Virus record (IMG/VR): IMGVR_UViG_3300009130_000012
Coordinates: 1-64,000 of that record
Reading direction: 5' to 3' (one strand)
DNA: 64,000 nucleotides
Source of the DNA: a virus
Part shown: piece after piece, positions 1 to 64,000 of the stretch
How positions within the stretch are numbered: position 1 is the first letter of the stretch
Layout of the letters: every line of letters starts with the position of its first letter
Notes under the pieces: generated by a model
What the model saw: only the letters and a program-made list of their open reading frames with translations
Database searches by the model: none
Told to the model about the DNA's origin: nothing
Program-made: the position numbers and the translations under genes

Positions 1-281
1 TCAATTGAGGTTGTATTGACTGGCTTAAGCACCTCATTATTATAAAAGTGCATTCTATATGCGATAACTATTTTTTTATTCACCCCACTATAAAACCTTA
101 CTTGGAACCAGTAATCGTAGTCATCATCAAATTTATATAAACTAGTTAGACACCTATAACCATAACTTCCTATGTTATTATCTTTATGTCGTTTAGTATA
201 GAATAATTCATGTCCGATATGACCTAAATCATTTGAATTAATGAAGGTTTCCAATTCTTCTTTAACTTCTTTAGGACTCAT
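1..281 (-). CDS. hypothetical protein, runs off the left edge
   Basis: ATG at 281; open frame MSPKEVKEELETFINSNDLGHIG... continues to position 1 without a stop; start overlaps the stop of the upstream minus-strand gene. Confidence 0.7.
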   Translation of the reverse strand, partial: MSPKEVKEELETFINSNDLGHIGHELFYTKRHKDNNIGSYGYRCLTSLYKFDDDYDYWFQVRFYSGVNKKIVIAYRMHFYNNEVLKPVNTTSI

Positions 282-477
282 CTGACTTGTCATCACGTCT
301 ATTTAATATATCTAATAATGATAATGATATGTTAGTCCAAACAGTGGCTGATAACCAACCAATTAGACTAAACCAAGCATTTTCCTCATGGTCATATATT
401 TTAAACACTGATAAAGTTAACATAGTTATCATTACTATATGTGCTAAATATACAAAAATTTTAGATTTTTTACTCAT
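271..477 (-). CDS. small membrane protein with two hydrophobic helices
   Basis: MSKKSKIFVYLAHIVMITMLTLSVF...WFSLIGWLSATVW; start reassigned to Met13 of the track ORF. Confidence 0.6.
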   Translation of the reverse strand: MSKKSKIFVYLAHIVMITMLTLSVFKIYDHEENAWFSLIGWLSATVWTNISLSLLDILNRRDDKSDES

Positions 478-534
478 AAATACAAATATATTAATTATTA
501 TGATATTAAACAAATTTAAACGGATATTTATATA

Positions 535-1041
535 GTGATGAAAAAGAATGAAGTAATTAATGTAATCAATTCTCTGAAGAAATACTCTCCAGTATCTGAC
601 GATATCATTAATAGGTCTATCAAAGCATTAGATGATAGAACAGTTATTAATAAAAGAATTGAGGTGTTGACAAACACGTTATTAAACACAACATTTAATG
701 ACATAATTAATGGTGATATGGGTGATAAACTATTGTCAGAATTTAATGCCATCGAAAATCTTGCTCACGATTTATCCATGAGTTATTATGATTTAAAAAA
801 AGATATGGATGCCGAAATTTCTGAAGAGGAGTATTTGGATAATGAAGGTCTTTACGTTAAAGTTGAAGAAATGATGGACTACGATGTTATGATTAGTGAT
901 GAAATTAGATTACTATATGATATAAAAAGAGCTATAGATTCAATTTATGATGCTATGGACGAAGATAATCTTACGTTGACTAAACAAAGTGATTTCTTTG
1001 AGTCATTCAAAAGATTATCTGAATATAAAAGAATTATATAA
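535..1041 (+). CDS. hypothetical protein
   Basis: 168-aa ORF preceded by the recurrent TATTTAT motif (525-531). Confidence 0.75.
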   Translation: MMKKNEVINVINSLKKYSPVSDDIINRSIKALDDRTVINKRIEVLTNTLLNTTFNDIINGDMGDKLLSEFNAIENLAHDLSMSYYDLKKDMDAEISEEEYLDNEGLYVKVEEMMDYDVMISDEIRLLYDIKRAIDSIYDAMDEDNLTLTKQSDFFESFKRLSEYKRII

Positions 1042-1045
1042 TATA

Positions 1046-1110
1046 CGGTTTAGGACCTGTTATAGCTACGGCTATCCAATACCACTAATTCGCTACTAGT
1101 GGTATTTTTT
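1046..1110 (+). terminator. three-hairpin 3' element ending in an intrinsic terminator
   Basis: GGT-TTAGG-ACC; ATAGC-TACG-GCTAT (cUACGg tetraloop); AATACCACTA-loop-TAGTGGTATT followed by a T-tract. Confidence 0.6.
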
Positions 1111-1133
1111 ATTAAGACGCAATACAGATTAAC

Positions 1134-1382
1134 ATGCTAAAAAATAAAAAAACTAAAGATATTGCCGTGTTATTATTAACAATAACACTTTGTTTTATCC
1201 TAATACTAACAGTTATTGGTAGCGCCATTATGAATAATGATACTGGTGGTAAAATGGAGGAATTAATTGCCTTTATTTTAGGTTCTATTACTACCATCGT
1301 TGGTGAGTACATTCTACTACAATTAAAGCTTGGTCTTAAGGACGAAGAAAAAGAAGAGAAATCTAAAGAGATTGAGGAATAG
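1134..1382 (+). CDS. small two-TM membrane protein (holin-like topology)
   Basis: two hydrophobic segments followed by a charged tail (KDEEKEEKSKEIEE). Confidence 0.65.
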   Translation: MLKNKKTKDIAVLLLTITLCFILILTVIGSAIMNNDTGGKMEELIAFILGSITTIVGEYILLQLKLGLKDEEKEEKSKEIEE

Positions 1383-1459
1383 TGGGTCTGGAGGGAATTG
1401 AACCCGCATGTCACCAGTTACGCTTTCTACTGGTTATGAGCCAGAGGCGATACAGACCC
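1383..1459 (-). tRNA. tRNA with CAT anticodon (probably Ile2) and rearranged D-arm connectivity
   Basis: acceptor GGGTCTG/CAGACCC with A73; anticodon arm CTGG-CTCATAA-CCAG; T arm GCGGG-TTCAATT-CCCTC; D-arm-like AGCGTAACTGGT lies 3' of the anticodon arm. Confidence 0.8.
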
Positions 1460-1464
1460 TTAAG

Positions 1465-1546
1465 CACGGAAGAGTAGAGTCGAACTACTAGGGGTACGTT
1501 ACCCACGGTTTTGGAGACCGCTTATCTCACCAATGAAAGCTTCCGT
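1465..1546 (-). tRNA. tRNA-Trp(CCA) with long variable arm
   Basis: acceptor ACGGAAG/CTTCCGT with G73; GCGGT-CTCCAAA-ACCGT; variable stem GGGTA-ACG-TACCC; T arm AGTAG-TTCGACT-CTACT. Confidence 0.85.
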
Positions 1547-1548
1547 GT

Positions 1549-2457
1549 TTATTTATTATATTTTCTTTCCCATTTTCTAATCGCATTATCACTAACACCA
1601 TACTTTCTACCAGTACCTCTATAACCCAATTCTTTAATGTCTTCCAATAATACTTCATACGGTGGACGTTCTACTTTTCGTTGTGATAACGACATAGCTA
1701 TTTGTTTATTAGTCCTACCACCATTAACTCGCCTTTCTTCATCTAATTTAATTTTATTACGAGCTTGTCTACTAATATATTTTTCTATCGGATATACAAT
1801 ATACTTTTCATTCGAAATTATAGTTTCAGCTAAGATTTTTATTATCTCATCGGTTTTGTTTAAAACATTAGTTGCATGAAATCTAATGATTCTCCAACCT
1901 TCTTTATGTAAAAGTTTATCTTTTCTCTTATCCCTTTCCCTAACATCACTATTACCATGTTGACTCCCGTCTATTTCTATGGCTACCTTAATATCTACAA
2001 AAGCAAAATCTATAAAATAAGGAAACACACAATATTCTCTAACAATCTTAAATTTTTTATTATAGTCCAAATTTTCTAGCAACTCTTTAAAAATTTTTTC
2101 TGGGTAACTCATGTTTTTTTGTCTCCATGCGGTCTTATCTGGATTATTTCGCATGTACTCTAACCTTATCTCACGTAATTTAGCCTTTGTTTCATTACTA
2201 TGTTTAAAATTTTCACTATATAGTTCTCTACCTAATTTATTCGCTTCCTTAGTTGTCCGTTTTTTATTACCTATTATAGTAACGACTGACGATTTCCCAA
2301 TACTATATTTTTTAGCTAACTTATTTATCGATAAACCTTTATTTAGATAATCTGACATCACATCAGCACTAATAATCTGTATTTTATGACATGCTTTCTC
2401 ATGAGCAGCTAACCCACCCTTATTATTAAATGACTTATTACAATACCTACAATTCAT
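1549..2457 (-). CDS. free-standing homing endonuclease (DUF559/Vsr-like PD-(D/E)XK domain with Zn-finger, NUMOD3-like and HTH parts) inside the tRNA array
   Basis: CRYC...HEKAC; KHSNETKAKLRE; FIDFAF..KVAIEIDGSQH...DKRKD..L..EGWRIIRF; C-terminal GRKYGVSDNAIRKW. Confidence 0.85.
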   Translation of the reverse strand: MNCRYCNKSFNNKGGLAAHEKACHKIQIISADVMSDYLNKGLSINKLAKKYSIGKSSVVTIIGNKKRTTKEANKLGRELYSENFKHSNETKAKLREIRLEYMRNNPDKTAWRQKNMSYPEKIFKELLENLDYNKKFKIVREYCVFPYFIDFAFVDIKVAIEIDGSQHGNSDVRERDKRKDKLLHKEGWRIIRFHATNVLNKTDEIIKILAETIISNEKYIVYPIEKYISRQARNKIKLDEERRVNGGRTNKQIAMSLSQRKVERPPYEVLLEDIKELGYRGTGRKYGVSDNAIRKWERKYNK

Positions 2458-2521
2458 ATAAGTGTTTTTATATAAATAGTAAATAATTGTAAAACTAACG
2501 TCCTAACCTAATAAAAAAAAG

Positions 2522-2606
2522 TACTGCCGATGGGGTTCGAACCCACACGTTCCATAAGGAACCCAGATTGAAAGTCTGGTTGCTTAACCAATTTGCATAC
2601 AGCAGC
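2522..2606 (-). tRNA. tRNA with Glu anticodon (TTC) on a long-variable-arm, Leu-like body
   Basis: GCTGCTG/CGGCAGT with A73; D arm TGC-AAATTGGTTAA-GCA; CCAGA-CTTTCAA-TCTGG; variable stem GTTCC-TTAT-GGAAC; GTGGG-TTCGAAC-CCCAT. Confidence 0.85.
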
Positions 2607-2616
2607 ATAAAAAAAG

Positions 2617-2701
2617 TGTGTGAGGAGGGATTCGAACCCCCAAGACTAATAAAAGTATAGCATTTACAGTGCTACGAGCCAACCAGTTGCTCAACTCACA
2701 C
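2617..2701 (-). tRNA. tRNA-Tyr(GTA)
   Basis: GTGTGAG/CTCACAC with A73; GAGC/GCTC D stem; TAGCA-CTGTAAA-TGCTA; long variable region; GGGGG-TTCGAAT-CCCTC. Confidence 0.92.
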
Positions 2702-2709
2702 AATACATG

Positions 2710-2783
2710 TGGAATAGGTGGGTCATGCTCCCACAACCCTCGGTGTGCAAAACCAAGGTACGAGCTACTTGTTTATCTACCCC
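2710..2783 (-). tRNA. tRNA-Ala(TGC) with non-canonical D and T loops
   Basis: GGGGTAG/CTATTCC with G3:U70 and A73 (Ala identity); TTGGT-TTTGCAC-ACCGA; T arm GTGGG-AGCATGA-CCCAC. Confidence 0.8.
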
Positions 2784-2795
2784 ATAATTTCATTG

Positions 2796-2866
2796 CGGTT
2801 CATAACGGTTATGCTCCGTTTCCTTCACGGTGACAGCGTGATATTCTACTATTATACTAATGAACC
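2796..2866 (-). tRNA. tRNA-Asp(GTC) with non-canonical T loop
   Basis: GGTTCAT/ATGAACC with G73; TCACG-CTGTCAC-CGTGA; AACGG-AGCATAA-CCGTT. Confidence 0.85.
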
Positions 2867-2903
2867 AAAATATTTTTCAACATGTCAAATAACTTCTCTT
2901 CTG

Positions 2904-2976
2904 TGGTATGGGTTGGTACCGCCCCAACATATCTGGTTTTTCAGACCAGCGCATGAACTTTCATTGCTACCACACC
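2904..2976 (-). tRNA. tRNA-Phe(GAA) with non-canonical T loop
   Basis: GGTGTGG/CCATACC with A73; GCA/TGC D stem; CTGGT-CTGAAAA-ACCAG; GTTGG-GGCGGTA-CCAAC. Confidence 0.87.
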
Positions 2977-2992
2977 ATTAAATTTTAAACAT

Positions 2993-3026
2993 AAAAAAAC
3001 CCGACTAAATTTCTTCAGTCGGGTTT
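2993..3026 (-). terminator. attenuator terminator (3:4 hairpin) upstream of the tRNA array
   Basis: minus strand AAACCCGACTGAA-GAAA-TTTAGTCGGGTTT-TTTT, ending about 16 nt before tRNA-Phe. Confidence 0.88.
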
Positions 3027-3053
3027 CACACTACACAATCAATTTATACTAAA

Positions 3054-3143
3054 TCATTTATCGTAACGAACATATCCGACTGGACTGAAGCTATAATCCG
3101 CTTCGGCATAAAACCATTCAAATATGTTGTTAAATCTTTTCAT
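3054..3143 (-). CDS. 29-aa attenuator leader peptide MKRFNNIFEWFYAEADYSFSPVGYVRYDK
   Basis: ATG at 3143 to TGA at 3054; lies between a promoter and a terminator; codons 7-17 match the seven downstream tRNAs; contains segments complementary to the terminator 5' arm. Confidence 0.8.
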   Translation of the reverse strand: MKRFNNIFEWFYAEADYSFSPVGYVRYDK

Positions 3144-3180
3144 TACGGTATATTATTCTTTTATTATCAAATAAGTACAA

Positions 3181-3212
3181 CAAAGATATGGTAAAAGTTG
3201 CAAAAAAACAAA
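3181..3212 (-). promoter_or_regulatory. Bacteroidetes-type sigma70 promoter for the leader/tRNA operon
   Basis: minus strand TTTG (3212-3209), 20-nt spacer, TATCTTTG (3188-3181); matches the -33 TTTG / -7 TAnnTTTG consensus. Confidence 0.8.
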
Positions 3213-3343
3213 TAAAATTTAAGTTTTTTTATTAACTATCTGATAATCAGATAGAAAAATTTTTGTTTTTTTTTAATTAAAGTACATATTAGTGATTAAT
3301 CTAATTACTATTTAAATATTTATAAAACAATATTAAATTAATA

Positions 3344-3814
3344 TTGGTGGAAGAAATTAGATTTAGAGCAATTAATTATAAGGGAAAAAGAGAATACATT
3401 TTCGATTCAAAAGGTAAATATGTTAGGCACAATGGTAAGTTCATCCTTAAAGAAAAAGTTAAAAGTGCTGACAGTAAACTAAGAAATGAGATTACCAAAT
3501 ATTTTAAGAAGATGCCCAAATTAAAAACTAAGGTTAAGGGTATTAGGGATTTAAATAAGAAGTTATACTATGTTAAGGCTTGGTATCTGACCGAATCTAA
3601 TGATTTAACTGTTCTAAGGAATCATAATAAGAGAGGTTTTAGGAAATACCATTTAGACCACATATATCCGTTAAGCGTTGCCTATAAAGAAGGAATACCA
3701 CCAGAAGTGGTATCCAACATTAAAAATTTAAGATTCGTTCATTACAAAGTGAATCTTAAAAAACGTGATTTAGTAACTGAAACAGCTAAAAAAATAATTA
3801 ATAAATTATACTAA
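3344..3814 (+). CDS. HNH endonuclease-like protein
   Basis: YHLDHIYPLS...VSNIKNLRFVHYKVNLKK HNH-type motif. Confidence 0.7.
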   Translation: MVEEIRFRAINYKGKREYIFDSKGKYVRHNGKFILKEKVKSADSKLRNEITKYFKKMPKLKTKVKGIRDLNKKLYYVKAWYLTESNDLTVLRNHNKRGFRKYHLDHIYPLSVAYKEGIPPEVVSNIKNLRFVHYKVNLKKRDLVTETAKKIINKLY

Positions 3815-3982
3815 TTAAGACTTCAGATTTGAAATCATTAAATTCATACAAAGAAAGGTTATAGAACATTTCAATAAAAAAGTGGGAGCACCACCTTTAA
3901 CTATAAAGAACCCTAAATCTAAAACGGCGAAGGTAAATGCCATAATCGCTGTAAAGTCCATAAAATTTAATTTTCTTTTCAT
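3815..3982 (-). CDS. 55-aa membrane protein (not in the ORF track)
   Basis: MKRKLNFMDFTAIMAFTFAVLDLGFFIVKGGAPTFLLKCSITFLCMNLMISNLKS; directly follows the 3995-4756 gene. Confidence 0.55.
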   Translation of the reverse strand: MKRKLNFMDFTAIMAFTFAVLDLGFFIVKGGAPTFLLKCSITFLCMNLMISNLKS

Positions 3983-3994
3983 AAGACTAAAATA

Positions 3995-4756
3995 TTATCT
4001 TAAAACTTTTTTAACCGACCCATCACTATAAACTTCTATTACCATACCGCTAAAATCGTCTTGAACTTTTTGTCCTAATAAGTCATATATAGCGATTAAT
4101 TTTACTTCTTCCTTTTCTTCAATTTTATTACAAAATAAAATATCAAAAAACTCTGTTGTACCGTCGTAATCAGTTTGGTAAAGTCTATAATATCCATTCT
4201 GAGTTATAGGATATTCGTAATTGGTTACTTCTTGTGTGTTTCCTTGACCATATATTTCCCCTTTAGATACCCAAGTTATTCCATCAGTAGAATACTCAAT
4301 AGTAAAATGACTATTATTAATTTCAGCCCCTGTAGACCAGTTAATGGTTTTATCATTGCAGCTAAGTTCTATAAGCTCCACTGGTAAGGGTTGAACACAA
4401 TTTATGTCAACATAAGATAAGTTACCTGCACTTAAATAACCGTTACTATATGGGTAACCTTGACTAAGGTTATTAATATCGGTACAATTATTACAATGTC
4501 TATTTATATCAATAGAGTTATAGTTACCAGTAAAAGCACCTCCTATGGTTAATTTGGAGTTACACCCTAAAAGATTAATAGTTCCATAATTTGTTAAATT
4601 ACCAGTTAAAGTTAATTCGACATTATCACTTATATTAATTTCACCACCACTTAGATTAATATATGTTGACCAAGTGGTATTACTGGTAATGTTAGTGGTT
4701 TGTGATTTAGATATTGAACACGTAAAAACCAATAATAATAGTATTAATTTTTTCAT
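3995..4756 (-). CDS. secreted protein resembling Bacteroidetes T9SS cargo
   Basis: signal peptide MKKLILLLLVFTCSISKSQ; PLPVEL...WSTGAEINNSHFTIEYSTDG...YYRLYQTDYDG module; C-terminal YDLLGQKV...YSDGSVKKV. Confidence 0.75.
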   Translation of the reverse strand: MKKLILLLLVFTCSISKSQTTNITSNTTWSTYINLSGGEINISDNVELTLTGNLTNYGTINLLGCNSKLTIGGAFTGNYNSIDINRHCNNCTDINNLSQGYPYSNGYLSAGNLSYVDINCVQPLPVELIELSCNDKTINWSTGAEINNSHFTIEYSTDGITWVSKGEIYGQGNTQEVTNYEYPITQNGYYRLYQTDYDGTTEFFDILFCNKIEEKEEVKLIAIYDLLGQKVQDDFSGMVIEVYSDGSVKKVLR

Positions 4757-4832
4757 AATTGTTTTAATTAGCCGTTGGTAGTTTTATTATAAATACAAAG
4801 ATACGGCATTAATTTTTATATTACAACTATTT

Positions 4833-5300
4833 TTATATCTTATTAATTAACTTTTCTATGTTATTTTTTTTACAGTATTGGTGTAATTTTAGTTCATTGT
4901 TTTTACGTAATTTTTTCCTATAGTCTTTTAGTGAAGGGGTAAATAACCACGACGGAATATAAGTTACTTGCTGTAAAAACATCGGTTTGAAGACTCTTTC
5001 TCCGTTATTGTTGCGATAACCACTGGGTGTATAGTAATTACCCACTGGATTACATATCCAAAAGATACCATCATAAAATATTATATATCTGATTAGCACG
5101 TATTGTTGCCAGTTTAAGTCTTTTTTAGTAGCTTTAATGCCTTTTTTATAGTTTAACGCTCTACTCGTCCTAGTACCTTCTACAACATATAAATCTATCG
5201 AGTTTACTGGTACCCCAATATTAAATCCAGATAATAATTTTTCTTTATCTGAAGTTTTAATCGCAAAAATTAACCTATATAAATATCTTAAAATAAACAT
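4833..5300 (-). CDS. hypothetical protein
   Basis: 155-aa ORF; TATATTTG (-7 type) element immediately upstream on the minus strand. Confidence 0.65.
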   Translation of the reverse strand: MFILRYLYRLIFAIKTSDKEKLLSGFNIGVPVNSIDLYVVEGTRTSRALNYKKGIKATKKDLNWQQYVLIRYIIFYDGIFWICNPVGNYYTPSGYRNNNGERVFKPMFLQQVTYIPSWLFTPSLKDYRKKLRKNNELKLHQYCKKNNIEKLINKI

Positions 5301-5391
5301 ACAACAAATATAACAAAATATTCCATAATCACCAAAAAAATTAATCCTAAATTGGTTGGTGTAATTTTATGTAGTAGGTTTGTGATAAGAT

Positions 5392-5832
5392 ATGAATAAA
5401 TTTGATTTAGCAAAAAATCTTATACCTAATGTTCTACATCCTTTAGTGACGGATGTATTTTTTAGTTATAGTAAAAATTTAAAGGATGGGTTGACTTATT
5501 TTAACCCTATCCATGATAAGGTGTGTAAAGATTTTATATTAGATACGACTTTAGGAATATATGGTGACCCATTTGGTACCATTTCTATACACATAGAATT
5601 CGGTGGAGTTATTACTGTATTCGATGATTTAGAGTATAACATTATGTTAGCAATATTTAGTAATAGTGGTCTAGACGTTAGGCAATTACACTTTGCGCTA
5701 AATAGAGGTTTGACGGAAACAGATTTTATACATTTCACAAATACTCAATCAGATTATCATAATTTTAGGTTAGATATCGTATGTGAGTATTTTAGGGAAA
5801 TTAACATAAAGAAATTAAGTAGCTATTTATAA
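5392..5832 (+). CDS. hypothetical protein
   Basis: 146-aa ORF; TAGGTTTG element upstream. Confidence 0.65.
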   Translation: MNKFDLAKNLIPNVLHPLVTDVFFSYSKNLKDGLTYFNPIHDKVCKDFILDTTLGIYGDPFGTISIHIEFGGVITVFDDLEYNIMLAIFSNSGLDVRQLHFALNRGLTETDFIHFTNTQSDYHNFRLDIVCEYFREINIKKLSSYL

Positions 5833-5845
5833 TAAAATAGTTGTC

Positions 5846-6340
5846 GTGTCTAAATTTAAGTTAGCTATAATTGATGATGATATTGTAGATATTTGGTTAT
5901 ATGAAGAAATATTAATTTCAGCGTTTCCAGAATGTGAAGTTAATAAATTCTGCTCACTTGGTGACGTTAAAGATAGGTTACTAGAATTTAAACCAGATAT
6001 TATATTATTAGATTTTAATTTAAGTGATTCAACCGCTTTTGACGTTATAGAGTTTGTTAAACCTAAACTAGGTGAACTACCAATAATTGTAATAACTGGT
6101 GTAGAAGACAAAAGTATTATAACTAAATTATATGACGTAGGTATATATAATTATATTAAAAAAGATGTTACTAAAAATCTATTACCTAATGTTTTAAATA
6201 ATGCTGTATCTCAATATAACCTAAAATCTAGCGTTAGGATATTAAATAAGAGGTTGAAGATACAGAATTTCAATTTCAAATTATATGTATTATTATATTT
6301 GTTAATTACCGCATTTATTTTATATTTCATTCTAAAATAA
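5846..6340 (+). CDS. response-regulator receiver domain with C-terminal TM helix
   Basis: LAIIDDD...KPDIILLDFNL...LPIIVITG...YIKK receiver motifs; hydrophobic tail LYVLLYLLITAFILYFIL. Confidence 0.85.
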   Translation: MSKFKLAIIDDDIVDIWLYEEILISAFPECEVNKFCSLGDVKDRLLEFKPDIILLDFNLSDSTAFDVIEFVKPKLGELPIIVITGVEDKSIITKLYDVGIYNYIKKDVTKNLLPNVLNNAVSQYNLKSSVRILNKRLKIQNFNFKLYVLLYLLITAFILYFILK

Positions 6341-6376
6341 TTTGTATTTTATAATTTTTTTAGTATCTTTAAATTT

Positions 6377-6712
6377 ATGGGTACTAAATTATCTAAAAAC
6401 ATACAAAGAGAAACGGATATTGAAGTTGATGATAAGGAATTAGTCATTACATTATATTCTGATGGTGAAATTGGTATTAAACCTAAAGGGACTAGAGGTA
6501 AGGAGAAGAAAATAGGTATATTAGACTTATGGGAACATCTTAGCGAAAGTAGTCCAAAGGAATCTAAGAAAAAGAAAAATAGTAGTGATGAACCCATGAT
6601 TAGTTTATATGATTTAAGACATCATAGTGCTATTAGTGGTTTAGGACCTCAGTTGACTGCTAAATTCGATGGTATACTTAAAAGTTTGATTGATGAATGG
6701 TATAGGAACTAG
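6377..6712 (+). CDS. hypothetical protein
   Basis: 111-aa ORF overlapping the DHFR start. Confidence 0.7.
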   Translation: MGTKLSKNIQRETDIEVDDKELVITLYSDGEIGIKPKGTRGKEKKIGILDLWEHLSESSPKESKKKKNSSDEPMISLYDLRHHSAISGLGPQLTAKFDGILKSLIDEWYRN

Positions 6713-7163
6713 CATGATAGTAGCTGTAGCCAATAATAATATTATTGGTAATAAAGGTGATTTACCTTGGCACCTACCACCAGATTTAAAATATTTTAAA
6801 GAAGTTACCACTGGTAAAACGGTAGTTATGGGTAGGAAGTGTTACGAAAGTATTGGTAAACCACTACCAAATCGTAAAAATGTTATTTTAACCAGAGACG
6901 TTAATTTTGCAGCACCCCGCTGCACAATTATAAATAATCCAGAAGAGGCTGATTTAACTGATGCGTTTATTATTGGTGGTAGTGAAGTTTATAACTTATA
7001 TTTAGATAAATGTGACTACCTATATTTAACTAGAATATTTGAGCATTTTGAAGGTGATACTTTCTTAGATTTGGATATGACAAATTGGGAACCCTATAAG
7101 GTAAGTGGATTAAAGGAGTATGGTGATATTAAATATAGATTTGAGGTCTATAGAAAGTCATAA
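6690..7163 (+). CDS. folA: dihydrofolate reductase
   Basis: MIVAVANNNIIGNKGDLPWHLPPDLKYFK...VVMGRKCYESIGKPLPNRKNVILTR...IIGG. Confidence 0.97.
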   Translation: MMNGIGTSMIVAVANNNIIGNKGDLPWHLPPDLKYFKEVTTGKTVVMGRKCYESIGKPLPNRKNVILTRDVNFAAPRCTIINNPEEADLTDAFIIGGSEVYNLYLDKCDYLYLTRIFEHFEGDTFLDLDMTNWEPYKVSGLKEYGDIKYRFEVYRKS

Positions 7164-7198
7164 TTAAGTGCTATTGTAAGCACAATAATGTATTTATT

Positions 7199-7408
7199 AT
7201 GGGTCAGTTATTATTATTTATGGGCGGATTAACCGCAATAATTTATTTTATTTTAATAAAATCGTATTTAATGAATTTAGACGAAAAAGACAAAAAAAGT
7301 AAATGTTCTAAATGCGGAATGAAATATTCCGACAATAATGAGAAGAGTTCTATCAACAATACTGGTAAATGTATTACATGTAATGCGATAGAAAATGGTA
7401 GACCGTAA
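7199..7408 (+). CDS. small membrane-anchored CxxC/CxxC protein
   Basis: N-terminal TM helix; CSKC...CITC. Confidence 0.6.
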   Translation: MGQLLLFMGGLTAIIYFILIKSYLMNLDEKDKKSKCSKCGMKYSDNNEKSSINNTGKCITCNAIENGRP

Positions 7409-7473
7409 AAAGTTTATTATTTTTTTGATTATATAATTAAAAAATATTATCTTTATAATCTAAATTATTTAAA

Positions 7474-7725
7474 ATGAAAAGATTAGGGTTAAGTTTACTG
7501 ATTAGTGTTTTAATATTAACTAGTGTTAATGCTGGTGGGACTAGTAATACAGTGCCTTTGGAAAACAAAGATAGAGACATATTCACATACAAAACAATAA
7601 ATTCAGATACATTATTTATTTTAAACACTCCGTTAGGTCGTTTGACTAAGGAAATATGGGATAATGATACAATTACCATCAAAAAACCTACAATCATTTT
7701 CGTAATAAATTTACCAAATAGGTAA
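7474..7725 (+). CDS. small secreted protein
   Basis: signal-peptide-like MKRLGLSLLISVLILTSVNA. Confidence 0.6.
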   Translation: MKRLGLSLLISVLILTSVNAGGTSNTVPLENKDRDIFTYKTINSDTLFILNTPLGRLTKEIWDNDTITIKKPTIIFVINLPNR

Positions 7726-7818
7726 TTAGCTTACTTCCGTCGTATATTTATAAATAAAAGCAATATTACTTTTCTTATTGTGCTTTTGTTTTGTTTTTTA
7801 TTAAAACTCGATTTACGT

Positions 7819-8097
7819 ATGGGAATGATGCCAAAGATTAATGTGAATATTCGTTATGGTATGATTATAGTTAACGAATCAAATTTAGACGAAATAGGAC
7901 TACCATCTGTAATTGAATTCTTGGGTATGGAGGATGTACCAACAGAAGTTGAATTATGGGACTTTATGTCTGAGTTCATGGATGAGAATCCAGATATCGA
8001 TTGGGATTCTAACGATTATGTTGCTATGATGGCAACACCAGAAATCGTTAAATTTTATCGAGATAAGTATATTAATTGGATTATTAGTCAAAATTAA
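7819..8097 (+). CDS. hypothetical acidic protein
   Basis: start reassigned to MGMMPKIN within the track ORF. Confidence 0.6.
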   Translation: MGMMPKINVNIRYGMIIVNESNLDEIGLPSVIEFLGMEDVPTEVELWDFMSEFMDENPDIDWDSNDYVAMMATPEIVKFYRDKYINWIISQN

Positions 8098-8152
8098 TTT
8101 GTTTTTAAAAAAAAAATTACTTATAATTGTATTGAACATTAAATAATACGTT

Positions 8153-8725
8153 ATGAGAAAGTTATTTTTATTCTTAATTATTCCTTTATTATTATCTTGT
8201 AAAAAAGACGAAATTGAATATAATGATATTCACGTTGATGTAGAGGATAGTATAGATGGTACTGGTATAACTCTTGAGGGTAGTTGGGTTTTAATTGGTG
8301 GGCAAATGTATGTCACTAATTTAGATAATAATGTAAAAACAAGATACGCACACTTTTCTGACGAAAAAACTCATAGTTCTATGAGAATGGATGGCTCTAT
8401 CTATAGAATAGAGGAGTTATATGTCGATAGTACTACATGGACATTTAGGAAGTATTCGGATTCACCTTACGGAAAATTCTATTTAGATAAGGATAGTGTT
8501 AATTACTATGGTATGCAAATTAGCACTTATGCTAATAGGATAACTGAAGCTATGGAGGTTAATTTACCTAGAAAAATGGCTGGTAGTTCCAAACCTTTTA
8601 GAGCATTTGTTAATGATTTAGAATATCAAATTATAGATATTAAAGTACATGAAGCGTACACGAATGACGGTATAAATAATTTTAATTATTATTCTATATT
8701 ACAATTTAAAAAATTGGATGATTAA
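8153..8725 (+). CDS. lipoprotein
   Basis: MRKLFLFLIIPLLLSC lipobox followed by KKDE, resembling the Bacteroidetes lipoprotein export signal. Confidence 0.75.
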   Translation: MRKLFLFLIIPLLLSCKKDEIEYNDIHVDVEDSIDGTGITLEGSWVLIGGQMYVTNLDNNVKTRYAHFSDEKTHSSMRMDGSIYRIEELYVDSTTWTFRKYSDSPYGKFYLDKDSVNYYGMQISTYANRITEAMEVNLPRKMAGSSKPFRAFVNDLEYQIIDIKVHEAYTNDGINNFNYYSILQFKKLDD

Positions 8726-8775
8726 GTTTAATAATTAATATATTTGTAGTATATTTATAGTATAAAAATTTTATT

Positions 8776-9084
8776 ATGGAGAGTATTAATATTGATAATC
8801 ACGATACGTTCGTGGGAGAAGGAATTAAAGTTTTAGCATTTAAAGCTGGTTGGTGTGGACCTTGTAGAATGCTAACGCCAGTATTGGAAGAAATGAATGA
8901 GACTAATGAGGTAATTACCGTTGGTACTGTAGATGTTGATGAGGAGAACGAATTAGCTATGAAGTACGGAATTAGAAATATCCCAACAACTTTATTTATT
9001 AAAGATGGTGAGGTTAAACAAAAAGTTACTGGCGCTAAATCTAAGGGAGATTTGGAAGTCATTCTAAACGAGCTTAGTGCATAA
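8776..9084 (+). CDS. trxA: thioredoxin
   Basis: WCGPC active site; YGIRNIPT. Confidence 0.95.
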   Translation: MESINIDNHDTFVGEGIKVLAFKAGWCGPCRMLTPVLEEMNETNEVITVGTVDVDEENELAMKYGIRNIPTTLFIKDGEVKQKVTGAKSKGDLEVILNELSA

Positions 9085-9118
9085 ACCAATAAAAAATTAT
9101 TGTTAAATTGTTAACTAT

Positions 9119-9144
9119 AAGGGGTCAATTTGACCCCTTTTTTT
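9119..9144 (+). terminator. intrinsic terminator
   Basis: AAGGGGTCA-ATT-TGACCCCTT followed by a T-tract. Confidence 0.85.
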
Positions 9145-9181
9145 GTGTCTTAATGATATTTATTATTAAAGAACTTTCATC

Positions 9182-9496
9182 GTGAAAGACACAATTAAAA
9201 AAGTATTAAGAGAGTATTATGGAGAATTTAACTCTAAACTAGAAAGAGATTATGAAAATAAAATAATCTCAGTTTTGTTGTCTGCGGAATTGGAAGAAAA
9301 GCATAAATGGGCTACGTATAATCAAGTGATTTTAGAACTCAAGACAAATTTAATCAATTCGATAAAAATTTCAGAACTTCAGTACCGTTTAACTGATAAT
9401 GAAGACCCAAGTAAGTGTTGTTTAGATGTGATAGAGTCAATAGATGAATGTACCCCAGAAATGGTTAGATTATATTCTAAAATAAAACTATTTTAA
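9182..9496 (+). CDS. hypothetical protein (probable paralog of 9500-9823)
   Basis: TATTTAT upstream; N-terminal IKKVLRE motif. Confidence 0.7.
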   Translation: MKDTIKKVLREYYGEFNSKLERDYENKIISVLLSAELEEKHKWATYNQVILELKTNLINSIKISELQYRLTDNEDPSKCCLDVIESIDECTPEMVRLYSKIKLF

Positions 9497-9499
9497 TTA

Positions 9500-9823
9500 A
9501 TGTTGATTGAAATGAGAACTAATAGAAGATACAGTAATATTCTAGAAAAGGAATACTACAGAGTTATTAAAGGATTAAAGAATAGTAAAATTACTGAAGA
9601 GCGTATAGATACTTATGTTGAAATTATGCAAGAAATTAAAAATTTATTAGGTGATACGGCACTTGGTGAATATAAATACGAGATTACTGGAGAGGGGGAA
9701 ATCAATGAGGTCACTTTAGATTTTTTAAATAGAATAGGTGATAGCGGTTATATATCTAAATTAAAAAGAGATATAATTCACTTTATGGGAGTTGATTGGA
9801 TGAATAAATATACGTCTTTTTAA
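9500..9823 (+). CDS. hypothetical protein (probable paralog of 9182-9496)
   Basis: shares a Y..I..E.K..L....E..Y..T...E....LD....I pattern with the upstream gene. Confidence 0.7.
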   Translation: MLIEMRTNRRYSNILEKEYYRVIKGLKNSKITEERIDTYVEIMQEIKNLLGDTALGEYKYEITGEGEINEVTLDFLNRIGDSGYISKLKRDIIHFMGVDWMNKYTSF

Positions 9824-9874
9824 AAGTTAAGACATATTTATATAGTATATAATAATATTTGCAAAGGTTATAAT

Positions 9875-10063
9875 ATGGAAAAGAAAGTGATTAAAATGAA
9901 AGAGTCAGAGTTAGCTCAAATTATCGAAACTGTAGTTGAAAAGGTTTTGGTTGAAAGAAAACAGGAGTGGATTGCTGAACAAAAAGCTAAAAACGAAGCT
10001 ATCTTGGAAGAAAAAGTTAAAGCTATCGTAGGTAAGGTGGTTAAAGAACAAAAAACTAAGTAA
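9875..10063 (+). CDS. small coiled-coil protein, possibly head-internal
   Basis: IKMKESELAQIIETVVE; TATTTAT upstream and terminator downstream. Confidence 0.7.
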   Translation: MEKKVIKMKESELAQIIETVVEKVLVERKQEWIAEQKAKNEAILEEKVKAIVGKVVKEQKTK

Positions 10064-10092
10064 TTAGTAAACTCTTACCAAAAAAATGTTTT

Positions 10093-10121
10093 AAAGTGGT
10101 GCTAAAAAGTACCACTTTTTT
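10093..10121 (+). terminator. intrinsic terminator
   Basis: AAAGTGGTGCT-AAAA-AGTACCACTTT followed by Ts. Confidence 0.8.
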
Positions 10122-10148
10122 GTTTTATAGGATTTTTTTCTTATATTA

Positions 10149-10904
10149 GTGACTATGAGAAAGTTAATTATATTCACGATAGTGCCTTCATTGGCTGTAA
10201 TGATATTTAGCGGTACATCAAATACGTCACTGGTTAGTAACTTAATATACAAGTTAAATCTTAAAACTGATAGTTTAAATCATTATAAAAGTATTTTCGA
10301 TTCAATAAACGATAATGAAACACTAAAATATAAGTACGTACATAACCGTTTTAAACTATATAATGATAAAATTGATAGTGTAACTGTAAAAACTTTTATT
10401 GAGGTGGCTACCACATTTAAATTAGACACTAACATGTATATGTTTGATATGATTATTGCTCAGATATGTGTTGAGTCTGGTGCTAAACATAGGTATAAGA
10501 ATGGTAAGTTAGTTGTTAGTTCTGGTAACGCTATAGGAATAACTCAAATAGTTCCAAATAGTGGTTATAGATTTCTAAAAAATGTTGTCAAAAAGGATGA
10601 TAGGTTGTATAACGAATTAGGTGGCACCTATTATGGTCATATAATTAATAAAAGTAGATGTAAAGCTAGGAATGATGTTAAAAAGTTTTTAGCGATAGAG
10701 AGGAATAATATAATATTATGGGGTTATATTATGCGATATAGTTTAGAAAAAGCTGATGGTAAACTAGAAGATGCGTTACTGATATATAATCAAGGAGAGG
10801 GGTTTTATAGACGTTTTATTAAACGTAAAAAAAATGTGACTAACTTCGCTTACGTTAGTCACATACATAATGTAAATTATAAATTATTACGTAGTTGTAA
10901 ATAA
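10149..10904 (+). CDS. SLT-family lytic transglycosylase with N-terminal anchor
   Basis: QICVESG (catalytic Glu), AIGITQI, ALLIYNQG motifs. Confidence 0.85.
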   Translation: MTMRKLIIFTIVPSLAVMIFSGTSNTSLVSNLIYKLNLKTDSLNHYKSIFDSINDNETLKYKYVHNRFKLYNDKIDSVTVKTFIEVATTFKLDTNMYMFDMIIAQICVESGAKHRYKNGKLVVSSGNAIGITQIVPNSGYRFLKNVVKKDDRLYNELGGTYYGHIINKSRCKARNDVKKFLAIERNNIILWGYIMRYSLEKADGKLEDALLIYNQGEGFYRRFIKRKKNVTNFAYVSHIHNVNYKLLRSCK

Positions 10905-11207
10905 CTACCTAACGTCTCTGAATTGCAAACAGATGGGATTGAACTTTCTTAAACTCTCAAGTATTGTACCTCTAAGGTACGATTTAGTCTCCTCAACTTT
11001 AGCTAATTTAGTGTAGTAAAATATATCCTCATATAAATGGTCTAAAGCAATTTCTTTAGCCAACTCTTTATCAGTAGTGTGCTCCAGTTCAACTTTAATT
11101 CCTTTAGCTAATTCTGTTTTAGCAACTTCTAAGTTTTTTTTATGTAGTTTAGCGATGTCAGCGATTGTTTTACCATCAGCCAACCCACCTTTTAATTTAT
11201 CTCCCAT
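10905..11207 (-). CDS. DUF5661-like phage protein
   Basis: LKGGLADG...ELAKGIKVELEHT...AKEIALDHLYED..YYTKL. Confidence 0.75.
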   Translation of the reverse strand: MGDKLKGGLADGKTIADIAKLHKKNLEVAKTELAKGIKVELEHTTDKELAKEIALDHLYEDIFYYTKLAKVEETKSYLRGTILESLRKFNPICLQFRDVR

Positions 11208-11220
11208 ACTAATAAATATA

Positions 11221-11247
11221 AAAAAAAGGGACTTAAGTCCCTTTTTT
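11221..11247 (-). terminator. intrinsic terminator after clpC
   Basis: near-perfect palindrome AAAAAAAGGGACTTAAGTCCCTTTTTT. Confidence 0.8.
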
Positions 11248-11248
11248 G

Positions 11249-13735
11249 TTATTGTTTGAATGTTAATTTATCCGAATCTTTAGTATGGGTTACCTTTATT
11301 AGTTCGTCAGTATTAAAGGTGCCGTCAATAATCTTTTCAGCTAATACCACTTCTAGATGTCTATTAATTGCTCGTTTAATAGGTCTAGCCCCAAATTCTG
11401 AATCAAATCCCTCATCAACTAAGAATTTTATAGCGCTTGGATTAACTTTGATTTGGAATCCTTTATGCATTAACCTTTCCGACACCATTCTAACTTCATT
11501 AACGACTATCTTAGATATATCATCTTTTTTGAGAGAATTAAAGAACACTATTTCATCGATACGATTTATGAACTCTGGTGCGAAAACACCTTTCATTTCT
11601 TTCTCGATAATTTCTCTAACTCGATTATCCTCGTCGGCAACTCTAGATTTTGTGTCAAACCCTACTGAACTACCCGAATTCATAGCTTTTCTAACACCAG
11701 TGTTTGACGTCATCAAAATAATAGTGTTTTTGAAATTTATTTCTCTACCTAAACTATCTTTAATGTGACCATCATCCATAATTTGTAACATCATATTAAA
11801 TACATCTGGATGAGCTTTTTCAATTTCATCAAATAATACAACAGAATATGGTTTACGTCTAACTTTCTCAGTTAAATCCCCTCCAGATTCATAACCAACA
11901 TAACCAGGAGGTGCTCCAACTAATTTACTAACACTAAAACTTTCGTTGTATTCTGACATATCAACTCTAATTAATGCGTTTTCATCATTAAACATGTGTT
12001 TAGCTAACATCTTAGCTACTTGAGTTTTACCAACGCCAGTAGAGCCGATTAACATAAAGCTACCTACAGGTTTATTTGGATTACCTATACCTATTCTACC
12101 AACTTTAATAGCTGAGACAATCTTATTTATAGCTTCGTCTTGTCCTATAACATCTTTTTTAAGTAGTTTATCTAAATTAGAAATCTGTTTATTTTCAGAA
12201 ACACCCATTTTGGTTACTGGAACGCCACTAATTTGACTAACAATTTCTCTAATCTTTTCATCATCAACTACTCGTCTATTATTTTTAAGTTTGGATTCCC
12301 AATCCTTTCTTAATTTAGAAACTTTAGTCTTAAGTTTACTTTCTTTATCACGTAAAGAGGCGGCTTTTTCGTATTGTTGGGACTTGACAACTTTTAGTTT
12401 CTCGTCATTGACTTCACGAATTTCGTCCTCTAATCCAACTATATTTTTAGGTGTTGGGATATTCACTGAAGCTTTAGCTCCAGACTCGTCCAGTAAATCT
12501 ATTGCCTTATCTGGTAGGTGTCTATCTGTAATATACCTATGTGATAATTTAACACATTCTTCTATAGCCTCATCAGTATAATTAACAGCATGGAAATCTT
12601 CATACTTAGACTTAATGTTGTTAAGAATGAAAATAGCTTCATCCACTGATGGTTCTTCGATTTGAACTTTTTGAAATCTTCTGGTTAATGCCGCATCTTT
12701 TTCGATATTCTCACGATATTCATCTAATGTTGTCGCACCAATTACTTTAATTTCACCTCTAGCTAATGCTGGTTTTAAAATGTTAGCCGCATCTAAAGAC
12801 CCGCTAGTGCTACCAGCGCCAACAATCGTATGAATTTCATCGATAAATAGGATAATGTCATCATTATCTTCCAATTCCTTTACTAATCCTTGAATCCTTT
12901 CCTCAAATTGTCCTCTATATTTAGTTCCAGCAACCATGTTAGAGACATCCATCGAGTAAATTTCTTTACCTAACAACGTCCTTGGTGCAGTACCGTTAAT
13001 TATTTGCAATGCTAACCCTTCCACAATAGCAGATTTACCACAACCAGCAGGACCTACAATAATTGGATTGTGTTTTCTACGTCTAGCTAAAATAGTTATA
13101 ATCTCATTAATCTCTACATCTCTACCAATTACTGGGTCAATTTTTTGTTCTTTAGCCAATGTAGTTATATTTCTACATAAAGAATCTAATATCGGTGTTT
13201 TAGGTGAACCTTCTTTAGCAGTATTACGATTACGTCTTCTTTTTTTAGAGCTACCTTCATTAGGTTCCTCAATACTAGATTTAACTTCGTGGCTAGTACC
13301 ACCTAACTTTTCTCTCATATTGTCATAATTTATATTAAAGTTTTTCAAAAATTTACTTACGGATGAATCGAAATATAATATGGATGTTATAATGTGCGAA
13401 AATGACCCATAATCTAGACCTAATTCTTCAACCAAACTATGCGTATGGGCAAATACTTCCCTAACATCTTCATCTGGTATTACATTTTTAACTGTTAATG
13501 GACTATGATTTAATAAAGCGTTATTATAACAGAAATCGTGTAAACTATTAATATCCACACCATTTTCACTAAGGAAGTTTATTGCCTCAGTAATTTCGAA
13601 TTCGATTATTGTTAGTATTATATGTTCCAACATTAATTTTGGTGCACCGAATTGTTTAGCTTTTAAAACAGACTCACGCATCATTTCACTCACAATTCTA
13701 TCCATACCATTACTCATGCCACAAATATATGTCAT
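11249..13735 (-). CDS. clpC: ClpC/ClpA-family AAA+ chaperone (true start probably MSNG at 13717)
   Basis: IDPVIGRD; GPAGCGKS; LFIDEIHTIVGAG; UVR-like M domain QQYEKAASLRD; GSTGVGKT; KLVGAPPGYVGY; FGARPIKR. Confidence 0.95.
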   Translation of the reverse strand: MTYICGMSNGMDRIVSEMMRESVLKAKQFGAPKLMLEHIILTIIEFEITEAINFLSENGVDINSLHDFCYNNALLNHSPLTVKNVIPDEDVREVFAHTHSLVEELGLDYGSFSHIITSILYFDSSVSKFLKNFNINYDNMREKLGGTSHEVKSSIEEPNEGSSKKRRRNRNTAKEGSPKTPILDSLCRNITTLAKEQKIDPVIGRDVEINEIITILARRRKHNPIIVGPAGCGKSAIVEGLALQIINGTAPRTLLGKEIYSMDVSNMVAGTKYRGQFEERIQGLVKELEDNDDIILFIDEIHTIVGAGSTSGSLDAANILKPALARGEIKVIGATTLDEYRENIEKDAALTRRFQKVQIEEPSVDEAIFILNNIKSKYEDFHAVNYTDEAIEECVKLSHRYITDRHLPDKAIDLLDESGAKASVNIPTPKNIVGLEDEIREVNDEKLKVVKSQQYEKAASLRDKESKLKTKVSKLRKDWESKLKNNRRVVDDEKIREIVSQISGVPVTKMGVSENKQISNLDKLLKKDVIGQDEAINKIVSAIKVGRIGIGNPNKPVGSFMLIGSTGVGKTQVAKMLAKHMFNDENALIRVDMSEYNESFSVSKLVGAPPGYVGYESGGDLTEKVRRKPYSVVLFDEIEKAHPDVFNMMLQIMDDGHIKDSLGREINFKNTIILMTSNTGVRKAMNSGSSVGFDTKSRVADEDNRVREIIEKEMKGVFAPEFINRIDEIVFFNSLKKDDISKIVVNEVRMVSERLMHKGFQIKVNPSAIKFLVDEGFDSEFGARPIKRAINRHLEVVLAEKIIDGTFNTDELIKVTHTKDSDKLTFKQ

Positions 13736-13806
13736 TTTATCTAATACTCAAAGTTGTTTCATCATTTTTTTTATAGTATTTTTGTCAAACATTAAAAATT
13801 ATAATT

Positions 13807-14112
13807 ATGGTAACAAGAAAAATTGTTAAAGAAGACATACATAAATGTCTTATACAATCATCCAACATTAAAGCTTCTGAATATGACGCTAAGAAAAAAG
13901 ATTTACTAGTTACATTCAAAAACGATTCTCAATATGTCTACAAAGGTGTACATGAAGCAGATTATTTAAGATTTGAGATTGCGGAAAGTAATGGTAAGGT
14001 ATTAAACTCAATCATTAAAAAGAATTATAAATTCGAAAAGGTTGATGATTTTAAAAAAATAGATGAAGATTTATATAAACCACTAGAAGAAAATAAAGAA
14101 GATGGAGAATAA
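13807..14112 (+). CDS. KTSC domain protein
   Basis: SSNIKASEYD...LLVTFKNDSQYVYKGV...AESNGKVLNSIIK. Confidence 0.85.
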   Translation: MVTRKIVKEDIHKCLIQSSNIKASEYDAKKKDLLVTFKNDSQYVYKGVHEADYLRFEIAESNGKVLNSIIKKNYKFEKVDDFKKIDEDLYKPLEENKEDGE

Positions 14113-15133
14113 TTTGGATAAACAATATTTGGATATCATGTGTGATATATTACATAATGGACATACCAAAGGTGATAGGACTGGTACTGGAACTAAATCT
14201 CTTTTTAGTAGAGAGATTAGACATAATATGAGAGACGGGTTTCCATTATTAACTACTAAGAAATTGTACACTAAAGGTATTATTCACGAATTACTTTGGT
14301 TCTTAAAAGGTGATACTAATATCAAATACCTAAAAGATAATAAAACAAGGATTTGGGACGAGTGGGCTGATAAGGATGGTGACTTAGGTCCCGTGTATGG
14401 TAAACAATGGGTTAATTGGGGCGGAACTATCGAGACTAAGTTTGGTCCCGAAAAAGATGCTTTAGGTCATCTAGAAAAACACGTTATTCAACATAGAGGA
14501 ATTAATCAAATCCAAAATGCAGTTGACTTATTAAAGAAAGACCCAGATTCTAGACGTATTATGGTGAATGCTTGGAATGTTGGAGAATTGGATGATATGG
14601 CGCTAATGCCTTGTCACTACGGGTTCCAACTTTATACTAGAGAATTGAGTTTGGAAGAACGTAACAATCTACTTACTGATATGTTGAGTGATGGTGTACC
14701 TATTTCAGTTGATAAATTAATACAAGAATTTTATAATAACCCATCGGAGGGGTTGGTAGTTGAAGCTTGTGATAAACTGAACATTCCAACTAGAGAAATA
14801 TCTTTAAAATGGACGCAGAGAAGTGCTGATTATTTGTTAGGGGTTCCGTACAACATTGCTAGTTATGCCTTTCTGCTAGAAATGTTTGCTCAAGAATGTA
14901 ATATGATAGCTGGAGAATTGATTGGTTCTTTTGGAGATGTACACTTGTACAATAATCATATTAAATATGCTGAGGAGCAATTAGAACGTGACTACTATAA
15001 GTATAAATTACCTAAACTTAAACTTAATAAAGCTAAGGATATGTTTAGTTATACTATCGATAATTTTGTAATAGAAGATTATGAAGCTTACCCTAATTGG
15101 ACTGGTGAGAAAAAACCACCAATTGCAGTATAA
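14102..15133 (+). CDS. thyA: thymidylate synthase
   Basis: DRTGTGT; FPLLTTKK; ELLWF; DLGPVYGKQW; SRRIMVNAWN; MALMPCH; QRSADYLLGVPYN; HLYNNH. Confidence 0.97.
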   Translation: MENNLDKQYLDIMCDILHNGHTKGDRTGTGTKSLFSREIRHNMRDGFPLLTTKKLYTKGIIHELLWFLKGDTNIKYLKDNKTRIWDEWADKDGDLGPVYGKQWVNWGGTIETKFGPEKDALGHLEKHVIQHRGINQIQNAVDLLKKDPDSRRIMVNAWNVGELDDMALMPCHYGFQLYTRELSLEERNNLLTDMLSDGVPISVDKLIQEFYNNPSEGLVVEACDKLNIPTREISLKWTQRSADYLLGVPYNIASYAFLLEMFAQECNMIAGELIGSFGDVHLYNNHIKYAEEQLERDYYKYKLPKLKLNKAKDMFSYTIDNFVIEDYEAYPNWTGEKKPPIAV

Positions 15134-15144
15134 TATAACAAAAG

Positions 15145-15176
15145 AAAAGGTCATTCATTACGGATGACCTTTTTTT
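15145..15176 (+). terminator. intrinsic terminator
   Basis: AAAAGGTCATTC-ATTAC-GGATGACCTTTT followed by Ts. Confidence 0.8.
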
Positions 15177-15208
15177 ATTTAACAAACTATTTATATAATA
15201 AAAATGTT

Positions 15209-15442
15209 ATGGGTAAACAGATAAGAAGTAATGTAATACATGCGATTGGTAGTGCCGATTTCACTACGTACATTTATAATAAAGTATATGCTAGTGCTGC
15301 AACCACAATTGTTATCAATGGTAATAGTGTAGATATGGTAGCTGGAACATCTATTGATGATTTAGTAATCACTAGTGCAAGTGGGAGTAACGCATATTTA
15401 ATCGGTTACCCTAAAATGATAACAACTGCTGCGTTTATTTAA
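15209..15442 (+). CDS. small probable virion protein
   Basis: start MGKQIRSN lies downstream of the terminator and of TATTTAT (15188-15194). Confidence 0.7.
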   Translation: MGKQIRSNVIHAIGSADFTTYIYNKVYASAATTIVINGNSVDMVAGTSIDDLVITSASGSNAYLIGYPKMITTAAFI

Positions 15443-15455
15443 TTAAAAATATATT

Positions 15456-16907
15456 ATGAGTAATTTAGATAGAATGAAACAATTAATGGGTGTTAAATCT
15501 GATACAATATCCAAAAGTGCTGGAAGTGCTTTAAAAATTATGGAAGGTGCTGACGGTAAAGAGTATGGTATCTTTAAAGAAGGTAAAGAATATTTCTTAA
15601 AATCAACCGAAAAGGGTTCTGATAGTTTTGATTACGTTGATGGTTTGAGACATAAAAGAAATTATGTATACGAATCATTTGCTAAAGCTAATAAACAATT
15701 AGTTAGTAAAATGCATGCTTTAACTGAATCATTGGGTAAAAAGGATGGTATCATTTCTGAATCTAAATTGAAGTTAGATATGGTTAAACCATTAATGACT
15801 GAATCCTCAGAACCATGTCAATGTGGGGGTAACTGTCAGTGTGGTAAAGATAAAAAAGACGAAACTATTTTCGAATCAACTGAAATAGTTGAAGAAATGA
15901 TGTATGAAGCTTTAGAATCTGCAACATCTAAAGACGTACTTAAAATGGTGCAAGAGGTTAGTGAAGAATTGGGTACTGACTGTAATGAATATAAAACACT
16001 TAAAGAATTTGCGTTATCTAATTGTGATTTAAAGAACCTTGATGAAGCGTTAACAGAATCAAAATTACATCAATTAAATAAAACTCTTAGTGAGTTGAAG
16101 ATGGTTGAATATACGTCTGAGGGTGTTTTTGAAATGGCTGAGAAATTAGCTGAAGAAAAGTACAAACTTAAAGTTGATATGCCAGAAGATGAAAAAGAAG
16201 ATGAGGTAGATTTTTCTATGGATTCTGAAGAAGAGATGGGTGATGATGAATTTGGTGGAGAAGCTGAAGCGTCGGATGACAAACCATTTGATGATGAACC
16301 ATTTGATGCTGGTGTAGAGGCTAGTGAAGAAGAAGACCCAAAGAAGTTTATACAGCAATTGGCTGGTAAATTAGGTCAATCATTGAGAGAATATACTGGA
16401 AGTTTAGAAGAGCCAGATTTTGATTTAGAAAAATTCGCAATTAATTCAGTTATTTCAGCAACTAATACTGCTGAGATGTCAGAAGAAGACCAAGAAGATA
16501 TTATCGCTAAGGTTAAGGAAGCTGGAGAAGGTGACGTTAACGGTGAAATGGATTCTGAAGAAGAAGTTGATGGTGACGTAGAATCTGGTGAAGAAACTGT
16601 TGACTCTGAGGAAGAAGTTTCAGATATTAAAGATGAGGAAACTGAAGAAGAAATCGAAGAAGGTTTAGAAAATCCAGAAAAGGCTGACTTAAATAAAGAT
16701 GGTAAATTATCTGATTACGAAAAAACAAGAGGTAAGGCTATCGAAGACGCTATGGATGAAGAATACGAAATCGATGAGTCTATAATTGAGGCTATCGCTA
16801 TGGAGGCTTTAAAGGAAATGGATGAGGTTTACGAGGAAGAAACTGAAGAAAAACTTTTAGATGAAGATGACCATCCAATGAAGAAAGCTTTTAAAATTGA
16901 AAAATAA
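15456..16907 (+). CDS. large acidic protein, probably head-internal or prohead core
   Basis: D/E-rich; many xTES/xSES motifs; CQCGGNCQC; EF-hand-like DLNKDGKLSDYE. Confidence 0.75.
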   Translation: MSNLDRMKQLMGVKSDTISKSAGSALKIMEGADGKEYGIFKEGKEYFLKSTEKGSDSFDYVDGLRHKRNYVYESFAKANKQLVSKMHALTESLGKKDGIISESKLKLDMVKPLMTESSEPCQCGGNCQCGKDKKDETIFESTEIVEEMMYEALESATSKDVLKMVQEVSEELGTDCNEYKTLKEFALSNCDLKNLDEALTESKLHQLNKTLSELKMVEYTSEGVFEMAEKLAEEKYKLKVDMPEDEKEDEVDFSMDSEEEMGDDEFGGEAEASDDKPFDDEPFDAGVEASEEEDPKKFIQQLAGKLGQSLREYTGSLEEPDFDLEKFAINSVISATNTAEMSEEDQEDIIAKVKEAGEGDVNGEMDSEEEVDGDVESGEETVDSEEEVSDIKDEETEEEIEEGLENPEKADLNKDGKLSDYEKTRGKAIEDAMDEEYEIDESIIEAIAMEALKEMDEVYEEETEEKLLDEDDHPMKKAFKIEK

Positions 16908-16910
16908 TTA

Positions 16911-17336
16911 ATGACTGATTTGAAATTAATTTATATAATTGGTTTAGGAGAAAACTGGGAGGGAGAAAGAACCTACCAGTTTCTTTTTACTAAGGGAGAC
17001 CAACTTAGTGTCATTGAAGATTTAAGTGATGGTTGGGGATGGTCTAATTATCCAGCAACTGGTACTCCAGAAAAACCAGAAACCGAATATGTTTATGGTG
17101 TTGGAACAATAAATACCGATAAACCTTTTGAATTAATTCAAGATAGCGATACTTTTTCAGTTTGGGATGCTATGGATGGGGTAACTTCGTTAGCGTGGGA
17201 AGATTTAACCGAATATGATGAGTATCCAGAATTTAGATTATTTTTTAGATACGGTGAATCCGTAGAAGAGATTAAAAAGAAATTATTACGTGTTGATATT
17301 AACCTAGAATACAATGAAGTCAAAAAAGAATTTTAA
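16911..17336 (+). CDS. hypothetical protein
   Basis: 141-aa ORF within the operon. Confidence 0.75.
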   Translation: MTDLKLIYIIGLGENWEGERTYQFLFTKGDQLSVIEDLSDGWGWSNYPATGTPEKPETEYVYGVGTINTDKPFELIQDSDTFSVWDAMDGVTSLAWEDLTEYDEYPEFRLFFRYGESVEEIKKKLLRVDINLEYNEVKKEF

Positions 17337-18774
17337 AGAGGGAAAATACGTAGTTGATGTTGATGACTACGATAAAGTAAAAGATAAGATTGGTGACGAT
17401 GATGTTGTTAAAATTATCGATGAAGTATTTGATGGTAATGAAGTTGTAGAATACGTTGGTGAGATTGGTGGTGAGGAACCATTTAGATACGGTGAATATA
17501 TCTACAAATATGTTTGGGGTAAATATCCAGACGGTAAAGTAGATGTTGCTGTTTACGTTAAAGAGCATGATATGACTTACACTGTTGAGTGGTTCAGAGA
17601 AAACGTAATTAATCCAATAATAAAAAAACAAAATACTCATAGCAAAACAGATGTGGTTGAAATGGTTAAATCTAAAAAGGCTAGTGAGTTTATAAAAGAA
17701 AGCATTAACCCAGAATTAATTAAAAGATACGATGCTGGAGAATACTCGTTAAAAAATAACCCGTCATTACCATCGACACCTAACTATGTTAGTGACATTT
17801 TAAAGGATGGTTTTGATACCGCAGCAAAAAAATTAAAAGCTAGACATGGTTTAGATAAATTAGACTACCCTAAATTAGTTTCGGAAATTGACTCTTGTGT
17901 GACTGAGATTAAAAAGAGCGAACAAAAAAATGGTGAATTACTTTTAGATATAGCTAAAAATTGTATCATGAAAGAATTTGGTATGGATGGTTCTGAGTTA
18001 GATTTAGTTATGGAGTTATGTGAAGAGGTTGATGAATCGAATGACCCTAATGATGCTAAACCTTCTGACTTTAAATATGAAACTTATGAGCAGATTGATG
18101 AGTTAGATACTGAGGTTCATAAAAGAAGAATGATAAATGCACTTAATCAAGGTGGCGCTAAGTCTTTAATGTCATTAGTAACTAAGTGTTATGATGAAAT
18201 TATGGATATCGACCCTAAACTTTGTAAGTTATATTCTGATGTTATGGCTATGGCTGATTATCAGTACTATAAGTCAGACAATATGGAAGAAGGAACTAAA
18301 GGTGGGTCATTATCAATCGATATTAGCGAGTCTAAGCCAAAAATTATTGCTAAGGGTACTATCTTACCGTTTTTAATGAATGAAGCTGTTAAAGGTATAT
18401 TAGAAGTTTTAACACATGGCTCTATTCCGATGGATGAAGCTATTAGAGAATATGTTATTAGTAGAGGTGATTATGGATTAGCTGAAGCTGATGATATCAG
18501 AATCGGAGAATCTCTTTATAATAATCTAACTGGTTTAATTTCAGATGATGACCAAAAATATAAACATTTAGTACTTAAAAAATTAAGTATGTTGCCAGCT
18601 AATGAGTTCCATGATATGATGAGAAACATATTAACCAAAACTTCTAAAGCTGACGATTTTGTTGAGGGTTGTGTTACCGAAATTAAAACACTAATAGGTG
18701 AATTCGAAGAAGGTATTGGTAAACAAAAAGACTTATACTGTGATGAGGATGAGTTAGATAACTTAGAATTCTAA
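17314..18774 (+). CDS. hypothetical protein
   Basis: 486-aa ORF followed by a terminator. Confidence 0.8.
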   Translation: MKSKKNFKEGKYVVDVDDYDKVKDKIGDDDVVKIIDEVFDGNEVVEYVGEIGGEEPFRYGEYIYKYVWGKYPDGKVDVAVYVKEHDMTYTVEWFRENVINPIIKKQNTHSKTDVVEMVKSKKASEFIKESINPELIKRYDAGEYSLKNNPSLPSTPNYVSDILKDGFDTAAKKLKARHGLDKLDYPKLVSEIDSCVTEIKKSEQKNGELLLDIAKNCIMKEFGMDGSELDLVMELCEEVDESNDPNDAKPSDFKYETYEQIDELDTEVHKRRMINALNQGGAKSLMSLVTKCYDEIMDIDPKLCKLYSDVMAMADYQYYKSDNMEEGTKGGSLSIDISESKPKIIAKGTILPFLMNEAVKGILEVLTHGSIPMDEAIREYVISRGDYGLAEADDIRIGESLYNNLTGLISDDDQKYKHLVLKKLSMLPANEFHDMMRNILTKTSKADDFVEGCVTEIKTLIGEFEEGIGKQKDLYCDEDELDNLEF

Positions 18775-18782
18775 AAATAAGC

Positions 18783-18807
18783 AAAGCCCCATTTACGGGG
18801 CTTTTTT
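18783..18807 (+). terminator. intrinsic terminator
   Basis: AAAGCCCC-ATTTAC-GGGGCTTT followed by Ts. Confidence 0.85.
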
Positions 18808-18846
18808 AGTTTAAAAAACTATTTATACTATATAAAATAGTTTTAC

Positions 18847-20604
18847 ATGACTCAAAAAGAAATATTAACGGAATATACCAAAGGTTTAACCGACCCCGTA
18901 TATATTATTGAGAATTACCTAAAAGCATACGATAAGACGCAAAATGGTTATGTACCATTTAAATTGTTTCCAAGACAAGTACACATTATTGATGCTTACA
19001 TGAATCACGATAAGAATATTGTTACAAAACCTAGACAGGCTGGGGTATCTACAACAACTGCAGCGTTCTTATCTTGGAGAGTTGGGTTTGCGTCTAGAAA
19101 AAACCCAGAAAAAATTCTAATCTTAGCCAATAAACAAGCGATGGCTTTCGAATTCTTGGATAAGGTTAGAGAATTCGTGCAACAATTACCTAGGTGGTTG
19201 TGGGGTCCAGATTACTATGGTAGTGAAGAAAACGAAAAGCGTGACATATTTGTAAAGAACTCACAAAAGGAGTTTGAGTTACCCAATAAATGCAGGGTTA
19301 AAGCAGTGGCAACATCTAAGGACGCATTGAGGGGTTACACACCTACATTCTTAGTGTTTGATGAAGCAGCCTTTATCGACAATGGTGCTGAAGTATTTGG
19401 TGCGGCGATGTCATCTATTTCGACTGGGGGTGCGGTATCGTTAATTTCTACACCTAACGGTAACGACGAATTATATTATAATACTTATGACCAAGCAATG
19501 AAGAAGGAGAATAATTTCAACATTGTTGAGATGAGGTGGTATGAAGATTTACGTTACAATAAAGATTTAGAGTGGGTTAAAGATGATGAAAGAATAAAAG
19601 AGTCAGAATATACTTTAGAAGGTTATAAACAAAAAGTTAAAGAAGGTTATAAACCAACTTCATCTTGGTATAGAGATATGTGTAAATCGTTAAACAACGA
19701 TGCTCGTATGATTGCACAAGAATTAGATGTATCCTTTGTAGGTTCTGGTTCAAACGTAATTCATGATGATTACATTAAATTTCATCAAGAATTTAATGTT
19801 AAAGAACCTAAATTTATTGACGGTAATGAAAAAGAATTCTGGATTTGGGAAGAACCTAAAGATGGTCATAAATATATTCTTTCTTGTGACGTAGCTCGTG
19901 GTGATGGTACCGATTATTCGGTGTTTACTATTATCGATTTTACAGATATGGAGCAAGTTATGGAGTATAGAGGTAAAGTGCCACCAGACGTTTTAGCAAT
20001 GCACGTAAAGAAATACGCTGATTTATATGATGCCTATGTGGTTGTTGATAACATTGGTGTTGGCGTATCTACAGTATTAAAGTTGATGGAATTGGGGTGT
20101 AAAAATATGCACTACGATGTTCCAAGTGCTGGAGCAATTAGAGTTGATAGTAGATTAAATAACTTTACTAAAGATGGTAAAACACCTGGGTTCAATGTAT
20201 CAAAAGTAAGATTACCTATGATTCAAGAACTAGAATTCTCTATTCGTGAAAACGTTGTAGCAATTAGGTCTACTAGGATTATTGCTGAAATGAGAACGTT
20301 CATATATAAAAACGGTAGACCAGACCATGTTAAAGGTAAAAATGACGACTGCTTAATCACTTTGGCTATGGCTGTTTGGGTCATACAAAGACATTTTAAA
20401 CAGTTGGAATCTAATGTTAACCAGTCTAAAGCTATGTTAGACTCTTGGGCTTTAAATACTGGTGGTGCGACAAGTAGTTTAACCCCAGAAAATTTAAGTT
20501 ATAATGGTAAAGATTTTGGCACTAGCACTGATGGTTATGTTAGTCGTGGAGGTAATAATATTTCTGACGATGATAACTTATGGGTGTTAGGTGGTATGTT
20601 TTAA
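18847..20604 (+). CDS. terminase large subunit (T4 gp17-like)
   Basis: KPRQAGVST Walker A; LVFDEAAF Walker B; ISTPNG; CDVARGDGTDYS and GKNDD nuclease motifs. Confidence 0.95.
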   Translation: MTQKEILTEYTKGLTDPVYIIENYLKAYDKTQNGYVPFKLFPRQVHIIDAYMNHDKNIVTKPRQAGVSTTTAAFLSWRVGFASRKNPEKILILANKQAMAFEFLDKVREFVQQLPRWLWGPDYYGSEENEKRDIFVKNSQKEFELPNKCRVKAVATSKDALRGYTPTFLVFDEAAFIDNGAEVFGAAMSSISTGGAVSLISTPNGNDELYYNTYDQAMKKENNFNIVEMRWYEDLRYNKDLEWVKDDERIKESEYTLEGYKQKVKEGYKPTSSWYRDMCKSLNNDARMIAQELDVSFVGSGSNVIHDDYIKFHQEFNVKEPKFIDGNEKEFWIWEEPKDGHKYILSCDVARGDGTDYSVFTIIDFTDMEQVMEYRGKVPPDVLAMHVKKYADLYDAYVVVDNIGVGVSTVLKLMELGCKNMHYDVPSAGAIRVDSRLNNFTKDGKTPGFNVSKVRLPMIQELEFSIRENVVAIRSTRIIAEMRTFIYKNGRPDHVKGKNDDCLITLAMAVWVIQRHFKQLESNVNQSKAMLDSWALNTGGATSSLTPENLSYNGKDFGTSTDGYVSRGGNNISDDDNLWVLGGMF

Positions 20605-20617
20605 CTATTTATAAAAT

Positions 20618-20857
20618 ATGAATGATAAAAAATTTGTGCAAAAACCAGGAGGACCTAGATTATATATCTGGTCACCAAAGGGGTATGACCCAACTATCGG
20701 AAAAAATATTGGTAAAGGTGGTGATTTAGCTAATTTTTGTACAGCTTTGGCTGGTGCTAATGGTGAAGATTATATCGTAAAGTATGTTTATGATAAGGAA
20801 TTTGTTAATAACAAAGAAATTAGACTAGCATATGTTGAATGTGGTTACGTCGAATGA
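20618..20857 (+). CDS. hypothetical protein
   Basis: 79-aa ORF between terminase and portal. Confidence 0.7.
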   Translation: MNDKKFVQKPGGPRLYIWSPKGYDPTIGKNIGKGGDLANFCTALAGANGEDYIVKYVYDKEFVNNKEIRLAYVECGYVE

Positions 20858-20906
20858 TTTAAAATCATATTGATATTTATTATATTATAAAGAAACGAAT
20901 TATACA

Positions 20907-22937
20907 ATGGCGAATAGAAATACAATATGGGATAGTTTAACTAGCGTTTTCGACAAAGGTGTTTCAGTACCTAAAGATACTACCTCATCTAGTAATGTCT
21001 ATAATTTAGACGGTGGTGCATATCAAGCTAAAGACCGTGAAGATTACGATGTAACTAAAAGAGAATTACAACAGCAAAAATACCTACAGAGTACTTGGGC
21101 TAAAGTAGATGGTGAATTATATCAAAAAACAATTCATTATGAAACAAGTAGAATAGGTTCATATTCTGATTTTGAAAATATGGAATTTTTTCCAGAGATT
21201 GGTGCAGCATTAGATATTTTTATGGAAGAATCTGTTACCACTAACGGTGATGGAAACCTATTGAATATCTACTCTAATAGTGATAGGGTTAAAAAAATAC
21301 TTACAGATTTATTTGTTAATAGATTAAATATTCACACTAACCTACCTATGTGGACTAGAAATGTAGCTAAATATGGTGATAATTTCATTTATTTGAATCT
21401 ACAAGCAGATAGTGGGGTGGTTGGCGCTAGGCAATTACCTAACTATGAGATAGAAAGGCATGAAGGTGATGCTTATAATATTGTTAGTAGGTACAATGGT
21501 TTATCTGAAGAAGATAAAGAGAATGCTGGAAAAATTAGATATATATGGAAAGGTAGGGATACCGAATTTACTGCATGGCAAATTACTCACTTTAGATTAT
21601 TAGGTGACGATAGAAAATTACCATACGGTACTTCTTTATTGGAAAAGGCTAGAAGAATTTATAAACAATTATTAGTATCAGAAGATGCTATGTTAGTTTA
21701 TAGAGTTACTAGAGCACCAGAAAGAAGAGTCTATAAAATTAATGTTGGTAACATTGACACTAAAGATGTTAATGCGTTTGTAAATAATATTGCTAACAAA
21801 TTTAAACGTAAACCTTTAATTGACCCACAAACAGGTCAAATAGATGTTAAATATAATCAGATGTCTCAAGACCAAGATATTTTCATTCCAGTTAGGAGTG
21901 AAAATGCGTCTACGCCTATAGACACGCTACAAGGTGCGTCTAATTTAGATGCGATAGCAGATATAGAATACTTACAAAATAAATTATTCGCCGCATTACG
22001 TGTTCCAAAACCTTTTTTAGGGTTTGAAGACGCTGCAGGTGAGGGTAAGAACTTAGCTTTGCAAGATATTAGATTTGCTAGAACAATAAATAGGTTACAA
22101 CAATCTATGATTCAAGGATTAAATTCAATTGCTATCATTCACTTATATATGTTAGGTTTTGAGGATGAGTTAGATAATTTCACAATTACTTTAAATAACC
22201 CATCTACTCAAGCTGAGATGCTGAGGCTTGAGCAATTACAAAGTAAGATTTCAGCATATAGGGATGCGGTAGGTGACGCTGGTAACGGATTTGCTACTAT
22301 GTCTATGAGTAGGGCTAGAAAAGAAATCTTAGGAATGAGTGAGGATGAGATTAAACATGATTTACTTGAGCAAAGATTTGAAAAAGCTGCGGCTTCTGAA
22401 TTAGAGAAGACGAGCGAAATAATTAAACGTACTGGTGCATTTGATACGGTGGATAATCTTTACGGTGACCCAGATGCTGAGTACTCTGACGAAAACGCTG
22501 AAGGTGGTGGCGGTGGAGGTGCTGCTGGCGGAGGTGATGACTTCGGAGGTGGCGGTGACTTAGGTGACTTCGGTGCTGAGGAGATAGGTGATGAAGACTT
22601 TGGAGATGAAGAAGGTGGCGAAGATTTCGGTGATGAAGACTTCGGTGGTGAAGACTTTGGTGCTGAGGAGATTACTGATGAGGAAGGAGATTTCGATATT
22701 CCAGAACCAGAAGCTACTGAGGAATCTAAAAAGTCTAATAACGAAAATCTAATTACTGAAATTATAGACATTAAAAAATCTAAAAAACCTAGTGTAAAAC
22801 ATATGAATGCGTTATTAGGTACTATTAAAAACGATAAACCTAAAGAACCAATAAAAATGTGGGATAACAAACGGGTTAAGATTAATGAAAACATAGATAG
22901 TATGATAAAAGGTCTGGACGATAAATTAAATGGATAA
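20907..22937 (+). CDS. portal protein (T4 gp20-like) with acidic low-complexity C-terminus
   Basis: EDAMLVYRVTRAPERRVYKINVGN; IDTLQGASNL..IADIEYLQNKLFAALRVP; DIRFARTINRLQ. Confidence 0.93.
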   Translation: MANRNTIWDSLTSVFDKGVSVPKDTTSSSNVYNLDGGAYQAKDREDYDVTKRELQQQKYLQSTWAKVDGELYQKTIHYETSRIGSYSDFENMEFFPEIGAALDIFMEESVTTNGDGNLLNIYSNSDRVKKILTDLFVNRLNIHTNLPMWTRNVAKYGDNFIYLNLQADSGVVGARQLPNYEIERHEGDAYNIVSRYNGLSEEDKENAGKIRYIWKGRDTEFTAWQITHFRLLGDDRKLPYGTSLLEKARRIYKQLLVSEDAMLVYRVTRAPERRVYKINVGNIDTKDVNAFVNNIANKFKRKPLIDPQTGQIDVKYNQMSQDQDIFIPVRSENASTPIDTLQGASNLDAIADIEYLQNKLFAALRVPKPFLGFEDAAGEGKNLALQDIRFARTINRLQQSMIQGLNSIAIIHLYMLGFEDELDNFTITLNNPSTQAEMLRLEQLQSKISAYRDAVGDAGNGFATMSMSRARKEILGMSEDEIKHDLLEQRFEKAAASELEKTSEIIKRTGAFDTVDNLYGDPDAEYSDENAEGGGGGGAAGGGDDFGGGGDLGDFGAEEIGDEDFGDEEGGEDFGDEDFGGEDFGAEEITDEEGDFDIPEPEATEESKKSNNENLITEIIDIKKSKKPSVKHMNALLGTIKNDKPKEPIKMWDNKRVKINENIDSMIKGLDDKLNG

Positions 22938-22940
22938 AAT

Positions 22941-22976
22941 AAGATGCCTCACAATAAAGTGAGGCATTTTCTTTTT
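22941..22976 (+). terminator. intrinsic terminator
   Basis: ATGCCTCAC-AATAAA-GTGAGGCAT followed by Ts. Confidence 0.8.
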
Positions 22977-23028
22977 ATAAATGATTTTTATCAAATGTAA
23001 TCATATTTATTATATAAAGATTTTCATT

Positions 23029-23793
23029 ATGAAAAATTTCGGAAGATTAAAAGAAACTATTACTAACATTATTGCAGAAAGACACCAAAACGGAGGAATT
23101 AAGGATGATGCGAATGTAAAAAAGTTTTTTAAATTAGTAAAAGAAAATAAAATAATCAGAACACAATATAAATGTTACTCAAATATTGAGAAGCATATTA
23201 CTGAGAGTGCTGCTATAGATATCATCACTTTAAATGGTAATATTGATTTGTTACGAAGTATTTCTTCTAAAGTAGATGAAGCTAATAAAAAGTTAATGTC
23301 TACATTTAACTTAACTGAGGATGATATGGTATCTGAATCTAAAATAGGAGATGCTATCACTAACTTAGTATTCTTAGAAGAAAATTTAATTAATTTAGAC
23401 ACATTAACAGAATCTAAAAAAACTATTTTAGAAAGTTTTAATAAGACTATTAAAGAATCTAAAAGTGATTTACCTAAAGTAGACCAAACTAAATTAATGG
23501 AGGTTGCCATGAATAAGTTCAAAGAGAAGTATGGAGAGAACTTAACGGAAAATCAAATGTTAATGGTTAAAGCTACGATTAGTGAAAAAAAACACTACAA
23601 GGTTGAGGTTCTAGAAAGATTGGTTAAAAAATCTATCATAGAAATTAATGAAGGTTTAAAAACTGATGATATTTCCGTTAAAGAAAAACTTTTAGCTGTT
23701 AAAGAAAGGTTATTAGAAATGACTTACAATGAAGATACTTATATAGAAGATTTAAATAAAGTTGTAGACTTGATAGAAGGGTTTAAAAAATAA
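23029..23793 (+). CDS. hypothetical head-module protein
   Basis: start MKNFGRLK after TATTTAT (23004-23010); several xTES motifs. Confidence 0.75.
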   Translation: MKNFGRLKETITNIIAERHQNGGIKDDANVKKFFKLVKENKIIRTQYKCYSNIEKHITESAAIDIITLNGNIDLLRSISSKVDEANKKLMSTFNLTEDDMVSESKIGDAITNLVFLEENLINLDTLTESKKTILESFNKTIKESKSDLPKVDQTKLMEVAMNKFKEKYGENLTENQMLMVKATISEKKHYKVEVLERLVKKSIIEINEGLKTDDISVKEKLLAVKERLLEMTYNEDTYIEDLNKVVDLIEGFKK

Positions 23794-23799
23794 ATAAGA

Positions 23800-24171
23800 A
23801 TGTCTTCGAAAACACCTAATTGGGAATTAATAGAACACAAGCTTGACGAATTGGCTAAGTCTCGTGAAGAGGATAAGCTGAGGGGTAAGTCTATCGAAAA
23901 AAAGATGGAGGAGTTAATAACCTTAACCACAAACTTCAATGAAATGAAGGATTGGAAAAAAGAGGTTCAAGATGCTGTGTCTCCAAGTGAACTAAAAGAC
24001 ATTAAAGAGTGGAAAAAGCGTGTTGATGAGGTTGCGTCTCCTACACAGTTTAAAATGTTAATGGATGACGTTAGTCAATTAAAGGTGTTTAAAAACCAAG
24101 CGACTACTATTTGGATAGTTGTACAAGCACTTATGGGTATAGTGTTATTCATTAGTGATATTATGGGTTAA
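23800..24171 (+). CDS. coiled-coil protein with C-terminal TM helix (holin/XhlA-like topology)
   Basis: internal repeat MKDWKKEVQDAVSPSEL / IKEWKKRVDEVASPTQF; TM IWIVVQALMGIVLFI. Confidence 0.65.
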   Translation: MSSKTPNWELIEHKLDELAKSREEDKLRGKSIEKKMEELITLTTNFNEMKDWKKEVQDAVSPSELKDIKEWKKRVDEVASPTQFKMLMDDVSQLKVFKNQATTIWIVVQALMGIVLFISDIMG

Positions 24172-24242
24172 AAAAAGAATAAATTACACCTTGTTTTTTT
24201 AGAATTTATGCTTATATTATATAATATAAGCATTTTTTTTAT

Positions 24243-24653
24243 ATGGGACAAGGAAAATTAATAAATTTTTTAAATAATGACAAGTACCGAGTAAAGATGG
24301 GTACAATGGATAAAAAAAACAATAAATCATTTTATGTTAATTTATCCTCTTGGTTAGCACCTAAAAATGATAATATTACTTCTAACTATCATGATAACAT
24401 TAGGGAAGTCGTAAACAATGTTTTATCAAAACACTCTATTAGTAAGTACCATATGTTCGATTTGGATTTGAGAGAGCAAGGTATGAAAAAAAATAAACGT
24501 AGTTTTATGTCTTTAGAAATGACGTTCTTAAATTATAATGGTGATTTTTCGGATAATACATTAAAAAAACAAGTAAACAAATTATGTGATAATATTAATC
24601 ATGAACTTATAGAACATAATAAAGATTTTACATTCCACGCTAAAAAGAATTAA
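24243..24653 (+). CDS. hypothetical protein
   Basis: 136-aa ORF followed by a terminator. Confidence 0.75.
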   Translation: MGQGKLINFLNNDKYRVKMGTMDKKNNKSFYVNLSSWLAPKNDNITSNYHDNIREVVNNVLSKHSISKYHMFDLDLREQGMKKNKRSFMSLEMTFLNYNGDFSDNTLKKQVNKLCDNINHELIEHNKDFTFHAKKN

Positions 24654-24657
24654 TTGT

Positions 24658-24681
24658 AAGCTCCGTAAACGGAGCTTTTTT
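24658..24681 (+). terminator. intrinsic terminator
   Basis: AAGCTCCG-TAAA-CGGAGCTT followed by Ts. Confidence 0.85.
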
Positions 24682-24719
24682 ATTTGTAAAAGATATTTAT
24701 TATTATAAATGTCTTTAAT

Positions 24720-25412
24720 ATGAGTAAGAAAATTATTAAAGCTGGTCAAACTGGTACTGGTATATTAATAGAAAATGATGGATATATTAATCCATTAGAT
24801 AAACGTAATGAGAAATTCATTAACGAGGTTAAAAAAATTGAAGCTGGTGAGACTATAGTTGCTGAACCATTAACCGTAACCGTTGTATTACAAAAATACA
24901 ATGTAGAAAATAGAAACGGTAGAATATACCCTAAAAATCTTTTAGAAAGAGAAGCTAAAAGATATCAAGAAATCATCGACCAAAATTTAGCACTAGGTGA
25001 ACTTAATCATCCAGAAACTTCAGAATTAGATGGTGGTCGTTTATCACATATCATAAAAAGAATTTGGTGGGACAAACAAACTCTTATGGGTGAGATGGAA
25101 ATAATTATGTCACCAGGATTTGTTAATCAAGGGATTATTTCATGTGTTGGTGATACCGTGGCTAACTTAATTAGGAAGGGTATTATGATTGGTGTATCGT
25201 CTAGAGGTATTGGTACACTAAAACAATTAAATGGTAAAAACATTGTACAAGATGATTTTGAATTAATCTGCTGGGATGTAGTGGTTACTCCTAGTACTCC
25301 TGGGTCTTGGATGTTTATGGATGAAAGTGACGCAGCACCCTTTGTTGAGTCCGAATTAAAAGATTCTCCATTAATCACTAATCACTTGGATAATTTTTTA
25401 GGAATAATATAA
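24720..25412 (+). CDS. prohead core protease (T4 gp21-like)
   Basis: NRNGRIYP; ALGELNHP; GVSSRGIG; VQDDFELICWDVVVTPSTPGS. Confidence 0.93.
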   Translation: MSKKIIKAGQTGTGILIENDGYINPLDKRNEKFINEVKKIEAGETIVAEPLTVTVVLQKYNVENRNGRIYPKNLLEREAKRYQEIIDQNLALGELNHPETSELDGGRLSHIIKRIWWDKQTLMGEMEIIMSPGFVNQGIISCVGDTVANLIRKGIMIGVSSRGIGTLKQLNGKNIVQDDFELICWDVVVTPSTPGSWMFMDESDAAPFVESELKDSPLITNHLDNFLGII

Positions 25413-25498
25413 TACTTTTTTAAAAGAAAATAGACTTTTAGTATTATAGCAATATATTTATTAGTTAAGAAATAATATTTTTTCAATAAAAATTTATA

Positions 25499-26740
25499 AT
25501 GGCTGAAAAGAAAAAAACAATGATGGATGAAGTATTCGAAGACATTTCACAAATGACTGAGAGCTTTAAATCCAATGCAGAAGAAATACTTCGCACAACT
25601 ATTAGCGAAGAAATTGACGGAGTTGTTAATTCAATGACAGAAGCTGAAGACGAGGAAGAAGTTGAAGCTGATGTTGAAGTTGATGTAGCTGATGAAGTTG
25701 AAGACGAAATCGAAATGGATGATGAGACTGAAGAAGAATCTGAAATCGAAGGTGAAGATGACGTTGTTGATACTTTAGATGTTGCTGATGCAATTGATTC
25801 TGCAATCGAAGGTGGTGAAGCTGATGCTGACTACGAAGAAGGAATGGATACTGATGTATCGGATATTGTAGATGTAGACCTTACACAAGCAACTGACGAC
25901 GAGGTAATCAAAGTATTTAAGAAATTAACTGCTGATGATGAAATCGAAGTTGTGTCTGACAAAGAAGTAAAAATCACTGAACCTAGTACTGGTACTGAGT
26001 ACAAAGTTGAAATGGGTGATGATGCAGCGGTTGAGGCTCCAGTAATGGACGTTGATACTGAAATCGATGCTGCTATGGATATTCCAGAAATGGATATGTA
26101 TACTGAAGAAGAGGATTGTGAGGAAATGTATGAGATTGAATTAGATGAGTCAATCGTAGCTGAAGAAGAAATCGAAGAAGTTGTAGAATCAGAAGAAATT
26201 GCTGAGGAAATGACTACTGAAGAAGAGGATTGTGATGAAATCGAAGAGGTTTCTAGAACTATTGGTTTAGGTGATGAAACTAAAGGTGGACTTCCTAAGC
26301 TTAGAGGTGGTAAACACCCAGCTATGAAAGAATCTGCAATTTCAGAAGAAAAATATAATGAGGTTCTAGCTGAGAATGAAAAATTAAAAGCTGAAGTAAC
26401 AGAGTTTAAATCAGTTCTTAAGGAATTCAGAGGAATGCTTAAAGAAGCTCAAGTTTTCAATACTAACTTAGCTTATGTTACTAAGTTGTTTACTGAGAAT
26501 TCAACTTCTAAGTCTGAAAAGCAATCAATCGTAAAAAGATTTGATTCTGTTCAAACATTAGATGAGTCTAAACAACTTTTTAAAACAATTAAAGGTGAGT
26601 TGTCTGAAAAGACTATTACTGAGTCTGTAGACAAAAAATTAACTGAAGATGTTGCATCTTCAAAATCTTATCAAGTTAAAGAAAGTACTGCTTACATTAA
26701 TGAGCAGCACCAAAGAATTTTAGACTTGATGAAAAAATAA
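25499..26740 (+). CDS. prohead scaffolding protein (gp22-like position)
   Basis: highly acidic with coiled-coil C-terminus; lies between protease and capsid genes. Confidence 0.8.
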   Translation: MAEKKKTMMDEVFEDISQMTESFKSNAEEILRTTISEEIDGVVNSMTEAEDEEEVEADVEVDVADEVEDEIEMDDETEEESEIEGEDDVVDTLDVADAIDSAIEGGEADADYEEGMDTDVSDIVDVDLTQATDDEVIKVFKKLTADDEIEVVSDKEVKITEPSTGTEYKVEMGDDAAVEAPVMDVDTEIDAAMDIPEMDMYTEEEDCEEMYEIELDESIVAEEEIEEVVESEEIAEEMTTEEEDCDEIEEVSRTIGLGDETKGGLPKLRGGKHPAMKESAISEEKYNEVLAENEKLKAEVTEFKSVLKEFRGMLKEAQVFNTNLAYVTKLFTENSTSKSEKQSIVKRFDSVQTLDESKQLFKTIKGELSEKTITESVDKKLTEDVASSKSYQVKESTAYINEQHQRILDLMKK

Positions 26741-26764
26741 TAATTTTATTTAACATTTAAACAA

Positions 26765-28519
26765 ATGAGTATTTTACAATCAGAAGGATTAGGAAGTGTA
26801 CAAATGGACTTAATCCGTGAAGCAAAAAAAGAGACCCAAGAAAGATGGGCAAAATTAGGATTCCTTGATGGATTACAAGGGACTATCAAAGAGAATGTTG
26901 GTCAATTATACGAAAACCAAGCTGCGTCTTTAATTAAAGAAGCTACTGGTGCTGCTAACTCTGGTTCTTTTGAAACTGTAGTTTTCCCAATCGTAAGAAG
27001 AGTATTCTCTAAATTATTAGCTAACGATATCGTATCGGTTCAAGCTATGAACATGCCTGTAGGAAAATTATTCTACATGATTCCAAAAACTTCAGAAAGA
27101 GTAAACGCTTCTGGTGTTGGTGGTGATTTCTACGCAGATTCTCAATTCTCAGCACATACTTCAACTGCTGGTGAGCAAGGACCTGAGTGTATCAACGATT
27201 CATGTGCATCTACTCCTTACAACGCTAAAAACTTATATGACCTTTACTACAACGATGGGTTATTCGATAACTCAAAAGGTGAGGCGTCATTAAACGTATT
27301 AACTGCGACTCCTGGTAACTTAAATGGTGCTGGTAACTTCGCTGCTGGACAACCAACTGCTTCTACTGATGGTACAGTAAGAGGTGTTGTTATCTCATTA
27401 TCTGGATTTTCTTCAGTAAACAAAGGAAGATTAACTGGACCAGTAGGTAACGAAATGGACACTGAAGAGTTCTTAGCATCTTTAAAGATTGTTAACAACA
27501 CTGGTGCTGATATCGTTGGACCAAACGGAGAGGTTGTTGCTGCACAAGATGCTGATATGCCTTTCAGATTAGTAACTCAAAAATACGGTAAAGGTATTGT
27601 TGGTTACGACAATATTTGTAACGAAGCTGGTGAATTATTAGTTGAGGTTTTCTTAACTGCACCAACTGACGCTACTTCATTAGACGGATACATTGGAGTT
27701 TCTGGATTTACTGCAGATACTACTTCATTCGTTGCATCTTACGCTTCTTACTCTGATTTAGAATTTGAATCAGAAATGGCTGAAGTTTCTTTCGACCTTG
27801 ATAGCGTAACTGTAGCTACAACTACAAGAAAAATGAGAACTAGTTGGTCACCAGAGATGGCACAGGATGTTAACGCATTCCATAACATCGATGCTGAAGC
27901 TGAGTTAACTGCATTACTTTCTGAGCAAGTTGCTTTAGAAATCGATAGAGAAATCTTAATCGACTTGAGAAAAGGTGCTGCTTGGCAAACTAAGTGGGAT
28001 TACAATGGATGGAGAAGAGCTGGACAACCTTCAGTTGCTTATACGCAAAAAGATTGGAACCAGACTTTAGTTACTAAAGTTAACCAAATTTCTGCACAAA
28101 TCCATAAAGCTACTTTAAGAGGTGGAGCTAACTTCATCGTAGTATCTTCTGAGATTTCAGCAATCTTTGATGACTTAGAGTACTTCCACGCTTCTGACGC
28201 TGGAGCAGAGGAAGATTCTTATAACATGGGAATCGAGAAGATTGGTTCATTAGGAGGACGTTACAAAGTATACAGAGACCCTTATGCACCAGCTGGTTCT
28301 ATGATTATTGGACACAAAGGTAACTCACTTATGGATTCTGGGTACGTTTACGCACCATACATTCCATTACAGTTAACTCCAACTATCATCAACCATAACA
28401 ACTTCGCTCCTGTAAAAGGAATTATCACTAGATATGCGAAGAAAATGGTAAACAACCGTTTCTACGGAAAGGTTTCAGTTGATGGAATCGTAACTTACAA
28501 CACTAACGAATTACGTTAA
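26765..28519 (+). CDS. major capsid protein (T4 gp23-like)
   Basis: FPIVRRVFSKLLANDIVSVQAM; RKMRTSWSPEMAQDVNAFHNIDAEAELTALLSEQVALEIDREI; GYVYAPYIPL; KGIITRYAK. Confidence 0.96.
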   Translation: MSILQSEGLGSVQMDLIREAKKETQERWAKLGFLDGLQGTIKENVGQLYENQAASLIKEATGAANSGSFETVVFPIVRRVFSKLLANDIVSVQAMNMPVGKLFYMIPKTSERVNASGVGGDFYADSQFSAHTSTAGEQGPECINDSCASTPYNAKNLYDLYYNDGLFDNSKGEASLNVLTATPGNLNGAGNFAAGQPTASTDGTVRGVVISLSGFSSVNKGRLTGPVGNEMDTEEFLASLKIVNNTGADIVGPNGEVVAAQDADMPFRLVTQKYGKGIVGYDNICNEAGELLVEVFLTAPTDATSLDGYIGVSGFTADTTSFVASYASYSDLEFESEMAEVSFDLDSVTVATTTRKMRTSWSPEMAQDVNAFHNIDAEAELTALLSEQVALEIDREILIDLRKGAAWQTKWDYNGWRRAGQPSVAYTQKDWNQTLVTKVNQISAQIHKATLRGGANFIVVSSEISAIFDDLEYFHASDAGAEEDSYNMGIEKIGSLGGRYKVYRDPYAPAGSMIIGHKGNSLMDSGYVYAPYIPLQLTPTIINHNNFAPVKGIITRYAKKMVNNRFYGKVSVDGIVTYNTNELR

Positions 28520-28537
28520 TTATAAGTTGAAATAAAT

Positions 28538-28566
28538 AAAAAGCCCACTTCATAGTGGGCTTTTTT
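28538..28566 (+). terminator. intrinsic terminator after the capsid gene
   Basis: AAAAAGCCCACT-TCAT-AGTGGGCTTTTT. Confidence 0.88.
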
Positions 28567-28603
28567 ATTTTATAGATAACAGTTTTAGAACTAACAAAGG
28601 AAC

Positions 28604-28610
28604 TATTTAT
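28604..28610 (+). promoter_or_regulatory. representative copy of the recurrent TATTTAT putative phage late promoter
   Basis: same heptamer shortly upstream of many structural genes, often just after a terminator. Confidence 0.6.
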
Positions 28611-28624
28611 TAAAAAAGAATAAT

Positions 28625-30019
28625 ATGGTTATTAAGTCTTATTTCGAAAAAAATAATACAATTATATACAATGAGTTAACCAATACTGGTAAAAACCCAA
28701 TATCGGAATTATATTATGGTGGAACAACGGATAATCCTAAATATAGTAGATTCATTTTTAAATTTGATACTGATAAGTTAATAGAATTATATAATGATAA
28801 AACTTTTGCTAACTTAGACAATATTAAACATGTATTAAAAATCACAAACACAGGTCAATTTGATAATACATTAGATAAGCAAAGAGCGTTTTCTGTTGAT
28901 GTTATATTATTTAGGATTGGACAAGAATGGGATGAAGGTGTTGGTTATGACTTTTCCACTACTGGTTATTTAATTGGTGAAGACCCATTGGTTAAAATTG
29001 CACCGTCTAACTGGATTGATGCTAGATTAACTGAAGAATGGAATGGTGGAAATGGTGTATATAGTGGTAGTAGTTCTGGAGTAACAGTTACCACACAACA
29101 TTTAGATGCTGGTAATGAAGATATTGTAATGGATATTACTGATGAAGTAAATTCAATTATTACTGGTGGCACTACCAATTACGGTTATGGTATTGCGTTT
29201 ACTAGAGAGATTGAGGAACTACCAGTTGGTGACCCTTATTATATTGGGTTATTTACTAGACATACTCAAACATTCTTTGAACCGTTTGTTGAAACTACTT
29301 ATTTGGAAACGATTCAAGACGATAGAGAAAATTTTTATTTAGATAAGAACAATAAGTTATATCTATATGTAAATATTGGTGGTGAACCAACTAATTTAGA
29401 TGAGTTACCTACAGTTACTGTTAAAGATTCAAATGGATTAGGTTATAGTGGTTATTCATCTTCGGATGTTACACACGTAACTAAAGGAGTTTATTCAATA
29501 AATATTAATATACCAACACAAGAGGATGTTGCTGAAGATTGTATAATGTTTAACGATGTGTGGTCTAATATTAAAATTAATGGTATCACAAGACCAGACA
29601 TTGAATTAGATTTTACTTTAACCGATTCGGCAAAATATTATAATATTGGTTTTGATAATGAATTACCTAAAGAATATTCGTTTTCATTAAACGGTATTAA
29701 GAATCAAGAAAGGATTGTTAGAGGCGATATAAGAAAGGTTATCGTAGAAGCTAATATTCCATATACCGTTAACCAAAAAGATGTCATAGACGGCATTAAA
29801 TACCGTTTATATGTTAAAGAAGGACCTAATGAAGTTACAGTAATTGATTACAATGACGTTCATAGAAGTTATAATCATAATTATTTCCTTTTAGACACGT
29901 CAAGTTTAATACCTCAGACTTATTATATAGATGTTAAGTCGTATAGTGGTAACGTTGTTAAAACTCATAAAGATATTGTTAAATTTGATATCGTAAGTTT
30001 AGCAGAACTAAATAAATAG
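28625..30019 (+). CDS. probable virion structural protein
   Basis: 464 aa, beta-rich; TATTTAT upstream; [ST]GxT motifs. Confidence 0.7.
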   Translation: MVIKSYFEKNNTIIYNELTNTGKNPISELYYGGTTDNPKYSRFIFKFDTDKLIELYNDKTFANLDNIKHVLKITNTGQFDNTLDKQRAFSVDVILFRIGQEWDEGVGYDFSTTGYLIGEDPLVKIAPSNWIDARLTEEWNGGNGVYSGSSSGVTVTTQHLDAGNEDIVMDITDEVNSIITGGTTNYGYGIAFTREIEELPVGDPYYIGLFTRHTQTFFEPFVETTYLETIQDDRENFYLDKNNKLYLYVNIGGEPTNLDELPTVTVKDSNGLGYSGYSSSDVTHVTKGVYSININIPTQEDVAEDCIMFNDVWSNIKINGITRPDIELDFTLTDSAKYYNIGFDNELPKEYSFSLNGIKNQERIVRGDIRKVIVEANIPYTVNQKDVIDGIKYRLYVKEGPNEVTVIDYNDVHRSYNHNYFLLDTSSLIPQTYYIDVKSYSGNVVKTHKDIVKFDIVSLAELNK

Positions 30020-30023
30020 AAAT

Positions 30024-30051
30024 AAATCCCAGTTAAACTCTGGGATTTTTT
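30024..30051. terminator. bidirectional terminator between convergent genes
   Basis: AAATCCCAG-TTAAACT-CTGGGATTT flanked by A and T tracts. Confidence 0.75.
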
Positions 30052-30052
30052 A

Positions 30053-30958
30053 TTAATTTATTCTTATATTTTTAGATAAAAGTTCGTCTAGATTAGTTTT
30101 AAGTATTTCTTGTGTGTTTATGTCCTTAACTGGAGGTAATCCATTATAAGGGTGAGTATGATTGTTTACGAATTCTTTAATTAACTCTAATAGTGAAACT
30201 AATTTATCACCATATACTAATGGAGAACTATTTTCTAAAATTCTGGTTAATTGTTCGTCACTAATAAGGTTATCTCTATCAGCTAAATTAAAAGACGGTA
30301 CACCATCATGACTAAGTAAGTTAATTTTGTTACTAACAATATTAGTTACACCACCAATCTTATCCGAATCTTCATTCAGTAACACATCGTTTTTAATTTG
30401 AATGTATGATATAGTTTCATCATTAAACTGTAAATTTTCATTTACAATATGTTTACCATTCCTAATTACTAATTCATTATCTTTAAATACAATGTCGTTA
30501 TTATTCCTACCTTGTATAGTAATATGTTTTTTATCTGGATATACTCCCCTAGCTGAAGGGATATTAGATGGTGCGGTTTGTGGCTCAACCACTCCACTAT
30601 CCATTGTACTAGTGGCGGTAAAGAAATAAGGGTCGTTTTTTAAGAATTGTGGTTGCGATATTATTGGTCCCATCCACATTCTATTTTCAAAGTCAGTATC
30701 AATATTAGTTTTAAATATCATTACCGCTTCACCAACATTAGGAGTAACACCAAAGAATTTTGGTACTAAAGGAAATGCATACGGTAAATTATCATCAGTT
30801 ATTGAGTCGTCAAGACCGTCAATTCTAACTCTTAATCTACCACCATCATATTCGTCATCATTAGATGTCACTCTACCAATGTACATTAAATTAGATGGGG
30901 ATTGTTTATTAAAAAATCCGTTATCTGTTAATCTATGTTTATTTATACCAGAATTCAT
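30053..30958 (-). CDS. baseplate hub/spike protein (gp5/VgrG OB-fold-like)
   Basis: GRVTSNDDEYDGGRLRVRI...LPYAFPL...PNVGEAVMIF...WMGPI; C-terminal NHTHPY. Confidence 0.8.
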   Translation of the reverse strand: MNSGINKHRLTDNGFFNKQSPSNLMYIGRVTSNDDEYDGGRLRVRIDGLDDSITDDNLPYAFPLVPKFFGVTPNVGEAVMIFKTNIDTDFENRMWMGPIISQPQFLKNDPYFFTATSTMDSGVVEPQTAPSNIPSARGVYPDKKHITIQGRNNNDIVFKDNELVIRNGKHIVNENLQFNDETISYIQIKNDVLLNEDSDKIGGVTNIVSNKINLLSHDGVPSFNLADRDNLISDEQLTRILENSSPLVYGDKLVSLLELIKEFVNNHTHPYNGLPPVKDINTQEILKTNLDELLSKNIRIN

Positions 30959-31137
30959 TATCGCTTCATTCTATCCATTAATATTTTATTACCCTTATTG
31001 TAATCGTCTCTCATTTTATCTAATACATCAATTTCTCTAACGATTACTTGTTTTTGGTTTTCGTGTTCCATTTTTATAGCCATAAGGTGAGCCATAATAT
31101 CGTTATTTGACATATTTTCCCAGTCTATTTCTTTCAT
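30958..31137 (-). CDS. 59-aa coiled-coil protein (not in the ORF track)
   Basis: MKEIDWENMSNNDIMAHLMAIKMEHENQK...RMKR; fills the gap and abuts both neighbours. Confidence 0.7.
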   Translation of the reverse strand: MKEIDWENMSNNDIMAHLMAIKMEHENQKQVIVREIDVLDKMRDDYNKGNKILMDRMKR

Positions 31138-31138
31138 A

Positions 31139-31531
31139 TTATCTTACTATACCTTTTCCACTAGCTAAATTAACTGTAGTCCCTTGACTAACTACTGGGA
31201 TACCTACATTACCAACCCCTACTGTTGATACTGGAATCCCTGGTGGTATAGCCACATCCACCACTGCTTCAGTTAATATAGCATTTACGATTTCTTCTAT
31301 TCTAATTACCTCCATCTTTTCTGAGATATTATCAGAACCGTCAGCTAATGCACCTACTGGAGCGCCAGCCTCACTTTGTCTAGTTATAATTCTAGCAGCA
31401 ATTTTTCTAGGGCTTAATCCAGGTCTTAATTGTCCGCCAGTAAATATTAATGGTGGTGGTAGTGGTGTTGCTGGACTAACGTTTAATCCAAACGCACCGT
31501 TAATTATACTTATAACTTTACTAATATTCAT
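31139..31531 (-). CDS. probable baseplate-associated protein
   Basis: Pro/Gly-rich 130 aa; in the operon with the spike gene. Confidence 0.65.
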   Translation of the reverse strand: MNISKVISIINGAFGLNVSPATPLPPPLIFTGGQLRPGLSPRKIAARIITRQSEAGAPVGALADGSDNISEKMEVIRIEEIVNAILTEAVVDVAIPPGIPVSTVGVGNVGIPVVSQGTTVNLASGKGIVR

Positions 31532-32970
31532 CGTAATCCACTTATTAATCTAATTATATCTTGAGGAACACCAACTAATGAAAGTAGTTGCCCTTTAGCC
31601 AAGTTGGTTTTTTCAAGTAAATCTCCACTAATTTGTCTAGCAACTAATGTGGTTATTAATCTTAATACTAAACTAAGTAAGAAGTTAACAATAATATCCC
31701 TAACTCTATTAACTATCGCTTTAACTAATTTTTTATTTTTTCTAATAAAATCTAACCCATTCGTCCATTCTGCGGTTGGACCGTAAATAATTGCATGATT
31801 CAACCTAAATAATACCATTAATTTAGGTGAAATAACGACATTCATAATAGTTTTAGACAATGCTTTTATTAATTCCTCAATAAAACTTAGTTTAGCGGTA
31901 TTTTTGTCAGATTCGGATGCACTTTCAGAACCATCATTAGCAATATTATTCAACATGTCGTTAGTTGCAGTAATAACTTGTTCCTGTGTTGTGGCGCTGT
32001 TTATTGCGTCAGTACCGTTTAATAACGTATCTAAGTTAATACTACTTTCTACATTACCACAATTAACTAATTTTCTTATACCATTCTTTCTATTTATTGA
32101 GTTCTCTTCGATTACACCAACCTCAGCTTGGTCAAATGTAAAAAATGAATCGTCAATCTCGTCAAACACAGAATTTATAAGATTATCTAACACTTGATTA
32201 ATTTCTTCTTCAGACTTTAATTGTGAAGTGTTTTTTTTGTTATTAAATGATATTGAACCATATAAAACGTCAACTATTTTATTAATTAAACTACTAGTAT
32301 CAAATAACTCTAAACTATCAATAAAATCATTATTTAAATCTAAAAGTTTTTTATTGTTAGCTGGGTTGCTATAATATTCACTAGCACTTAGGGTTAATCT
32401 ATTATTACCGCTAGATGTAGTTTCGTTAAAAGTCATTGACAATACATCATTATCGTTAGACCCTTTCCAATTAATTTCAGACCCATTGGCTTGAACAGTT
32501 TCAAATAGAACTACATTTAAATCAGTGCTATTAACACCGTTTAAATTATCATTATATAGTAATGGTCCTGTTAATGATGTTGGGTTTATATAGAATATAT
32601 CTAATAAATCAACCTTATTTAATGGTATATCTAACGCTGTACCAGTGCTGTGAGTTGGGTGTTTTAAAAAATCTGGAATATCTGGATTTACGTTACAATT
32701 TATAACGCTTTTTAATTCATCCTTAAGAGCTTCTTTTATGTCAATTTCTAACTCTTCTAGATTAGTTGCTAAAAACTCACTAATCTTTCCAAATAAGTCA
32801 TCAATACCAGTTAATGTTTTTAAGATATCAATAAGAAAAGATATGCTATCACCATCATTATTTATAGATGATAAACTATTTACCTTTTTAAATAATGGTA
32901 AACCACCAACTATTGTCTTTGTTGCACCAATAGTATTTAGAATATCTTGTTTGTCGCTCTTTATTGACAT
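31528..32970 (-). CDS. hypothetical structural protein
   Basis: 480-aa ORF, translationally coupled to neighbours. Confidence 0.7.
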   Translation of the reverse strand: MSIKSDKQDILNTIGATKTIVGGLPLFKKVNSLSSINNDGDSISFLIDILKTLTGIDDLFGKISEFLATNLEELEIDIKEALKDELKSVINCNVNPDIPDFLKHPTHSTGTALDIPLNKVDLLDIFYINPTSLTGPLLYNDNLNGVNSTDLNVVLFETVQANGSEINWKGSNDNDVLSMTFNETTSSGNNRLTLSASEYYSNPANNKKLLDLNNDFIDSLELFDTSSLINKIVDVLYGSISFNNKKNTSQLKSEEEINQVLDNLINSVFDEIDDSFFTFDQAEVGVIEENSINRKNGIRKLVNCGNVESSINLDTLLNGTDAINSATTQEQVITATNDMLNNIANDGSESASESDKNTAKLSFIEELIKALSKTIMNVVISPKLMVLFRLNHAIIYGPTAEWTNGLDFIRKNKKLVKAIVNRVRDIIVNFLLSLVLRLITTLVARQISGDLLEKTNLAKGQLLSLVGVPQDIIRLISGLR

Positions 32971-33347
32971 TATTCACCATCTTTTTTATCAGTTTGAGCT
33001 TTAACTAAATTTCTTATTTGTTCGAAATCATTAAAATCCACTTTACCAGTTTCTTGAGTTTTTATCGCTTCTTCTACAACACCATTTTTCTTAATAAAGT
33101 CATGTTGTAATTTAGCGACTTCTAATTTTAATTTTACAGCAGATTCTTTTAATTTAAGTGCTGCAGTGATTTCTTTAGCTTGTTTAGCGTAGTCATCCAT
33201 AGTGTCTGGACTAGGTGCTCTTTTAATCCTATTAACTGTTTTTTGTGTTTCGTTTTCTAATTTACAAGCATCGACATACGCCTCTTGTAACAAAGCTTCT
33301 AAACTTTGTTTATCTTCTATGTGTATTTGATTTATTTTTCTTGGCAT
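32970..33347 (-). CDS. hypothetical coiled-coil protein
   Basis: 125 aa; TATTTAT upstream on the minus strand. Confidence 0.7.
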   Translation of the reverse strand: MPRKINQIHIEDKQSLEALLQEAYVDACKLENETQKTVNRIKRAPSPDTMDDYAKQAKEITAALKLKESAVKLKLEVAKLQHDFIKKNGVVEEAIKTQETGKVDFNDFEQIRNLVKAQTDKKDGE

Positions 33348-33389
33348 TTTATATATTCTTTATTATATAAATAGTAGTAAACTAAATAT

Positions 33390-34124
33390 TTACATGTCCA
33401 TAGAATCGTCCTTAAGTACCCCATAAATCTTTTTATACTTTACTAATGCATTTCTAATTTCTTTAGATTCTAATCTAGTATATTCTCTTACTATAGAGTA
33501 AAATGTATTTTTAGTGTATTTATTAGTACCACCAACATCCTCAAATAACGGTTCCCAATTTTCTAATATCTTAACTAATGCTCTACCAACTTTAATTTCG
33601 TTTTCAGTAATCTTCTTTTTACACTCACTGTTAACTTTTATCTCAACTTCTTTTTTAATCTCTTCACTGATTTCTCTTAAGAGTATCGAAGTTCTAGACT
33701 CTCCGTAATCTAATTCGTAACTATATTTTTCATCTTCTTCGATATTTTTGTAAATATCTTCGTAGGATATATTTCTAATTTTTAATTTATCGTCTTGTTG
33801 TAATAAGTACAATAAATAATGTTTGCAAATAGTCCCATAATAAGAATATGCTTTTTTACCTTTATCTGGTTTAAACTTACTACTTTTAGTAATTAGATAA
33901 GATAATACGTCAGCGTGTAAATCTTCGAAAGAAACATTTTTACGATATAACTTATACTTACGTATAATTGAGTCAATCATTTTATTTAAGGGAGCCATAA
34001 GTCGCTCCCTGTAAATTTTATCTCTTTCATCTTGAGTAGTGGCAACTAAAAAGTCAACAACCGCTTTTTCTTCGTTTTCGCCGAAGTAATTATTTTTTGG
34101 TTTTCTTCCTCTTTTCTTAGCCAT
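33390..34124 (-). CDS. phage sigma-factor-like protein (sigma70 region 2 / T4 gp55-like)
   Basis: NYF...LNKMIDSIIRKY...EDLHADVLSYLITKSSKFKPDKGKKAYSYYGTICKHYL resembles region 2 (FDP.K...F.Y). Confidence 0.7.
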   Translation of the reverse strand: MAKKRGRKPKNNYFGENEEKAVVDFLVATTQDERDKIYRERLMAPLNKMIDSIIRKYKLYRKNVSFEDLHADVLSYLITKSSKFKPDKGKKAYSYYGTICKHYLLYLLQQDDKLKIRNISYEDIYKNIEEDEKYSYELDYGESRTSILLREISEEIKKEVEIKVNSECKKKITENEIKVGRALVKILENWEPLFEDVGGTNKYTKNTFYSIVREYTRLESKEIRNALVKYKKIYGVLKDDSMDM

Positions 34125-34127
34125 ATC

Positions 34128-34916
34128 TTACCCCTCATATGTAATACCTCTATCGTTATTGAAATAGTACTCCTTTTTAGCATGAGCAATCCACCAATTA
34201 TTTTCAACTGGGTTGATAGTGTCTTTATAAGAATCAAAAATCGACCCGTTTCTAAAATTAAGATGTTGGTAAGCAATCTTAGGAACTATTAAAATCTTTT
34301 CATTATTAAATGTATATCTTAATAAGAATTCATACATGAAAACTAACTTAATTGATGGTTTTAATCCACCCACATTTAAGTATGAGTCTTTTTTAACTAC
34401 CATACCAGCAAAATTAAAATTAGGATAATCTAATAATGCTGAGTTATCTAAATAACCCATAGGTACAATTTCGTTAAATCCTTGCGACCATGTTAATTGA
34501 TTGTTTAGTCCAGAGAATTTACCTTCAGCATCAACTTCGGCTACTATTGGCATAAACAAAGACACATCATCATATTCGGCAGCGTATTGCTGGAAATTAT
34601 CAATCCAAATTTTGGACATTAAGTCATCCATCTCTAAAAAACAAACAAACTCAGAACTCGCTTCAGAAACACCTTTGTTTAATTGGGATGCGAAATCGGT
34701 TGACCCTTCGTTAATAATTTCTTTTGTAATATCAGCAATTTTTTCTGGTACTAAACCATTAACACTAATACCTTCTGGATGAACCAATAATACCTCATTT
34801 GGTAATACTTTTTGTTCAGCTACACTAATTAAAGATTTCCCTAATAATTCACTAGTTTCATCATTAAGTTCGTGAATTGGGATTACTACACTTACTGTTT
34901 TCATATTATTTTGCAT
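34128..34916 (-). CDS. GT2-family glycosyltransferase
   Basis: VSVVIPIH; QLNKGVSEASSEFVCFLEMDD. Confidence 0.85.
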   Translation of the reverse strand: MQNNMKTVSVVIPIHELNDETSELLGKSLISVAEQKVLPNEVLLVHPEGISVNGLVPEKIADITKEIINEGSTDFASQLNKGVSEASSEFVCFLEMDDLMSKIWIDNFQQYAAEYDDVSLFMPIVAEVDAEGKFSGLNNQLTWSQGFNEIVPMGYLDNSALLDYPNFNFAGMVVKKDSYLNVGGLKPSIKLVFMYEFLLRYTFNNEKILIVPKIAYQHLNFRNGSIFDSYKDTINPVENNWWIAHAKKEYYFNNDRGITYEG

Positions 34917-35991
34917 TTTCTAACATAATTTCAATCTCTTTCTTTCTATCCTCAACTAACTGAGTGAATACTGTTGTTAAAACATCTTTTTGTTTAGCTG
35001 AAGTATATTTACCTTTTTCCGCATCCATCTTTTCCAATAAATCTGCTGGTACGTTATCTTCTAACCAAGAATGTAAGTATTTAGCCATCATATCTGGTAT
35101 TTCAGACACTTTATTAACCCAAAGAATGAAATCTTTAAGTGTTTCAGCACCTTCTTCAGTAGGTTCACCAACACCCCAAGGTGGAGTTTCGGTAGGTAAC
35201 TTAGCAATAACAGGTGTATTACACTCGATAGACTCTAATGGGAATGTTCCAAAAGTAGCTACATCATCAACCCAAACTGTTAAACAGCTCTTATCTACGA
35301 TTTCAGCTAAATTTTCTTGCGATAACCCTCTTAAGTCTCTAAAAGATACCCAGCTAAAGATTGGGTGTTTTAATAAGAATGATGAAATAATCTTCTTAAT
35401 ATCGCCTTGGTCTCTAGATAGTATAGATACTATAGGTTGTTTTAATTTAGTATCTGCTTTAAACTTATCCGAAATTACTGGTGGAACTACAGATATTTTA
35501 GCTGACGGAAATAAATCATTAATTCTAGCACTAGCTTTATCTGATGTAGTAATAACATCATTAAATCCGTAAGTTGACCAATATGTTTTGAATTTAAGTA
35601 ATTCAAAAATATCTTCAATAGATTGACATAATACGATGTTTTTTGATGGGGTATTTTGTTTTCTTAATTCCTCCATTACGTTTGCGAAAACTTCTGGAAC
35701 AATTACAAAATCCTCAGCTTTAATTTGTAAATCACCACCTTCGATACAAGTATGTGGTAGGTCTTTATACTCTTCACCTAACCAAGTAGCTGGGTGCGAA
35801 GCAACATAATCGGCTTTATCATGTAAAACCTTTGCGTTATAACCTAAATCATTTAGGTTTTTAACCATTTCGTAAGTGTTAGCAACACTTGCCACTGGAT
35901 TACCTTTTGTATCTCTAGTGTAAAAATAGATTGAGAAATTTTTACTATCTAATTTCTCGATTAACTCTTTTGCGATTTTCTCTTTACTCAT
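34906..35991 (-). CDS. GT-B/GT4-like glycosyltransferase
   Basis: DFVIVPE; FGTFPLESIECNTPVI (GT4 E-x7-E-like region). Confidence 0.7.
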   Translation of the reverse strand: MSKEKIAKELIEKLDSKNFSIYFYTRDTKGNPVASVANTYEMVKNLNDLGYNAKVLHDKADYVASHPATWLGEEYKDLPHTCIEGGDLQIKAEDFVIVPEVFANVMEELRKQNTPSKNIVLCQSIEDIFELLKFKTYWSTYGFNDVITTSDKASARINDLFPSAKISVVPPVISDKFKADTKLKQPIVSILSRDQGDIKKIISSFLLKHPIFSWVSFRDLRGLSQENLAEIVDKSCLTVWVDDVATFGTFPLESIECNTPVIAKLPTETPPWGVGEPTEEGAETLKDFILWVNKVSEIPDMMAKYLHSWLEDNVPADLLEKMDAEKGKYTSAKQKDVLTTVFTQLVEDRKKEIEIMLENAK

Positions 35992-36011
35992 GTTTGTTAA
36001 TATAAAAATAT

Positions 36012-36338
36012 TTATGTTTTAATAATTAATCCGTATTCGTCTAATGTGTCATAAGCACATTGCACATTAACTGGTGCGTTTTCTATGATTTGGTCAATAT
36101 TACCATCCATATCATCTAACGGCTCAGATAAATAAGTCATAAGTGTTTGCATCATAGCTAACACTAATTCATATCTAGGTGAATTTAATTCTAATGAAGG
36201 TCTGTATTTTCGTACTCTTTTAAAGGTTTTACCTTCCTCATCTACAGATTCTTCAAATTCATTCATATACCCATCTTTATCCGTATTGTTGGGTGTTAAT
36301 AACACTTCATCTAGTTTTTCTAAATCAAATCTAATCAT
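36012..36338 (-). CDS. hypothetical protein
   Basis: 108-aa ORF, coupled to the upstream gene. Confidence 0.7.
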   Translation of the reverse strand: MIRFDLEKLDEVLLTPNNTDKDGYMNEFEESVDEEGKTFKRVRKYRPSLELNSPRYELVLAMMQTLMTYLSEPLDDMDGNIDQIIENAPVNVQCAYDTLDEYGLIIKT

Positions 36339-36940
36339 TAAGCGTTTACATTATTTAAAATTTCATCTCTTAATTCTTCATTATCAGTAAAGTCGATAAT
36401 GTTATCTATAACAAAATCTGCTTCAGTTTCTTTATTATAAGTTGTTTTAACCTTAACTGATATTTTACCTTCTGGTCTTGATTCCAATGTTTTTGGGTGT
36501 GCTCCGATTACCATATCAACATCATCCCAAAGATTTTCATATTGAGTGTAAAACTTGATTGTCTTTATTTTAGTGGATAATTTAGATAAGAAAAATAAAG
36601 TGGATGGACAACTTAAATTAGCTTCTCTACTGATAAGCCATATTTCATGTTCTTCATCCTCCAATAAATCTAAATTAAGTGCATTTAGTTTAGTTATGGA
36701 ATGTTCATGTAATTCTGGAGCTAAACCATTAATCTCCATAGCCGCTTGAGTATATAGATAGTCGTTAAAAGAGTTAACATCTTTAAACAAGAAATACTCG
36801 TGAAAGTTATGGTCGGTGATTGGATTTTCTTCTAAATCAATTCCCTTTTCTTCATTAGGTAATTCATATTTAGAATAAACTTCAGCAAATCTACCAGTAA
36901 AGTTTCTAATTACATCATTTATTTCTACACCAATAATCAT
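36338..36940 (-). CDS. 5'(3')-deoxyribonucleotidase-like HAD protein with altered catalytic motif
   Basis: MIIGVEINDVIRNF (cf. IGIDIDGV); HEIWLISR; KVKTTYN. Confidence 0.6.
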   Translation of the reverse strand: MIIGVEINDVIRNFTGRFAEVYSKYELPNEEKGIDLEENPITDHNFHEYFLFKDVNSFNDYLYTQAAMEINGLAPELHEHSITKLNALNLDLLEDEEHEIWLISREANLSCPSTLFFLSKLSTKIKTIKFYTQYENLWDDVDMVIGAHPKTLESRPEGKISVKVKTTYNKETEADFVIDNIIDFTDNEELRDEILNNVNA

Positions 36941-37003
36941 AAAAAAAGTCTTATATTTAATATAATAAACATAAGACTTTTAATTTTAAATAATATTATA
37001 GTA

Positions 37004-37726
37004 TTATTTGTATCTTTTTAAAATTTCAGTGATTATTGGGTTTCTAACTATATCAGCTTCAGTAAATTTATGAATAGCTACTTTATCTAAATTTGTTAAT
37101 CTGTGAATCATATCGAACAATCCACTATCCTCAACGTTTTTATATTTATCTGATTGGTCAATATCCCCAGTAATTATAAATTTACTATATTCACCAATTC
37201 TAGTTAATAGAGTTTTCATTTCTAAAGGTGTAGCATTTTGAGATTCGTCCATAATTAATATTGCGTTATCTATCGTTTTACCTCTAATAAACGATAGTGG
37301 TTGAAACTCTATTATTTCTTTCTCCATCAATTCAATTCTCTTCTCTTTACCGACAATCTTATCAATGTTGTCTAATAAAGGTAACATATAAGGCATTAAT
37401 TTTTCTTGTAACGTACCAGGTATGAAACCTAATGATTTACCAGTTTCTACCGCTGGTCTACTAATCCATATCTTTTCGTATTTAGTGGTTTTTTGTTTAA
37501 CTAATTTAAGTGCTTGACCTACAGCTAAATATGTCTTACCACACCCTGCGGCACCAGAACATATAGTAATTTCATTATCTTTAATTTTTTGTATGAAATC
37601 TATTTGACTATCATTCTTAGCTTTAATACTTATATTAGATGTCATAATATTACTAATTAAGTCTTTTGGACTAAAAAAATCTTCATAACTTAAATCTTTT
37701 TTACTGACATTTCTTCTTTTACTCAT
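37004..37726 (-). CDS. phoH: PhoH-family ATPase
   Basis: GAAGCGKTYLA; SRPAVE..LGFIPG; FIRGKT; IMDESQN; LTRIGE; GDIDQSD; DIVRNP. Confidence 0.95.
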   Translation of the reverse strand: MSKRRNVSKKDLSYEDFFSPKDLISNIMTSNISIKAKNDSQIDFIQKIKDNEITICSGAAGCGKTYLAVGQALKLVKQKTTKYEKIWISRPAVETGKSLGFIPGTLQEKLMPYMLPLLDNIDKIVGKEKRIELMEKEIIEFQPLSFIRGKTIDNAILIMDESQNATPLEMKTLLTRIGEYSKFIITGDIDQSDKYKNVEDSGLFDMIHRLTNLDKVAIHKFTEADIVRNPIITEILKRYK

Positions 37727-38607
37727 GTTTTTGCTTCTTTATTTTCATAACGCTTATCCAAGTCATGGTCAATGAACGATTCAATAACATTCCTACCGTC
37801 TATAATAGGTTTCGCTAAAAACTTAACTACGTAATGTGATTTATAATCTACTATAGAGTGAAAACGGGATATTTCATAAGTATACTCCAATAAATCTGAA
37901 ACACCTTTGTCCTCGTTAGTAATAAAACTTATATTCTCGATATCTAGCATATCCACCATTCTTGGTCTAGACTTAGCTTTTTCAATCTCTTTAATTAAAA
38001 ACTTTGTCCTTTTGTCATAAATATCTTCGTAACGACTAATATATAACTCCAGAAGAACATTTTTTTCCTCATTTTCTCTAACTACCAGAAACTCAGTATA
38101 GTCTTCTATCCTAAATTTAGGTAAAAATTGTCCTCGACTAACACCAATACGTCTATTCGATTTAGACATCTGATTAACTTCAGTTAAAGTATATTCTTCT
38201 TTAGTTAAATCCATATCATTAAACCCTAACTCAATGCGTTCATTATTAATCCACATTTTAAGTGGAAATAATTCATTATCAGTCATATCAATATCTAGAC
38301 CACTTAATTCACGAATTAAAGTAGTATTAGTAGTTTCTAAAATAGGGTAACCTTCATCATCGTAGCCAATGATTTTACTATTTTTAAGTTTAGTATGGTA
38401 TAAAATTTTATACATTCTCCAACGTAACTCTTTTACTTGTTGGGTTACTTCACCTCGCATCAAATCGTCAGCTAATTTACCTTCATTAATGTTTAAAGTT
38501 AATGATATTCCATCACCAAAATCTTCGTTAGGTGTTAACACTTTTTTTTCGGTCAAATATAATGAGACCATTAATCCAGTTATAAATTTTCTTAATTTAC
38601 TTAACAT
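37723..38607 (-). CDS. hypothetical protein
   Basis: 294-aa ORF, coupled to neighbours. Confidence 0.75.
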   Translation of the reverse strand: MLSKLRKFITGLMVSLYLTEKKVLTPNEDFGDGISLTLNINEGKLADDLMRGEVTQQVKELRWRMYKILYHTKLKNSKIIGYDDEGYPILETTNTTLIRELSGLDIDMTDNELFPLKMWINNERIELGFNDMDLTKEEYTLTEVNQMSKSNRRIGVSRGQFLPKFRIEDYTEFLVVRENEEKNVLLELYISRYEDIYDKRTKFLIKEIEKAKSRPRMVDMLDIENISFITNEDKGVSDLLEYTYEISRFHSIVDYKSHYVVKFLAKPIIDGRNVIESFIDHDLDKRYENKEAKT

Positions 38608-39322
38608 GTAATTTCATTTGTTTATATTTAGCAGTACATTTACCCATCCACCATTGCATTTCTGAAAAACTACTCAGTCCAGTACCATATATTTTTTTAG
38701 CCATACCACCTAATATTAAATCTATCAAAATATCTTGCATACCAACTACCGATTGGAAGTCACCAAACTTAGTTCTTTTAGGTGTTGTTATTACTTTATC
38801 ACCATACCTACCCTTTATTAAGTGCAACGTATCAGTATCATCGCAAGTCAATAAAAAAGAACTGTCAATAGTATCTAACTCAGTGAAAAGTAAATTAATG
38901 TCAAAATACTGCCCCCAAGACTTATATTCCTGTGGGAAAGACTTAAAAGTCCTAACGCTGACAGTGGTATAATCTGAGGGTAATTCATTATGTAATCTTT
39001 TCACCTCATCTTGGACGTACTGTACTGGGTTTAGGTCATTTATAATGTCGATATACTTTTTTTGCATCTCAACATCTACATCCTCCTTATTATTGTCAGT
39101 CGGATTATGCGTATTCATATAGTCATGTATGAATTTACAATCGCTAATAGTGCGATTAGATGTGCTATTAAATGTATTAGTAAATAGGTCACTAAATTGA
39201 CACCTAACACCACCTCCGCTATTAGGTACGTCCCATCTAAGTGTAATATCACCATATTCTGCAATAGCTGATATAATACACTTTAATCTATTAGATATTC
39301 CTCCGAATGGTATTACTATCAT
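38597..39322 (-). CDS. fucosyltransferase-like glycosyltransferase (GT11/GT23/NodZ-like)
   Basis: GGISNRL; TVSVRT; LTCDD; DLILGG..IYGTGLSSFS. Confidence 0.7.
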   Translation of the reverse strand: MIVIPFGGISNRLKCIISAIAEYGDITLRWDVPNSGGGVRCQFSDLFTNTFNSTSNRTISDCKFIHDYMNTHNPTDNNKEDVDVEMQKKYIDIINDLNPVQYVQDEVKRLHNELPSDYTTVSVRTFKSFPQEYKSWGQYFDINLLFTELDTIDSSFLLTCDDTDTLHLIKGRYGDKVITTPKRTKFGDFQSVVGMQDILIDLILGGMAKKIYGTGLSSFSEMQWWMGKCTAKYKQMKLHVK

Positions 39323-39996
39323 AGTTCAATCTTTTTATATTCTCTATGGTAACTTCTAATATTATTACCTATAAATGGGTCCCATATTGAGCCGAAGTCA
39401 ATCATCCAACACTTATTGCCAATCACGTCATATAATTCATCTACTATCGCATTAGTCATCATAGATGCTGATAACCCAAAAACTACATTATCGTATTTTT
39501 CAGTCATCGCAATCATATCATTTTTAATCCTATCTTTTTCTAAGTAACAATTTACTTTAGGTATCTCAATAAAATCGATATACTTAATCGGTAAATCTCG
39601 CTTACTAGCTTCAGAAACAATTACAAAATTCATATTCCCTAATGTGTCGGTAAGTTCATTAATATCTTCTCTAATAACTAAATCTTCCCAAACTATAGCA
39701 TTCACCCAATTAACGTCAATTTCGTTAGTTTTAAGGTAGTTTTGTATCAATGGTAGATTTCTTTGTATCTGACCATGAGTTGTGGGCCATACGGCTTTAT
39801 AATAACCTTTATTATTTTTAAGGGCTTTTTGTAAATCACTGGACATTTCTGGGAAATATCTATGACCGTCACAATTCTGACCGTTAACTCCTACTGTACA
39901 AAACCATTCACCATCACCCCATCTGGTAAATGAAAAATATTCACCATTTTTTAGTTTATTTATATAAAACTGAGCGTTATTATCTTCTTTAATCAT
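39319..39996 (-). CDS. GT-D fold (DUF1792-like) glycosyltransferase
   Basis: FSFTRWGDGE and IDFGSIWD motifs. Confidence 0.75.
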   Translation of the reverse strand: MIKEDNNAQFYINKLKNGEYFSFTRWGDGEWFCTVGVNGQNCDGHRYFPEMSSDLQKALKNNKGYYKAVWPTTHGQIQRNLPLIQNYLKTNEIDVNWVNAIVWEDLVIREDINELTDTLGNMNFVIVSEASKRDLPIKYIDFIEIPKVNCYLEKDRIKNDMIAMTEKYDNVVFGLSASMMTNAIVDELYDVIGNKCWMIDFGSIWDPFIGNNIRSYHREYKKIEL

Positions 39997-40433
39997 AAGT
40001 CTAATTTCATTTTAATAGAATTAGTGTTATTATATAATTCAGAACTAACTTCTACAAACCCTAATTTATTATAGATATGTTTAGCTCTAATATTAGTCTC
40101 TAAGACTTCCAAATATACTCTTCTTACATTAAATTCAACCATTAATTTATTAAAAAGTTTAGGGTAGAATTTTTGACTATATCCATTATCCCTAAATTCG
40201 GTTGCTATGTCCATACCAACATATGGTTCATTAGATTCCCAATTAGAAGTTCTAATATACCCTATCCTTTCATCGTCAACTAACATTATAAAAAAAGGGT
40301 CATTTAAAGTATTAAACCATTTGATGTTATCTTCAAGTGTATACTTAGTGTTATCATGTAGAAAATCCACACTTTCATTGCGTACCCTATTAAAGAATTT
40401 TATGTCATTAATATTCATTAATCTTATTTCCAT
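39993..40433 (-). CDS. GNAT acetyltransferase (PseH-like)
   Basis: EFRDNGYS; YLEVLETNIRAKHIYNKLGF. Confidence 0.85.
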   Translation of the reverse strand: MEIRLMNINDIKFFNRVRNESVDFLHDNTKYTLEDNIKWFNTLNDPFFIMLVDDERIGYIRTSNWESNEPYVGMDIATEFRDNGYSQKFYPKLFNKLMVEFNVRRVYLEVLETNIRAKHIYNKLGFVEVSSELYNNTNSIKMKLDL

Positions 40434-41221
40434 AATTCAATCGATTTATCTATTAATTGATTATAATCGTTAAACCCATAAATATTAGCCCCCGATAATA
40501 GTTTTAACCAAGAACCTGTTTTCCATACACCTCTATTAGTCGAATTACAGTTAGGATGATTGTATATTAATAAATCACCACCAAAATATGCTGGTATTAC
40601 ACAATCACCCGCTGGTGATATATGATGTTCTGAATTAGCCAGTATTTTAAATTGTAATTCGTTATAAGATTTATAATCACCTTTATTGAATAATTCCTCA
40701 ATAGTAAGTACTTCTTTATGTTTATCCAATATCCTATTGTCTCCAATATCCACAGTTTTCTGTAATGTATCTTTAGTCATATTACTATTTTCATAGAACG
40801 GTTTAATATAAATTATCTGATAATCAGTTTTAAACATATCGATTAATTTATCTAACGTATCTGCATCAAAATAGTTAAATAATCCTCTCTGCCATTCTAT
40901 CGAGTTTTTATTATGGATGGTTAATATAGGTTTATCAAAAAGTAACTCATCATTCTTAAAATATTCTTTAAGTTTAGGAGGAGTCCACATCTCATTAGTA
41001 AACCTAGGATTATTAAATGAATAACAATTAAGTTGCTCAGAAAATAAAGTACCATCATGTTTATCCGTCTCAGTATGGTTAGGTGAGAAATAAAATAAAG
41101 GTTCTGTACCTAACCTACTCTCAGTGCTACTTAATAAACCCTTTTCAAATAAAGCATAAGCTTTAGGTAAATAATACATTAATATAAATCCAAATTCTTT
41201 ATGAGTGTTTAGATTATACAT
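40424..41221 (-). CDS. hypothetical protein, possibly a glycosyltransferase
   Basis: 265-aa ORF inside the glycan cluster. Confidence 0.6.
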   Translation of the reverse strand: MYNLNTHKEFGFILMYYLPKAYALFEKGLLSSTESRLGTEPLFYFSPNHTETDKHDGTLFSEQLNCYSFNNPRFTNEMWTPPKLKEYFKNDELLFDKPILTIHNKNSIEWQRGLFNYFDADTLDKLIDMFKTDYQIIYIKPFYENSNMTKDTLQKTVDIGDNRILDKHKEVLTIEELFNKGDYKSYNELQFKILANSEHHISPAGDCVIPAYFGGDLLIYNHPNCNSTNRGVWKTGSWLKLLSGANIYGFNDYNQLIDKSIELWK

Positions 41222-41222
41222 A

Positions 41223-41903
41223 TTACTTAATAGGTTTAATTAAAGTAATACCGTTTTTATTACCGTAAACCAAATCACGTCTAACCTCTAAAAAAATAGT
41301 GTTATATTTATCAGTAATGTCGTTAAATTTAGGTTCAATTAACTTTAAAAATGTAACTTGACACGACCCGAACCCCGCATAACACTTATCTTTTTGTAAC
41401 TGGAATAATCTACCGTGTTTGTTAATAGTGTTTTCAACAATAGAATTATTTAATAATCCGTTAGAAATACTAGCATGACCATTATTAAAATATGATGCGG
41501 TATAATTAGCATCTTCTGAGTTCATTTTATTTAAAAATGGGGTAATGATATCATCAATATTAGGAATATAATCGTCCTCAATCAAAAAACTATGTGTATA
41601 GTCTTTATATGTATCGGTGATAGCTTGTTCCCATGCACCATAAGAACCATGAATATTCTCCCTAACAATTAACTTCACAGGTATTTTACTTACTTTCTTG
41701 AAGTCATTTATTTCAGACGCTAACTGATTATCCATAGCCGAATTACCCTTATTTATAATAAATGTACATCCTGTTATATTTTTAGCTGTGGTTAGATAAT
41801 CTATATGTTCTTTTAAATAAGAAAGAGCAGGTACCCCATTAGGGTATGACCTCCTCTTACCAGTGTAAAATGCTACTACGTAATTAATACTAGTCATTAC
41901 CAA
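41223..41903 (-). CDS. GT-A fold glycosyltransferase-like protein
   Basis: RENIHGSYGAW...FLIEDDY. Confidence 0.65.
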   Translation of the reverse strand: MVMTSINYVVAFYTGKRRSYPNGVPALSYLKEHIDYLTTAKNITGCTFIINKGNSAMDNQLASEINDFKKVSKIPVKLIVRENIHGSYGAWEQAITDTYKDYTHSFLIEDDYIPNIDDIITPFLNKMNSEDANYTASYFNNGHASISNGLLNNSIVENTINKHGRLFQLQKDKCYAGFGSCQVTFLKLIEPKFNDITDKYNTIFLEVRRDLVYGNKNGITLIKPIK

Positions 41904-43084
41904 CCCTTTTTAATTACATCTACAATATATTGTCTATCCTCTTCGGATACCCACCATCCAACGGGAATTGCAGTCAATCTTCCTTTAATTGAATCTAGAC
42001 TAGGTAAATCACTCCTAAAATCAACTAAACAACTATGAATATCATTTCTCTCGTGAACCTGTGACGTGGCAATACCATGTTTCTTCATGTGTTCCGTGAA
42101 TTTATCTTTATCATCAACCAATAATGAGTAAATCCAGTAAGCCGATTCCATCCTATCATCACGTTTTAATAACGTAACACCATGTACGTCTTTAAGTGCT
42201 TCGTCATAGAATTTACCATTAGATTTGTGTTTATTTATGACATTTTCTTCCACCTCAGCTAAATTAGCCATACCAATGGATGCGTTAACGTCATTCATAT
42301 GAAATTTAAAACCCCATTCTGGAATATCAGCTTCACATCTGAAATCTTTTCTATCGGACTCCCTATCAATACCATACCATCTTAATAATTTAGCACGTCT
42401 ATATAGTTCGGCGTGTGGTAACACTAACGCACCTCCATCTACAGAAGTAAGGTGTTTAATCGCTTGGAAACTAAAAGTACAAATATTACCGTGAGTCCCA
42501 ATTTTTTTACCATTAAATTTACTACCCAACGCATGTGCACAATCTTCGATAATCGCTGGTTTAAATCCGAAATTTCTATAAGCTTTATTCTGAATCTCTT
42601 TTAGTCTATCTAAATCTAACGGATAACCACCCCAGTGCACTACAAAAATAACTTTAGTTTTAGGGGTGATTTTTCTAGCTAAATCATCTAAATCCATGTT
42701 AAGTGTATTTGGGTCAATATCCACCCACTTAATTTTTAGATTGTTAGCTAAAATAGGAAAATTAGTGGCTGTGCAAGTTAATGGCGTAGCTAACACTTCA
42801 TCACCATCTACTAACCCATCCCAATTAGATTGGATACTACCTAACCCATCGAAAGTTCTTCGATTAGTTGCTGGGGTTTTTAACATATGTAATGCTAAAT
42901 GTTCTGCAGATGTGGCGGCATTAGTTGTTGCAACATAATCATTACCAAAAAAATCCTTTAATTTATCCTCGAATTGGTCTACTATTGTTCCTTGACCAAT
43001 AAACCCAGATTCTAATACCTTTGCAGACACTTCTGTAGCTTTGTCTGACATATAAACCTTAAAAAGTGGTATGTTCTTTTTCAT
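41897..43084 (-). CDS. DegT/DnrJ/EryC1/StrS sugar aminotransferase
   Basis: VVHWGGYP; IIEDCAHALG; FSFQAIKHLTSVDGG (PLP Lys); GFKFHMND. Confidence 0.95.
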   Translation of the reverse strand: MKKNIPLFKVYMSDKATEVSAKVLESGFIGQGTIVDQFEDKLKDFFGNDYVATTNAATSAEHLALHMLKTPATNRRTFDGLGSIQSNWDGLVDGDEVLATPLTCTATNFPILANNLKIKWVDIDPNTLNMDLDDLARKITPKTKVIFVVHWGGYPLDLDRLKEIQNKAYRNFGFKPAIIEDCAHALGSKFNGKKIGTHGNICTFSFQAIKHLTSVDGGALVLPHAELYRRAKLLRWYGIDRESDRKDFRCEADIPEWGFKFHMNDVNASIGMANLAEVEENVINKHKSNGKFYDEALKDVHGVTLLKRDDRMESAYWIYSLLVDDKDKFTEHMKKHGIATSQVHERNDIHSCLVDFRSDLPSLDSIKGRLTAIPVGWWVSEEDRQYIVDVIKKGW

Positions 43085-43090
43085 ATCTAT

Positions 43091-44746
43091 TTATTTATTA
43101 TAAGTTTTAATATAAAGTTCTTTGTATTTTAATACATTTTTATTATTATCGAAGATACTCATATCTTTAGGTACTTCCATAGTTTCTTTAGATAACATCT
43201 TACCTTCTTTATCTACTTGATAGATAATACCAGGTCTACCACATAAGAACCCTTCTATTGTAGTTCTACCTAATAGTATACCCGCAGTTTTATCACATTT
43301 ATAATAGAATTCTTCTATATTTTCCGTAGGTGGAAAATATCTAACATTATCATAAGTATTTGAGAATTCAATACCATACCCCAATGTATCTTTACCTAAT
43401 AACCAAATCTCTTGTTCATCCGAATTACTAGTATTTATTAAATCTAATATACTTTCTTTTCTTAAATAATCCATAGTACCAGCGAATAAAATAACTTCCT
43501 TATCGGTACCTTTATCTAAGCTCTTATTGGTAAATCTACCCTTATCGAAAAAGTTGTAAATAGTTTCCACGTTATTTTCAGACACATTAAAGTTATCAAC
43601 AATATAATCCTTAATTGATGGTCTAATCGCAACATATTGTTTAATATTATTGTGAATTACAGGATTTTCTAAATCAATCACTTCAGAACGTACAATATTT
43701 AAAATAGGTGTCTTAGGATATAATTGAAGTAATCTCTGAGTAATTGGAGTATGATTAGCATGTATTACGTCAAAATTCACATTACTTACTTGGTATAACA
43801 TTCCTTGTTTAGAAACTTCCACTTTACCTCCTCTATTAATAGTCCATTTACCATCACCTAATTTAAACCCAGGTGGTTCATTAATACTACAGGTTTTAAT
43901 ACCATAACGCTTCGCAATTGTTGCGAATTTAGACCCTACGTTAGATACTACCGTAACCTCACAATTATTTTTGCTTAATTCTTTAGCTAGTTCCATAGTA
44001 GATATCTCAGAACCAGTCAGTCCATTAAAATTTAAGCAGCCAATTAACAGCTTTAATTTCTTGTTAGAGAAGTCTTCTGATATTTTTCTAGGTAACACAT
44101 TACTATATCTATTAACAAAATCCTTTCTATTTTCATCCCACTGTTCATTAGTGGCACCTATAGACATATGATTAATTTTAACGTCGGTACATACACCTAC
44201 CTTAACACCAGCTAAATGATTGGAAAAGCTAAAGTCTACATCGTAAAAGTGAAACCCTTTTACATCTTCGTTAAACTTCTTCTTAATTCTACCAGTGTGT
44301 ACTGAAAAAAACACTCCGTCAACTAATGTAACCTCTTCTAAGTTAGACCCTAAATCTTCACTATATTCAGACAACCAAGTCTTTCCGTTTTGTGTATGAT
44401 AAACTCTACCGTACATTTTAGATGGTGTTTCCCACCATTTACCAGATTCGGGCATTTCCTTACTACCAGCCACTCCGATAACACCATAATCTGGATTACG
44501 TTTAAAATGTTTAATTAATTTATTAACCCAGTTATTTTTTTTAAACTCAATATCGTCATGCATAAAAATGACTATCTCATTTTCAGCCTCACTTAATGCT
44601 TTGTTGTATAACTCAGTTAACCCATATTTACCTTTATTTTCATAATGTAAAAACTGAATTTTATTTTCGGGTAGTCCACCAGACCTAATTACGTAATTTT
44701 TAAAATTACTATCTGGATTTATTGATGAGCAAACTATTGTTATCAT
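43091..44746 (-). CDS. two-domain glycosyltransferase (GT-A plus GT-B)
   Basis: IVIFMHDD...GVIGVAG...FHFYDVD; second domain TGSEISTMELAKEL...GRTTIEGFLCG. Confidence 0.85.
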   Translation of the reverse strand: MITIVCSSINPDSNFKNYVIRSGGLPENKIQFLHYENKGKYGLTELYNKALSEAENEIVIFMHDDIEFKKNNWVNKLIKHFKRNPDYGVIGVAGSKEMPESGKWWETPSKMYGRVYHTQNGKTWLSEYSEDLGSNLEEVTLVDGVFFSVHTGRIKKKFNEDVKGFHFYDVDFSFSNHLAGVKVGVCTDVKINHMSIGATNEQWDENRKDFVNRYSNVLPRKISEDFSNKKLKLLIGCLNFNGLTGSEISTMELAKELSKNNCEVTVVSNVGSKFATIAKRYGIKTCSINEPPGFKLGDGKWTINRGGKVEVSKQGMLYQVSNVNFDVIHANHTPITQRLLQLYPKTPILNIVRSEVIDLENPVIHNNIKQYVAIRPSIKDYIVDNFNVSENNVETIYNFFDKGRFTNKSLDKGTDKEVILFAGTMDYLRKESILDLINTSNSDEQEIWLLGKDTLGYGIEFSNTYDNVRYFPPTENIEEFYYKCDKTAGILLGRTTIEGFLCGRPGIIYQVDKEGKMLSKETMEVPKDMSIFDNNKNVLKYKELYIKTYNK

Positions 44747-44824
44747 AATTATAATATATTAATAACGAAAAAGTTTATAAATAAAAAACCCACCGAAGTG
44801 GGCCAAAAAAAGAATAAATATAAA

Positions 44825-45379
44825 TTAACTTACACCAGTTGAACCAAATCCACCAGAACCTCTATCTGTGTCTAGACTAATCTCATCCACCTTCTTTAAT
44901 ATTAATACATTGTCGTTAGTTACTGGTGATAATACAGCTTGTGCAATCCTATCTCCATGATTAACGGTAAATTCATCTTTACTTAAATTAACTAAGATAA
45001 CTTTTAATTCTCCTCGGTAAAGATTATCTACAGTTCCTGGAGTATTTAATACTGTAACACCGTTCTTAGCAGCTAATCCACTACGAGGTCTAACTTGTAA
45101 TTCGAAATTAGGAGGTAACTCAAAATATAATCCAGTTGGTACTAAAGCTCTTTCTAATGAGCCTAATGTGATTGATTCACTTAAATTAGCTCTTAAATCA
45201 AATCCAGAATCACCTTCTTTAGCATATTTAGGGTCTTCATTATCAGATTCGTTTTTAAACTTAACATCTAATTTAAATGCTCCTGCATTACCTAAGTTTA
45301 ACGAATCCATTTCTTTAACCACATCATCTACAGACATTTCTCCAGAGATGATTTTTTCTGCAATTTCATTATTTTTCAT
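44825..45379 (-). CDS. dut: dUTPase (trimeric type)
   Basis: SGFDLRA; QVRPRSGLA; NTPGTVD..YRGE; GDRIAQ; RGSGGFGSTG; start reassigned to MKNNE. Confidence 0.96.
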   Translation of the reverse strand: MKNNEIAEKIISGEMSVDDVVKEMDSLNLGNAGAFKLDVKFKNESDNEDPKYAKEGDSGFDLRANLSESITLGSLERALVPTGLYFELPPNFELQVRPRSGLAAKNGVTVLNTPGTVDNLYRGELKVILVNLSKDEFTVNHGDRIAQAVLSPVTNDNVLILKKVDEISLDTDRGSGGFGSTGVS

Positions 45380-45911
45380 ACTCAAACATAGTTCTTTTAA
45401 TAGCATCTCTAATTGCAATAGTTAATGCACTATCATAATGTTTCTCAGCATCATCCAACGATACTAATGTAGAGAATTCTTCATCTGTTAACGAAATACC
45501 GTTATCTATAACAAATTTAGCTGATTTACTACCCATACCCATAGATACATCTGATTTAGCATACTTAAATAACTGTCCTTTCTGAATCAACCAGTCTTGT
45601 GTTTCTGGTTCATACATCATATGCTTACTAATCTGATAAATCAAACTTACTTTGGCTAAAGTGTTTTTATTTATTTTGGCTGGATGACCGTCATCAATAG
45701 CTTCGTTTAGCTTAATCGCCATCGTAGTGAACTTAGTAATAAATTGCACTAACCCACCTTCGTAGCAACCAAATTTAATACTAGCTGGAGACTTAACGAG
45801 TTTATCACCCATTTTTATGATAATATCATCATTAATAGCTCCGTAAGACATAGCTAATTTAACAAAGGTTCTAGCCGACTTACTTATTTGTTCTTTAGTT
45901 AATACTTCCAT
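45369..45911 (-). CDS. hypothetical protein, degenerate HD-domain-like
   Basis: SPAS...YEGGLVQF...KVSLIYQISK...LTDEE pattern of HD hydrolases, but the His/Asp residues are missing. Confidence 0.55.
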   Translation of the reverse strand: MEVLTKEQISKSARTFVKLAMSYGAINDDIIIKMGDKLVKSPASIKFGCYEGGLVQFITKFTTMAIKLNEAIDDGHPAKINKNTLAKVSLIYQISKHMMYEPETQDWLIQKGQLFKYAKSDVSMGMGSKSAKFVIDNGISLTDEEFSTLVSLDDAEKHYDSALTIAIRDAIKRTMFEYEK

Positions 45912-45959
45912 ATTTATATCGTTTATTACAAATATACTATCTTAAACAATATGGAACAA

Positions 45960-47174
45960 CTATTTTTTTAATGATTTGTAAAATTCTGCTCTATCGGTAG
46001 TAACTTTACTCAACTCATACTTATCTTTAACAGTATTATGTAAGTTTTCACTCAACATTGTCACTAATTCTGGGTTTTCAATTAACTTCTTAGCGTATTT
46101 AGCCCATAATTTATTATCTTTACCATTGGGTATCAAAAATGCATTACCTTTTTCATTAATAGTACCACCTCTTTCATAAGCGTTAACTAAATCAATTTTA
46201 TATGGTCCTACTTCTGAAGCGATTAATGCTTTTTTATGGAATCCAGACTCAACAACTTTTAATTGAGACTTCATGCAGTTAAATTTATTATTAAATAAGG
46301 GAGCTAAAGATACGTCGAATAAATTATAGTTTGTTGCGTATGAATTAACTGGTTTTGTCCAGACTCTCCTGTATGGCATATCACCAGCGTTAGGATAATC
46401 CTGTTGATTAAAGGATAATAAGTATTGCCTATAAGCTGGGTCAACTGTTTTGTATTTATCTGTAAAAATAGTTTCGTACTCAAACCATACTGTTTCTTGT
46501 GGCATTAGGTTTCTTTGGGTTTTCTCTCCTGTTTCTGGATTTATATTAGTAACTCTACCTCTTGTGTCGAAACCACATAATACCATTTTCATTTTGTCAC
46601 TACAATCAGATTTTAGTTTATTAACCATACCGTCTAATAACTTAATATCATACTTGTGAGACGACCCACCTAACCAACCAAATCTAAGTTTATCACTATC
46701 GGTTGGGTTTGGTACATATTGTGGTTCGTTAATATCAATAGCGTTAGGTAAGACCACAACGTTTTTATTATATTTTTTAATTTCTTGAGCGAATACCTCG
46801 GTTGTTGTAGTCACGTAATCAGCTTTCTTCAAATTATTAACTATTTTGTTACCTAATTTACTTTCTTTAATTAGATGATATGCTGGATGTTTCATATCTG
46901 GTGACCAATAGTCGTCAACATCCATAATAGTAATAACACCAGATTTATTAAGTTTATCAAAAATATCATCCATTAATGGGTAGTCAACAATTGTTTTATG
47001 AAAATGAACGATATCGTAGTTAACTAATTCATTTACATCAATACCTTCATTAGTAAACTTTATATCAACAAAAAATTCTTTTGGGAATAATTCTTGTAAT
47101 TTGGTGTGTGGTTTAATTGTTCTAAACCATCCTACACCAGCTCTATCACTAGCAATTGCTAAAATTTTAATCAT
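45960..47174 (-). CDS. GT-B glycosyltransferase
   Basis: GVGWFR; MDVDDYW; FGWLGGSSHKYD; DVSLAPL..NKFNCMKSQLKVVESG. Confidence 0.85.
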   Translation of the reverse strand: MIKILAIASDRAGVGWFRTIKPHTKLQELFPKEFFVDIKFTNEGIDVNELVNYDIVHFHKTIVDYPLMDDIFDKLNKSGVITIMDVDDYWSPDMKHPAYHLIKESKLGNKIVNNLKKADYVTTTTEVFAQEIKKYNKNVVVLPNAIDINEPQYVPNPTDSDKLRFGWLGGSSHKYDIKLLDGMVNKLKSDCSDKMKMVLCGFDTRGRVTNINPETGEKTQRNLMPQETVWFEYETIFTDKYKTVDPAYRQYLLSFNQQDYPNAGDMPYRRVWTKPVNSYATNYNLFDVSLAPLFNNKFNCMKSQLKVVESGFHKKALIASEVGPYKIDLVNAYERGGTINEKGNAFLIPNGKDNKLWAKYAKKLIENPELVTMLSENLHNTVKDKYELSKVTTDRAEFYKSLKK

Positions 47175-47281
47175 AATAAAAACTTTTATACTTATATTAT
47201 ACTCTATGTTAAAACTTTTTTAAATAAAAAACCCCATAAAAATATGGGGTTAAAAAACAAACTATGAAAAAATAGATTTAC

Positions 47282-47773
47282 CTATTTACGCTTTACTTTT
47301 TTTACTACTTGTTCAGCAACATTTTTTATTACTTGTCCAGAAAATAATTTTAACATTTCTTCTCTAACAATTTCTCTAATTTTTTCTTCTGAAACACCTA
47401 CCAAACCACTTTCATTGATAACTTGTTGTGGCGCTTGTTGAGTAGATTCTGATGTAACACCAGCTTGTTTAGCTATTTCTGCCGCAACAGCATCGTCATT
47501 AGCTACACCACCATTTTGGTTAACTATAATTTGTTTATTTAAAAATGATTCCATAATTTCAGCTGGTAATCCAGATTTTTTAATAGCTTCTTCTTTAAAT
47601 TTTTGTGTACCCATAACTGACTTAGATTGGTACATACTTTTAGGTATTTCTTTATCCGAGCTAGAAGCTACATTACCTCTAGTCTTTGGGTTTACGGTAC
47701 CTTCTTTAGCCATGATTTTCATAGCACCACCTAACGCCCCTGTTAATTTACTTAAATCTACTGGTCCTTCCAT
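47282..47773 (-). CDS. hypothetical protein, possibly head-internal
   Basis: INES...EEKIREIVREEM motif. Confidence 0.7.
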   Translation of the reverse strand: MEGPVDLSKLTGALGGAMKIMAKEGTVNPKTRGNVASSSDKEIPKSMYQSKSVMGTQKFKEEAIKKSGLPAEIMESFLNKQIIVNQNGGVANDDAVAAEIAKQAGVTSESTQQAPQQVINESGLVGVSEEKIREIVREEMLKLFSGQVIKNVAEQVVKKVKRK

Positions 47774-47774
47774 A

Positions 47775-48254
47775 TTAATTTTGTTCTAATTCTTCTTCGT
47801 CTTCAACATCACGTTTAAGTAATGATTGATTTTTTTTAATAATATCATCAAAGTTTATAATTTTGTAAACAGTGCTCATACTTTTATCACCGTTTTCATT
47901 CCATTTTGGAAAGTCTTGACTTAAGTCAGAAATTGGACTATATATTTTAAAGTTAGTCGGTTCCATCTTAATAATCTTATCTAAAATAAAGAATTTCCAA
48001 GCTGGTTTTTTAGTTTTAGTATCACCAAAAGGTTGGAATGCTCTAATGACACGGTTATCAGCTTTTGTTAAACCATACGCATAAATATCTATGGTTCGTT
48101 TACCAGTATTCTGACCATCACCAGAATCATACCATATATTAATCCTTTGTCGGTTATTCATTATGTCGATAACCTTATTAGGAGTCATAACACCTTCGGT
48201 GATAAGCTCACTTTCACTTATAATATTATTTAATATTTTTTCTAGTTTAATCAT
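47775..48254 (-). CDS. WYL-like domain protein
   Basis: RINIWYD...GKRTIDIYAYG...VIRAFQ...WKFFILDKI. Confidence 0.65.
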   Translation of the reverse strand: MIKLEKILNNIISESELITEGVMTPNKVIDIMNNRQRINIWYDSGDGQNTGKRTIDIYAYGLTKADNRVIRAFQPFGDTKTKKPAWKFFILDKIIKMEPTNFKIYSPISDLSQDFPKWNENGDKSMSTVYKIINFDDIIKKNQSLLKRDVEDEEELEQN

Positions 48255-48550
48255 TAAAATGTAACTTCACCAATATTAGCACTTGTATCTGGAGCTTCAT
48301 ATCCTTTATCGCTATTATATTGGTTTCTAGCTTTTAATGTAATTCTTTCAATCTCATCAGTTTCAGTACCCCCATTATAAGTGTCTAAATAAGCTTCAGT
48401 ACCCCTACCTTTATTATCACCATCACTTTTAGCGTTAGGGTGATTAGCACTATAACCGTTAGAATCATCTGAACTGTTATATTCGTTTCTAGCTATTAAT
48501 TGTCGTCTAGCTAAAATTGCTGCTTCTTCTAATTTACTTTGTGTTGCCAT
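48254..48550 (-). CDS. hypothetical protein
   Basis: 98 aa; internal repeat ARNEYNS / ARNQYNS. Confidence 0.7.
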   Translation of the reverse strand: MATQSKLEEAAILARRQLIARNEYNSSDDSNGYSANHPNAKSDGDNKGRGTEAYLDTYNGGTETDEIERITLKARNQYNSDKGYEAPDTSANIGEVTF

Positions 48551-48561
48551 ATTTTTAAAGT

Positions 48562-49056
48562 TTATTTTTTATCTAGTTTTTCTATTAGGTTAACAATACG
48601 CTTTCTAGTTTGTTCGTATGTAACCTCATCATTATAAATATCCCTTCCTTTTGAAGATTTGTGTACTTTTGGTATTCTAACTTTAGTTGGGTTAACGTTT
48701 TGGTCTTTTGTATGAGTCTTAATATAAGCGTTTTCCATACCAGCATCTTTCTTAGCTCGTTTAACGTTATTTATTGCCTCTCTAGCGACTTTAAGTGCAT
48801 TATCGACCCATTTTTGCATTCTATCACCACCATTTAATTTATACTCATCATCTGATTTATCACCGTCATAATCGTCAAAGTAATTTTTGATGCGTTTCAT
48901 TTGTTGGTACGATACTTTGTCACCATCTAATAAATCAGACAAACGTTTATACCCTGCAGTGTCTATACTACCATCAAACTTTTCTTTAATTCCTTTTAAA
49001 TCATTGTAAAGTCCTTCTGGTATTTTAAATTTTCTATCTTTTAAATCTTTATTCAT
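48562..49056 (-). CDS. hypothetical protein
   Basis: 164-aa ORF; VSYQQMKRIKNYFD...GGDRMQKWV. Confidence 0.7.
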   Translation of the reverse strand: MNKDLKDRKFKIPEGLYNDLKGIKEKFDGSIDTAGYKRLSDLLDGDKVSYQQMKRIKNYFDDYDGDKSDDEYKLNGGDRMQKWVDNALKVAREAINNVKRAKKDAGMENAYIKTHTKDQNVNPTKVRIPKVHKSSKGRDIYNDEVTYEQTRKRIVNLIEKLDKK

Positions 49057-49478
49057 TACGATTCTTTAATTTTTTTAATTAATTCATCAATAATCGCATC
49101 CGCACCCATCTTTTCAATTTCGGTACTAAGAGATTTAACAATTTTATTTATTTTACTACTAATATCATCTTTATCTAAAATATCAGAATTTTTAGCTCGG
49201 TCTCTTAATACATTTTCGATAGTATCTTTAAGGCTTTCACCAACTCTAACTAAACCTCTAGAATAACCAGTTCCACCATAACCATACATATCTCTATGTT
49301 GTGACGTTTCTTTTTCAAATTCATCAGTTGTTTGAGTTGTCATGGTAGTAATTTCACTATCATTGGATAGGTTTTTATCATCACCATCAATCATATTACC
49401 TTCAGCATCAACTAACTCTTCAATTTCTTCTTTATGGTTATATTTTAATAAGTCTTTTTTCTTAATTACCTTTTTCAT
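49056..49478 (-). CDS. hypothetical protein
   Basis: 140 aa; TATTTAT upstream on the minus strand. Confidence 0.7.
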   Translation of the reverse strand: MKKVIKKKDLLKYNHKEEIEELVDAEGNMIDGDDKNLSNDSEITTMTTQTTDEFEKETSQHRDMYGYGGTGYSRGLVRVGESLKDTIENVLRDRAKNSDILDKDDISSKINKIVKSLSTEIEKMGADAIIDELIKKIKES

Positions 49479-49543
49479 GATAAAAGTACTTTATTAATAA
49501 ATATAATAATAAGTAACAATATATTTATATTAAAAGAAATAAG

Positions 49544-51508
49544 ATGGGATTCATCACTAAATTAGATTATTCAGACAATAGACAGATACGTCAAAGGGTA
49601 GAAACTCAAACTCAACTTTCTGGTGGTACTACATTCGGAGTTCCTTATACTGAGTTAGTTAGAGGTGTTGATGATTCTACTACTGGGGTGACATCTACTA
49701 GTAGTGGTGTGACATCTACTTTTTCTGGTAACACTGGTACTACTATATTCTTTTTTGGTGATACTAGAATGGAATTAGCTGGTGCTGATTTAGAACCCAT
49801 AACACCTAGTAATAGTGGGGACACTCAAAATGCTGGTGTCACATATACTGGTGATACCACGACTATAGTGAATAATAATCAAGTGTTTTTGACGTATACT
49901 GGAATTGGTTACAATTTAATAGTAACTAATTTTGAAGAGGTTTCTGCTGGGAATTATACTGGGGAAACAACAAGTGATTTAACTTTTTATAGTGGTAATA
50001 CTGCAGATTACACTGGTAGTACTGTATGGTTAACTTCTGAAGATTCAGCAAGAGTAAAAGGTGTGTTATATGCTAACGTATTAAGTGCCACTACTATAGT
50101 AGGGACAACAATTAGTGGAGTTACTGATAATTTTACTACTGGTTCAACACTTGTTGGTTCTACTGCGTATTTTAATAGAACTGATAGTCTTAGTGCTTAC
50201 ACTCTTGATTTGTCGTCATTAGTTGTAAATGATAATTTTACTACTGGTTCAACACTTGTTGGTAATACGTTGTATTTTAATAGAACTGATAGTCTTTCAG
50301 CGTATACTGCTGATTTATCATCACTGGGTGGAGTTTCGTATGGTGTGTGTGCTGTATATAACTCTGGTGGTACACCAACTTATTATTCTGATTTAAGTGC
50401 AGCTATAACTGCTGCTAGTGCTGGAGATACTGTACAAATTTATTCAGACATTACAGAAACAGGAGCAGTTACTATAACTTGTAAAAACGGTGTTAACATT
50501 AACTTCAACGGATTTACTTATACGTTAAACAACGCAGGTACAGATAACGCTTTTTCAGTACCTGCTGGTGTGTCAATGGAAATGTTTAACGGTAAGGTTT
50601 TAAGGTCAGGTGGAACAGGTTCGGTTTCTAACAGTTTAGCAATTCACACAACAGGAGCGGGAACATTCAAGGCTAATAACATGGTCTTTGAAAGTGATTT
50701 TGGAACTGCTGGACATGTTGGAAATTCTGCGAGAAGTTTTTACGGTGGAGTTTTTTACAGTTCGGATAGAGGTTTTTATTTAAGTAACGGAAACCTTTAT
50801 AACGCAATTTGCAACGGTGGAACTAATGCAGGCTTGCAAATACAAAATAATGGAAAGGCTTATAGTTGTGAAGGTTACTCAAGTAGTAGTTATGGTATTT
50901 TCAATAATACTAGTAATGCTTATTTTTGCGTAGGTCGCTCAGATGGAAATTACGGTTTTTGGGGTGCTGGTGGAAATTCTCACGATTGTAAAGGTTACTC
51001 AACTGCTAACATAGGTACTTACATATCTGCTAGCGGCTCTTTTTCCAATATTTACGGTTTTTCTTCATCTTCTTATGGTGTGAGAATATTGGGTAATGGC
51101 GTAGGGGTTATAGGTTATTCAACGGCTTCTCAAGGGGTTTACTATTCTAACGGAGGTGGAAGTAGCCATGTAATCCAAGATGTAAAAGCTTCTTCAACAG
51201 CTGCTGCTGGTATGTATATTTTATTAAATGCTGGTAAGGTTGAGTTTTCTAATTTAGATGTAGGTTCAAGATGGAATGATGTTTCGGGACATGGAATAAT
51301 AGTTAGTGGTTCTGATAATGATATAATTTTAAATGGAGGTAGTATAAGGGTTGAAAATGCTTCAGCTAATTGTTTGTATAATAATGTAGCTAAAAGTTGT
51401 TATTTTAATAACCTTAGTTTTGTAAATTCAACAACGGCAGTTAATGCTAATATTACAAACTTACAAACTAATACATCTGATGATTACGGTAATATTTTAG
51501 TAGGATAA
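49544..51508 (+). CDS. tail-fibre/tailspike-like protein with beta-helix-like C-terminal domain
   Basis: T/S/G-rich N-half; DLSAAITAASAGDTVQI; short G-Y/F-S repeats. Confidence 0.75.
   Translation: MGFITKLDYSDNRQIRQRVETQTQLSGGTTFGVPYTELVRGVDDSTTGVTSTSSGVTSTFSGNTGTTIFFFGDTRMELAGADLEPITPSNSGDTQNAGVTYTGDTTTIVNNNQVFLTYTGIGYNLIVTNFEEVSAGNYTGETTSDLTFYSGNTADYTGSTVWLTSEDSARVKGVLYANVLSATTIVGTTISGVTDNFTTGSTLVGSTAYFNRTDSLSAYTLDLSSLVVNDNFTTGSTLVGNTLYFNRTDSLSAYTADLSSLGGVSYGVCAVYNSGGTPTYYSDLSAAITAASAGDTVQIYSDITETGAVTITCKNGVNINFNGFTYTLNNAGTDNAFSVPAGVSMEMFNGKVLRSGGTGSVSNSLAIHTTGAGTFKANNMVFESDFGTAGHVGNSARSFYGGVFYSSDRGFYLSNGNLYNAICNGGTNAGLQIQNNGKAYSCEGYSSSSYGIFNNTSNAYFCVGRSDGNYGFWGAGGNSHDCKGYSTANIGTYISASGSFSNIYGFSSSSYGVRILGNGVGVIGYSTASQGVYYSNGGGSSHVIQDVKASSTAAAGMYILLNAGKVEFSNLDVGSRWNDVSGHGIIVSGSDNDIILNGGSIRVENASANCLYNNVAKSCYFNNLSFVNSTTAVNANITNLQTNTSDDYGNILVG
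50125..50326 (+). repeat. 105-nt-period tandem duplication inside the fibre gene
   Basis: two copies of DNFTTGSTLVG..YFNRTDSLSAYT.DLSSL, starting at 50125 and 50230. Confidence 0.9.
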
Positions 51509-51527
51509 TAAATAAAAAATAAATAAA

Positions 51528-51716
51528 ATGACAAAAATATTAAATCAAATAGTAGTACAAAATAATGTAGAAGGTATTGAAAAACGTATTATTATTCAAT
51601 ACACTAATGATGTTACAGAAGAAAGTTCACAAGTTATAGTTGATTACAACTCATTAACAGCAGAAGAAAAAGCTACTTACGATGCTTTCATTATATTAAA
51701 TAATTCTAAAATATAA
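51528..51716 (+). CDS. small protein, possibly a fibre chaperone
   Basis: 62 aa; follows the fibre gene. Confidence 0.65.
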   Translation: MTKILNQIVVQNNVEGIEKRIIIQYTNDVTEESSQVIVDYNSLTAEEKATYDAFIILNNSKI

Positions 51717-51722
51717 TAGAAT

Positions 51723-52304
51723 ATGGCAATAACAACAGTAAATAGTGGAGTTAACCAAAAAAAAGGTATTACATATACTCATATAACAGATTCGTCAGTT
51801 GACTGGACTGGTGTTACTAATGATACCTATTTCTATGATAAAGCTACTGATTTACCATATTATAAGAATTCTGGTGGTACAGTAATATCAGTATTTGAAG
51901 GTGGTGCTCCTTCTTTAAATAACGGAGAAGTATTTGTGGGTAATGCATCTAATGAAGCTACTTCTGTAGCGATGAGTGGAGATGTTGCCATTACTAACGC
52001 TGGTGTTACCACAATACAGTCTGACGCTGTTACTTATGATAAGATGCAAGATACTACTCAAGCAGCTTTATTAGGTAACGATAACCCAGCTGGAGGTACA
52101 GTTAATGAAATTCCAATAGTTGACCAATATTTAGCAACTGGTACAGTAACAGCTTTATTAGAAAATACTTCTAACTGGGATGTAAACGGAAATTACACAG
52201 GAGCATCAATAACAGCAACATACCAAGGTCAATCACACTATGATGGTAACTATTGGTTTACTGCAGTAGCTGATAACGTTTGGATAAGATTAATTAGAGG
52301 ATAA
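51723..52304 (+). CDS. fibre-associated structural protein
   Basis: VFVGNASN...MSGDVAITNAGVTTIQSDAVTYDKM fibre-like repeat. Confidence 0.7.
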   Translation: MAITTVNSGVNQKKGITYTHITDSSVDWTGVTNDTYFYDKATDLPYYKNSGGTVISVFEGGAPSLNNGEVFVGNASNEATSVAMSGDVAITNAGVTTIQSDAVTYDKMQDTTQAALLGNDNPAGGTVNEIPIVDQYLATGTVTALLENTSNWDVNGNYTGASITATYQGQSHYDGNYWFTAVADNVWIRLIRG

Positions 52305-52308
52305 AATT

Positions 52309-53931
52309 ATGGCAGTATTATTAAGAAATAGTGGAGGTCAAGTTGTTACAAGTTCAGTAGAAAGGGAGAAGTATGTTAGAAATCCCGAATATTTAGATTT
52401 ACCTACTTTAGTTAATGGGGATGAAAAAATATACTTGTTAGCAAAAATTTATGAAAATGCTAATTACTTTAGTTTATATGCTACAGGTAATTTTCAAATT
52501 GATTGGGGTGATGGACAAGGTGTTCAAACATATACATCAGGTACTTATGCTGATTACGAAATAGATTGGAATAACATATCTTCAAGTACTGTAACGACTT
52601 ATGGATACAGACAAGCCATTATAACAATAGAGCCACAAGCAGGTGCGAGTTTAACAACTTTTAAATGTGGTATTGGAGCTAATACTAATGACCCTTCTAA
52701 TTATAACCCTCATATAGTTGATTGTAAAATGGCAGGGCAGAACTTTACAAGTTTTTATCAGACATTTAGCACTAATTATGGATTAGAACAATTTGAATTT
52801 GTTGGAACAGCTCCTAATTTAACTAATGTGCGTCTTATGTTTAAATCAAACCCATTTTTGAAAAAGATAGTAAGTTTAGACACTTCAAATGTTACAAATT
52901 TTGATGACTTTTTATCATCTTGTGGTGAATTAATAGAAGTACCAAAATTTGATTTATCAAGTGCTACTAATGTTAATAATATGTTTGAAAACAATAGTAA
53001 AATCACATACCTTGAACCTTATGATTTAGATAATGATGCACCTAACTTAACGAGTATAATTAATATGTTTGATGGGTTACCACTTGTAAATGTTCCAATA
53101 ACAAGTGCAAGTAATATCACAAGTTTTTATAGTGCATTTAATGGAAATAAATTTAAAACATTCAATGTGCCTTGCCCTGCGGCTACTAATACATCTTATA
53201 TGTTTTATCTAAATAGTGAATTGGAATCAGTTGGAACATCTTTTCCAAATACAATTACAAGCTCAAATTTTATGTTTGCTAATTGTTCAAAATTAAAAAA
53301 TATAACACCTTTTGATACTTCAAATATTACAAATTGTTCTTATATGTTTTATGGTACAAATTCATTAAAAGATGTGTCTTGGGCAAACTTTACTTCAGCT
53401 ACAAATACTACTGAGTTATATCAAGCATCAAGAATTGAAAAGATAGGTACAATTAATACTTCAGTTACTGTAACAAGTAGTGAAATGTTTTACAATAACA
53501 AATATATTATAAACCCCTCATCAATGGATAATGTAAGAGTAAGTAGGTTGTATAGAATGTTTAGAAGTTGTGTGAATTTAGAGAGAGTTCCATTAATGGA
53601 TGTTAGTGCTGTAACTGATATCAGGCAATCATTTGGAGCTTGTTATAAAATAACTTCATTTCCAGCTTTTGATTTTAGTGGTGTAACTTTATCTGACACT
53701 AATACTTTTAGTAATTGTTATAGTTTAAGAGAAAGTAATATTTATGGATTAACCAAAACACATAGTTATAATGGGTGTCAATTAGATAGAGATGCTATTG
53801 TGAATATCTTTAATAACTTAGGAACAGCAGTATCACAAACTATTTATGTTCAAAGTAATCCTGGTTCAGCTAATTTAACTGCAGGTGATATAGCAATAGC
53901 AACGGGTAAAGGTTGGACAGTAGTAAATTAA
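52309..53931 (+). CDS. BspA/DUF285-type leucine-rich repeat protein (putative adhesin)
   Basis: IDWGDG; repeated (F)DTSNVTN..MF..C..L units; IAIATGKGWTV terminus. Confidence 0.8.
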   Translation: MAVLLRNSGGQVVTSSVEREKYVRNPEYLDLPTLVNGDEKIYLLAKIYENANYFSLYATGNFQIDWGDGQGVQTYTSGTYADYEIDWNNISSSTVTTYGYRQAIITIEPQAGASLTTFKCGIGANTNDPSNYNPHIVDCKMAGQNFTSFYQTFSTNYGLEQFEFVGTAPNLTNVRLMFKSNPFLKKIVSLDTSNVTNFDDFLSSCGELIEVPKFDLSSATNVNNMFENNSKITYLEPYDLDNDAPNLTSIINMFDGLPLVNVPITSASNITSFYSAFNGNKFKTFNVPCPAATNTSYMFYLNSELESVGTSFPNTITSSNFMFANCSKLKNITPFDTSNITNCSYMFYGTNSLKDVSWANFTSATNTTELYQASRIEKIGTINTSVTVTSSEMFYNNKYIINPSSMDNVRVSRLYRMFRSCVNLERVPLMDVSAVTDIRQSFGACYKITSFPAFDFSGVTLSDTNTFSNCYSLRESNIYGLTKTHSYNGCQLDRDAIVNIFNNLGTAVSQTIYVQSNPGSANLTAGDIAIATGKGWTVVN

Positions 53932-53941
53932 ATAAAAGATT

Positions 53942-54115
53942 ATGTTTTATAAATACATACAAGAAGAAGATATATGGGCTACAGGAAGTAAAATAAGTTT
54001 TCCTGACGGTGTGGTTTTATCTTCTGATAACAGAGTAGAAAAGAACGGTTGGAAGTGGTATGATACACCTCCAGCTGAATATAATAAATGGTTAGAACAA
54101 CAACAAAATATTTAA
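53942..54115 (+). CDS. 57-aa protein (not in the ORF track)
   Basis: MFYKYIQEEDIWATGSKISFPDG...NGWKWYDTPPAEY...QNI; fills the gap. Confidence 0.7.
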   Translation: MFYKYIQEEDIWATGSKISFPDGVVLSSDNRVEKNGWKWYDTPPAEYNKWLEQQQNI

Positions 54116-54118
54116 GAT

Positions 54119-54628
54119 ATGAGTGCAACACCAAATGTAAATCTGTTAAAGATAAAAGGAAATAAATTTGATGCTACCGCCGCACCTACAGCTACTGATG
54201 ATAGCGCATCTGGGTATTATGTAGGTTCGATTTGGGTTGATGTCACAAATGATAGAGTTTATGTATGTGTTGATAACACAGCTACAAGTGCTATTTGGAA
54301 ACTTATTAGTAAATTGTCAGTACAAGAAACCACCTCTACAGCTACATTTACAATAGATGCAGACAAACAAAGTGAGGGAGTATTAACAGCAATGGCAGTA
54401 GCCACAACTATAGCGGCTCCAACGGGTAGCCCGTCTCAAGGTCAAAATTTAATTTTTAGATTTAAAGATGATGGAACATCAAGAACATTGACTTGGAATG
54501 CTATATTTAGAGTGATAGGAGTAACTCTACCAACTGCAACAACAGCAAGTAAAACACTTTACGTTGGTTGTAAGTATAATTCAACAGATACTAAATGGGA
54601 TGTTGTTGCGGTAAAAGAAGAAGTGTAA
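54119..54628 (+). CDS. structural/fibre protein
   Basis: APTATDDSASGYYVGSIWVD; FRFKDDGTSRTLTWNA...KWDVVAV. Confidence 0.7.
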   Translation: MSATPNVNLLKIKGNKFDATAAPTATDDSASGYYVGSIWVDVTNDRVYVCVDNTATSAIWKLISKLSVQETTSTATFTIDADKQSEGVLTAMAVATTIAAPTGSPSQGQNLIFRFKDDGTSRTLTWNAIFRVIGVTLPTATTASKTLYVGCKYNSTDTKWDVVAVKEEV

Positions 54629-54643
54629 AATAATAAAATAAAA

Positions 54644-54925
54644 ATGATTACGATTATAAGTAAAATTGAATTAGAAGGTACGAATAACCTAAAATATACA
54701 GATGTTGGTTATACATCTGATGAAATTATAATTACTCAGATTAATGAAAATTATGATAGTACATTAGGTAAGTTTCTGGGTGAAAACAGAACTAAGTTAG
54801 AAATAGGAGGGGTATCAATTAGTACATTTTTTGTGTCTAATACCTACGTAAATGAAGCGAGAGCAACGTTAGAAGATACATCTGAATTAAGTCTAATTGA
54901 GATAACAGATATAAATCAATTATAA
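54644..54925 (+). CDS. hypothetical protein
   Basis: 93-aa ORF within the operon. Confidence 0.7.
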   Translation: MITIISKIELEGTNNLKYTDVGYTSDEIIITQINENYDSTLGKFLGENRTKLEIGGVSISTFFVSNTYVNEARATLEDTSELSLIEITDINQL

Positions 54926-54926
54926 T

Positions 54927-55595
54927 ATGGCAGCACCTGTAAGTGTAAATAGTTTTAATGCAAACCCAACTCCTGGTAATAATTTTTATCAGTTTAGTTA
55001 TAACGTTGCGGCTGGTAGTGATAGATTGTTAATCATTCAATTAACAATGGCTAACACCGTTAATTATGCGGGTTGTACGTATGATGGAGTCGCAATGACA
55101 CAATTATATAATAATAATAGAAGTGGATTGAGTCAGCGTATGGCTTTCTTTTATATTCTTAACCCTAATACGGGAAACAACACTTTAAGAATTAATTTTA
55201 GTGCTAACCAATGGAACCCTATTTCTATTCACGTAAGAAATTTCACAGGAAGTGGAGGAATTGGAAACAATGGTAGAACAGGGGGGGTAACAACGCCAAA
55301 TACTCAAACTTTAACGGTGTCTCAAGATAGTAGAGTTATGGGAACGGCGTGTTCTTCTAATGTAATAAGTACTATTCAGTTACCGCAAGGGGATAACAGA
55401 AGTTTTGCCACTCATAATACCAATAGGCAAGTAGGCACAGGTGCTATTTCTGCTTCTTCTGGTTTGGCTGCTGGAACATATAATATTAGAACTACGGCTA
55501 CTTTTGGAAGTATAACTAATGATAGGGTAGAAATATTAGGCTTAGGTGCTACACCCCCTAGCAGTGATAATGGTGATTTCTTTTTAGTGATGTAA
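54927..55595 (+). CDS. probable structural beta-sandwich protein
   Basis: AGSDRLLII...TYDGVAMT...FYILNP. Confidence 0.7.
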   Translation: MAAPVSVNSFNANPTPGNNFYQFSYNVAAGSDRLLIIQLTMANTVNYAGCTYDGVAMTQLYNNNRSGLSQRMAFFYILNPNTGNNTLRINFSANQWNPISIHVRNFTGSGGIGNNGRTGGVTTPNTQTLTVSQDSRVMGTACSSNVISTIQLPQGDNRSFATHNTNRQVGTGAISASSGLAAGTYNIRTTATFGSITNDRVEILGLGATPPSSDNGDFFLVM

Positions 55596-55668
55596 AAACG
55601 AATTTAGATTAAAAAATCACATAAATTTTTATAAAAAATAAACTATTTATATAAAAACATTTTTAAAA

Positions 55669-56166
55669 ATGAGTAAAGTTCAATTAAAAGCCGAAGATTT
55701 AAAACCAGAGTCGTTAAGTGCAACTGGTAGACAAATGTATGGATTAGATGAATATGTTTATATTAAATCATTTAAATATGATGACAATAATAACATCCAA
55801 GTAAATTTCTATGTATTAGTTAAAATAGATGAAGATAATTTTGATTTAATCGCAAATGTTTCTACACCAGATTACAAATATTCTATTGCTGACGGTAAAT
55901 CATTTACTGATGTTTATGGTTATAACGTTTACGCTGTTGATGGTAGTGGTAATACCATTTATGAGGATGTTGAGGTGATGTCGGTAGACGAATCTGGTAA
56001 TACAATAACAAATATTGTTAGTCAACCAAAGAAGAGAACTAATGATTTTACTAGAAACTTTACCGCATTTTCAACTTTAATTATTCCATTAATTTTTGCC
56101 GATATAAAAAACTATTTAGGATACCATGCTAATGAAAATGGTGTACTAGACCAAATCCCAGAATAA
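55669..56166 (+). CDS. hypothetical protein
   Basis: 165 aa; TATTTAT upstream. Confidence 0.7.
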   Translation: MSKVQLKAEDLKPESLSATGRQMYGLDEYVYIKSFKYDDNNNIQVNFYVLVKIDEDNFDLIANVSTPDYKYSIADGKSFTDVYGYNVYAVDGSGNTIYEDVEVMSVDESGNTITNIVSQPKKRTNDFTRNFTAFSTLIIPLIFADIKNYLGYHANENGVLDQIPE

Positions 56167-56191
56167 TAATAGAATATAATGTCTATACTTA

Positions 56192-57910
56192 GTGAGCAAT
56201 ATAAAAGAACATAGATTTAATAATTTAGACTCTAGGTTATCTAACTTAGATTACTGGGATTTTCATATCTCTTATGATTTAAGGACTGATTGTTGCTCAG
56301 AAGCTATAGATTCATTAAAAACACCATTATCTATCGATTTTAATGTCAGCAGTATTTACTCTGGTAATACTATTACTAGTTTAAACTCTTGGACGGGAGC
56401 GACTAATAGTGGTGTTACGTTATTTGATATTGGACTAACTGGTGTAGATAATGGTCTAATATTAATTAATAAAATTAGCGGAGACACTTCTAACAGTCAA
56501 ACAGTAAATGCTCTTACTGGTTCTACTTTAACATTATCTTCTGGTGATACTAAAATGTTTTTCACACAAGTTAGTGGAAATACAGGTTCTTATGTATACC
56601 CCATAGATATTATTACTCCAGATACTGCAACCACATTTAATGGTGTATATAGTAGATTATGCGGCGGATTTTATCAAGGATTTTATAAACTACAAGAATA
56701 TGATTATGAAGTGTTACCGACTAGGATGGAAAAGGGTTGGACTTCAGAATTTTGGTTACGTAGAGGTGATAATTGTAGCGGTACTACTAGTGGTACAACA
56801 CTAAATGATACTTACCCAGAAAATAAAGGATTATTCTTCTATATGGGTACTAGAGCAGAAGATAAATTCTGGAACTGTTTTGAAGGATTAAACACAGGGG
56901 TTACCTCTGGATGTACAAGTGGAGCTACTAGTGGATGTACTATTATTAAAGAGTCAGACGTTACTACATCGTCTGGAGTTCCTTTATGTCCTTCTGGTAA
57001 TACCATTGATGTTACTACAGATAATGGATTTTTAATATATGATAGAACTGAAGGTGGGTATTTAGCTTGCAATTTTACTGGTGATAGTATTACAATTTCT
57101 GAACCAATAGAGATAAAAGTAGATGATAGAAATCCGTTCTTAATATATCATAGAGCGGATTGTAATGATAGTTGTGGTAGTTGTAGTGGTACTGGATGTA
57201 CAACTGGAACTTTAGCTTGTGACGACGATAACATATCTATTATACAACAAGAATTGAATCCTATGGTTAGTGTAATCGACAACGCTATTGGATTTAGAAT
57301 TAAAGACGATGGTAGTATAGGTGTTAGGCTTTTAACCTCTACTGGTTCGTGTATTGATGATATTTATGTAACTGGAACAACGATTAATGAAGCTTACTCT
57401 AATGTTGGGTTAATTAATGACGAATGGAATCATGTAGTTATTAAATATATTGCCAACACTAGGTTAGATGATTGTGAATTACAAGTTGCTGATGCTAGAA
57501 CGGGTAGATTATATTTTTATGTAAATGGATACCTTAAATTCACTATTAATGATTTCCCAGAATTTATACCTAAACCAATCCAAAATTATAAAGAAAAGGT
57601 TCAAGGGGTTGGTTATAATATGAGTATTGGTGGTGGTACACAGGGATTGATTGAAAGTGTTACTTTTGACGGTCCTGACCCGTTAGATTCTGGTAGTGTA
57701 ATTGAGAAAAATTTCGCTGGAACATTTATTGGTGACATATCTCAATTTAAATTTCATACGACACCATTAAACTTATGTCAAATTAGGTCTCAGTTTGATT
57801 CGGATTCGTCTAGATATGACGTTAAGAAAAACGATACTTATTTAATTTTGCAAGAAAACGATGGTTACATCTTTCAAGAGAATGGTATTGAAATTGAATG
57901 GCCCATTTAA
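56192..57910 (+). CDS. Cys-rich structural protein with LamG/concanavalin-like elements
   Basis: GWTSEFW; EWNHVVIKY...LYFYVNG; FIGDISQFKF; C-terminal YLILQENDGYIFQE. Confidence 0.7.
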   Translation: MSNIKEHRFNNLDSRLSNLDYWDFHISYDLRTDCCSEAIDSLKTPLSIDFNVSSIYSGNTITSLNSWTGATNSGVTLFDIGLTGVDNGLILINKISGDTSNSQTVNALTGSTLTLSSGDTKMFFTQVSGNTGSYVYPIDIITPDTATTFNGVYSRLCGGFYQGFYKLQEYDYEVLPTRMEKGWTSEFWLRRGDNCSGTTSGTTLNDTYPENKGLFFYMGTRAEDKFWNCFEGLNTGVTSGCTSGATSGCTIIKESDVTTSSGVPLCPSGNTIDVTTDNGFLIYDRTEGGYLACNFTGDSITISEPIEIKVDDRNPFLIYHRADCNDSCGSCSGTGCTTGTLACDDDNISIIQQELNPMVSVIDNAIGFRIKDDGSIGVRLLTSTGSCIDDIYVTGTTINEAYSNVGLINDEWNHVVIKYIANTRLDDCELQVADARTGRLYFYVNGYLKFTINDFPEFIPKPIQNYKEKVQGVGYNMSIGGGTQGLIESVTFDGPDPLDSGSVIEKNFAGTFIGDISQFKFHTTPLNLCQIRSQFDSDSSRYDVKKNDTYLILQENDGYIFQENGIEIEWPI

Positions 57911-57955
57911 GAATTCTTTTTAATAGTTAAAACTATTTATTATAAAAAGAATTTC

Positions 57956-60001
57956 ATGTCTGTAAATAATAACAATAGAAAGATTACACAATTACCTAAA
58001 ATTACGACATCGGGAATGACTGATGACGATATTTTTGTGTTTGTTAATAGCGGTGCCACTAGTCAAGGTACATTGGGGGATATAGCTAGTTATTTTGCCA
58101 CCAATACTGATACATTTTCAACTGGAGGTACTTATAATCAAACTGGCTCTACTATTACAATCGATAATAATCAAGGCGGTAGTTTCGATATTACTGGTAT
58201 AACTACAAGTATTAATGGTGATAACGGTATTACAATACAAGATGGTGATACGGTAGAGTTGGGTGGTAGATTAAAGTCTGGTCTTACCACAATACAAGGT
58301 TTTAGTGGAGGTACATCTATATTACAGTTAGGAGACTCTTCAAATAGAATAGGTACTTTATTTGGATTCGGAAACTTTATTAGCTTTACCGCTGGAGATG
58401 TAGCTGATGATACTGCTACACTTACTTTACTTACAGCTCAAGCTGGGATAATAACTGGTAAAAATGGTTACGTTGAAATAGGTACTAATGATGCTACTTT
58501 AGGTCAAAGTACTAGATTTAAGGTTGACCACGGTATCACGACATTTACTGACACTATACCTAATTCTGCTGGAATACAATATGGTGCCGATTACTCTAAT
58601 AACTATACTGATTTATCACTTATTACTAAAGGTGATGTTAAAACTGGTAATATACTTTATGTAGATAATGTTAATGGTAACGATAGTACTGGGGAAAAGG
58701 GTAGTTTAGTTAATAAATATGCTACCATTTCCGCTGCTGAAAGCGGTGCGACAAGTGGTGATACCATTGTAGTAATGACGATGCAAAATGAAGAAGCTAA
58801 TCTAGGTAAGAACCAGATTACTTATCATTTTTTACCTGGTACTGGTATAAAAAACACAACAACAACTGGTAGAATATTCAACGATAATGGAAAAACTGAT
58901 AGTGGAGCAAACCCACTTTTCTTTAAAATAACTGGTTGGGCTGATTTTACTTCAAGAACGGACCAATCAGCATTATGGGGGGGTACTCTGTATCTTTACG
59001 AAGGGTCTTCCGCTGAGTTTGAATTTAATAGTTCAACTATTTTAAACTTAGATGGTTCAAAGGCAGATTCTGGATATCATTTTTGGGCGCAAGCGGAATA
59101 TATAAACGGTGCTGGGGCGGGTAAGTTAGCCACACTTAAAGGTAGGGTGTCTAGAGATGTGATAGGCGGTCATTATTTCTTGGGTGCTCATTCGGCAATT
59201 GCTAATATAGACGTTGGGGGTAATGTAGATGTATCCGCTATTTTTGTTAGTGCACAAGGTTGTGAATTAGTTGACGTTAATGTAGACCAAAAAGTAACAT
59301 TAGGTTATTCTACAACACACAGTTTTAAATTTTTTCTAAACGTTGATGGGGTTCCCTTTTTCACTGGTAATATTGATACTATAGAAGGTACTAATATGAT
59401 TAATGTTAGTGCTAAAATGGTTGAGTGGCAAAATGACGGGACTAACCAAAATGGTATATGGGGTATTTTTAAAATATATGAGTATTATGATAACACAAAC
59501 ACACATATACGTAATAATGTTAATATTAATATTGATGAAATTTTAGTTAAAGATGGAACACAGACAGTTCAAAGACCATTTATAGTTTCAAGTAATATGG
59601 GTAACGATACTGAAACTGTAGTTAAATTTAATAACTGTAAAATAACTATTGAAGATGGGTTTCCATTTACTGGTATTGCTTCTAGTTCACAAAAAGATAA
59701 ATATAATATAATGTTTCAAGATTGTTCGATTGATTATCAAAGTACTGGATTTACTTCTGGTTACACAATATTTGATACGTCATATGCTATGCCTCATTTT
59801 GATAATACTAGATTTAAAGTTTCTGACACATCTTATGAAATAGTTGGTAGTACTGTTGATAAAGAAATCGCAGTTTATGGTGGAGGTTTGTTTACTAATG
59901 GTGTCGTACCAGATGATATAGTAAATATTAATACTGAATTAGCTATGTCTGCTGATACAACTAACGTATTTAGTGGATTAAATAATATAAAAATAATATA
60001 A
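57956..60001 (+). CDS. tail-fibre-like protein
   Basis: RKITQLP N-terminus; LYVDNVNGNDSTG...YATISAA...SGDTIVV (beta-helix entry). Confidence 0.75.
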   Translation: MSVNNNNRKITQLPKITTSGMTDDDIFVFVNSGATSQGTLGDIASYFATNTDTFSTGGTYNQTGSTITIDNNQGGSFDITGITTSINGDNGITIQDGDTVELGGRLKSGLTTIQGFSGGTSILQLGDSSNRIGTLFGFGNFISFTAGDVADDTATLTLLTAQAGIITGKNGYVEIGTNDATLGQSTRFKVDHGITTFTDTIPNSAGIQYGADYSNNYTDLSLITKGDVKTGNILYVDNVNGNDSTGEKGSLVNKYATISAAESGATSGDTIVVMTMQNEEANLGKNQITYHFLPGTGIKNTTTTGRIFNDNGKTDSGANPLFFKITGWADFTSRTDQSALWGGTLYLYEGSSAEFEFNSSTILNLDGSKADSGYHFWAQAEYINGAGAGKLATLKGRVSRDVIGGHYFLGAHSAIANIDVGGNVDVSAIFVSAQGCELVDVNVDQKVTLGYSTTHSFKFFLNVDGVPFFTGNIDTIEGTNMINVSAKMVEWQNDGTNQNGIWGIFKIYEYYDNTNTHIRNNVNINIDEILVKDGTQTVQRPFIVSSNMGNDTETVVKFNNCKITIEDGFPFTGIASSSQKDKYNIMFQDCSIDYQSTGFTSGYTIFDTSYAMPHFDNTRFKVSDTSYEIVGSTVDKEIAVYGGGLFTNGVVPDDIVNINTELAMSADTTNVFSGLNNIKII

Positions 60002-60022
60002 TAACATAGTAAAAACAATAAA

Positions 60023-60532
60023 ATGACAAAACCAGATTTAACATTAGTTGATATATCACACATTGATATGTCTAAATTTATTATCAAAGACCAATATTTT
60101 GGATATATTTATCCATTTTTAACAGAGCAAACAATATTAGAATCATTATTAGCTGAAATAGTTTATTACAGGTTAAATGATTGTTTTTTTAATTTATTTG
60201 TTGAGGCTTGGAATTCTAGATTTTGGGTTCAGCGTGGATATGACGGTGCAACATTTTTAAAAAACAAAAAACATACCGCAGTTGGTAACTTTCTACATGA
60301 TTACGGTTATAGAATGGGTATGGGGGGCTACGAAATAGATAAAATATATAAATATATATTAACTGTAACTGGTTATAATAATATTGACCCTATTATTAGA
60401 TATATTGGTGTTAGAAGTGCATGGACTTTTTTCTTTAAATGGAAGCATATACATAACAATAATGTTTTCCCAATAACAGAAAATATGGAAATTTGTTTAG
60501 ATTATTCCGAAAATTATTTAAAAAATAAGTGA
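60023..60532 (+). CDS. DUF1353-like protein
   Basis: YDGAT...FLHDYGYR...YIGVR. Confidence 0.6.
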   Translation: MTKPDLTLVDISHIDMSKFIIKDQYFGYIYPFLTEQTILESLLAEIVYYRLNDCFFNLFVEAWNSRFWVQRGYDGATFLKNKKHTAVGNFLHDYGYRMGMGGYEIDKIYKYILTVTGYNNIDPIIRYIGVRSAWTFFFKWKHIHNNNVFPITENMEICLDYSENYLKNK

Positions 60533-60569
60533 TGATAAGTATATTATTATTATATAAAAAATAACACTT

Positions 60570-60761
60570 ATGGAAATGAATCAACAACAAGCATTAGAAA
60601 TATTAGTTAATGCGGTAAAAGTAGCTCAGAAAAGGGGGGCTTTTGAATTGGAAGAGGCACCTATTATTGCACAAGCAGTTGGTGTGTTTATGCCTCCTCA
60701 GCAACCACAAACGGAAGGTGAAGGTGAGGTTACTGAAGCTAAAGAAGAAGATGTAAAATAA
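60570..60761 (+). CDS. small hypothetical protein
   Basis: QALEILVNAVKVAQKRGAFELEEA; followed by a terminator. Confidence 0.75.
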   Translation: MEMNQQQALEILVNAVKVAQKRGAFELEEAPIIAQAVGVFMPPQQPQTEGEGEVTEAKEEDVK

Positions 60762-60787
60762 AAAGAGGGTACTAACCCTCTTTTTTT
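60761..60787 (+). terminator. intrinsic terminator
   Basis: AAAAGAGGGT-ACTA-ACCCTCTTTT followed by Ts. Confidence 0.85.
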
Positions 60788-60822
60788 CTTTTAGCCATTA
60801 TATTTATTAATAAAGAATATTC

Positions 60823-62841
60823 ATGGCTAATAAGTTAATATTAAGAAAACAAAAAAGCCCATATACTGGTGATTTTGCAGATACTACTAAATCTAAAACA
60901 TTATCTATTTCTGAATTAGATAATAATCAGATATATCTTAAGGGGTTAAATATAATTACTGGTTCCACATCTGGAACTGATATAATACTAGATAAACTTA
61001 ATGGTGACCAAATAACTATCGACCTATCGGCATTTTCTGGTGGGACAAGTGGTGGCACAGTAGATGTAGATTACGGTAATATTATTTTCGTATCTGAAGT
61101 TGGCGATACTGGTAGCACTAGGTCAGAAATAATTGGTAATATAAACAAACCTGTTGACCTTAATTGGGCTAGTGTAATTGCACAGAGTGGTGACACAATA
61201 CATGTTAAGGCTGGGGTGTATAATTATGACCCATCAATAGCCACTGGAAACACCCTTAGCGTTACTGGCGTAAATCATTACTTCGAGGCAGGGGCTAAGG
61301 TATATAATAATACAAACAGGGCGTTATTTGTTAAAGACCCAAGTATTAACTATGGTGCAGCTACTGAGGGTAATGTATACGGAAGTGGGTCTTTTTACAC
61401 CACAAACAATTATACGTATTCTCATATATTCTACGATGGTTCATTTGATACAGATTTTTCTACCATGTCTGTTTTTGAATTTGACGAATGTACTTCTGTA
61501 TCTACAGGAGATATGTTTTATGTTGGCGTTAGTGGAGCACCAAGAGGTATTATAATTAAGGGTAAAAATAGGATTGTTAGTTATAGTGGAAGCTGTATGT
61601 ATTTTAATACTACTTCAGCTACGAAAATTACAGTGGATTGTCCTCAAATTATTAGTGAAGCACCTGGTAAAAGAACTATAATAACTGGAACGGGTGGTGG
61701 AAGTGCTGGTGATTTAATAATCAATAGTAATATTATTAGTTCATATGGGACTGGTGGAGTCGAATCATCAATAAGTATTGTTGGTAGTGCTGGTAGAGTA
61801 ATATGTAACGCCTCTTATATTAAAAGTATTAGTGCTTTTGGGGTACCGACTAGGGTTTTGGATGTAACCGCTGGTAGAATAGACAGTGCGATGATTCAAG
61901 CTAATTTAATTAATTTAAACGCACATGTTGGTGATTTAAAATTATACGCCCATTCAATAGCTAACGTTACCCTATGTGATAGATTTCTTATAGCGGGTAT
62001 AATTGATGAAAGCTCGGTAGCTAACATATGTATGAGTAATATATTATATGATACTACTGGAACTACCAGTACTAATACAAGTTATGGTACATTAAATTTA
62101 AGTACGGTTGATGTTGATGTTTATGGAACGGAGATTCCTAACACCTACACAAGTTACACGTCTGGTTCTAAAGAGTATTTAATTAGTGGAATTAAGGGTA
62201 AAACTAACTTAATTGGTAATTGGGATAATGGAGATACTATAACGACTAATAATACTAATATTTTAAATGTGAATAATAACGCACACATTAAAAATACAAC
62301 AATTAATGTACATGGTGGTACATTAGAAGTATTAGGTAAAACAGATGACACTCAAATTAACTATACTGGTGGAACAGTTATGATGAATGGAGCTACAATG
62401 GTTGTTAGTGACCAAAATAAACAAATTATCACTACCCCTAATTCGGGTACAACAATTAAAGTTTATAGTGGAGGTCTTAATACGAATAAATTTGGTCCAT
62501 TTTCTGGTTCTACTGAACGTGTAAAAGTTGATGTATCTGGTACTGGTGCAGTAGTTACGGTTAATAGTGAAACATTTACTAGTACAACAGGAACAACTTC
62601 ATCTGAATCAGCTGCAGAATTATTAGCTTTAATAAATGCTAGTGGCACTGTTAACGCAACCGCATCACAAGATACACTTGGTACTGACACATACATTTAT
62701 ATAGAGTCTGATATAATTGGTACTGCTTTGGTTTTAAGTTACGGAACAAACACTGCCTTTAATTCAACAATAAAACTTAACTCTAACCCGACTACTGAAA
62801 TAGTGGGAGGTATGGTTATAATTGATTCACAAATAACTTAA
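60823..62841 (+). CDS. tail-fibre-like protein
   Basis: LSISELDNNQIYL N-terminal motif; AQSGDTIHVKAGVY beta-helix entry. Confidence 0.75.
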   Translation: MANKLILRKQKSPYTGDFADTTKSKTLSISELDNNQIYLKGLNIITGSTSGTDIILDKLNGDQITIDLSAFSGGTSGGTVDVDYGNIIFVSEVGDTGSTRSEIIGNINKPVDLNWASVIAQSGDTIHVKAGVYNYDPSIATGNTLSVTGVNHYFEAGAKVYNNTNRALFVKDPSINYGAATEGNVYGSGSFYTTNNYTYSHIFYDGSFDTDFSTMSVFEFDECTSVSTGDMFYVGVSGAPRGIIIKGKNRIVSYSGSCMYFNTTSATKITVDCPQIISEAPGKRTIITGTGGGSAGDLIINSNIISSYGTGGVESSISIVGSAGRVICNASYIKSISAFGVPTRVLDVTAGRIDSAMIQANLINLNAHVGDLKLYAHSIANVTLCDRFLIAGIIDESSVANICMSNILYDTTGTTSTNTSYGTLNLSTVDVDVYGTEIPNTYTSYTSGSKEYLISGIKGKTNLIGNWDNGDTITTNNTNILNVNNNAHIKNTTINVHGGTLEVLGKTDDTQINYTGGTVMMNGATMVVSDQNKQIITTPNSGTTIKVYSGGLNTNKFGPFSGSTERVKVDVSGTGAVVTVNSETFTSTTGTTSSESAAELLALINASGTVNATASQDTLGTDTYIYIESDIIGTALVLSYGTNTAFNSTIKLNSNPTTEIVGGMVIIDSQIT

Positions 62842-62880
62842 AAACAATTAACACATGAAATTAAAATATAACTAATTATT

Positions 62881-64000
62881 ATGGCGATATACGATAAAAA
62901 AATAAAAGGGGGTAATGGTGTAAATTACACTAAAGAGGTTGATAACTCTAGTGATTACTCTGGATTAACCAATGACACTTATTTTAAAAATTTAAGTGAT
63001 GGATTAATTTATTATAAAAATACTTCGGGTGATGTTATAACACCTTTTGATGGACTTAATTTGGGTAATAGTGATTTAACATTAACAAATAATAGAACGG
63101 TTAATTTAACTGGTAGTTCGTTGACGTATAGTGACTCAGTTGGTAATACTAGTGTTGAGTCGTCATTGAGTTTAGGTACTGGTGATACATTGACATTTTC
63201 ATCTCCACTTGGTGGTGCGGTATATTCTAAAGATGATGAAAATATTAGTTATACTGGTGGTGGTGTTGGTGGAACATTCATATTTAATGTGGGTAGAGGT
63301 ACTGCTCAAATGGATGTAACTCCATCAACAGGTTCAGTAGGTGGATTCACATTAGGGGATGATAAAATAGGGACAAAAGGGTACGTGACTTATCAAACCA
63401 AAGGTGTAGTAGATGATAGTAGACTATCTGAAAATAATTTATATTATTTTTATGTTGATTCTGGAGAGCTTAAAGGACGGTATAAGGATAACTTAGGTGT
63501 TGTAACCGATTTGACTATTGGTGCAAATATTGATTATAAGTTCGTTGTTAGAAGTAATGGTACTAATACATACTATGATGATTTTTATGTTGCTTTTAAT
63601 AATTCAATATCTGGTGATATTATAGATGTGTATACTGACCAAACAGTTGACTGTGGTTTAGGTACTGGTGCTTGGTCTTGGAATAAAGACATTACTGTAA
63701 ACTTAAATGGGCATCATATTACTATAACAAATTTAGGTTATATCAGAGTTGAATCTAATGTTAATATTAAAATGACTAACGGCACTTTTGAAACTGAGAA
63801 TAATTCAACAAACTTTTCAGCGTTTAACTTTTTTGGAACAACAGGTACAAGTACGTTTGAAGGTGATGGTGCTGTTAATGTTTTTTGTTATGTAGGTGGT
63901 TCTAATAGAGGTTCTTTTTATCAAAGAAGTACTGGTATAGTTAAAATATCAGGTGTTATAATGAAAGGTAACTATAGACTATGTGTTATAGGTGGTAGTG
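62881..64000 (+). CDS. tail-fibre-like protein, runs off the right edge
   Basis: ATG at 62881, MAIYDKKIKGGNGVNYT...; no stop in the portions I translated; N-terminus similar to 51723-52304, later part similar to 49544-51508. Confidence 0.75.
   Translation, partial: MAIYDKKIKGGNGVNYTKEVDNSSDYSGLTNDTYFKNLSDGLIYYKNTSGDVITPFDGLNLGNSDLTLTNNRTVNLTGSSLTYSDSVGNTSVESSLSLGTGDTLTFSSPLGGAVYSKDDENISYTGGGVGGTFIFNVGRGTAQMDVTPSTGSVGGFTLGDDKIGTKGYVTYQTKGVVDDSRLSENNLYYFYVDSGELKGRYKDNLGVVTDLTIGANIDYKFVVRSNGTNTYYDDFYVAFNNSISGDIIDVYTDQTVDCGLGTGAWSWNKDITVNLNGHHITITNLGYIRVESNVNIKMTNGTFETENNSTNFSAFNFFGTTGTSTFEGDGAVNVFCYVGGSNRGSFYQRSTGIVKISGVIMKGNYRLCVIGGS

Follow-up and report, generated by a model that had tools for sequence, protein, structure and literature searches.

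The seven tRNA or tRNA-like genes of a marine T4-like phage are probably preceded by a ribosome-mediated leader-peptide transcription attenuator, as judged from sequence and from models of the leader RNA. They lie on the minus strand of the window, which is the whole stretch of DNA analyzed (64,000 nucleotides of an IMG/VR record of 100.8 kb in total), in the order Bacteroidota-type promoter match, 29-codon upstream open reading frame (uORF), 14-bp intrinsic terminator and tRNA genes. The reading as an attenuator of the trp/his type is well supported in silico, because the leader codons match the tRNAs of the operon, the RNA can form a switch, and leaders covary with their arrays across loci. 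The phage probably makes these tRNAs only when ribosomes are short of them. Of the attenuator interpretation offered in the preliminary description, the part according to which sensor codons mirror the tRNAs of the operon is supported by a genome-wide extreme run of cognate codons, by the RNA pairings and by the covariation; uORF translation, the dependence of the switch on stalling and the physiological trigger are what we infer.

On direct re-inspection the promoter, uORF, terminator, tRNAs and homing endonuclease described earlier were each found at the coordinates given, with the leader ORF (3143-3054) sitting between the promoter match (3212-3181) and tRNA-Phe (2976). The features are as follows.

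3181-3212, minus strand: promoter-like site of the Bacteroidota type with -33 TTTG (3212-3209), a 20-nt spacer and -7 TATCTTTG (3188-3181), from a pattern match
3144-3175, minus strand: A-rich 5' UTR, from the sequence, with a putative start near 3175
3140-3147, minus strand: 5' strand of the outer stem, AUG included, pairing with 3069-3062 in the MFE fold
3054-3143, minus strand: leader uORF of 29 codons plus TGA, from ORF reading
3114-3128, minus strand: segment 1, the 5' strand of the leader hairpin, from the MFE fold
3093-3125, minus strand: sensor block, codons 7-17 (I F E W F Y A E A D Y), a run of cognate codons
3069-3083, minus strand: segment 2, holding CAGUCGG (3082-3076), a copy of the terminator 3' arm, from the exact 7-nt complement
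2989-3027, minus strand: intrinsic terminator with a 14-bp stem and 4-nt GAAA loop (3027-2996) and a T-run (2995-2989), from terminator scan and fold
2904-2976, minus strand: tRNA-Phe (GAA) with a non-canonical T loop, Rfam 42.7 bits and ARAGORN with relaxed settings
2796-2866, minus strand: tRNA-Asp (GTC) with T loop AGCAUAA, ARAGORN default and Rfam
2710-2783, minus strand: tRNA-Ala (TGC)-like gene with a reduced D arm, G3:U70 and T loop AGCAUGA, ARAGORN -ps80 and -mt only
2617-2701, minus strand: tRNA-Tyr (GTA), ARAGORN default and Rfam
2522-2606, minus strand: tRNA with anticodon TTC (Glu codons) and a long variable arm, ARAGORN default and Rfam
1549-2457, minus strand: homing-endonuclease-like ORF inside the array, with an N-terminal zinc finger and a DUF559/Vsr-like nuclease, Pfam DUF559 (E = 5e-15)
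1465-1547, minus strand: tRNA with anticodon CCA (Trp codon), a long variable arm and an extended acceptor stem, ARAGORN default
1383-1459, minus strand: CAT tRNA-like element without a normal D arm, Rfam tRNA 29.3 bits

Codons 7-17 of the uORF (3125-3093) read ATA TTT GAA TGG TTT TAT GCC GAA GCG GAT TAT and, as had been claimed, draw only on, and on all of, the seven cognate codon families of the array. The earlier guess of chance, with this set at 40% of codons (0.4^11, about 4e-5), was replaced by a measured share of 30.7% in 68 long ORFs, which gives p^11 = 2.3e-6. Among the 1,342 six-frame ORFs of at least 15 aa in the 100.8-kb record (67,842 codons), the uORF holds the longest cognate run (11 codons of 7 kinds), followed by one of 9 codons and 4 kinds; when the comparison is confined to the 1,213 ORFs of 15-80 aa, the second-longest run is 6. 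For a 29-aa peptide, a Monte Carlo estimate puts the probability of a run of at least 11 at ~1e-4. The best-window binomial p of the sensor block is 1.2e-5, and the tRNA sets of other arrays are not matched by it. Taking the CAT element as Met and not as Ile2 still leaves a run of 10 codons with all 6 remaining kinds (0.281^10 = 3e-6). Decoding of GCC by a UGC anticodon requires expanded wobble, which we count against the attenuator reading.

Default ARAGORN calls comprised the Asp, Tyr, Glu and Trp tRNAs, and Rfam tRNA calls comprised Phe, Asp, Tyr, Glu and the CAT element, the last at the cut-off (29.3 vs 29 bits). The best Rfam model for tRNA-Trp was tRNA-Sec, at 41 bits and below the cut-off of that model, while tRNA-Ala (2783-2710) had no Rfam match. 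That two of the seven tRNAs are non-canonical, Ala being missed by Rfam and the CAT element standing at its cut-off, likewise counts against the attenuator reading. A homolog of the CAT element occupies the same place after tRNA-Trp in Kehishuvirus tikkala, where it has the anticodon GAT (Ile) and compensatory stem changes; on this indirect evidence, the CAT element probably decodes ATA as an Ile2-type tRNA. Some tRNAs of the array are structurally odd, with long variable arms, reduced D arms or altered T loops. The C-terminal 43 aa of the endonuclease show 74% identity to the endonucleases of another array, that of the contigs L003 and L004.

The pattern TTTG-N20-TATCTTTG occurs 7 times in the window against 3.6 expected, and the site at 3212-3181 on the minus strand is to be read as a consensus match only. 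No Shine-Dalgarno sequence was found in the 5' UTR of the uORF (3144-3175), and its absence is expected in Bacteroidota hosts. A core AACTTTT...TAyCTTTG is common to the sequences upstream of the leaders in the window, L003 and a further contig, G024. Because promoter and 5' UTR core are common to these three, the cassette looks homologous although the codons differ.

The leader RNA folds with z = -4.95, and its MFE structure contains both the hairpin of segments 1 and 2 and the terminator; 3127-3118 are paired with 3079-3070 and 3116-3114 with 3083-3081. The preliminary description had proposed that segment 1 pairs with segment 2 and that two sequences are complementary to the terminator 5' arm, and all of these pairings were confirmed. 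CAGUCGG (3082-3076), located in the 3' half of the uORF, is the exact 7-nt complement of CCGACUG (3022-3016) in the terminator 5' arm (p = 0.0125 by dinucleotide shuffling, p = 0.006 for the duplex). The second antiterminator, CUUCAGUC, has a real complementarity, yet close strains carry a natural variant at 3084 that disrupts the pairing CUUCAGUC:GACUGAAG, which also competes with the inner hairpin; we therefore treat it as secondary. Mutually exclusive 1:2, 2:3 and 3:4 pairings were found in silico, so placed that a stall on the regulatory codons would free segment 2. In the comparison of folds with and without segment 1 blocked, the MFE was the 1:2 hairpin plus terminator, and masking by a ribosome with its modelled A site on any of codons 2-15 brought the antiterminator into the MFE. 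It was lost from codon 16, so that stalls at codons 16-17 are borderline and not clearly permissive in this ribosome-mask model. A modelled ribosome parked on the stop codon left CAGUCGG free and the antiterminator was again predicted, with a 5'-arm pairing of 0.52, which counts against the proposed switch; for termination, the ribosome would hence have to be released and the 1:2 hairpin to refold. Thermodynamics strongly favor the 14-bp terminator over the 7-bp antiterminator, which likewise counts against the switch; it must therefore work kinetically, as in trp. At E <= 1, positions 1-6000 of the window gave no match to the Rfam leader families (His_leader, Trp_leader, Thr_leader and the Leu/Phe leaders), and no Rfam riboswitch or T-box family matched there either.

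In the mechanism that we propose, transcription would begin near 3175, and a ribosome would load on the nascent leader and translate the 29-codon uORF. Quick decoding of ATA, TTT, GAA, TGG, TAT, GCC/GCG and GAT would bring it to the stop codon, where it would leave; segment 1 (3128-3114) would then pair with segment 2 (3083-3069), and the terminator (3027-2996) would form and halt RNA polymerase 13 nt before tRNA-Phe. If any cognate aminoacyl-tRNA were scarce, the ribosome would stall within codons 7-15 and cover segment 1, CAGUCGG would pair with CCGACUG of the terminator 5' arm, and polymerase, with the terminator blocked, would read into the seven tRNA genes. The newly made tRNAs would relieve the stall, amounting to negative feedback.

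Three other viral contigs with different tRNA sets have the same cassette design, each with a leader that fits the array behind it. With no difference between them across the cassette, L003 and L004 were counted as one locus, which gives four loci including the window. The L003/L004 array encodes tRNAs Pro (twice), Gln, Tyr, Thr and Gly, while T, Y, Q, G and P account for 13 of 15 leader codons; contig L005 has two tRNA-Asn genes and a leader reading NNNNAN. In the G024 block of 15 tRNAs for 14 amino acids, 22 consecutive leader codons specify only, and all of, those 14. The Arg codon of this run is CGT, cognate to the ACG tRNA of the same block; AGA and ACT codons lie outside the run, and the other block contains the tRNAs whose anticodons are TCT and TGT. 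The check proposed at the outset, a comparison of leader codons with array anticodons, gave covariation across the four loci with a match on the diagonal only (own-array p of 1e-5 to 1e-7, every off-diagonal p >= 0.02). Each of the four leader ORFs contains a copy of the terminator arm 3' of its sensor block (combined by Fisher's method over the loci, the shuffle test of this complementarity gives p = 6e-5). The permissive ribosome zone ends near the end of the sensor block, at codons 20/21 in L003, 13/14 in L005 and 25-27 in G024. Rfam returned only a chance-level Thr_leader match for L005 (23.7 bits vs a cut-off of 55).

Arrays without uORF and terminator had been named beforehand as counter-evidence, and the outcome is divided: L003/L004, L005 and G024 carry the cassette, whereas it is absent from the related arrays of G006, L123/L124 and the crAss-like Kehishuvirus, which counts against the attenuator reading. 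The G006 and Kehishuvirus arrays have plain promoters, without leader or terminator. Relatives found through a 253-aa ORF (L001 and L121-L128, ~65% identity) either end before the array or have tRNAs without the cassette, and capsid relatives, at up to 61% identity, provided a usable cassette from G024 only. A relatives search with the neighboring 168-aa ORF found none. The exact terminator pattern and the back-translation of NIFEWFYAEADY gave 0 matches in the viral contig collection, the 33-nt leader pattern gave 0 in the metagenome contig collection, and the search of the phage collection gave only short tRNA and endonuclease matches. No RNA run is among the listed sequencing runs that carry the locus.

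In close strains the leader differs from the window at two places, 3084 and 3147. The variant at 3084 (AGT to AGC) is the sole substitution inside the uORF; it is synonymous and, in the 1:2 hairpin, replaces a G.U by a G-C pair. At 3147, C-G becomes U.G, so that the outer-stem pair is retained. In strains X4 and X5 the leader is unchanged and the Asp-Ala segment is replaced, which counts against the attenuator reading; in X4, X5 and X10, tRNA-Phe is replaced by 107 other letters. Leader and array may thus be mismatched in these three strains. The array replacements among them measure 107 and 66 letters.

Several other explanations were weighed. The cassette could be a small gene in its own right, ended by its own terminator, whose product is a 29-aa protein or a structured small RNA; the tRNAs would then depend on a promoter that escaped recognition or on leaky read-through, and the leader codons would match the array by chance. 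Translation of the uORF is a prediction only, a single long hairpin takes in the whole uORF and sequesters its AUG, a fold that would also suit a non-coding RNA, and attenuator-derived RNAs can act in trans elsewhere (rnTrpL, PMC6614838). We nevertheless consider this unlikely: the cognate run is a genome-wide extreme, four loci with different tRNA sets each have a leader that matches its own set only, the terminator-arm copy lies inside the ORF in 4/4 loci, and a separate promoter for tRNA-Phe has no room, because the terminator ends 13 nt 5' of that gene.

About equally improbable is a constitutive, insulating terminator combined with an internal promoter, near the spacer motif GTTATTTGACATRTTG (2893-2878), that serves tRNA-Asp and the tRNA genes after it, so that the leader controls at most tRNA-Phe. 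A conserved sequence of 16 nt, this motif follows tRNA-Phe in the window and the terminator in L003, and a sigma-70-like TTGAAA-18-TATAAT lies at 2880-2851. However, the TATAAT is the tRNA-Asp D loop, and this site, the best in the scan, was rejected for that overlap; the region shows no excess of sigma-70-like sites (26 against 36.8 expected), inspection by eye revealed neither TAnnTTTG nor a usable -10 suitably spaced from the motif in the window or L003, and the sampling of Asp, Ala, Tyr, Glu, Trp and Ile codons by the leader would be left unexplained. The polarity might also be reversed, for instance with a closely coupled ribosome preventing termination, so that efficient leader translation promotes read-through and transcription of the array is confined to times at which decoding of its codons already runs well. 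There are systems in which transcription-translation coupling can suppress a terminator (PMC5021804). Here, 26 nt separate the stop codon from the terminator stem, which puts the stem beyond the reach of a ribosome terminating there, and the terminator-arm copy 3' of the sensor block in 4/4 loci is the geometry of stall-induced antitermination; we regard this polarity as highly improbable.

Leader-peptide attenuators with several inputs are known from ilvGMEDA (Ile/Val/Leu) and thr (Thr/Ile), and those with a single input from trpL, hisL, leuL and pheL. The pheST (pheM) attenuator of E. coli controls phenylalanyl-tRNA synthetase; as proposed for the cassette, it puts a translation gene that serves the codons being sensed under leader-peptide attenuation, but its target is a synthetase, its input a single amino acid, and it belongs to the host. 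Amino-acid operon attenuators share with the cassette a short leader ORF with clustered regulatory codons, alternative 1:2, 2:3 and 3:4 pairings that end in an intrinsic terminator and, in the reading proposed here, a stalled ribosome that selects the antiterminator, with an output that relieves the stall. They regulate enzymes and restore the amino acid, whereas the phage-encoded cassette would regulate tRNAs and restore the tRNA itself, and they use homopolymeric codon runs where the cassette samples each of seven inputs once or twice. Such attenuators are modelled in PMC1183508. T-box riboswitches also attenuate transcription in response to the state of a specific tRNA, but bind uncharged tRNA directly through a specifier codon, without translation, where the cassette has an ORF. 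The preliminary description knew of no attenuator governing a tRNA operon in this way, and our literature search found no precedent, that is, no published account of leader-peptide attenuation controlling tRNA genes.

The trn operon of Anabaena sp. PCC 7120 is an accessory tRNA array which, like the cassette as we read it, is silent by default and induced by impaired translation (PMC8421152; PMC10272220). It differs in residing on a cellular megaplasmid and not in a phage, and in being controlled at the promoter via direct repeats; the title of the 2023 paper names a repressor, TrcR, and the words attenuator, leader and terminator are absent from both papers (PMC8421152; PMC10272220).

The trigger may be the cleavage of host tRNAs by a defence system or, alternatively, ordinary supply-and-demand control. 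It is conceivable, though rather doubtful, that the cassette is an inducible seven-input counter-defence, in which structurally odd, maybe nuclease-resistant tRNAs stay silent until an anticodon nuclease or other tRNA-depleting immunity stalls ribosomes on any of the seven codon families; this anti-defence purpose is an inference. Replacement of depleted host tRNAs by phage-encoded ones is the subject of PMC11555353 and PMC12409363, whose titles and abstracts deal with the tRNAs and say nothing of a sensing leader with matched codons.

If the attenuator reading is true, phages regulate tRNA genes by measuring decoding speed at the codons that those tRNAs read, and classical attenuation would extend from amino-acid supply to tRNA supply. 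The leader would be a sequence-level read-out of which phage tRNAs are functional, and would vouch for the non-canonical tRNA-Ala and the Ile2-like element missed by standard tools; the codon/array match could improve the annotation of phage tRNA operons, and the cassettes would be compact, portable sensors of tRNA availability, usable as reporters. Why phages carry tRNAs is debated in terms of codon supply, compensation for host shut-off and escape from tRNA-cleaving immunity. The leader would specify which shortages matter to the phage, and would make this debate testable.

The virus record in IMG/VR, of which the window forms the first 64 kb, is 100,844 bp long and was estimated by CheckV to be ~30% complete. 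The window encodes a T4-type major capsid protein, a portal and a large terminase, and near-identical DNA is present in marine metagenomes. All elements listed in the preliminary description were found on the minus strand, running from 3212 to 1383. The tRNA array starts 13 nt after the terminator and contains all of the seven tRNA genes found in the whole record (ARAGORN, Rfam and record data).

Leader and tRNA array of the window
3212-3181, minus strand: putative promoter, by match to the Bacteroidota consensus (TTTG, 20 nt, TATCTTTG)
3143-3054, minus strand: leader uORF of 29 codons with an ATG start (ORF call)
3027-2989, minus strand: predicted intrinsic terminator with a 14-bp stem, a GAAA loop and a T-run
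Array, minus strand, in order: Phe(GAA), Asp(GTC), Ala(TGC), Tyr(GTA), a TTC-anticodon tRNA, the homing-endonuclease ORF, a CCA-anticodon tRNA and the CAT element

Other genes of the window include those for a stand-alone response-regulator receiver domain protein (5846-6340, plus strand), a ClpB-like double AAA+ ATPase of 828 aa (11249-13735, minus strand) and thymidylate synthase (14102-15133, plus strand).

The leader had been said to carry 11 consecutive codons drawn from all seven amino acids of the array. This run is present and is the single longest cognate run (11 codons, 7/7 kinds) among the record's 1,342 ORFs of 15 aa or more in six frames (67,842 codons). The second-longest run in this set comprised 9 codons of 4 kinds in a 98-aa ORF, and the next-best run among the 1,213 small ORFs was 6 codons. 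Since 30.7% of the codons in the 68 long ORFs of the record can be read by the array's seven anticodons, 11 in a row correspond to p = 2.3e-6 per position. With the CAT element taken as Met and not as Ile2, the run still spans 10 codons and includes all six remaining kinds.

No copies of the window leader were found elsewhere in the phage, viral-contig or metagenome-contig collections searched. Three independent analogues came from loci fetched for other reasons, all on viral contigs; two of these contigs are identical across the cassette and were grouped as L003/L004.

Analogous cassettes
L003/L004: promoter ending in TATCTTTG, 35-codon uORF, terminator, tRNAs Pro, Pro, Gln, Tyr, Thr and Gly
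L005 (177-kb contig): sigma-70-like promoter identified by eye, 22-codon uORF, 16-bp terminator, two tRNA-Asn directly after
G024: TACCTTTG promoter, 36-codon uORF, terminator, block of 15 tRNAs for 14 amino acids

In the L003/L004 leader, 13 of 15 consecutive codons specify T, Y, Q, G or P, and the L005 uORF contains NNNNAN. Codons 4-25 of the G024 leader (NKQHMSIINVVKQFSNCWYPRM), from a contig whose capsid is 55% identical to that of the window, specify only, and all of, the 14 amino acids of its block. The match extends to the codon level: the run's Arg codon is CGT, for which the block has the cognate ACG tRNA, and each of the two Ser tRNAs is sampled (TCG and AGT codons), while AGA and ACT codons lie outside the run and the tRNAs with TCT and TGT anticodons lie in the contig's other block. 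When the four leaders were matched against the four arrays, best-window binomial p values were 1.2e-5, 8.7e-7, 1.6e-5 and 6.7e-6 for each leader against its own array, but at least 0.02 for all other pairings. The covariation of uORF and array that had been set beforehand as a check was thus observed, each leader fitting its own tRNA set only. As the window, L003 and G024 have a promoter and 5' UTR core in common (AACTTTT...TAyCTTTG), the cassette appears to be homologous, with codons that follow the array of each locus. The device is absent from some related tRNA arrays.

The 191-nt leader folds into one long hairpin followed by the terminator (z = -4.95 against shuffles), in which the sensor region (3127-3114) pairs with 3083-3070 and the AUG region (3147-3140) with 3069-3062. 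Downstream of the sensor codons, CAGUCGG (3082-3076, in segment 2) copies the terminator 3' arm and is the exact complement of CCGACUG in the 5' arm (dinucleotide-shuffle p = 0.0125). A 7-nt exact complement of the terminator 5' arm was found within the 3' half of the ORF in all four leaders (Fisher combined p 6e-5). To model the ribosome, the transcript was cut after the terminator loop and 28 nt around each A-site codon were kept unpaired. With the A site at codons 2-15, the antiterminator (segment 2 with the terminator 5' arm) was part of the MFE structure and 0.59-0.68 of the 5' arm was paired upstream, while the leader hairpin replaced it without a ribosome (0.39) or with a ribosome at codons 16-21 (0.36). 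The end of the modelled permissive zone lies close to the end of the sensor block in each of the four loci. A weakness is that segment 2 is left free by a modelled ribosome at the stop codon; termination would then hinge on ribosome release and refolding. Thermodynamics strongly favour the terminator, so selection between the two structures would need to be kinetic, as in the trp attenuator. The outer stem of the finished hairpin (3140-3147 with 3062-3069, minus strand) sequesters the start codon; loading of ribosomes may thus be confined to ongoing transcription, permitting a single test round for each transcript.

Contigs of three other marine studies are ~97% identical to the window over 2975-4800, and these close strains differ from it in the leader at two sites only. 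At 3084, a synonymous AGT to AGC change converts G.U to G-C in the leader hairpin; it also breaks the second antiterminator pairing put forward in the preliminary description. At 3147, a C-G pair becomes U.G. Being two events, these changes argue weakly for a translated, structured leader. Behind it, 107 other letters stand in place of tRNA-Phe in each of the three strain contigs (from sequencing runs X4, X5 and X10). In two of the three, 66 letters replace the segment from Asp and Ala into the 5' part of Tyr, and one strain carries 51 inserted letters between Asp and Ala. The HNH-like ORF region (3276-3751) has given way to 1,691 letters in X10. Such cassette-like replacements among ~97% identical strains (window 2600-3000) indicate fast turnover of tRNA content. 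Array replacements behind a near-unchanged leader are the main point against strict leader-array matching, as the variant strains may no longer encode all seven tRNAs.

The strength of the tRNA calls is uneven. Four of the array were called by default ARAGORN, and Rfam matched Phe, Asp, Tyr and Glu, with the CAT element exactly at cut-off, while the Trp (CCA) tRNA scored best as tRNA-Sec. tRNA-Ala had no Rfam match; ARAGORN detected it under relaxed or mitochondrial settings, with a reduced D arm and the Ala identity pair G3:U70. The CAT element (1383-1459, minus strand) lacks a normal D arm. In the tRNA array of Kehishuvirus tikkala, a cultured crAss-like phage, the site just behind tRNA-Trp is likewise taken by a homolog that is not annotated, is 84.6% identical and has a GAT (Ile) anticodon (L120 1501-1565 = OQ198717.1 95582-95646). 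Compensatory changes between the two in two stems (CGC:GCG to CUC:GAG; G-C to U.G) support a predicted stem enclosing the anticodon hairpin in place of the D arm. A lysidine-dependent Ile2 decoder of ATA is expected to carry a CAU anticodon on a body of the Ile type. An Ile2-type identity of the CAT element, which would fit the ATA codon that opens the sensor run, has indirect support from these features.

Long variable arms (82-86 nt), as in class II tRNAs, were observed in the TTC (Glu; 2522-2606) and CCA (Trp; 1465-1547) tRNAs of the window, both on the minus strand, and in the TCC (Gly) tRNA of L003 (5087-5168, plus strand); the CCA tRNA also has an extended acceptor stem. These three, named here by anticodon and not by amino acid carried, may be allo-tRNA-like or nuclease-evading variants. 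A canonical TPsiC loop is absent from Phe (2904-2976, GGCGGUA), Asp (2796-2866, AGCAUAA) and Ala (2710-2783, AGCAUGA), all on the minus strand; the near likeness of the odd Asp and Ala loops suggests a non-canonical design under selection.

The endonuclease ORF within the array (1549-2457, minus strand) is DUF559/Vsr-like and has a C2H2 finger at its N terminus. Over the C-terminal 43 aa it shares 74% identity with endonucleases of the L003/L004 array, and over a 70-nt stretch its gene shares 81% identity with one for a homing endonuclease in Leptolyngbya phage Lbo-JY46, which points to a putative mobile endonuclease family tied to tRNA arrays. A 16-nt spacer motif, GTTATTTGACATRTTG, is conserved after tRNA-Phe in the window (2878-2893, minus strand) and after the terminator in L003 (3603-3618, plus strand); candidate roles are RNA or DNA-level ones, such as a signal for processing, the target of a homing endonuclease or the boundary of a cassette. 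L003 also has a YrlA (Y RNA-like) match at 2009-2131 (plus strand; 43 bits against a cut-off of 69) adjoining a 118-nt tRNA-like match at 2131-2248 (plus strand), and 2009-2248 may be a phage Y-RNA-like module.

Candidate natural triggers are tRNA cleavage by host immunity (background in PMC11555353 and PMC12409363), host tRNA loss after shut-off and rising late-gene codon demand. The odd structures of several array tRNAs are compatible with counter-defence but do not show it. Full-text literature searches returned no account of tRNA genes controlled by leader-peptide attenuation. The nearest published case is the Anabaena trn operon, in which translational stress acts through repeats in the promoter to induce expression (PMC8421152, PMC10272220), and the title of the 2023 paper names its repressor TrcR; no leader or terminator is mentioned in these papers. 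Taken together, our results suggest that the leader is probably a classical stall-induced antitermination switch, which would subject the supply of just those tRNAs encoded by its operon to negative feedback. The logic is that of the trp, his and ilv attenuators; the regulated product, tRNAs, and the phage context are new.

What the first reader, a model, noticed from the sequence alone, without database searches (positions are those of the whole stretch)
1383..1459. tRNA(CAT) with topologically rewired D-arm
Minus-strand sequence: GGGTCTG TA TCGC C TCTGG-CTCATAA-CCAGT AGAA AGCGT AACTGGTGACAT GCGGG-TTCAATT-CCCTC CAGACCC A. There is no D hairpin between the acceptor stem and the anticodon arm. 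A textbook 'A9-G10CGT-AACTGGT' D-stem 5' strand plus D-loop instead follows the anticodon arm, and its GCG can pair with the CGC just before the anticodon arm. The D stem would therefore enclose the anticodon arm, with the GG-containing D-loop running directly into the T arm. Inference: this is an internally permuted tRNA that may keep the L-shape with different strand connectivity. Scanners would probably mis-call it as D-armless or a pseudogene. The ATA codon in the leader supports an Ile2 role.
Basis: partly seen in the sequence, partly recalled or inferred. Interest (0 to 1): 0.88.

Follow-up and report, generated by a model that had tools for sequence, protein, structure and literature searches.

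The report
Phage isoleucine tRNA with rewired D-arm
This 77-base gene of an uncultured marine phage is a conserved transfer RNA (anticodon CAU, most likely the isoleucine tRNA for AUA codons) whose D-arm pieces lie on either side of the anticodon arm, a layout that gene finders miss and that I found in no paper.

Summary
Window 1383-1459 (minus strand) has a 7-bp acceptor stem, an anticodon arm (CAU) and a canonical T-arm, but no D hairpin. A 3-bp helix (CGC 1449-1447 with GCG 1423-1421) encloses the anticodon arm. A D-loop-like strand (UAACUGGUGACAU) runs from it into the T-stem.

The gene belongs to a family found almost only in viruses: 134 distinct 77-mers collected here, with anticodons UAU, CAU and GAU. 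In all of them the long-range helix is paired (402 of 402 cells, 14 complementary triplet combinations). The rival local hairpin is not conserved. ARAGORN misses every member, and Rfam aligns this one at 29.3 bits with the D-arm deleted.

In tRNA-rich phages the rewired genes stand in for the missing canonical isoleucine tRNAs. The CAU form carries the G3-C70 pair that a published rule assigns to tRNA-Ile and not to tRNA-Met. Expression, charging, lysidine modification and three-dimensional shape are untested.

The scan has already noted this family many times on other DNA. I found no paper describing it.

The parts
1383..1459 (-). Whole rewired tRNA gene, 77 nt including discriminator A (1383). 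CCA is not encoded; the next base is C (1382).
   Evidence: Scores 93.7 bits with family model R1 (it is one of the training sequences).
1453..1459 (-). Acceptor stem, 5' strand (GGGTCTG). Pairs with 1384-1390. Contains G3-C70 and C5-G68.
   Evidence: All 7 pairs covary in the family.
1450..1452 (-). Junction U8 A9 plus an invariant U (analogue of position 22, facing U at 1420).
   Evidence: T8, A9 and T10 are invariant in A1 and A2. The U.U pair occurs in 132 of 134 sequences.
1447..1449 (-). Long-range helix, 5' strand CGC (analogue of D-stem 3' strand, positions 23-25).
   Evidence: 100% paired with 1421-1423 and all three pairs covary.
1429..1446 (-). C26 analogue (1446) and the anticodon arm: U.U plus a 4-bp stem and loop CUCAUAA. 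The anticodon CAU is at 1438-1436.
   Evidence: The stem covaries and is 99% paired.
1424..1428 (-). Conserved linker AGAAA between the anticodon stem and the 3' strand of the long-range helix.
   Evidence: NGAAA is present in 47 of 51 new hits of a scan that did not require it. The other four are three canonical tRNAs matched by chance and one member with AGGAA.
1421..1423 (-). Long-range helix, 3' strand GCG (analogue of D-stem 5' strand, positions 10-12).
1408..1420 (-). Single strand U-AACUGGUGA-CAU. It resembles a D-loop (A14, A15, G18 G19, A21 analogues) and runs straight into the T-stem.
   Evidence: Motif TAAYYGGTNACAT is conserved in the family. Its role in the tRNA elbow is inferred.
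1391..1407 (-). T-arm: 5-bp stem with one C.U mismatch, and a canonical loop UUCAAUU.
1384..1390 (-). Acceptor stem, 3' strand (CAGACCC).

Best explanation
This is a working elongator tRNA gene of an uncultured marine phage. It is the last gene of a minus-strand tRNA operon.

Its core is an internal permutation of the cloverleaf. The block 'D-stem 5' strand plus D-loop' (canonical positions 10-21) sits after the anticodon arm instead of before it. As a result, the D-stem equivalent is a 3-bp long-range helix that extends the anticodon arm. The D-loop-like strand, with its GG, runs directly into the T-stem, where it can still meet the canonical T-loop.

Shown here:
- the sequence;
- family conservation;
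- covariation of all four helices;
- near-restriction to viruses;
- isoleucine-only anticodons (UAU, GAU, CAU);
- complementarity with canonical tRNA-Ile genes.

Inferred:
- the RNA is cut out by host RNase P and 3' processing enzymes;
- it receives CCA from the host enzyme;
- it folds into an L-shape;
- its C34 is converted to lysidine by the host TilS;
- it is charged by IleRS and reads AUA, a codon this AT-rich phage uses more often than AUG.
For: Structure:
- The long-range helix (alignment columns 11-13 with 37-39) is 100% paired. Every pair changes on both sides and none changes on one side only, in 61 distinct sequences and in 34 distinct CAU-type sequences.
- Over 134 distinct 77-mers, 402 of 402 cells are paired, in 14 triplet combinations. 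The search patterns left these positions free.
- RNAalifold predicts the same structure.
- Moving the 13-nt block back to its canonical place in silico raises ARAGORN detection from 0 of 92 to 90-91 of 92, against 40 of 92 when the block is shuffled.

tRNA hallmarks:
- A73, U8, A9, U33 and A37 are invariant, and the T-loop is canonical.
- C74 is nearly invariant. CCA is encoded in 14 of 155 cases, about six times the chance rate.

Function as tRNA-Ile:
- Anticodons in the family are UAU 80, CAU 34 and GAU 20.
- In loci with at least 8 canonical tRNAs, rewired and canonical GAU exclude each other (counts 3/11/27/5, p=8e-5). Rewired UAU never co-occurs with canonical UAU.
- Kehishuvirus tikkala has 23 ARAGORN-called tRNAs but no canonical GAU. 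The unannotated rewired GAU fills that slot.

Ile2 rather than Met:
- The element has G3-C70 and C5-G68. Silva et al. 2006 report that G3/A3 and C70/T70 exclude tRNA-Met and tRNA-fMet.
- In the loci fetched here, rewired CAU genes have G3 or A3 in 27 of 34. Canonical CAU genes have C3-G70 in 30 of 59. Canonical Ile GAU/UAU genes have C3-G70 in 1 of 49.
- Loci with a rewired CAU carry a canonical UAU tRNA in 2 of 21, against 10 of 12 loci that have only a rewired GAU (p=4e-5).
- The phage uses ATA at 26.8 per 1000 codons (35% of Ile) and ATG at 22.0.
- The operon's leader peptide contains ATA and no internal ATG.
Against: - There is no expression, processing, modification or charging data. No RNA run holds this DNA.
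- Nearest-neighbour thermodynamics does not favour the long-range helix. It appears in the minimum-energy fold of only 13 of 92 members. In this element the family structure lies 5.7 kcal/mol above a sequence-specific alternative, in which CCAGUA pairs with UAACUGG.
- The T-stem has a C.U mismatch.
- Position 4-69 is U-A, not the C4-G69 that E. coli TilS requires.
- Neither this phage nor 34 other records with a rewired CAU encodes a TilS above the Pfam cut-off, so lysidine formation would depend on an unknown host.
- Gap-filling is not strict. Streptomyces phage Jay2Jay has canonical Ile GAU and UAU genes as well as the rewired GAU. Two loci have both a rewired CAU and a canonical UAU.
- The co-occurrence counts use partial loci and related phages, so the p-values overstate independence.
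- The ARAGORN control shows the de-permutation test is only moderately specific.
Confidence: 0.7

Rival explanations
1. Same rewired tRNA, but an elongator tRNA-Met. C34 stays unmodified, MetRS charges it, and it reads AUG.
For: - A CAU anticodon with A73 is by itself a good MetRS substrate (established knowledge).
- No TilS gene is in the phage or in 34 related records.
- Position 4-69 is U-A, not the C-G required by E. coli TilS.
- ATG is also frequent, at 22 per 1000 codons.
- Two loci hold both a rewired CAU and a canonical UAU.
Against: - G3-C70 is reported to exclude Met and fMet. In these phage loci it separates Ile genes from most canonical CAU genes.
- Rewired CAU and canonical UAU largely exclude each other.
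- The leader peptide has ATA and no internal ATG.
Confidence: 0.17
2. Same secondary structure, but not a rebuilt D-arm. The RNA would be a D-armless tRNA, like mitochondrial tRNA-Ser(AGY), with an extended anticodon arm and a long floppy variable strand. The canonical core contacts would not form, and the shape would differ from the standard L. This concerns the 3D reading only and is compatible with function in translation.
For: - Formally the RNA is a three-way junction.
- The helix has only 3 Watson-Crick pairs flanked by invariant U.U pairs, and a 5-nt AGAAA bulge interrupts stacking on the anticodon stem.
- Thermodynamics alone does not favour the helix.
Against: - The strand from position 8 to the anticodon loop has exactly the canonical number of nucleotides for positions 22-31.
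- The moved block keeps the consensus A-GNN-U-AAYYGGU-N-A of positions 9-21.
- U8, the A14, A15, G18, G19 and A21 analogues, a U just before the T-stem (a candidate partner for A15) and a canonical T-loop are all conserved. A floppy linker would not need these.
- D-armless mitochondrial tRNAs have lost these motifs (review PMC7609411).
Confidence: 0.2
3. A tRNA-like RNA that does not decode. It could be a decoy for host tRNA-cleaving defence nucleases, or a processing or regulatory element of the tRNA operon.
For: - Phage tRNAs are known to counter host tRNA-targeting defences (PMC10264068, PMC11555353; listed).
- Almost every tRNA in this operon is structurally odd.
Against: - Anticodons are restricted to the three isoleucine anticodons, with A73 and A37 invariant.
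- The rewired genes replace missing canonical Ile genes in otherwise near-complete phage tRNA sets.
- C74 is conserved, and a full CCA is sometimes encoded.
Confidence: 0.07
4. A decayed tRNA pseudogene, or a chance resemblance.
For: - The Rfam score is borderline (29.3 against 29) and ARAGORN makes no call.
- There is a C.U mismatch in the T-stem.
Against: - The same 77-nt architecture is found in hundreds of viral contigs from unrelated phage groups: Crassvirales, Streptomyces siphoviruses, marine and jumbo phages.
- Compensatory changes occur in every helix.
Confidence: 0.02

Closest known systems
Canonical bacterial and phage tRNA-Ile2 (anticodon CAU, C34 modified to lysidine by TilS; E. 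coli ileX type)
   Same: - CAU anticodon in a CUCAUAA loop, A73, a 7-bp acceptor stem and a canonical T-arm.
- G3-C70 and C5-G68, as in the tRNA-Ile(CAU) genes of Silva et al. 2006.
- Presumed role: reading AUA.
   Different: - There is no D hairpin between positions 9 and 26.
- The D-stem 5' strand and the D-loop lie after the anticodon arm.
- The anticodon stem has 4 bp plus an invariant U.U.
- Position 4-69 is U-A.
- Modification and charging are untested.
D-arm-lacking mitochondrial tRNAs (mammalian tRNA-Ser(AGY), nematode tRNA-Ser; review PMC7609411)
   Same: - No local D hairpin.
- Three-way junction.
- Missed or down-scored by cloverleaf models.
   Different: - Those tRNAs are truncated and have lost the D-loop/T-loop contact motifs.
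- This one is full length (77 nt), keeps the GG motif, U8, the A14 analogue and a canonical T-loop, and rebuilds a D-stem-like helix from distant strands.
- It is found in phages, not organelles.
Circularly permuted tRNA genes of the red alga Cyanidioschyzon merolae (Soma et al. 2007; my own knowledge, not checked here)
   Same: The order of tRNA segments in the gene differs from the cloverleaf order.
   Different: - There the whole gene is circularly permuted, and processing through a circular intermediate restores a normal mature tRNA.
- Here the acceptor ends are in their normal places and the permutation is internal, so it should persist in the mature RNA.
allo-tRNAs with 8/4 or 9/3 acceptor/T branches (Mukai et al. 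2017, PMC5389517)
   Same: - Non-canonical tRNAs found by metagenome mining, some in phages.
- UAU is among their predominant anticodons.
   Different: - allo-tRNAs keep a local D hairpin (long stem, tetraloop) and have a long variable arm and altered acceptor/T lengths.
- This RNA has the normal 7/5 branch, no D hairpin and no variable arm.
Rewired-core phage tRNA family as noted earlier in this scan on other DNA (unpublished AI notes)
   Same: - Same 77-nt layout, same long-range helix and same motif.
- This element is a CAU-type member.

Membership tests
tRNA (Rfam RF00005 cloverleaf) | Score at or above the family gathering threshold | tested here: met
   29.3 bits against a gathering score of 29, only just passed.
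tRNA (Rfam RF00005 cloverleaf) | 7-bp acceptor stem with a discriminator, 7-nt anticodon loop with U33 and a purine at 37, 5-bp T-stem with a UUCRANY loop | tested here: met
   All of these helices covary in homologs.
tRNA (Rfam RF00005 cloverleaf) | Local D-arm hairpin between positions 9 and 26 | tested here: not met
   Only 5 nt lie between A9 and the anticodon stem. The Rfam alignment deletes 15 model positions there.
tRNA (functional definition) | Processed, given CCA, aminoacylated and used on the ribosome | not testable with these tools
   No RNA run holds the DNA. The only indirect support is the conserved C74 and the CCA sometimes encoded in the family.
Rewired-core phage tRNA-Ile family (this scan) | 3-bp helix enclosing the anticodon arm, NGAAA linker, and a U-AAYYGGU-N-ACAU strand entering the T-stem; 77 nt in all | tested here: met
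   Every motif is present. Scores 93.7 bits with model R1, though it was a training sequence.
tRNA-Ile2 (lysidine type) | CAU anticodon with A73, and an acceptor stem of Ile type (G3 or A3 with C70 or T70; not the C3-G70 of Met/fMet) | tested here: met
   The element has G3-C70. The rule is from Silva et al. 2006. It separates Ile genes from most CAU genes in the phage loci fetched here.
tRNA-Ile2 (lysidine type) | C4-G69 and C5-G68 (E. coli TilS determinants) | tested here: inconclusive
   The element has U4-A69 and C5-G68. 28 of 34 CAU-type relatives have C4-G69. The requirement differs between TilS types and the host is unknown.
tRNA-Ile2 (lysidine type) | A TilS enzyme available and C34 actually modified | not testable with these tools
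   No PF01171 match in the phage, and none above the cut-off in 34 related records. A host TilS would be needed.
Initiator tRNA-fMet | C1-A72 mismatch and three G-C pairs at the bottom of the anticodon stem | tested here: not met
   G1-C72 is paired, and the anticodon stem ends U-A, G-C, G-C. Criteria as.
D-armless mitochondrial-type tRNA | Loss of the D-arm together with loss of the D-loop/T-loop contact motifs; shortened molecule | tested here: not met
   The molecule is full length. The GG motif and a canonical T-loop are conserved.

The most novel reading that the evidence does not exclude
The cloverleaf strand order is not required for a working tRNA. Phages have evolved an internally permuted core that keeps the L-shape and stays a substrate for host IleRS, TilS, EF-Tu and the ribosome. 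They would keep it, together with the other structurally odd tRNAs of the same operon (class-II-like Glu and Trp; Phe, Asp and Ala with altered elbows), because the altered core escapes host nucleases that cleave tRNAs as an anti-phage defence.
Probability: 0.2. Interest if true: 0.95.

Novelty: new variant of a known kind. Interest (0 to 1): 0.85.

Why it matters
All textbook cytoplasmic tRNAs share one strand connectivity. A natural, widespread and strongly conserved tRNA whose D-stem strands and D-loop are joined in a different order would show that the L-shaped core can be built from another topology.

Practical consequences:
- It gives a new scaffold for orthogonal tRNA engineering.
- It exposes a blind spot in annotation. 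ARAGORN missed 92 of 92 members tested here. 80 GenBank phage records hold a homolog; most of the roughly 80 listed rows have no annotation there, and one calls it tRNA-Leu.
- It changes phage tRNA inventories. Phages that seem to lack tRNA-Ile may in fact have one.

For this phage, it supplies a probable decoder for AUA, a codon the phage uses more than AUG.

The family occurs in cultured phages (Kehishuvirus tikkala and Streptomyces cluster BE phages), so the question can be tested directly at the bench.

Tried and rejected
- Local hairpin GCGT/ATGC, i.e. a D-armless tRNA with a variable-arm hairpin (close to Rfam's alignment, which places these bases in the variable region). Rejected: its second pair forms in 4 of 61 homologs and shows no compensatory change.
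- Single-sequence folding. The minimum-energy fold is a sequence-specific alternative. It is not informative about the conserved structure.
PF01171 has no match in this genome. In 34 records with a rewired CAU it has no match above the cut-off. One 17-bit match in G019 lies outside the locus that holds that record's tRNA.
- Expression. No RNA holder is listed for this DNA.
- Laying contigs from four DNA runs. This only showed 85-95% identical relatives of the tRNA in marine sediment and estuary metagenomes. It says nothing about transcripts.
- De-permutation test with ARAGORN. It works (0 to about 98% detection), but shuffled controls are still detected in 43-96% of cases, so it is supportive only.
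- Strict gap-filling. Contradicted by Jay2Jay, which has canonical GAU and UAU genes as well.
- Search in cellular genomes. Only 3 MAG contigs matched in 185,579 species. One has the same length (362,763 bases) as an IMG/VR jumbo-phage contig and is probably the same phage.
- Literature. Six full-text searches and targeted look-ups in four papers found no description of this layout.
- No RNA 3D modelling tool was available.

Full report
**1. The observation**

From 5' to 3' it has:
- a 7-bp acceptor stem;
- U8 A9;
- U-CGC-C;
- an anticodon arm with a U.U pair, four Watson-Crick pairs and the loop CUCAUAA;
- AGAAA;
- GCG-U;
- AACUGGUGA-CAU;
- a T-arm with a canonical UUCAAUU loop and one C.U mismatch;
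- the acceptor 3' strand and discriminator A.

There is no room for a D hairpin before the anticodon arm. ARAGORN finds four other tRNAs in the window but not this one. Rfam's tRNA model reaches 29.3 bits against a gathering score of 29. Its alignment deletes the D-arm (15 model positions against 4 nt) and places 18 extra nucleotides in the variable region.

The window is the first 64 kb of a 100,844-base IMG/VR virus record. It has 31.5% G+C. Seawater metagenomes of one study hold it.

**2. It is a member of a large, conserved family**

*First homologs.* A sensitive DNA search of GenBank phages found a homolog in the crAss-like Kehishuvirus 'tikkala'. It lies unannotated between tRNA-Trp and tRNA-Met. 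Homologs are also in about 40 Streptomyces phages. A later search with another member found 80 GenBank phage records, 77 of them Streptomyces phages. Most listed rows show no feature under the match. In phage EGole the same 77 nt are annotated as tRNA-Leu.

*Pattern scans of IMG/VR.* Three exact-pattern scans gave:

| Scan | Result |
|---|---|
| CAU-specific pattern | 54 contigs |

In the third scan, 47 of 51 new distinct hits still carried NGAAA. Of the other four, three were canonical tRNAs matched by chance and one was a family member with AGGAA.

*Overall count.* I collected 134 distinct 77-mers: anticodon UAU 80, CAU 34, GAU 20.

*Cellular genomes.* The same pattern matched only 3 contigs in one genome from each of 185,579 bacterial and archaeal species. 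All three are MAG contigs. One has exactly the length of an IMG/VR jumbo-phage contig. The family is therefore essentially viral.

**3. The structure**

I tested two structures on an alignment of 61 distinct sequences (A1).
All three pairs change on both sides, with no one-sided change and no broken pair. The acceptor, anticodon and T stems covary as well.
- *The rival local hairpin (GCGT/ATGC in this element).* It fails. Its second pair forms in 4 of 61 sequences and shows no compensatory change.

The result repeats in the CAU subgroup alone (34 distinct sequences, A2). Over all 134 sequences, 402 of 402 cells are paired in 14 complementary triplet combinations. The search patterns left these six positions free, so the pairing is not an artefact of how the sequences were collected.

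Also nearly invariant are U.U at both ends of the composite arm (132 of 134 and 128 of 134), U8, A9, the strand U-AAYYGGU-N-ACAU, the T-loop, A73 and C74.

**4. What the layout means (inference from the known tRNA fold)**

- The strand from U8 A9 to the anticodon loop has exactly the ten nucleotides of canonical positions 22-31.
- The block after the anticodon arm matches the consensus of positions 9-21: A, G-N-N-U, A-A-Y-Y-G-G-U-N-A.
- A conserved U just before the T-stem could play the part of position 48, opposite A15.

So every part of the D-arm is present, but block 10-21 has moved from before position 22 to after the variable-loop position.

In the canonical fold the D-stem stacks on the anticodon stem, and strand 10-13 continues the direction of strand 39-44. 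Joining them in one long hairpin is therefore geometrically natural. A tandem duplication of segment 10-48 followed by loss of the outer parts would produce exactly this order.

As a rough test I moved the 13-nt block back in silico. ARAGORN detection rose from 0 of 92 to 90-91 of 92. Shuffling the block gave 40 of 92, and weaker perturbations were mostly still detected, so the test is supportive only.

Against a simple picture, nearest-neighbour energies do not favour the helix. It is in the minimum-energy fold of 13 of 92 members. In this element the family structure lies 5.7 kcal/mol above a sequence-specific alternative. Tertiary contacts and modifications are not modelled by these energies.

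**5. Function**

All anticodons found on this scaffold here are isoleucine anticodons, with A73 and A37 invariant.

*Complementarity with canonical genes.* In the 46 fetched loci with at least 8 ARAGORN tRNAs:

| Anticodon | Both | Rewired only | Canonical only | Neither | p |
|---|---|---|---|---|---|
| GAU | 3 | 11 | 27 | 5 | 8e-5 |
| UAU | 0 | 12 | 12 | 22 | 0.02 |

. Tikkala has 23 ARAGORN-called tRNAs, including Ile(UAU) and two CAU genes, but no Ile(GAU). The rewired GAU fills the gap.

*Exceptions and caveats.* Jay2Jay has canonical GAU and UAU genes besides the rewired GAU, in a genome where many isoacceptors are duplicated. The loci are partial and the phages are related, so the p-values are generous.

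*3' end.* C74 is almost invariant. CCA is encoded in 14 of 155 cases, against about 1.6% expected. This fits 3'-end maturation of a real tRNA.

**6. CAU: Ile2 or Met?**

For Ile2:
- Silva et al. 2006 report that G3/A3 and C70/T70 exclude tRNA-Met and tRNA-fMet, which usually have C3-G70. They also report that C4-G69 and C5-G68 are frequent in tRNA-Ile(CAU). This element has G3-C70, U4-A69 and C5-G68.
- In the loci fetched here the 3-70 rule holds up:

| Gene class | Count |
|---|---|
| Canonical Ile GAU/UAU with C3-G70 | 1 of 49 |
| Canonical CAU with C3-G70 | 30 of 59 |
| Rewired CAU with G3 or A3 | 27 of 34 |
| Rewired CAU with C3-G70 | 5 of 34 |

- Loci with a rewired CAU have a canonical UAU tRNA in 2 of 21. 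Loci that have only a rewired GAU have one in 10 of 12 (p=4e-5; after removing duplicates, 2 of 14 against 7 of 8, p=0.0015). This suggests the CAU form occupies the AUA-decoder slot.
- The phage uses ATA at 26.8 per 1000 codons (35% of Ile), more than ATG at 22.0.
The uORF has no internal ATG. This is suggestive, but it depends on an untested attenuator model.

Against Ile2:
- There is no TilS in this phage.
- None is above the cut-off in 34 other records with a rewired CAU.
- Position 4-69 is not C-G.

I put Ile2 at about three in four and Met at about one in six.

**7. Context**

The gene is the last of a minus-strand operon:
- leader uORF and a strong terminator (3027-2996);
- tRNAs Phe, Asp, an Ala-like gene, Tyr and Glu;
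- a DUF559/Vsr-type endonuclease gene (1549-2457);
- Trp;
- this gene.

A convergent plus-strand ORF ends at 1382. Only one rewired gene is in the genome.

**8. Comparison with what is known**

| Known class | How this RNA differs |
|---|---|
| D-armless mitochondrial tRNAs | It keeps full length and the elbow motifs. |
| Circularly permuted algal tRNA genes (my own knowledge) | Those mature to normal tRNAs. |
| allo-tRNAs | Those keep a D hairpin and have a long variable arm. |
| Canonical tRNA-Ile2 | It lacks the local D hairpin. |

Six full-text searches and look-ups in four papers found no description of this layout.

The scan's own notebook shows that this family was flagged many times before on other DNA, including CAU forms and arginine forms. 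Those are unchecked AI notes. I re-derived the covariation, the virus restriction and the gap-filling independently. I did not reproduce a TilS neighbour.

**9. Verdict**

- The gene is a real member of an undescribed, virus-borne class of tRNA with non-cloverleaf strand order. It is most likely tRNA-Ile2 for AUA.
- Expression, modification, charging and 3D shape are open. They can be tested in cultured phages that carry relatives.

Noticed in passing
window 1464-1546 (-): tRNA with anticodon CCA and G73, but a class-II-like body: 83 nt with a 5-bp variable arm. ARAGORN calls it Trp. Rfam matches only tRNA-Sec, at 41.2 bits (below the gathering score of 47). Its counterpart at the same position in Kehishuvirus tikkala is an ordinary 71-nt tRNA-Trp.
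   Followed up: partly
window 2522-2606 (-): tRNA with the Glu anticodon UUC on a class-II-like body: 85 nt, a 5-bp variable arm and A73. It is also the subject of another first-reader note on this window.
   Followed up: partly
window 2710-2783 (-): A probable seventh tRNA, missed by both ARAGORN and Rfam. It has anticodon UGC (Ala), G3.U70, a 7-bp predicted anticodon stem, 18 unpaired nt where the D-arm should be, and a T-loop AGCAUGA without UUC.
   Followed up: partly
window 2904-2976 (-) and 2796-2866 (-): tRNA-Phe(GAA) and tRNA-Asp(GUC) have T-loops without the UUC motif (GGCGGUA, AGCAUAA) and D-loops without GG. This looks like an altered elbow. Counting these, six of the seven tRNAs in this operon are structurally non-canonical.
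   Followed up: no
window 3054-3143 (-) with terminator 2996-3027 (-): A 29-codon uORF followed by a strong terminator lies just upstream of the tRNA operon. Its run IFEWFYAEADY is the only run of 10 or more codons, in six frames of the whole 100.8-kb genome, built only from codons for the operon's tRNAs. It may be an attenuator that senses those tRNAs.
   Followed up: partly
window 1549-2457 (-): A 302-aa DUF559/Vsr-like endonuclease with a weak N-terminal C2H2 zinc-finger match sits inside the tRNA cluster. It is probably a homing endonuclease, like SegB in the T4 tRNA region.
   Followed up: partly
L004, L044, L140, L148, L165, L169, L174 and others: Many phages with rewired tRNAs carry pairs of tRNAs with the same anticodon (Glu, Asn, His, Met, Ile, Cys, Trp). 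One of each pair is of normal length and the other is 84-95 nt. This suggests a second class of long-variable-arm versions of class I tRNAs.
   Followed up: no
L091 3937-4013: The 3' half of a rewired tRNA (from GAAA to the acceptor end) is preceded by unrelated AT-rich sequence instead of the 5' half. It is a broken, split or interrupted gene.
   Followed up: no
L015 872-950; L044 310-387; L012 1331-1407: More divergent rewired genes with other linkers, for example CAUUAACAA instead of AGAAA. One has an A-U pair where the family has the invariant U.U. The family is therefore broader than my search patterns.
   Followed up: partly
L096 4729-4823: ARAGORN calls a 95-nt 'tRNA-Ile(tat)' that overlaps a 77-nt rewired gene (4746-4822). 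This is an example of how such genes get wrong boundaries when they are detected at all.
   Followed up: no
L120 (JBAZIW010000001.1): A contig filed as a Candidatus Paceibacterota MAG has the same length (362,763 bases) as IMG/VR contig 3300029288_000055 and carries the same rewired tRNA. It is probably a jumbo phage binned as a bacterium.
   Followed up: no
window 1350-1463, seen in run X5: One marine-sediment contig related to this region skips 1350-1463, which is the rewired tRNA, and has 102 other letters there instead. The slot seems to be exchangeable between relatives.
   Followed up: no
L002 960-1481; L235 1-281: In the Streptomyces phages the rewired tRNA lies directly downstream of a gene annotated as nucleotidyltransferase. 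This is worth checking as a possible CCA-adding or tRNA-repair enzyme.
   Followed up: no

Follow-up and report, generated by a model that had tools for sequence, protein, structure and literature searches.

Here, we describe a tRNA gene of a marine T4-like phage that joins the glutamate anticodon UUC to a long variable arm, and we provide comparative evidence that it is probably a functional tRNA-Glu in class II shape, which reads GAA and GAG and most likely receives its glutamate from GluRS. The design is widespread, and carriers of such tRNAs range from a gut megaphage to a marine T4-like phage and a Klebsiella phage. To our knowledge, the textbook rule is that a long variable arm is found in bacteria only on Leu, Ser, Tyr, and Sec tRNAs, and synthetases and other enzymes sort tRNAs by this arm. 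A conserved, selected long-armed tRNA-Glu that is widespread in large phages breaks the rule. In a literature search, we found no paper describing long-armed tRNA-Glu in phages or in Stephanstirmvirinae. The stretch of DNA analyzed here, 64 kb in length and hereafter called the window, adds a marine T4-like carrier, a D arm common to phage tRNA-Tyr and long-armed tRNA-Gln, a covarying 15-48 pair, and a link to cultured Klebsiella phages that makes the design testable at the bench.

The tRNA gene and its operon

The source record is a 100,844-bp virus with a completeness judged at about 30%, and the window is its first 64 kb (G+C content of about 30%). Open reading frames of the window encode a T4-type portal, a major capsid protein, a terminase, and a ClpB-like ATPase as identified with Pfam, and the public sequencing runs that contain the stretch are seawater or marine metagenomes, with no RNA run among them.

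The tRNA gene and the operon features described in this section lie on the minus strand. ARAGORN places a tRNA with anticodon ttc at 2521–2606, and the Rfam tRNA family RF00005 matches 2522–2606 over the full model (54.4 bits compared to a gathering score of 29, E = 6e-9). Read from the sequence, the acceptor stem GCUGCUG/CGGCAGU has 7 bp with G1.U72 and C2-G71; the discriminator A73 is located at 2522 and CCA is not encoded. The D arm (2581–2597; read from the sequence and supported by Rfam) consists of the 3-bp stem UGC/GCA and the 11-nt loop AAAUUGGUUAA, with A13.A22 unpaired. The anticodon arm CCAGA-CUUUCAA-UCUGG has a perfect 5-bp stem and a 7-nt loop (2568–2574), in which ARAGORN and Rfam agree on the anticodon UUC at 2570–2572. 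The variable arm (2549–2562; Rfam and predicted fold) is a 5-bp stem, GUUCC/GGAAC, with the loop UUAU; it is followed by a G and U48 (2547–2548) and by a normal T arm, GUGGG-UUCGAAC-CCCAU. The minimum-energy fold yields the acceptor, D, anticodon, and variable stems.

The initial annotation, made from the sequence alone, had described a Glu anticodon in the loop CTTTCAA on a class II body with the arm GTTCC-TTAT-GGAAC, a 3-bp D stem with a large loop, and A73, and all of these details proved correct. A sequencing error in the anticodon is ruled out, as contigs of four runs (X1 to X3 from one study and X4 from a second) cover the gene with zero differing letters and the homologues all carry UUC. 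Reading the anticodon in a shifted register as UCA (Sec-like or opal) is likewise ruled out by the 7-nt loop with its perfect 5-bp closing stem, the 7/5 stems, and the conservation of the loop. The 85-nt stretch at 2522–2606 is therefore a genuine tRNA of class II shape, on which ARAGORN, Rfam, the fold, and the identical contigs agree.

The gene is part of an operon with the order leader uORF and hairpin, tRNA-Phe, tRNA-Asp, probable tRNA-Ala, tRNA-Tyr, tRNA(UUC), a DUF559-type ORF, tRNA-Trp, and a CAU tRNA-like gene. The leader (2993–3143) comprises a 29-codon uORF (MKRFNNIFEWFYAEADYSFSPVGYVRYDK) at 3054–3143 and then a strong hairpin with a U run at 2993–3026, just upstream of tRNA-Phe. The uORF is rich in codons for the operon's own tRNAs, and the two GAA codons that had been noticed in the leader are indeed among them. 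Its codons 7–17 (I F E W F Y A E A D Y) specify only amino acids that are served by operon tRNAs, namely Ile (via CAU), Phe, Glu, Trp, Tyr, Ala, and Asp. The leader looks like an attenuator of the tRNA operon.

The first tRNA gene of the operon is tRNA-Phe(GAA) at 2904–2976 (Rfam). It is followed by tRNA-Asp(GUC) at 2796–2866 (ARAGORN and Rfam), which has the unusual T loop AGCAUAA in place of the standard UUCGAAU, and by a probable tRNA-Ala(UGC) at 2710–2783, which was read from sequence and fold, has G3.U70 and the T loop AGCAUGA, is without a clear D stem, and was missed by ARAGORN and Rfam alike. The T loops of these two neighbors are similar to each other and both non-standard. The class II tRNA-Tyr(GUA) at 2617–2701 (ARAGORN and Rfam) is the direct neighbor of tRNA(UUC), and a tRNA-Tyr also adjoins the long-armed tRNA(UUC) homologue of a Lak megaphage. 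Just downstream of the Glu tRNA and within the tRNA cluster, a 302-aa ORF (1549–2457) has a DUF559/MTES_1575 endonuclease-like domain (Pfam) and probably encodes a homing endonuclease. The tRNA-Trp(CCA) at 1465–1546 (ARAGORN and fold) keeps G73 and has a 5-bp variable arm, GGGUA-ACG-UACCC, so that two tRNAs of this operon combine a class I identity with a class II arm. The CAU-anticodon tRNA-like gene at 1383–1459 (29.3 bits with Rfam) is reduced to about 4 nt at the site of the D arm, and 18 extra nt follow its anticodon arm. A stretch with 84.6% identity to it, which bears no annotation, lies between the tRNA-Trp and tRNA-Met of the crAss-like Kehishuvirus 'tikkala' (L002 3001–3065).

A family of long-armed tRNA(UUC) in large phages

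With blastn, the window tRNA matched an 85-nt tRNA of the 642-kb Lak-type megaphage LR756502 with an identical anticodon arm. At acceptor pair 4-69 and T-stem pair 50-64, the two genes differ by compensatory changes; the variable arm of the megaphage tRNA has a wholly different sequence with its pairing intact. Further members were collected by two pattern scans. The first, on IMG/VR, constrained D arm and T loop with no condition on the anticodon; its hits were five bearers of UUC (L004, L005, L009, L013, and L014) and otherwise GUA, i.e., tRNA-Tyr. Leu anticodons (NAG or YAA) were found neither among the homologues nor in this anticodon-free scan, which is the opposite of the outcome that the initial annotation had named as a refutation, a set of homologues with Leu anticodons throughout. 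The second scan of viral sequences asked for CTTTCAA followed 16–30 nt later by the T arm and yielded 21 viral contigs, many of them 100–480 kb long, with tRNA(UUC) of 83–91 nt; the invariance of anticodon loop and T arm among these hits is partly by construction because the scan fixed both. In total, about 20 distinct homologues were found in large phages. All have UUC, and the loop CUUUCAA is the same throughout, including the members from the anticodon-free scan.

Over 21 distinct sequences, pairing is kept in 96.1% of the stem cells, and both partners have changed in 15 of 21 pairs. Not one of 500 shuffles reached the observed share of paired cells, the number of pairs or cells with both partners changed, or the covariation score, and sliding the partners by 1–3 columns as a control gave a pairing of just 35–43%. 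Judged from these substitution patterns, the cloverleaf of the long-armed tRNA(UUC) family is under selection. The variable arm has a narrow layout of 0–1 nt, a 3–6-bp stem, a mostly 4-nt loop (often GNRA), and 1–4 (mostly 2–3) nt. Its stems differ in sequence between homologues and keep their pairing in all of them; neither stem nor loop letters are conserved (loops are, e.g., GAAA, GUAA, UUAU, and UCUU). No Glu-like triplet is kept among the loops, and we thus reject the idea of an anticodon mimic in the arm. The tertiary pair 15-48 covaries as well, being A15-U48 in the subfamily of the window and G15-C48 in the other, with one exception; the arm thus forms part of an otherwise normal L-shaped core.

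The discriminator is A in 18 members and U in three, and G in the relative L013, which has the D arm of the window type but a short variable loop. Two of the relatives with U73 (L005 and L009) also have the window-type D arm. Other members show the canonical tRNA-Glu D arm: L033, L019, and L034 have a D arm of the GUCGACUAGUGGUUUAGGUC type with U13.G22, while L033 and L019 share the acceptor end of the window (GCUGCCG/CGGCAGU-A compared to GCUGCUG/CGGCAGU-A, counted as shared) and L034 has the anticodon arm of the window. A canonical tRNA-Glu D arm with U at position 13 was present in eight relatives, and the U13.G22 pair was scored in six of 21.

The family reaches into cultured phages, as the Klebsiella phages KP13-26, phi1_175008, FKP3, and KP2025 and the Citrobacter phage Tr1 carry long-armed tRNA-Glu. 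A search of 401 Bacteroidota genomes with the pattern CTTTCAN{17,30}GGTTCGAAYCC, which represents a sample of one phylum and one T-loop form, gave eight matches with no long-armed tRNA-Glu among them. In three complete or near-complete phage genomes, G003 (391 kb, with terminal repeats), G006 (149 kb, 100% complete), and G007 (141 kb, 96%), Glu is served by the long-armed tRNA alone, in sets of 17–37 tRNAs that include proper tRNA-Leu and tRNA-Tyr. The same is true for Klebsiella phage KP13-26 (OP617743.1, Stephanstirmvirinae, 144 kb), in which it is the only Glu tRNA among 24 tRNA matches, next to proper tRNA-Leu and tRNA-Tyr; this 86-nt gene, at 73921–74006, is identical to the copy in G006 and is labeled as plain tRNA-Glu in GenBank. 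Being the sole Glu tRNA of a phage is no proof of glutamate charging because a phage can use the tRNA-Glu of its host. An ordinary tRNA-Glu(UUC) accompanies the long-armed one on L001, L004, L005, L014, L019, L022, L026–L029, and L033.

Probable glutamate charging and the variable arm

In Escherichia coli, U34, U35, C36, and A37 are strong determinants for GluRS, the augmented D helix (U11-A24, U13.G22..A46, absence of residue 47) is part of Glu identity, G1-C72 and U2-A71 are weak determinants, and the discriminator is not required (PMC9976931). All four loop determinants are present in the window tRNA and invariant in the family. GluRS would thus recognize tRNA(UUC) by U34, U35, C36, and A37; we infer charging via the anticodon loop because it holds the strong E. 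coli determinants and is the only identity region that is invariant in the family. The tRNA also resembles canonical tRNA-Glu(UUC) in its 7/5 stems and in the place that it takes in the phage tRNA sets. The differences lie in the variable region, where a 14-nt hairpin replaces the usual 4–5 nt, and, for the subfamily of the window, in the D arm, where a 3-bp stem with G11-C24 and A13.A22 stands in place of the augmented helix. The weak determinants are absent too, as the window tRNA has G1.U72 and C2-G71. Ordinary short tRNA-Glu of phages, however, usually have G1.U72 (15 of 21) and A73 (16 of 21), and the T arm of the window tRNA is identical to that of short tRNA-Glu of related phages. A73 is hence probably not a mark of Leu here.

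Other long-armed phage tRNAs equally keep the acceptor-end marks of their own identity, with U1-A72 in four of four tRNA-Gln, G73 in Trp, Asn, and Asp, and C1-G72 in Pro, which indicates that arms were added to tRNAs that kept their identity and argues against Leu bodies with new anticodons. In the case of tRNA-Glu, a 3–6-bp hairpin with a 4-nt loop (often GNRA) would have been inserted into the variable region with the contacts of the L-shape retained, and in the subfamily of the window the D arm would also have taken the 3-bp class II form that is seen in phage tRNA-Tyr and long-armed tRNA-Gln. Charging would not depend on a synthetase of the phage's own, as most carriers have no phage GluRS. 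The Lak phage LR756502 encodes a bacterial-type GluRS (TIGR00464, 385.7 bits), and a second class Ic enzyme adjoins the tRNA-Gln genes in LR756502 and G001, whereas no phage-encoded class Ic synthetase was found in G002, G003, G004, or the 100-kb record of the window itself. The tRNA would supply one of the most used codons of the phage, as GAA ranks fifth in the window with 52 per 1000 codons (GAG, 17 per 1000).

Glutamate charging of a long-armed tRNA raises the questions of how GluRS accepts the tRNA, given that the absence of residue 47 is a determinant in E. coli, how LeuRS and TyrRS reject it, and what the phage gains from the arm. The Klebsiella and Citrobacter hosts of the cultured carriers have E. 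coli-like synthetases, and these questions can therefore be answered by standard assays.

It is tempting to propose, though tentatively, that the arm alters the shape of the tRNA such that host tRNA-targeting nucleases or other shape-reading enzymes fail to handle it. In a possible extension, to which we give similarly limited credence, the class II scaffold shared by Glu, Gln, and Tyr tRNAs (a 3-bp D arm plus the added arm) might be a disguise that still satisfies synthetase and ribosome. Such a disguise would block host tRNA-targeting immune nucleases or the host-tRNA-destroying enzymes of the phage itself, and the addition of arms to many other class I tRNAs by large phages would follow the same scheme. 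Known phage tRNAs escape tRNA-targeting defenses by variants of the anticodon loop (PMC10264068), and the T5 tRNA-Lys that acts against PARIS is changed in the anticodon arm (PMC11464382). These tRNAs share with ours a structure unlike that of the host copy, and the logic proposed for the arm is the same. They differ in that the anticodon stem-loop is the changed part, whereas the tRNA described here leaves the loop as it is and gains an entire arm. If the arm is a disguise against tRNA-cutting defenses, it would represent a new mechanism in the arms race between phages and bacteria and a second route of tRNA-level counter-defense, distinct from anticodon-loop changes; if true, the tRNAs would also provide a natural scaffold for orthogonal tRNAs.

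A less probable explanation is that the tRNA is an ordinary tRNA-Glu whose hairpin is a tolerated insertion without adaptive role. The variable region points away from GluRS and other class I synthetases, and an arm at this site could thus be tolerated. The lack of conservation in the loop and stem letters fits this explanation, as does the occurrence of arms on many identities (Gln, Asn, Asp, Thr, Lys, Pro, Met, Val, Cys, and Trp) by no obvious rule. Yet compensatory changes maintain the hairpin across gut megaphage, marine T4-like phage, and Klebsiella phage, its geometry is held within the narrow limits given above, the D arm has changed along with the arm in one subfamily, and the pattern search of the 401 Bacteroidota genomes returned none.

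Other amino acids and roles outside translation

The initial annotation had left a choice between a disguised tRNA-Glu and a Leu-charged missense tRNA. The first reading, in which the disguise would allow escape from host tRNA-Glu-specific nucleases, is favored as far as the unusual shape of a tRNA-Glu is concerned, and we consider it improbable that LeuRS or TyrRS loads the class II body such that GAA and GAG are partly read as Leu or Tyr, be it as deliberate or as tolerated mistranslation of the kind associated with the nematode nev-tRNAs. A number of sequence marks would suit these enzymes. A73 is essential for E. coli LeuRS, which ignores the anticodon, and according to Asahara and co-workers the enzyme reportedly also uses A14, A15-U48, the G18G19 register, and a 3-bp D stem; all of these are present in the window tRNA, with G18G19 in Leu register, and its D loop AAUUGGU is as in phage tRNA-Leu. 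TyrRS uses A73, U35, and a long arm, which are likewise present, while position 34 is U and not G. The D arm is 0.95 identical to that of phage tRNA-Tyr and is common to long-armed tRNA-Gln as well. The arm geometry of bacterial class II tRNA-Tyr and tRNA-Leu (0–1 nt / 3–5 bp / 4-nt loop / 2–3 nt) is also similar.

When T arm, anticodon loop, and variable arm are excluded, the likeness of the window tRNA is 0.87 to other long-armed tRNA-Glu, 0.78 to the best Leu, 0.71 to the best short Glu, and 0.69 to the best Tyr, but overall likeness over these 70-odd positions alone does not decide between a Leu body and a Glu body. The description of the body as Leu-like thus has some ground in this ranking of Leu over short Glu; the D arm is nearest to phage tRNA-Tyr. 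In addition, the window tRNA lacks the Leu-specific D-arm string of these phages (UGGYGRAAUUGGUAGAC), with its G9, G10 ... GGUAGAC signature, and it differs from phage tRNA-Tyr, which has A73 in 16 of 16 and G1-C72 in 14 of 16 cases, by G1.U72 and by its anticodon.

The family speaks against charging with Leu or Tyr. The discriminator varies between A, U, and G, even among relatives with the same D arm (U73 in L005 and L009, G73 in L013), which disfavors LeuRS or TyrRS as the common charging enzyme, and several members have the canonical Glu D arm. Four phage genomes encode Leu and Tyr tRNAs of their own and have no Glu tRNA besides the long-armed one. Moreover, GAA and GAG together make up about 69 per 1000 codons of the window and encode catalytic glutamates, e.g., GAA specifies both Walker B glutamates of the ClpB-like ORF; with Leu or Tyr inserted at one codon in fifteen, the phage would thus harm its own proteins.

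Nematode nev-tRNAs and other eukaryotic noncanonical V-arm tRNAs provide a precedent for missense charging, as they likewise combine a class II shape with a class I, non-Leu anticodon; nev-tRNAs derive from tRNA-Leu and were described as decoding an alternative code for leucine (Hamashima et al., PMC3333845). A nev- or nov-tRNA identity would fit by shape, but the lineage here is phage, the family is linked to tRNA-Glu, its discriminator is variable, and it provides the only Glu decoder of several phages.

It is also very unlikely that the tRNA has no part in translation and acts as a decoy or sponge, e.g., of a nuclease that cuts tRNA-Glu, of a modification enzyme, or of a regulator, or as a glutamate donor to a tRNA-dependent enzyme. 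Many carriers also hold an ordinary tRNA-Glu(UUC) with the same anticodon, a redundancy that hints at a separate task, and some irregular tRNAs are charged yet unused in translation (PMC5389517). Against such a role, the tRNA fills the only Glu place in the near-complete tRNA sets of G003, G006, G007, and KP13-26, it has kept the parts needed for translation (7/5 acceptor and T stems, T loop, and a 7-nt anticodon loop with U33 and A37), and the operon leader of the window has GAA among the codons for the other tRNAs of the operon.

Allo-tRNAs and other irregular tRNAs, which were found in metagenomes and phage tRNA clusters, similarly have a long arm and anticodons other than Ser, Leu, or Tyr and are possible missense tRNAs; in allo-tRNAs, the acceptor/T stems are 8/4 or 9/3, the D arm is tRNA-Sec-like, and position 73 is G or U for Ser identity (Mukai et al., PMC5389517). 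The window tRNA differs by 7/5 stems, A73, and an ordinary D loop, and a tRNA-Ser or allo-tRNA identity is ruled out by A73 and the 7/5 stems, just as a tRNA-Sec (UCA, 8/5 stems, long D stem) is ruled out by UUC, the 7/5 stems, and the 3-bp D stem.

Further long-armed or unusual tRNAs were observed in the phages studied here. In the Lak megaphage (L035 1108–1425) and a 482-kb phage (L037 217–301), a class Ic synthetase gene, which probably encodes GlnRS (Pfam PF00749), is located directly downstream of tRNA-Gln genes that include an 85-nt long-armed tRNA-Gln(UUG); on L037, the D arm of this tRNA (UAUGCAAAUUGG) is the same as in the window tRNA-Glu. The 391-kb complete phage G003 (L038–L042) has long-armed Thr(UGU) in two copies, Gln(UUG), Lys(UUU), and Glu(UUC) next to normal class II Leu, Ser, and Tyr tRNAs. 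A long-armed tRNA of 87–88 nt is annotated as fMet in Kehishuvirus 'tikkala' (OQ198717.1, a cultured crAss-like Bacteroides phage; L002 5264–5351), and KP13-26 has an 85-nt long-armed tRNA-Asn (L051 2697–2781). The Klebsiella phage array (L024, L052 1757–1831) also includes a CUA-anticodon tRNA that is annotated as tRNA-Pyl, i.e., of the amber suppressor type.

What the first reader, a model, noticed from the sequence alone, without database searches (positions are those of the whole stretch)
2710..2976. Three adjacent tRNAs share a remodelled elbow (T loop AGC/GGC, D loop AG instead of GG)
The Ala, Asp and Phe tRNAs have T loops AGCATGA, AGCATAA and GGCGGTA instead of TTCRANY. All three lack the D-loop GG and have AG instead (CAAGTAG, AATAGTAG, GAAAGTT). 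Stems, anticodons and identity elements (Ala G3:U70, Asp G73) are intact. The parallel G18-to-A and U55-to-G changes, with 54/58 being A/U or G/G, look like compensatory selection rather than decay. Inference: an alternative elbow that avoids T54/Psi55 modification or elbow-reading host nucleases and sensors.
Basis: partly seen in the sequence, partly recalled or inferred. Interest (0 to 1): 0.7.

Follow-up and report, generated by a model that had tools for sequence, protein, structure and literature searches.

The report
Phage tRNAs with a rebuilt elbow
Three neighbouring tRNA genes of a marine jumbo phage replace the near-universal elbow contact G18-U55 with a co-varying A18-G55 and re-pair positions 54 and 58, a design that arose repeatedly in related phages and that I did not find described in the papers searched.

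Summary
On the minus strand lie tRNA-Phe(GAA) 2976-2904, tRNA-Asp(GUC) 2866-2796 and a tRNA-Ala(UGC)-like gene 2783-2710. Their T loops are GGCGGUA, AGCAUAA and AGCAUGA, and their D loops carry AG where GG normally stands. G19, C56 and G53:C61 are kept. The next two tRNAs of the same cluster have ordinary elbows.

Among 188 reliably parsed unique tRNAs from related jumbo-phage contigs, U55 goes with a D-loop GG in 166 of 167. G55 goes with AG and no GG in 20 of 21, and the last case is ambiguous. Positions 54/58 are U/A, A/U or G/G. On a tree built without the two loops, the G55 state changes at least 12 times.

Orthologues that are near-identical elsewhere differ only in these loops. The Asp gene of a 642-kb phage is the clearest case. 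In a complete 318-kb relative, Asp, Ala and Phe exist only in the variant form.

The design matches riboswitch-type T loops, which have G at position 2 and an intercalated adenosine. It also occurs in small-genome bacteria.

Caveat: the window's Ala has almost no D stem and standard finders miss it.

The purpose (escaping modification enzymes or nucleases) is untested. This scan noted the same A18/G55 design earlier on other DNA, and I found no published description.

The parts
2904..2976 (-). tRNA-Phe(GAA), 73 nt, no encoded CCA. T loop GGCGGUA (G54 G55 C56 G57 G58) at 2923-2917. A18 G19 at 2959-2958.
   Evidence: RF00005 42.7 bits. Cloverleaf parse. 35.1 bits against the variant-elbow model R1. 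Fold z-score -2.75.
2796..2866 (-). tRNA-Asp(GUC), 71 nt, G73. T loop AGCAUAA (A54 G55 C56 A57 U58) at 2815-2809. A18 G19 at 2850-2849.
   Evidence: ARAGORN. RF00005 45.4 bits. Orthologues with the same elbow lie in 17 IMG/VR contigs. In the family alignment 97.8% of cells are paired and 9 pairs change on both sides.
2710..2783 (-). tRNA-Ala(UGC)-like gene, 74 nt, with G3:U70 and A73. T loop AGCAUGA at 2729-2723. A18 G19 at 2766-2765. The D stem is degenerate (2 of 4 pairs).
   Evidence: Not called by ARAGORN or Rfam. Own parse. R1 18.9 bits, E 2e-4. In a roughly 90%-identical relative the gene body is conserved while the spacers carry indels.
2617..2701 (-). tRNA-Tyr(GUA) with a canonical elbow (D loop with GG, T loop UUCGAAU). 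Serves as the in-operon contrast.
   Evidence: ARAGORN and RF00005 51.5 bits.
2522..2606 (-). Class II-bodied tRNA with anticodon UUC and a canonical elbow (GG, UUCGAAC). Serves as the in-operon contrast.
   Evidence: RF00005 54.4 bits.
2996..3027 (-). Terminator-like hairpin with a T run, 20 nt upstream of the Phe 5' end.
   Evidence: Its function was not tested.

Best explanation
These are decoding tRNAs of a marine T4-like jumbo phage whose elbow is built to a second design. In the standard elbow G18 slots into the T loop and contacts U55, and U54 pairs with A58. Here an adenine at 18 partners a guanine at 55. The 54-58 pair is swapped to A-U (Asp, Ala) or replaced by G-G (Phe).

The outer G19-C56 pair, R57 and G53-C61 are unchanged. 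The stacking surface used by RNase P, the CCA enzyme and the ribosome should therefore be preserved (inferred).

This is the arrangement normal in riboswitch T loops, which have G at loop position 2 and an intercalated adenosine. GGNRG resembles a known rRNA T loop.

Shown here: the sequence pattern, its co-variation, its repeated independent origin, and purifying selection on the genes.

Inferred: the 3D contacts, aminoacylation and use in translation.

Direct chemical consequence: no m5U54, no pseudouridine 55, no Gm18 and no m1A58, because the substrate bases are absent. Any protein that reads U54-U55 or G18 would also not recognise these tRNAs.

The reason for the design is open. My leading guess, at roughly one chance in three, is insensitivity to a T-loop- or elbow-directed tRNase, or independence from the host's T-arm enzymes. 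The Ala gene may be impaired because its D stem is nearly gone.
For: - Sequence and cloverleaf.
- Co-variation in the unique tRNAs of related jumbo-phage contigs: U55 with a D-loop GG in 166 cases and without GG in 1; G55 with AG and no GG in 20 cases; G55 with GG in 1 case, which is ambiguous (D loop CGGAGCG). Positions 54/58 are U/A 167, A/U 17, G/G 4. Fisher p about 1e-24.
- Tree built from stems and anticodon loop only: the G55 state changes at least 12 times. Independent pairs on supported branches go the same way 6 of 6 times.
- The nearest canonical neighbour of a variant usually has the same anticodon. Identities are Ala 0.85-0.91, Val 0.85, Lys 0.72-0.81 and Pro 0.74. Variants with other anticodons score only 0.5-0.64.
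- The Asp orthologue in GenBank LR756502.1 is 55/57 identical outside the two loops but has GG and AUCGAAA.
- A 2.7-kb contig carries the variant Asp next to a canonical orthologue of the variant Ala.
- In the complete 318-kb relative, Asp, Ala and Phe exist only as variant genes.
- In the Asp family all 5 anticodon-stem pairs change on both sides.
- Riboswitch T loops have the consensus YGNRA with an almost exclusively adenosine intercalator, and an rRNA T loop GGAAG exists (paper 10.1101/2022.12.26.521914).
- Cellular tRNAs with UGC T loops and AG at the 18/19 place of the D loop occur in small-genome bacteria.
Against: - There is no expression, processing, charging or structural data.
- A terminator-like hairpin sits directly upstream of Phe, and no convincing promoter was found between it and the genes.
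- The Ala gene lacks a proper D stem and is missed by ARAGORN and Rfam.
- The window's own Ala and Phe sequences have no counterpart in IMG/VR. Their conservation rests on near-identical contigs and one low-depth relative, in which Phe is replaced by other sequence.
- Only 1-5 of about 10-25 tRNAs per phage carry the design. That fits poorly with a general escape from a nuclease that cuts every T loop.
- Small-genome bacteria with G55 tRNAs mostly still encode TruB.
Confidence: 0.75

Rival explanations
1. The alternative elbow is a near-neutral second solution with no special purpose. Phage tRNA genes are backed up by host tRNAs, so selection is relaxed enough to cross the two-step valley (G18A plus U55G). 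Once across, ordinary purifying selection keeps the new pair.
For: - The design is a minority in every phage, at 1-5 genes.
- Which isoacceptors carry it differs between relatives.
- It also occurs in small-genome bacteria that keep TruB.
- Intermediate 54/58 states with canonical 18/55 exist: AUCGAAA, AUCGUUA and GUCAGUA, all with GG.
Against: - At least 12 state changes converge on the same motif within one phage clade.
- Mismatched combinations are virtually absent. Among about 188 sequences there is no clear A18/U55 or G18/G55.
- T5 tRNAs are all canonical.
- Published summaries describe G18, U54 and U55 as conserved or nearly universal (PMC7912444; PMC11214086). So relaxed selection alone does not usually yield this state.
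Confidence: 0.35
2. The three genes are decaying pseudo-tRNAs left over in a phage tRNA cluster.
For: The window's Ala has a degenerate D stem and is not recognised by standard tools. The Asp fold z-score is weak at -1.5.
Against: - The loop changes are correlated rather than random.
- Stems keep pairing through compensatory changes.
- The anticodon loops, U33, purine 37 and the identity elements are intact.
- The Asp orthologue is conserved in 17 contigs from different metagenomes.
- The variant genes are the only Asp, Ala and Phe genes of a complete relative.
Confidence: 0.07
3. They are tRNA-shaped RNAs kept away from the ribosome. Examples would be amino-acid donors for non-ribosomal transfer, as with the cell-wall tRNA-Gly of Staphylococcus, or processing signals.
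For: Staphylococcal non-proteinogenic tRNA-Gly species also lack G18 and U55 (PMC4574755).
Against: - Those species also lose G19 and C56, carrying U18U19 or C18U19. The phage tRNAs keep G19:C56.
- At least eleven anticodon families carry the design.
- Variants replace rather than accompany the canonical gene of the same anticodon.
Confidence: 0.05

Closest known systems
Canonical bacterial and phage elongator tRNA (Rfam RF00005), e.g. the tRNA cluster of phage T5
   Same: Cloverleaf with 7/4/5/5 stems and a 7-nt T loop. G19:C56, R57, G53:C61, U33 and purine 37 are present. The genes are clustered, lack an encoded CCA, and have a homing endonuclease among them.
   Different: G18 becomes A, U55 becomes G, and U54:A58 becomes A:U or G:G. 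All T5 tRNAs parsed here are canonical.
T loops of FMN and cobalamin riboswitches (consensus YGNRA with an intercalated adenosine) and the rRNA T loop GGAAG
   Same: G at loop position 2 (tRNA 55), a purine at position 4 (tRNA 57), and an adenine available to intercalate (A18). The GGCRG loops of Phe and Asn resemble GGAAG.
   Different: Here the motif sits in a tRNA and keeps the tRNA-specific G19:C56 pair. In the window, positions 1/5 are A/U or G/G rather than Y/A. Relatives with UGCAA or UGCGA loops fit the consensus fully.
Eukaryotic initiator tRNA-Met (A54, purine-purine 54-58 pair)
   Same: A purine at 54 with a non-U:A 54-58 pair. The AUCGAAA loop of the Asp orthologue in LR756502.1 has the same A54/A58 combination.
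   Different: The initiator keeps U55 and G18. The phage genes are elongators with U58 or G58.
Non-proteinogenic tRNA-Gly of Staphylococcus (cell-wall synthesis)
   Same: Bacterial tRNAs that lack G18 and U55.
   Different: They also lack G19 and C56, belong to one amino acid only, and are diverted from translation. The phage tRNAs keep G19:C56 and span many amino acids.
A18/G55 tRNAs noted earlier by this scan (a soil phage tRNA set, Verrucomicrobial tRNA arrays, a Patescibacteria tRNA-Ala)
   Same: The same A18/G55 co-variation with G19:C56 kept. I saw it independently in small-genome bacteria.
   Different: Here only some genes of each cluster are converted. The 54-58 pair is also swapped (A:U) or G:G. 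The conversions can be traced to separate isoacceptor lineages, with an orthologous intermediate.

Membership tests
tRNA (Rfam RF00005) | Score at or above the gathering threshold of 29 bits | tested here: met
   Phe 42.7 bits and Asp 45.4 bits. Not met for Ala, which gives no hit even at E up to 1.
tRNA (Rfam RF00005) | Cloverleaf with paired acceptor, D, anticodon and T stems | tested here: met
   Phe and Asp: all four stems are present, each with one D-stem mismatch. Ala: acceptor, anticodon and T stems are fine, but the D stem has only 2 of 4 pairs.
tRNA (canonical elbow) | G18, U54, U55 and A58 present | tested here: not met
   A18 and G55 in all three. Positions 54/58 are A/U, A/U and G/G.
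tRNA (canonical elbow) | G19:C56 pair, purine 57 and G53:C61 | tested here: met
   Present in all three genes and in all 21 G55 tRNAs of the relatives. Note that the scan itself required G53, C56 and C61.
Riboswitch-type T loop (YGNRA plus intercalating A) | G at loop position 2 and a purine at position 4 | tested here: met
   G55 and R57 in all three. The consensus is taken from the paper read.
Riboswitch-type T loop (YGNRA plus intercalating A) | Pyrimidine at position 1 and adenine at position 5 | tested here: not met
   The window has A/U or G/G. The feature is met in relatives: UGCAAUU and UGCGAUU and the bacterial UGC loops.
Riboswitch-type T loop (YGNRA plus intercalating A) | An adenosine physically intercalated between positions 4 and 5 and contacting G2 | not testable with these tools
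   A18 sits at the right place in the sequence and co-varies with G55. No RNA 3D modelling or probing was available.
Staphylococcal non-proteinogenic tRNA type | Loss of G19 and C56 as well as G18 and U55 | tested here: not met
   G19 and C56 are retained. The feature is taken from PMC4574755.
Functional aminoacylated decoding tRNA | Mature, CCA-tailed, charged and used on the ribosome | not testable with these tools
   No RNA run holds the region. The support is evolutionary only.

The most novel reading that the evidence does not exclude
The rebuilt elbow is a counter-defence. By removing U54-U55 and G18 while keeping the outer G19:C56 surface, the phage makes selected tRNAs invisible to a tRNase or sensor that reads the T loop or elbow. 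The nuclease could be the host's, or the phage's own host-tRNA-destroying enzyme. Translation of phage genes would then continue while canonical tRNAs are cut. A T-loop-specific tRNase is known: CdiA-CT of Burkholderia pseudomallei E479, which cuts between the conserved T and pseudouridine (PMC9086364).
Probability: 0.2. Interest if true: 0.85.

Novelty: new variant of a known kind. Interest (0 to 1): 0.7.

Why it matters
G18, U54 and U55 are described as conserved in tRNAs of all three domains, and m5U54 and pseudouridine 55 as the most conserved tRNA modifications (PMC7912444, PMC11214086).

A natural, repeatedly evolved, co-varying replacement shows that the tRNA elbow has at least one other workable design. 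That design is borrowed from the T-loop grammar of riboswitches and rRNA.

It gives structural biologists a natural double-mutant cycle. It gives tRNA-modification researchers tRNAs that cannot be substrates of the enzymes that modify U54, U55 and G18 (TrmA, TruB and TrmH in E. coli). It gives phage biologists a candidate route for tRNAs to escape elbow-reading enzymes.

There is also a practical point. ARAGORN missed two of the three genes and Rfam one, so phage tRNA repertoires are probably under-counted.

Tried and rejected
- No RNA holder was listed among public runs for the region. Expression could not be examined.
- Read laying returned contigs only. They were used for sequence confirmation and for one relative.
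- Pattern scans of IMG/VR for the window's own Ala and Phe T arm plus acceptor found nothing.
- blastn of the cluster against GenBank phages found no close homologue of the three genes.
- Phage T5 was checked as a possible precedent. All its T loops are canonical.
The putative host phylum could therefore not be surveyed.
- The only cellular phylum reachable was that of a MAG holding a stray phage-like contig. The phylum is unnamed. I infer that it is Patescibacteria-like from genome sizes of 0.5-2 Mb only.
- TruB was sought in five phage records and not found. A CCA-adding enzyme was found in one. Neither result explains the design.
- Literature searches found no description of natural A18/G55 tRNAs. 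The long tRNA-array paper (PMC8421152) does not mention the elbow.
- A sigma-70 promoter scan was at background level.
- The first alignment, A1, mis-gapped the 5' ends and was not used for a model.

Full report
**What is there.** The window is the first 64 kb of a 100,844-bp IMG/VR virus record that CheckV rates about 30% complete. It has about 31% G+C and encodes T4-type terminase, portal and major capsid proteins. It is therefore a fragment of a roughly 300-kb jumbo phage. Near-identical DNA occurs in seawater and marine metagenomes.

A tRNA cluster lies on the minus strand at the left end of the contig. In transcription order it holds:
- Phe(GAA) 2976-2904
- Asp(GUC) 2866-2796
- an Ala(UGC)-like gene 2783-2710
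- Tyr(GUA) 2701-2617
- a class II-bodied tRNA with anticodon UUC 2606-2522
- a DUF559-type endonuclease ORF 2457-1549
- a long-armed tRNA with anticodon CCA 1547-1465
- an odd CAU tRNA 1459-1383

**Check of the observation.**
- T loops: GGCGGUA (Phe), AGCAUAA (Asp), AGCAUGA (Ala).
- D loops: UGAAAGUUC, AAUAGUA, AAGUAGCUC. None has GG, and each has AG at the place of G18 G19.
- G19, C56, purine 57 and G53:C61 are retained.

The Tyr and UUC tRNAs, 8 and about 100 nt further on in the same cluster, have ordinary GG D loops and UUCGAA T loops. The change is therefore gene-specific and not a property of the genome.

Rfam scores Phe at 42.7 bits and Asp at 45.4 bits. ARAGORN finds only Asp.

The Ala gene is found by neither tool. 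Its acceptor stem (with G3:U70), anticodon stem and T stem are good, but its D stem has only two Watson-Crick pairs in either possible register. Contigs assembled independently from two other runs are identical over 2450-3000, so the Ala sequence is not an assembly error.

**Relatives.** The capsid protein finds hundreds of IMG/VR contigs at up to 61% identity, and several carry tRNA clusters. A pattern taken from the Asp T arm and acceptor end hits 17 IMG/VR contigs from different metagenomes. All have an AGCRUNA T loop and an AG D loop.

A cloverleaf scan of my own does not use the D-loop or T-loop consensus. It found the same elbow in tRNAs reading Ala, Asp, CAU, Phe, Ile, Glu, Val, Asn, Lys and Pro.

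**Co-variation.** The counts in the unique tRNA-like sequences from the window and these relatives are:
- U55 with a D-loop GG: 166
- U55 without GG: 1
- G55 with AG and no GG: 20
- G55 with GG: 1. This is a Pro tRNA whose 7-nt D loop CGGAGCG puts AG at positions 18-19 by position, so it is ambiguous.

Fisher's test gives p about 1e-24.

Positions 54/58 are U/A in 167, A/U in 17 and G/G in 4. The remaining three are low-scoring or odd cases.

The two couplings are separable:
- U54-G55...A58 occurs with A18 (Ile, CAU).
- A54-U55...U58 and G54-U55...G58 occur with GG (Ser, Gln and Thr; Asn; Val, Asp and Phe).
- A54-G55...U58 and G54-G55...G58 occur with A18.

**Independent origins.** I compared the variants with canonical tRNAs over 53 stem and anticodon-loop positions. 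The nearest canonical tRNA of a variant usually has the same anticodon: Ala 0.85-0.91, Val 0.85, Lys 0.72-0.81, Pro 0.74. Variants with other anticodons are only 0.5-0.64 identical.

I then built a tree of 146 class I tRNAs from those positions alone. On it the G55 state changes at least 12 times, loss of GG 11 times, and the 54/58 state 13 times. In phylogenetically independent pairs on supported branches, loss of GG follows G55 in 6 of 6 cases, with sign test p about 0.03. There are 12 such pairs if all branches are used.

Three direct examples:
- The Asp gene of the 642-kb uncultured phage LR756502.1 is 55/57 identical to the variant Asp outside the two loops. The two differences form a compensating pair in the anticodon stem. 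It has D loop AAUGGCUA and T loop AUCGAAA.
- Val(UAC) in two relatives shares its D stem and most of its T stem, yet carries AAUGGAA with UUCAAUU in one and AAUAGAA with AGCAUAA in the other.
- A 2.7-kb contig has the variant Asp beside a canonical orthologue of the variant Ala.

**Are they working genes?**
- The Asp family keeps 97.8% of its stem cells paired. Nine pairs change on both sides, including all five anticodon-stem pairs. None of 500 shuffles reaches this.
- In the complete 318-kb relative, Asp, Ala and Phe are present only as variant genes among about 25 tRNAs.
- Identity elements are in place: Ala G3:U70 and A73; Asp G73, G10 and C38; Phe A73, U20 and U59.
- In a roughly 90%-identical relative from marine sediment, the Ala body has five substitutions. 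Two turn G:U pairs into G:C. The flanking spacers carry indels. This rests on a single low-depth contig.

There is no direct evidence of expression. No RNA run holds the region.

**How it probably works.** In the standard elbow, C61, A58, G18, R57 and the G19:C56 pair form one stack. [quoted passage not shown]

T loops outside tRNA mostly use a different grammar. In FMN and cobalamin riboswitches the consensus is YGNRA, and the base that intercalates between positions 4 and 5 is almost always adenosine. An rRNA T loop GGAAG is also known (10.1101/2022.12.26.521914). Translated into tRNA numbering, that is G55 with A18, and G54-G55...G58.

So the phage tRNAs appear to have exchanged the tRNA-type T-loop/receptor pair for the riboswitch-type pair while keeping the outer G19:C56 platform. 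This is an inference from sequence. No RNA 3D tool was available.

A chemical consequence is certain. Without U54, U55, A58 and G18, these tRNAs cannot receive m5U54, pseudouridine 55, m1A58 or Gm18. They also cannot be substrates of the enzymes that make these. In E. coli, two of those enzymes, TrmA and TruB, also act as tRNA chaperones and affect charging and translation (PMC11214086).

**Why the design exists is not settled.** A T-loop-specific tRNase is known, which makes nuclease escape conceivable. CdiA-CT E479 cuts between the conserved T and pseudouridine (PMC9086364).

Two observations argue against a general escape. Only 1-5 tRNAs per phage are converted, and the set differs between relatives.

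The design is also not confined to phages. A model built from seven variant tRNAs was run on 151 genomes of a phylum of 0.5-2-Mb bacteria. It found Val, Ala, Gly, Cys and initiator-like tRNAs with UGC T loops and AG at the 18/19 place of the D loop (two of these D loops also contain a GG). Three of four such genomes still encode TruB. The phage records searched encode no TruB.

A near-neutral second solution, reached because phage tRNAs are backed up by host tRNAs, therefore remains a serious rival. Against it stand the many convergent conversions within one clade and the near-absence of mismatched 18/55 combinations.

**Comparison with what is known.**
- Eukaryotic initiator tRNA has A54 with an A54-A58 pair but keeps U55 and G18.
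- Staphylococcal cell-wall tRNA-Gly species lose G18 and U55 but also lose G19 and C56.
- T5 tRNAs are canonical.
- An Aeromonas T5-like phage has a Phe tRNA with the 54/58 swap only.

I found no paper describing natural A18/G55 tRNAs.

Earlier notes of this scan report the same design in a soil phage, in Verrucomicrobial tRNA arrays and in a Patescibacteria tRNA-Ala. I read them after obtaining my own results. They agree with mine but are not independent proof.

**Verdict.** The proposed purpose is untested. The window adds three things to the picture: partial conversion within one operon, an additional 54/58 swap or G:G pair, and traceable independent conversions with an orthologous intermediate.

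Noticed in passing
window 1465-1547 (-): A tRNA with anticodon CCA on a selenocysteine-tRNA-like body: 8-bp acceptor stem, long D stem with a 4-nt loop, long variable arm, and a canonical UUCGA T loop. It scores 41.2 bits on Rfam tRNA-Sec, below the 47-bit cut-off.
   Followed up: no
window 2522-2606 (-): A class II (long variable arm, A73) tRNA body carrying the Glu anticodon UUC. A 77%-identical stretch lies in the 642-kb phage LR756502.1.
   Followed up: no
window 1383-1459 (-): A CAU tRNA-like gene with almost no D arm and an 18-nt insert after the anticodon arm (RF00005 29.3 bits). A stretch of a crAss-like Kehishuvirus is 85% identical.
   Followed up: no
window 1549-2457 (-): A DUF559/REase-like endonuclease ORF (302 aa) sits inside the tRNA cluster, as homing endonucleases do in T5.
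   Followed up: partly
window 2996-3027 (-): A strong terminator-like hairpin with a T run lies only 20 nt upstream of the first tRNA (Phe).
   Followed up: no
L082 12509-12631, 12706-12826, 14066-14172 (-): A related phage has tRNA-like genes interrupted by about 50 nt in the anticodon region (RF00005 24-33 bits). These are possibly intron-bearing tRNAs.
   Followed up: no
L109, L112, L117, L121 (Lys, Asn and Phe tRNAs); L129 (T5 tRNA-Thr): Several phage tRNAs have A8 with U14 instead of U8 with A14. This looks like a swap of another tertiary reverse-Hoogsteen pair.
   Followed up: no
L151, L159 (small-genome bacteria); L121 Lys: T loops with C55 (UCCAAxx, UCCGAUU) occur together with a normal GG D loop. 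This is a third state of the 18/55 contact.
   Followed up: no
L127 4120-4194 (+), Aeromonas phage vB_AdhS_TS3: The annotated tRNA-Phe of a cultured T5-like phage has T loop AUCGUUA (A54/U58 swap) with a normal GG. It could serve as an experimentally tractable example of the 54/58 swap.
   Followed up: partly
L130/L131 (GTDB MAG contig, 2669 bp): A short contig carrying phage-type tRNAs (variant Asp, canonical Ala, Met) is binned in a 0.8-Mb bacterial MAG. It is probably a phage fragment binned by mistake.
   Followed up: partly
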